This document shows, piece after piece, positions 1 to 8,000 of a stretch of 8,000 nt of DNA; within the stretch, counting starts at the first letter, position 1, and each line of letters starts with the position of its first letter. The DNA is from an uncultured archaeon. Its GTDB lineage: Archaea; Asgardarchaeota; Lokiarchaeia; Sigyniarchaeales; Promethearchaeaceae. The DNA is taken from positions 8,075-16,074 of the forward strand of contig CAYRPF010000073.1 of assembly GCA_964426185.1 (NCBI GenBank), in the 5' to 3' direction. Position numbers and translations under genes: made by a program. The notes beneath the pieces are model-generated. The model had not been told where the DNA came from. It worked only from the letters and a program-made list of their open reading frames with translations, and searched no databases.

Positions 1-128
1 ATTACTATGCTTGTGATTGTTAAATCATGCTGCCTTAGCACCACCACGTTAAGCTGTTAGCATCAAATGGGAAATCTCGCTTCAAGCAGAAAGACAGCTA
101 TTTGAAGCATTGTCAGGAAAAAAAGGTT

Positions 129-785
129 TTATTCTATTGTAAAATAATTCCGAATCTGTTTTAAAAATGAATTACTATGTTGAATTATCGCATTGGTCAT
201 TGCTTTTTCATCTTTATTTTCTAAGGCGGTGACCATATCATCCATACTTTTAATAATATTGCCAACATCCGTCACACGAGCTTGGGTGTGTGCCCACATG
301 CGATTTACATGGAGGTAGTATTTTTCAGATGTACTACGCAAAAGCTCATTTTTACAGACATTGCGTATCTTAGTATGAAATTCCTTATCTAGAGCTATAA
401 ATTCGGAATAATTTTCTTCTACATTCAACTGATGGATTTTTTCCATAATCGCTTTAAGCTCTTGAAGCTCTTGTGGTGTAATTTTTTTGAGCACAAACTT
501 TCCAAGTAACTTTTCAATTTCAATCCGAATTTCCATTATTTCCCCTATGGCTCTAAAATCAATTTCTTTTACCTGAATCCCAATTTTATGGATAAATGTG
601 ATAAAGCCTAAATTTTCTAAACGATAAAAAACTTCGCGTACTACAGGTCTGCTAACTCCAAATTCTTCAGCAAGCCCTTTTTCATTCAAAATTTGACCGG
701 GTTTGAATTCTAGCTCGACAATACGCTCTAAAATTTTTTTGAAAACTTCTTCTTTTTTGTTTTTTCTTATTTGAATTGTCAACAT
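129..785 (-). CDS. GntR-family transcriptional regulator, FadR subfamily (N-terminal wHTH + FCD domain), ~218 aa
   Basis: Typical GntR HTH 'ILERIVELEFKPGQILNEKGLAEEFGVSRPVVREVFYRLENLG' and FCD motifs 'LDKEFHTKI...NELL' and 'IIQH'. The ORF-track start at 842 adds 19 non-homologous-looking residues, so the ATG at 785 is preferred. Confidence 0.93.
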   Translation of the reverse strand: MLTIQIRKNKKEEVFKKILERIVELEFKPGQILNEKGLAEEFGVSRPVVREVFYRLENLGFITFIHKIGIQVKEIDFRAIGEIMEIRIEIEKLLGKFVLKKITPQELQELKAIMEKIHQLNVEENYSEFIALDKEFHTKIRNVCKNELLRSTSEKYYLHVNRMWAHTQARVTDVGNIIKSMDDMVTALENKDEKAMTNAIIQHSNSFLKQIRNYFTIE

Positions 786-815
786 CAAGTAGACATTGAA
801 TAAAGAACAAATAAA
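777..815 (-). promoter_or_regulatory. Putative gntR promoter: TATA-like TTTATTT (815-809, minus strand) plus operator pair TGTCAACA (777-784) / AGTAGACA (788-795)
   Basis: The TATA-like box lies 24-30 nt upstream of the ATG at 785, compatible with a leaderless transcript. Two TGT-NN-ACA-like boxes 11 bp apart overlap the start region. Confidence 0.5.
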
Positions 816-874
816 TCTTTCTATTCTAATTATTAAAAACAAAGATCAAAATAAATTTTTCTATTAATGGTTAC

Positions 875-911
875 TTTAAATGCAATTCAATATGTTTACA
901 TTATGTATACA
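875..911 (+). promoter_or_regulatory. Putative promoter of the PLP enzyme gene: TATA-like TTTAAATG (875-882) plus operator pair TGTTTACA (893-900) / TGTATACA (904-911)
   Basis: Palindromic TGT-NN-ACA boxes resemble known FadR-subfamily GntR operators. They show the same 11-bp spacing as the pair at the gntR start and overlap the expected transcription start. Confidence 0.55.
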
Positions 912-991
912 ATATAATATTCTAGATTAACAATATTGAATGAAAACACACTCTGATACTTCTAAAATCAAAATTATAATTGGTGCAAATC

Positions 992-2101
992 ATGAAAGAA
1001 TATCTACTCTTTGAAAAATACCCAAAGCTTAAAATTCTCGATCCCTTGCCTATAGTTAATAGTCCAACACCTATTTTCCCTTTAAAGCATACCAGTAAAG
1101 CACTAGGTGCTTCAATTTGGATTAAGAATGACGGAATAACCATGAACGAATATGGTGGTAATAAACCTCGAAAACTGGCATTTATCTTGCGAGATGTTAT
1201 CAAACAATCGAAAACCACTGTAATCACTCAAGGCGGATTGGGGAGCAACCATTGTCTTGCAACAGTGGTTAGCGCAAAAAAAGCAAATCTTAATGCAGCG
1301 ATCTATTTGGATTGGCAACGGTTAAACCCACATGTCCGCAATAATATGTTGGCCGACCATTATTTTGGCGCTGAAATGATCTATTCCCCAAACCGAGAAG
1401 AGACAACCAAGAAAATCCAAAAGCGTCTTATGGAGGATCCTAATGCATATTTTATACCTACAGGAGGTAGCTCTCCGTTGGGAACAGTGGGGTTTGTCAA
1501 TGCTGCATTTGAATTGGCAGAACAAATTAAAACTTTAAATATTCCTACCCCAGATCAAATTTATGTGGCTTTTGGTTCGGGAGGAACCTGTGCAGGGCTT
1601 TTAATTGGATCGATTCTAGCAGGTATACAAACCCAAATTGTTGGGGTTCAAGTTTATATCGAAAACGAAGATACAGTGTTGAAGCTTGCACAAGAAACAT
1701 TAGAACTCCTCCGGGAGATTGAACCTAATATTCCTCAATACACATCCAAAGAATTACGGCTGTATTTGAAAGTAACCGCCCAATTTTTTGGAGGAGAATA
1801 TGGGATAACAACTAAAGAAGGGATCGAAGCCCAGAAATTAATTCAATCAGATGGTATCCAGCTCGAAACAACCTATACAGCCAAATGTTTTTCCGCAGTG
1901 GTAGATCATTGTAACAATATTGAAACGAAATCAAATCGCAATATTCTGTACTGGCATACCTTTAATTCTCTAGATATTTCAAGTAAGTACTCTTCTGTAG
2001 ATTACAGGCAATTACATTCAGATTTTCATCAATTTTTCGATGGAACTGTGCCTTTTGATGAAGAAATTGTCAACTGCAAAGAGCAAAAATCATTTCATTG
2101 A
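992..2101 (+). CDS. PLP-dependent D-cysteine desulfhydrase / ACC deaminase family protein (fold type II)
   Basis: Motifs 'PTPIFPL', 'IWIKND', 'YGGNKPRKL' (PLP lysine), 'GGLGSNH', 'IPTGGSSPLGTVGF', 'VAFGSGGTCAGL', 'LETTYTAK', 'YWHT'. ATG at 992 is preferred over TTG at 980. Y-T rather than Y-E at the specificity position argues against a true ACC deaminase. Confidence 0.9.
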   Translation: MKEYLLFEKYPKLKILDPLPIVNSPTPIFPLKHTSKALGASIWIKNDGITMNEYGGNKPRKLAFILRDVIKQSKTTVITQGGLGSNHCLATVVSAKKANLNAAIYLDWQRLNPHVRNNMLADHYFGAEMIYSPNREETTKKIQKRLMEDPNAYFIPTGGSSPLGTVGFVNAAFELAEQIKTLNIPTPDQIYVAFGSGGTCAGLLIGSILAGIQTQIVGVQVYIENEDTVLKLAQETLELLREIEPNIPQYTSKELRLYLKVTAQFFGGEYGITTKEGIEAQKLIQSDGIQLETTYTAKCFSAVVDHCNNIETKSNRNILYWHTFNSLDISSKYSSVDYRQLHSDFHQFFDGTVPFDEEIVNCKEQKSFH

Positions 2102-2193
2102 GAACTCTGAAAAAAATCAGTATCATCATCGGAACTTGAATCATCATCTCCATGAAAAGAACTTGCAGAAAGTGACAGGGAAAAATCCACGTT

Positions 2194-3306
2194 CTATTCC
2201 ACTTTAAACGAAGTCCATTTTTCTAAGAACTCAAGCTTTACGTCCACGCCTAACCCGGGTTCATCCGACACATTGATCAAGCTCTTGTTGGTTTCGCCAT
2301 ATTGCATTCCCCCGATTATTGGATCTTCAGCTAACATCATGGCAGAATCTAAATCTAGAAAAACAATATTGGGTCTGGCGATTACTAAATGTGCTGCCGC
2401 TGTAAGACCAAGGCGGCTTTCACTGAAGCACCCAATCATACATTTGGCACCATAAGACTCGGCAATAGCATTGATCTTCAATCCAGTATGGATTCCACCT
2501 GATTTTGCAAGCTTAATGTTGAGATAGTCCGCTGCCCCCAATTTACAGATCTTAAAGGCATCGATATCGTTGAAGACTGATTCATCGGCACAAACGGGAA
2601 TATTTATCTTTTCGCGTAATCGAACCATATCATCCAAGTTCCAGACCGACATGGGCTGTTCAAAGTATAGCAAATTTAGGGGTTCCATGAGGCGGGCATT
2701 TCGTAAAGATTGCGCAAGATCCCAGCCTTGATTGCAATCTATTTTTAAATGCACATCAGGACCGACAACCTCACGCACTGCTTTAACATGAAGGAAATCA
2801 GTATTACCGGGGCGACCAGTTTTCATTTTGATCTCGTTGAATCCTTCTTGCAGATATTTTTTGGCCAAATTCTGCACATCTTCTTCAGTTTCTTCGTGTC
2901 CCATAGTCATGTCTGTGCGAAGCTGGCGGTTTTTCCCACCTAAAAGCTTATAAATCGGTTGGATACTTTCCTTGCCCAAAATATCCCACATTGCCATATC
3001 AAATGCGGAGCGAATGGAAGGATGGGTCGGTAGATAACGGGTGATTAAATGTAAATTTTCTTCAATTGCGGTGGGATCTTGCCCAATTAATAGTTTTGCC
3101 AGAAATTTTGCCGCTTCAATGCCAGTTGCTTGTGTTTCTCCCGTGATAAATGAATAAGGACTCGCTTCTCCCCATCCATATATCCCCGCATCGGTGTTAA
3201 TGCGGATCAAAACATTTTCAGCCGAAGCCATAGCGCCCAAAGACACTTTACAAACATAATCTAACTCCATGTCCATTTTGTAGATGTCAACGCTGGTTAT
3301 TTTCAT
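2194..3306 (-). CDS. Dipeptide epimerase (enolase superfamily, MLE subgroup; L-Ala-D/L-Glu epimerase family)
   Basis: 'GWGEA', catalytic KxK ('IKMKTG'), metal ligands 'DCNQGW', 'EQP' and 'DES', second lysine 'NIKLAKSGG', and the DxD motif 'DLD' characteristic of dipeptide epimerases. GGAGA SD-like motif at 3319-3315. Confidence 0.93.
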   Translation of the reverse strand: MKITSVDIYKMDMELDYVCKVSLGAMASAENVLIRINTDAGIYGWGEASPYSFITGETQATGIEAAKFLAKLLIGQDPTAIEENLHLITRYLPTHPSIRSAFDMAMWDILGKESIQPIYKLLGGKNRQLRTDMTMGHEETEEDVQNLAKKYLQEGFNEIKMKTGRPGNTDFLHVKAVREVVGPDVHLKIDCNQGWDLAQSLRNARLMEPLNLLYFEQPMSVWNLDDMVRLREKINIPVCADESVFNDIDAFKICKLGAADYLNIKLAKSGGIHTGLKINAIAESYGAKCMIGCFSESRLGLTAAAHLVIARPNIVFLDLDSAMMLAEDPIIGGMQYGETNKSLINVSDEPGLGVDVKLEFLEKWTSFKVE

Positions 3307-3444
3307 TTTAGATTTCTCCAGAATTATATTAATAATTAAAACAAATCATTAAAAACATTATTATATAGCACATTTTCTTTAAAAGGAAGATATAGCATTC
3401 CTAAAAAATAAAAAAATCATTTCTCTCTGCATATTCAAATGTAA

Positions 3445-5118
3445 ATGAGTAGAAAAATAATTTCAATGTCTGTTAATCGTAATTATAATAGTGAACGATT
3501 TCAAAATAATTCTTTCCAGGAAACAAATCCTCCAAAATCAAATTTCAACGAACACACTCAAAATTATTATTCACCTATAAAATCCTCCTATAACCTGAGA
3601 AAAACTAAAGAAAAAATCAATAATTCCATTTCCATTTCAAGTGGACTGAAATATCAAGATTTATTTCATTCCCGAAAAGATTTGTTCAGTATTGATTTGA
3701 AAAATCAATATTCTACCATTCTCGCTTATATTCATGAAAAAGATCGCTTTTTGCGCTCATTTTATCAAGAATTTTGCTCTCATCCATCTTTGGATTTAAC
3801 CCGATATAAATCCAACACTCTAAATCCATATACCGAATCTTCTTTCTTTCATACCCTTAATTATTCCCAAAAGCAACAACTGAATCATCTTCAAGGAGCT
3901 ATAATTGCAGCTGTCGACGGAGGATTGGGTATTCGCGAATTTCAAGGATTAGATTTGACTTTAATCAAGGCTGTGGTAGTGGAATATGATTTCAAAAATC
4001 CCTTTCATCCTCAGATCAGTTATTTCCCCACTAAAGAATCTGATGCCAATTTTGCCCTTTACACAGATTACGGGATTAATCGTTCCAAAAATGTCTCTTC
4101 ATTGGCAAGTTTTCGTCGAATTTTAGCAGAAAATTCAATGGTTCTCGACTATATAACCCATAAGAAGGAATTAGAGTTAAGAAACCGGGCAATCCCAATG
4201 ATCATAGTTCTTGACGGTAGCATTCATCTCCCACCTATTCAGCATTTCTACAACTTACTTCAGTCATTTCCCAAATTGTGTCTGGAGGTGATTGAGAGCT
4301 ACCGAATTTTATATCAAACCTGCGCGCAAAATGGAATTTGGTTGGTAGGTTCTGTAAAGGATTCACGCACCAGCCAATTGAGGGATCTTCTCATTAAAAG
4401 TATTCCCAAACTCCTTAAACAGCTAAACCTCAAGGATAATTCTTCTTTTCTTCAATTTAACTATCGACAGCAGCTGTTAGGATTATCGGATTATGAACTA
4501 CTATATCGGATAATGAAGCCACATTCACGCACAGTAATTATTCAAGAAACTCGAGATTTTAAGATAAATCCACCTTCTTTGTCCACATTACCATTATACG
4601 GCGAAAATACTATGTTTGGAGATCAAACCCTCATTTTAACTTCTTTATTTCAAACTCGGATCCAATATTCTGTTTTTTATTCCTATCTTAGACTATCTCA
4701 GAAAGATTTACCGCTACGATTTGAGCTCTATTGCCCGTCTTCAATTAATCCCGAAATCGGTCAAAAACAATTTGTTAAAATTATCGAAATCCTTTCACCA
4801 ATATCATCGATTGAACCGACTTGTACCTTGCCCCTCCCGCAAATTGAAGCTCATTTACGCGCCCACCTTTCCGAAAAAGAAGTTGATTTAATCCTTAATC
4901 CATTAATTTCCCGATTGAATCTTCCTTTTTCCAGCTTGGTCTCAGAAAATTTTCCAAAAAATCCATCTCCAGCTGAATCAGCCAATTTGGCTGAAAATAC
5001 AATCAAATCACGTGTAAAAAATACTTCAGATTCTTCTAACATTCAAGACAATACTCAATTAAGTTCTCAACCTTCATTTATTAGCTCGCGTCATACACGT
5101 CTAGATCTCCTTTTCTAA
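3445..5118 (+). CDS. nurA: NurA-family 5'-3' nuclease with long low-complexity N- and C-terminal extensions
   Basis: NurA RNase H-like motifs 'IIAAVDGG', 'IIVLDGSI', 'GSVKDSRT', 'PLRFE' and 'P..PQIEAHLRAHLS'. The exact start codon is uncertain. Confidence 0.82.
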   Translation: MSRKIISMSVNRNYNSERFQNNSFQETNPPKSNFNEHTQNYYSPIKSSYNLRKTKEKINNSISISSGLKYQDLFHSRKDLFSIDLKNQYSTILAYIHEKDRFLRSFYQEFCSHPSLDLTRYKSNTLNPYTESSFFHTLNYSQKQQLNHLQGAIIAAVDGGLGIREFQGLDLTLIKAVVVEYDFKNPFHPQISYFPTKESDANFALYTDYGINRSKNVSSLASFRRILAENSMVLDYITHKKELELRNRAIPMIIVLDGSIHLPPIQHFYNLLQSFPKLCLEVIESYRILYQTCAQNGIWLVGSVKDSRTSQLRDLLIKSIPKLLKQLNLKDNSSFLQFNYRQQLLGLSDYELLYRIMKPHSRTVIIQETRDFKINPPSLSTLPLYGENTMFGDQTLILTSLFQTRIQYSVFYSYLRLSQKDLPLRFELYCPSSINPEIGQKQFVKIIEILSPISSIEPTCTLPLPQIEAHLRAHLSEKEVDLILNPLISRLNLPFSSLVSENFPKNPSPAESANLAENTIKSRVKNTSDSSNIQDNTQLSSQPSFISSRHTRLDLLF

Positions 5119-5381
5119 TTTCACCAGCTTCATATTCAATCCAATATGTTACTTCTTAGCCAAGAGTTTATAGTGTTATAGTGAGTGGGTATATACCTTC
5201 TATGATCTTTAATCTCTCTCTTGGCTACTTTTTTTTACTCACATTTTTACAATTCATAAAAAGCTGTCTTTTATTAGGATATCAAAATAACTTTAATAAG
5301 TGACATTCACATATTTATTGATAGTATTCGAATTCTCCGATTATTAAACAATAAAGAAAATAATTCCTAAACGGTGAAATA

Positions 5382-5948
5382 ATGAGCACAGACTTTACCT
5401 TTAAACTTTTGATGCTGGGTGACGCAAGTGTTGGAAAAACAAGTCTTACACATCGCTATATCACAGGAGTTTTCATAGATTCGCCCCGTCTCACAATAGG
5501 CGTCGATTTTTTCTCTAAAAAAGTAAGACTTCCCAATGGAAAAAAGGTAAAACTGCAAATTTGGGACTTCGGTGGTGAGGGACGTTTTCGATTTCTACTT
5601 CCAACGTATTCTAAGGGATCTAATGCTGCTTTATTCCTATACGATATTACATCAGAGAAATCCTTAGAAAGTATTGGAGCTTGGCTTGAGATTGTCCGTA
5701 AAAATGCAGGAAATATACCTATTTTTTTAGTGGGATCCAAAAGCGATTTAGAACCATATCGAAAAGTTTCAGCAGAATATGCTCAAGAAGTTGCCGATAG
5801 GAACTCATGTATATGCCATATCGAGCTTTCATCTAAAACAGGGGAAAATGTGGAAGAATCGTTTAAACTTATTACAGAATTACTTATTGAGGAATCGAAT
5901 CGATTATTTAAGGAATTTCTTGAAATGCAGGAGTCCAAAGAACCCTAA
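5382..5948 (+). CDS. Rab/Ras-like small GTPase (Asgard-type eukaryotic signature protein), 188 aa
   Basis: G1 'GDASVGKTS', G2/RabF1 'TIGVDF', RabF2/G3 'KLQIWDFGGE', 'RFRFL', 'LYDIT', G4 'SKSD', G5 'SSK'. No C-terminal Cys prenylation motif. SD-like GGTGA at 5373-5377. Confidence 0.95.
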   Translation: MSTDFTFKLLMLGDASVGKTSLTHRYITGVFIDSPRLTIGVDFFSKKVRLPNGKKVKLQIWDFGGEGRFRFLLPTYSKGSNAALFLYDITSEKSLESIGAWLEIVRKNAGNIPIFLVGSKSDLEPYRKVSAEYAQEVADRNSCICHIELSSKTGENVEESFKLITELLIEESNRLFKEFLEMQESKEP

Positions 5949-6066
5949 TAGATAAGTAAATAAATGGATAAATTTTAGTTATTTTCCCATCATTGAATTG
6001 AAAAAAAGGAACTCTTTGGAATTTCGCGGCTCTAAACTTTTCTTATTCCCCTTTAAGGTCAGTATC

Positions 6067-7188
6067 ATGAAGTATCAATCGAAACATCCCCGTTATTTGC
6101 TCAATACCATCTATTCTCTTAGTTTAGAGCCCAATCCTCTTAATAGTCCTTTGAATAGAATAATCAGTATTTATCTTCCCCCCCAATATTATGAAGATAC
6201 TTCCACACGCTATCCAGTAGTCTATGTTCTTCATGGATATGATGGACACGCGGGAAATTGGCTCGTCATGCCCGATTTGGATTTAATATCGTGGCAACCA
6301 GTGAAAATACTGATGAAATCTATCGGAAATGGTTTACACATTGATCAAGTTCCGACTTATAAATTACTAGATCGTCTTATTAAAACCCATAAAATACCAC
6401 CCTTGATTCTCGTTCAACCAGATGCCAGTTTACACATTCCGGTAAAAGGAGGATTAAAAGGGCTCGATGGCACCAGGTCTACAAAAGGTAGTTTTTACAT
6501 AAATTCGCCCTTTACGGGAAATTACTCGGATTACATAGTCAAAGATGTAATTAGATATATTGATGCAAATTTCCGCACTCTTAGCGATCCTTCTCATCGA
6601 GTTCTGATAGGAGGTTCGATGGGTGGTTTCGGTGCACTTTATTTGGGACATAAATATTCTCATCTTTTTTCCGCCATTGGGGCGTTAAGTCCAGCTAATG
6701 TGCTTTTAACTCATTTTAATTGGGAATTTGAGACCCCTCTTATCGCACGAATCATTGGTCATCGTTTAGCCCTTAAATTTGGTAAGATTATGTTCAATGA
6801 TATTCTTGAATCCATGGATATGATTTTTTCAGGCGATAGACCATTATTGCCAACCCTTTCTTTTAATTCTCTGGGAGTTTTAGAAGATTATGATCATGTT
6901 GCATGGCAAAACTGGGAGAAATATGACTTACTTCGCATTTACAGCCAAGATATTGATAAAATTCGCTCTAAAAAAATATTTCTTTCATGTGATCCTCATG
7001 ATGAGTATGGGTTATATCCTTTTGCCCAAGATATGCATTTTCTTTTAGAACGAAATAAGATTGTGCATTCTTCTTTTCTTGAGGAAGATCCGCGCACAGA
7101 GTTATCACCTCACATTTTTGGGATTGCTTTTAAATTTATCTCCGCTTTGCAGTATTGTACTTCTCATTTTTCAAACATAATAAAATAA
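6067..7188 (+). CDS. Alpha/beta-hydrolase, putative esterase (Fes / enterochelin-esterase-like family)
   Basis: 'IYLPPQY...RYPVVYVLHG', 'YIVKDVIRYIDANFRT', nucleophile elbow 'GGSMGGFGA', candidate Asp in 'CDPHDEYG' and His in 'SPHI'. ATG at 6067 is preferred over TTG at 5998. Confidence 0.9.
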   Translation: MKYQSKHPRYLLNTIYSLSLEPNPLNSPLNRIISIYLPPQYYEDTSTRYPVVYVLHGYDGHAGNWLVMPDLDLISWQPVKILMKSIGNGLHIDQVPTYKLLDRLIKTHKIPPLILVQPDASLHIPVKGGLKGLDGTRSTKGSFYINSPFTGNYSDYIVKDVIRYIDANFRTLSDPSHRVLIGGSMGGFGALYLGHKYSHLFSAIGALSPANVLLTHFNWEFETPLIARIIGHRLALKFGKIMFNDILESMDMIFSGDRPLLPTLSFNSLGVLEDYDHVAWQNWEKYDLLRIYSQDIDKIRSKKIFLSCDPHDEYGLYPFAQDMHFLLERNKIVHSSFLEEDPRTELSPHIFGIAFKFISALQYCTSHFSNIIK

Positions 7189-7324
7189 AAAAATAAAGCA
7201 AATGTAAATTGTAAAAAAAATTACTGTCATTTTATTTCCACATATCATCTTCTTCGATTTTCTATTCCGTAAAATTCTTAAGCGTTGCTTCGGAAAAGTA
7301 TGAAGAATGGAAACATAGAATTAA

Positions 7325-7333
7325 ATTTATATA
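7325..7333 (+). promoter_or_regulatory. TATA box of the 5S rRNA gene (ATTTATATA)
   Basis: Canonical archaeal TTTATATA ~21-28 nt upstream of the 5S 5' end, preceded by a purine-rich BRE-like stretch. Confidence 0.7.
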
Positions 7334-7353
7334 TTATGACATATTGTTTTACT

Positions 7354-7476
7354 TACTTTTCGGTCATAGCACCCGGAAACCATCTGTTCCCTTTCCGAAC
7401 ACAGAAATTAAGACGGGCCGCGTTGCAGTTAAGTAGTGATATCTCAAATATCGCGAACCTGTGAATCTGAAAAGTA
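7354..7476 (+). rRNA. rrf: 5S ribosomal RNA, stand-alone (~123 nt)
   Basis: Helix I TACTTTTCGG (7354-7363) pairs with CTGAAAAGTA (7467-7476). Conserved 5S landmarks 'GGTCATAGC', 'TCTGTTCCCTTTCCGAACACAGAAATTAAG', loop E 'AGTA...GCGAA' and helix IV GTGATAT/ATATCGC are present, and the length fits. Confidence 0.95.
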
Positions 7477-7498
7477 TTATTTTCTTTTCTTTCTTCTA
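7477..7498 (+). terminator. Oligo-T/pyrimidine tract terminating the 5S transcript
   Basis: TTATTTTCTTTTCTTTCTTCT directly follows the 5S 3' end, as is typical of archaeal terminators. Confidence 0.6.
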
Positions 7499-7722
7499 TA
7501 AACTGCTTGACTACCAAAAACCATTTTTCATCTATTTAATAAACAGTTGAAGGATTTACAATATTACCACGCAACAAAGAGTTGACATGTAGCATTTTAC
7601 ACGATATTACAATGTAATGTGTTGAATTACAGGATGCGATCACGTATATGGTGGTGTAAATTGAATTTTACGGTTTAATTATAAGTTAGTTTTCAAAAAA
7701 GGTAGAGATTCAGGAGTTCGGA

Positions 7723-7788
7723 TTAATAATGGCTTCTAATAAAGGAATATTCATGTTCGGTTCGGATTTGGGATAAGGATTTTTTCAT
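7723..7788 (-). CDS. Putative 21-aa micropeptide MKKSLSQIRTEHEYSFIRSHY (repeat unit 1)
   Basis: Manual translation ATG...TAA. Upstream context GAAGTGAAAAAA-ATG resembles the GGTGAAATA-ATG context of the GTPase gene. No homology is recognised. Confidence 0.45.
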   Translation of the reverse strand: MKKSLSQIRTEHEYSFIRSHY

Positions 7789-7855
7789 TTTTTTCACTTC
7801 TTTATGGTTTAATTTTGAGTTAGGTTAAAAAAAGGTAGAGATTCAGGCATTCAGA

Positions 7856-7921
7856 TTAATAATGGCTTCTAATAAAGGAATATTCATGTTCGGCTCGGAT
7901 TTGGGATAAGGATTTTTTCAT
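7856..7921 (-). CDS. Putative 21-aa micropeptide MKKSLSQIRAEHEYSFIRSHY (repeat unit 2)
   Basis: Manual translation ATG...TAA with upstream AAAGTGAAAAAA-ATG. A third copy's 3' end (..SHY*) is visible at 7988-7999. Confidence 0.45.
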   Translation of the reverse strand: MKKSLSQIRAEHEYSFIRSHY

Positions 7922-8000
7922 TTTTTTCACTTTTTTATGGTTTAATTTGAGTTAGGTTAAAAAAAGGTAGAGATTCAGGCATTCAGATTAATAATGGCTT

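Follow-up and report, generated by a model that had tools for sequence, protein, structure and literature searches.

A 133-bp tandem repeat in Ca. Harpocratesius as a candidate amplification of a small-protein cistron

At the end of a contig from an uncultured Asgard archaeon lies a row of near-identical units, each holding a small open reading frame (ORF) of 21 codons. Is this row an amplified gene for a very small protein, an array of regulatory or RNA elements, or a repeat without function? The window (the whole stretch of 8,000 nucleotides that was analysed, G000:C73:8075-16074) belongs to a genome of 3.26 Mb with 34% GC in 155 contigs, and also encodes a Ras-family GTPase and a NurA-like protein. 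For comparison, the closed genome of the congener Ca. Harpocratesius repetitus FW102 (G001, JAIZWK010000001.1) was used.

Structure and variation of the array

TRF reported an array at 7667-8000 of the window with a period of 133, 2.5 copies, 94% matches and a score of 582, which is far beyond chance. The contig terminates where the window does, so the array runs off the sequence, and the near-identical tandem units that the original prediction had seen leaving the window were recovered. The arrangement first described for the minus strand (AAGTGA, A6, ATG, 21 codons, TAA, 22 nt, then T6 or T7) was likewise read from the sequence. The frame is called ORF2 below, and all of its units have GTGA at -10 before a start codon, then 21 codons and a stop, and a run of T6-T10 after a further 22 nt.

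Unit 1 is the border unit (7667..7802, minus strand; TRF and unit alignment): it is the last on the minus strand and the most diverged, and is identical in L111, a contig of a sister MAG. Its ORF2 copy (7723..7788, minus strand; 21 codons plus TAA) was matched by tblastn and by the peptide profile (E 7e-12). A GTGA Shine-Dalgarno-like motif (7794..7797, minus strand) starts at -10 from its ATG, and a T6 run (7695..7700, minus strand), a candidate archaeal oligo-T terminator, lies 22 nt past the stop. Oligo-T runs terminate archaeal transcription. Unit 2 (7803..7935, minus strand; TRF and alignment) is a full 133-bp unit with the second ORF2 copy (7856..7921, minus strand; 21 codons plus TAA; tblastn and profile), its GTGA motif at -10 (7927..7930, minus strand) and a T7 run (7827..7833, minus strand, read from the sequence). 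Unit 3 (7936..8000, minus strand; sequence and alignment) is cut by the contig end and contains the 3' flank, a T7 run (7959-7965) and the last codons and stop of a third ORF2 (7988-8000). Residue 10 is the only peptide difference between the two full copies: Thr in copy 1 (7726-7788, minus strand) and Ala in copy 2 (7859-7921, minus strand).

Two other features were recorded in this part of the window. The first copy of a 5S rRNA gene (7356..7475, plus strand; Rfam RF00001, 58.4 bits, E 1.4e-10) is convergent with the small-ORF module. A 15-codon ORF is nested antisense in each unit (7865..7912, plus strand) and was judged incidental: in H. repetitus it has no ATG, no matching stop and a BLOSUM score of 0, and its changes within the array are two radical replacements versus one synonymous.

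Sequence variation is concentrated outside ORF2. The statement that units 1 and 2 differ mostly outside the frame held in its direction, and more strongly than claimed, although the alignment counted 11 differences and not six: 10 of the 11, including the indel, are outside the ORF and one is inside. Among all copies in the genome, the 66-nt ORF has five variable columns and the other 67 nt have 14, plus four single-base indel columns. The sole length change in the ORF region of any copy is a 9-nt duplication, in frame. Over all assemblies, the changes in ORF2 comprise three synonymous (Lys3, Ala10, Arg18), two conservative (Ser4Thr, Ala10Thr) and the replacement of ATG by GTG in one unit type, where the start is still valid. 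Frameshifts, stops and lost start codons had been named as signs against a gene; no copy in the four assemblies carries a frameshift or a stop. The synonymous excess within the array falls short of significance (about P 0.1), and linkage of the variants follows a higher-order A-B-A-B pattern.

Two classes of repeat could be set aside, as already proposed. The 133-bp units abut without spacers, as opposed to CRISPR repeats of about 23-50 bp with unique spacers, and the 133-bp period contrasts with the approximately 36 nt of type III (ToxIN-like) antitoxin repeats, with no toxin gene adjoining.

Two loci in this genome and an orthologous module in H. repetitus

The repeat is part of a larger module, which on the minus strand consists of a leader of about 375 bp, ORF1 (24 codons), an oligo-T run and the repeated ORF2 units. 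The leader ends with a TATA box inside ATACACAC-N15-ATACACAC, followed by a predicted 5' UTR of about 14 nt with GTGA, then ORF1 and T9. The first ORF2 unit is homologous to the ORF1 unit in its 5' part (A-rich stretch, GTGA, start) and in its 3' part (CCTGAAT..TACC, T run, AAACC). From this homology at both parts it follows that ORF1 and ORF2 are diverged paralogues and that the array arose by amplification of ORF2.

The module was met at four contig ends in this genome. The C124 end carries 3.7 units of 134-143 bp in the A-B-A-B pattern, the C40 start also carries a repeat unit, and the C109 start is a second copy of the right-hand flank (C109:1-377 versus C40:140-514, 91% identity). Two left and two right borders imply two loci of the module, with at least three ORF2 copies at the window locus and at least four at the other (C124) locus. 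Past the module, at C40:825-944, a second 5S rRNA copy is present.

The 203-aa protein encoded on C40, looked up by exact sequence, led to JBQSKF010000136.1 of the sister MAG GCA_054387695.1 (L111), which spans the window locus completely and has flanks identical to those of the window. The order in L111, in window orientation, is esterase, 5S rRNA, 190 bp, two ORF2 units, ORF1 unit, leader, about 300 bp, the second 5S rRNA with a duplicated promoter, and the 203-aa gene. At the position of unit 3, L111 has the ORF1 unit, so that the window genome has at least one further ORF2 copy. Copy number at the window locus would thus be two in L111 and at least three here, in near-identical strains, with the reservation that short-read assemblers can collapse repeats. 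The same look-up gave no exact-sequence record for the esterase, the 711-aa protein or the acyltransferase of the flanks, probably owing to differing start codons. The second locus is also present in L118 (ENA) and L083 (JGI), with leader, ORF1, ORF2 units and a contig break within the array. The repeat therefore occurs in independent assemblies from other samples and is not the assembly artefact that had been named as a possible refutation. The array is short, with two to at least four units per locus, and the idea of a long array was dropped.

To the right of the array, where partner genes had been expected, the contigs carry ORF1, the promoter, the second 5S gene, the 203-aa gene, an MFS transporter gene and an EutA-like gene. 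The flanking genes as a whole (Pfam) are those for the esterase, 5S rRNA, the 203-aa protein, MFS, EutA-like and 711-aa proteins, carbonic anhydrase, acyltransferase, a TrmB-like protein and a cyclase; Pfam scans found no toxin, RT or nuclease gene flanking either locus or the locus in H. repetitus.

The 133-bp unit as such is absent from H. repetitus. When the leader was used as the query, a promoter of 88% identity was found at G001:2251016-2251115, and behind it an ORF1 of 26 codons (L050:4097-4177), T8, AGGTGA and a single ORF2 of 29 codons (L050:4253-4342). DNA identity to this genome is 53-59%, yet frame, GTGA spacing and C-terminal residues have all been preserved. The proposal that each unit is a mini-gene for a 21-aa micropeptide gained support from this orthologue, which is single-copy, has an open frame and shares promoter and GTGA spacing, and has to be cut back in one respect: a clear promoter is present in the leader alone, and the TATA-like stretch within the units is weak, so that the idea of every unit as a complete mini-gene is not supported. 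In H. repetitus the TATA-like ATATTTAAAC is placed for a leaderless ORF2 mRNA; the homologous stretch of this genome, AAAATTAAAC, is weaker and lies 7 nt nearer to the start.

The H. repetitus flanks match those of C109 (acyltransferase) and C124 (791/711-aa protein and MFS transporter). This synteny indicates that the C124-C109 locus is ancestral, and the window locus between the two 5S genes is then best read as a secondary copy of the whole module. Past its esterase gene, H. repetitus has a tandem array of three 5S genes (period 374 bp), after which comes the homologue of C40:7948-8271; the spacer of this 5S array has no similarity to the repeat unit. A gene for a TrmB-like regulator, at L050:2787-3791, lies directly upstream of ORF1-ORF2 in H. 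repetitus (no homologue was found in G000), and a cyclase-family gene follows 144 nt downstream on the same strand.

The paired motif ATACACAC-N12-15-ATACACAC occurs three times in G000 (C40, C109, C66), twice in H. repetitus and not at all in a reversed control, and it always precedes GTGA, ATG and an ORF of 24-26 codons. Besides the module, it marks ORF3 (26 codons), which has the same type of promoter elsewhere in both genomes and, in both species, has a gene for an RHH/winged-helix regulator about 160 nt downstream. The boxes are likely to be an operator for a DNA-binding regulator. The motif was found nowhere else in the genomes of 185,579 species, and in public collections the promoter pattern was confined to H. 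repetitus and the JGI contig L083, of the same species. The other 24 metagenome matches were rejected as ACAC-type simple repeats or unrelated sequences, as was a single match in G010, which lacks the GTGA/ORF arrangement.

Searches with the unit and the peptide were similarly confined. In 60 related genomes the unit was not found (T-rich low-complexity matches alone), the exact core pattern gave 0 matches in two large collections of genome and metagenome contigs, and a peptide profile run over 14 genomes of the family matched G000 and H. repetitus alone. The best other profile match, in G010 (E 0.17), was discarded because it lies inside a 472-aa gene in another frame. The conservation that the original prediction wanted checked in relatives is thus seen in H. 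repetitus, where the frame is kept, and is without matches in the other relatives. Pfam returned nothing for any of the peptides at E up to 10, and an exact-sequence look-up in a collection of 15 billion proteins found none of them. The family has been missed by every gene caller and is most likely limited to the genus Harpocratesius.

Coding potential of ORF2

The case for coding was assessed on a comparative sample of two species. Over the last 17 codons of ORF2, nucleotide identity is 53%, while 6 of 17 residues are identical and several others similar; three codons are synonymous between the species, for Leu (TTA/CTT), Arg (AGA/CGA) and Glu (GAA/GAG). The ORF2 block scored 33 in BLOSUM versus 6.1 under random substitutions (P 0.004), with P 0.017 for ORF1 and P 2e-4 for the three ORF blocks together; all blocks were chosen post hoc, and the null model spreads substitutions evenly while the real identities are gathered in an 18-nt core. 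Of the six frames, the proposed one has the top score for all three ORFs. For ORF1 and ORF3 no other frame is open in both species; the tested block of ORF2 has one further frame without stops.

Length and start signals add to this comparison. The six ORFs (ORF1-3 of both species) are all 21-29 codons long, a length that only 11% of the intergenic ATGs of this genome give (about 31% give 21 or more codons). The GTGA motif, which is complementary to the 16S rRNA 3' end GGATCACCTCCT, starts at -10 or -9 for every ORF, where it also peaks in front of 1,918 long ORFs of this genome. The start signals thus sit at the usual spacing of the organism, which is one of the criteria applied to small-protein genes.

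Other observations temper the conclusion. Between-species differences in ORF2 fall on codon positions 7/9/8 with no third-position enrichment, which suggests weak or saturated purifying selection on the peptide. Conservation of the promoter and start region far exceeds that of the ORF bodies, and this also fits a situation in which translation or transcription matters and the peptide does not. The ORF3 orthologues have length alone in common, with no residue similarity. Within ORF2, length and sequence vary at the N-terminus, and it is the C-terminal half that is conserved. Conservation beyond DNA similarity gives moderate support for a small-protein gene, within the limits of two species and post hoc blocks. 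Taking together the reading as an amplified gene and the reading as a leader peptide (see below), ORF2 is probably translated.

The predicted ORF2 peptide has a negative mean hydrophobicity. Alternation typical of a beta-strand over the C-terminal 12 residues is marginal in ORF1 (P about 0.04-0.05) and absent in the ORF2 of this genome. The composition of the peptide is the default product of AT-rich DNA.

On the minus strand, the unit folds with an MFE of -1.4 kcal/mol versus -8.4 for shuffled sequences (z +2.59) and is unusually unstructured, which fits an open mRNA and not a structured RNA; the plus-strand unit folds at -16.3 versus -20.7 kcal/mol (z +1.47).

Interpretation, alternatives and related systems

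The reading that we favour, at a probability of roughly 0.55, is that the repeat is a recent tandem amplification of the ORF2 cistron within a small-protein module specific to Ca. Harpocratesius, with a copy number that varies between strains. Under this reading, a TATA promoter flanked by two ATACACAC boxes would drive ORF1 (24-26 codons) and then ORF2 (21-29 codons), each ORF having GTGA at the preferred Shine-Dalgarno distance before it and an oligo-T run after it. The ORF2 unit would have been duplicated by unequal recombination or slippage, to at least four copies at the ancestral locus, and the whole module (leader, ORF1 and ORF2 copies) would have been copied to a second locus between two 5S genes, the one in the window. 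A regulator would bind the ATACACAC boxes. If TATA box and start are 30 nt apart, as at the 5S gene of the window, transcripts from the leader promoter should begin a few bases ahead of the ORF1 GTGA; the downstream units would be transcribed either by polymerase reading through the T runs or from weak promoters inside the units. Since each cistron is followed by a T run (T6-T10), at which archaeal RNA polymerase should stop, and the units have no convincing promoter of their own, the downstream copies may be poorly expressed. The ORFs would be translated into basic, hydrophilic cytoplasmic peptides without signal or transmembrane segment, and extra ORF2 copies would raise their dosage.

The main rival, unlikely though by no means negligible, is a neutral satellite: a recent functionless tandem duplication in a repeat-prone genome, with the ORF and its signals incidental or remnants. 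The genus owes its name to repeats that account for 4% of the genome (PMC8813620), and the three 5S genes of H. repetitus show that a different tandem array occupies the same intergenic position there, so the site seems to be prone to duplication. The absence of the unit from the 60 relatives and both contig collections, the unlike copy numbers of near-identical strains and the ease with which intergenic ATGs reach 21 codons would all be expected of such a satellite. It accounts poorly for an orthologous segment that has kept promoter, GTGA spacing and open frame at such low DNA identity, for the way in which variation and all four out-of-frame indels avoid the ORF, and for a module that is intact at two loci (leader 91% identical). 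Regulation by leader peptides or uORFs, in which translation of the ORF would control read-through of the T run into downstream genes and the repeats would be stacked attenuators, is an improbable account of the array. An oligo-T run within 22-30 nt after each ORF, the positions of the cyclase-family gene behind ORF1-ORF2 in H. repetitus and of the regulator gene behind ORF3 in both species, and regulatory signals that are better conserved than the peptide all speak for it, and they recall the leader peptides and attenuators of enterobacteria, with a short ORF closely before a U run and, at some loci, upstream of genes. Enterobacterial attenuators differ in their alternative hairpins and diagnostic codon runs: here the unit RNA has no such hairpins and is hardly structured, no run of one rare or regulatory amino acid is present, C-terminal residues are kept beyond the DNA level, and downstream of the window array there is just the convergent 5S rRNA gene. 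Attenuation is possible at those loci that have a downstream gene.

The remaining explanations are weaker still. To our knowledge, toxin-antitoxin systems of type I are not established in archaea, and type I-like repeats are very improbable here. Typical type I loci are unannotated short ORFs in tandem duplicates within one intergenic region (PMC2887945), and the ORFs here are indeed short (<60 codons) and in tandem in one intergenic region; the plus strand of each unit also has T runs and a TATA-like stretch, and bulky and charged residues stand at the C-terminus. The likeness to ibs-sib, ldr-rdl and zor-orz of E. coli (Fozo et al. 2010, PMC2887945) extends to unannotated ORFs of about 20-35 codons with their own start signals per copy, head-to-tail in one intergenic region and in strain-variable number, but those encode hydrophobic membrane toxins with a proven antisense RNA, whereas the predicted peptide here is hydrophilic and basic and the host archaeal. 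At most 5 of 15 residues are hydrophobic (6 of 15 in H. repetitus), against a criterion of at least 10 of 15 being I, V, L, F, C, M or A (PMC2887945); the helical hydrophobic moment is not above that of shuffles, with no amphipathic-helix signal, the plus-strand RNA is unstructured (z +1.5) and the plus-strand ORF is not conserved. There is scarcely more than a slight chance that ORF2 is a multicopy precursor of a secreted or modified peptide (RiPP, bacteriocin-like or signalling). A short, fast-evolving, multicopy frame with Ser, His and Tyr residues, strain-variable in number and with MFS transporters two or three genes off at both loci, would suit such a precursor. The RiPP cassette of the original prediction nevertheless found no backing in the Pfam scans, which revealed no radical SAM, YcaO or other maturation enzyme, no peptidase and no ABC exporter at either locus or in H. 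repetitus; the peptide also has no signal peptide, leader/core split or Cys, and its variable N-terminus and conserved C-terminus are the opposite of the RiPP leader/core pattern. An array of small non-coding RNAs, with a functional product from either strand, has an equally slender prospect. T runs end each unit on both strands, and the 18-nt core (around codons 8-13), about 83% DNA-identical between the species, could be a base-pairing seed. Both strands fold worse than their dinucleotide shuffles (z +1.5 and +2.6), which makes a structured RNA unlikely; the unit matched no Rfam family at E up to 1 (the sole match in the window is 5S rRNA), C/D or H/ACA box arrangements are absent, and the open frame and Shine-Dalgarno spacing would be left as coincidences. 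The suggestion of repeated small RNAs was not supported. A C/D-box sRNA (no C-box/D-box arrangement, no Rfam match) and a replication origin or centromere-like site (no supporting genes) were also considered and rejected.

For the preferred reading, an amplified small-protein cistron, a close formal parallel is the psm-alpha operon of Staphylococcus aureus, with four tandem cistrons of about 21 codons, each with its ribosome-binding site. PSMs are amphipathic helices with a dedicated ABC exporter, and are made from one transcript without terminators between the cistrons. Shared features are the row of near-identical cistrons of about 21 codons, the individual Shine-Dalgarno sites, the lack of a signal peptide and dosage by multiplication; in contrast, the array here has neither amphipathic moment nor exporter, and a T run follows each cistron. 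Archaeal small proteins have been detected by Ribo-seq and mass spectrometry in Haloferax volcanii (PMC10117724) and Methanosarcina mazei (MtrR, MtrI; PMC13370731, PMC12774963). Like ORF2, they are lineage-restricted, have a few dozen residues or fewer and were overlooked by annotation pipelines, and where their role is known they exert it by binding to larger protein complexes (PMC10117724, PMC13370731, PMC12774963); their translation and partners were established by experiment, whereas translation of ORF2 is deduced from sequence. In the archaeal small-protein literature that was searched, none was reported as a tandem array or from Asgard archaea.

A more speculative extension, which we regard as quite unlikely, would join ORF1-3 into a genus-specific regulon of fast-evolving micropeptides under ATACACAC-box promoters, in which ORF2 would be dosage-sensitive and its gene number tuned by amplification. 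With the same low confidence, ORF2 might, for example, titrate a transcription regulator, a ribosome-associated factor or a similar partner, and its number would differ between co-existing strains. If true, this would be the first copy-number-variable micropeptide system described in archaea.

Work on Asgard genomes has looked mainly for large eukaryote-like proteins, and the small proteins encoded in these genomes are essentially uncharted. The locus offers a concrete example of a candidate Asgard small-protein gene, with a shared promoter/operator, a one-copy and a many-copy state in sister species, and variation between strains. If the peptide is not made, the array would be one more tandem repeat of the kind that gave H. 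repetitus its name; if it is made, the locus would give access to regulation and to recent gene amplification in a lineage now amenable to enrichment in culture.

5S rRNA genes and the adjoining segment

Two 5S rRNA gene copies were located in this species (window 7356-7475; contig C40, L038 825-944), spaced about 1.35 kb apart, with one on either side of the small-ORF module (promoter leader, ORF1 and the repeated ORF2 units). The closed congener Ca. H. repetitus FW102 carries three copies with a 374-bp period (L034 5762-6879); 5S gene prediction was not possible according to the paper describing that organism (PMC8813620). In the genus Harpocratesius, the 5S rRNA genes occur as tandem duplicates, separate from 16S/23S.

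The 5S genes and a 107-aa gene adjoin in H. repetitus, whereas on C40 (L038 1-7950) they are separated by about 8 kb whose genes include those for a 203-aa protein, an MFS transporter, a 266-aa protein and a EutA-like protein. This difference is either an insertion in this species or a deletion in H. repetitus.

Second ORF2 array and a gene pair in the window

In the second ORF2 array (contig C124, L037 4855-5365), two unit types alternate in a higher-order A-B-A-B pattern. Type A units carry an in-frame 9-nt duplication, Thr4 and two synonymous changes, and type B units have a GTG start codon and a single-base insertion in the 3' flank. This arrangement implies that a two-unit block was duplicated.

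Elsewhere in the window (3445-5948), two neighbouring genes encode a Ras-family small GTPase (188 aa, E 4e-43) and a protein of 557 aa that matches NurA weakly (E 8e-9). The GTPase gene is of a eukaryote-like kind typical of Asgard archaea.

Candidate regulator and shared promoter

In H. repetitus, the gene for a TrmB-family regulator (334 aa, two wHTH matches; L050 2787-3791) is located immediately upstream of the ORF1-ORF2 module, and its product may bind the ATACACAC boxes. No homologue of this regulator was found in G000, the genome studied here, by tblastn (E 1e-4).

A third small ORF, of 26 codons in both genomes (contig C66, L070 565-690; H. repetitus L069, about 1440-1530, minus strand), is preceded by the same ATACACAC-TATA-ATACACAC promoter as the ORF1-ORF2 module and by the Shine-Dalgarno-like motif GTGA. 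About 160 nt downstream lies a conserved gene whose 345-aa product gives RHH (CopG) and winged-helix hits. The small ORFs with ATACACAC promoters may constitute a small regulon with a common operator.
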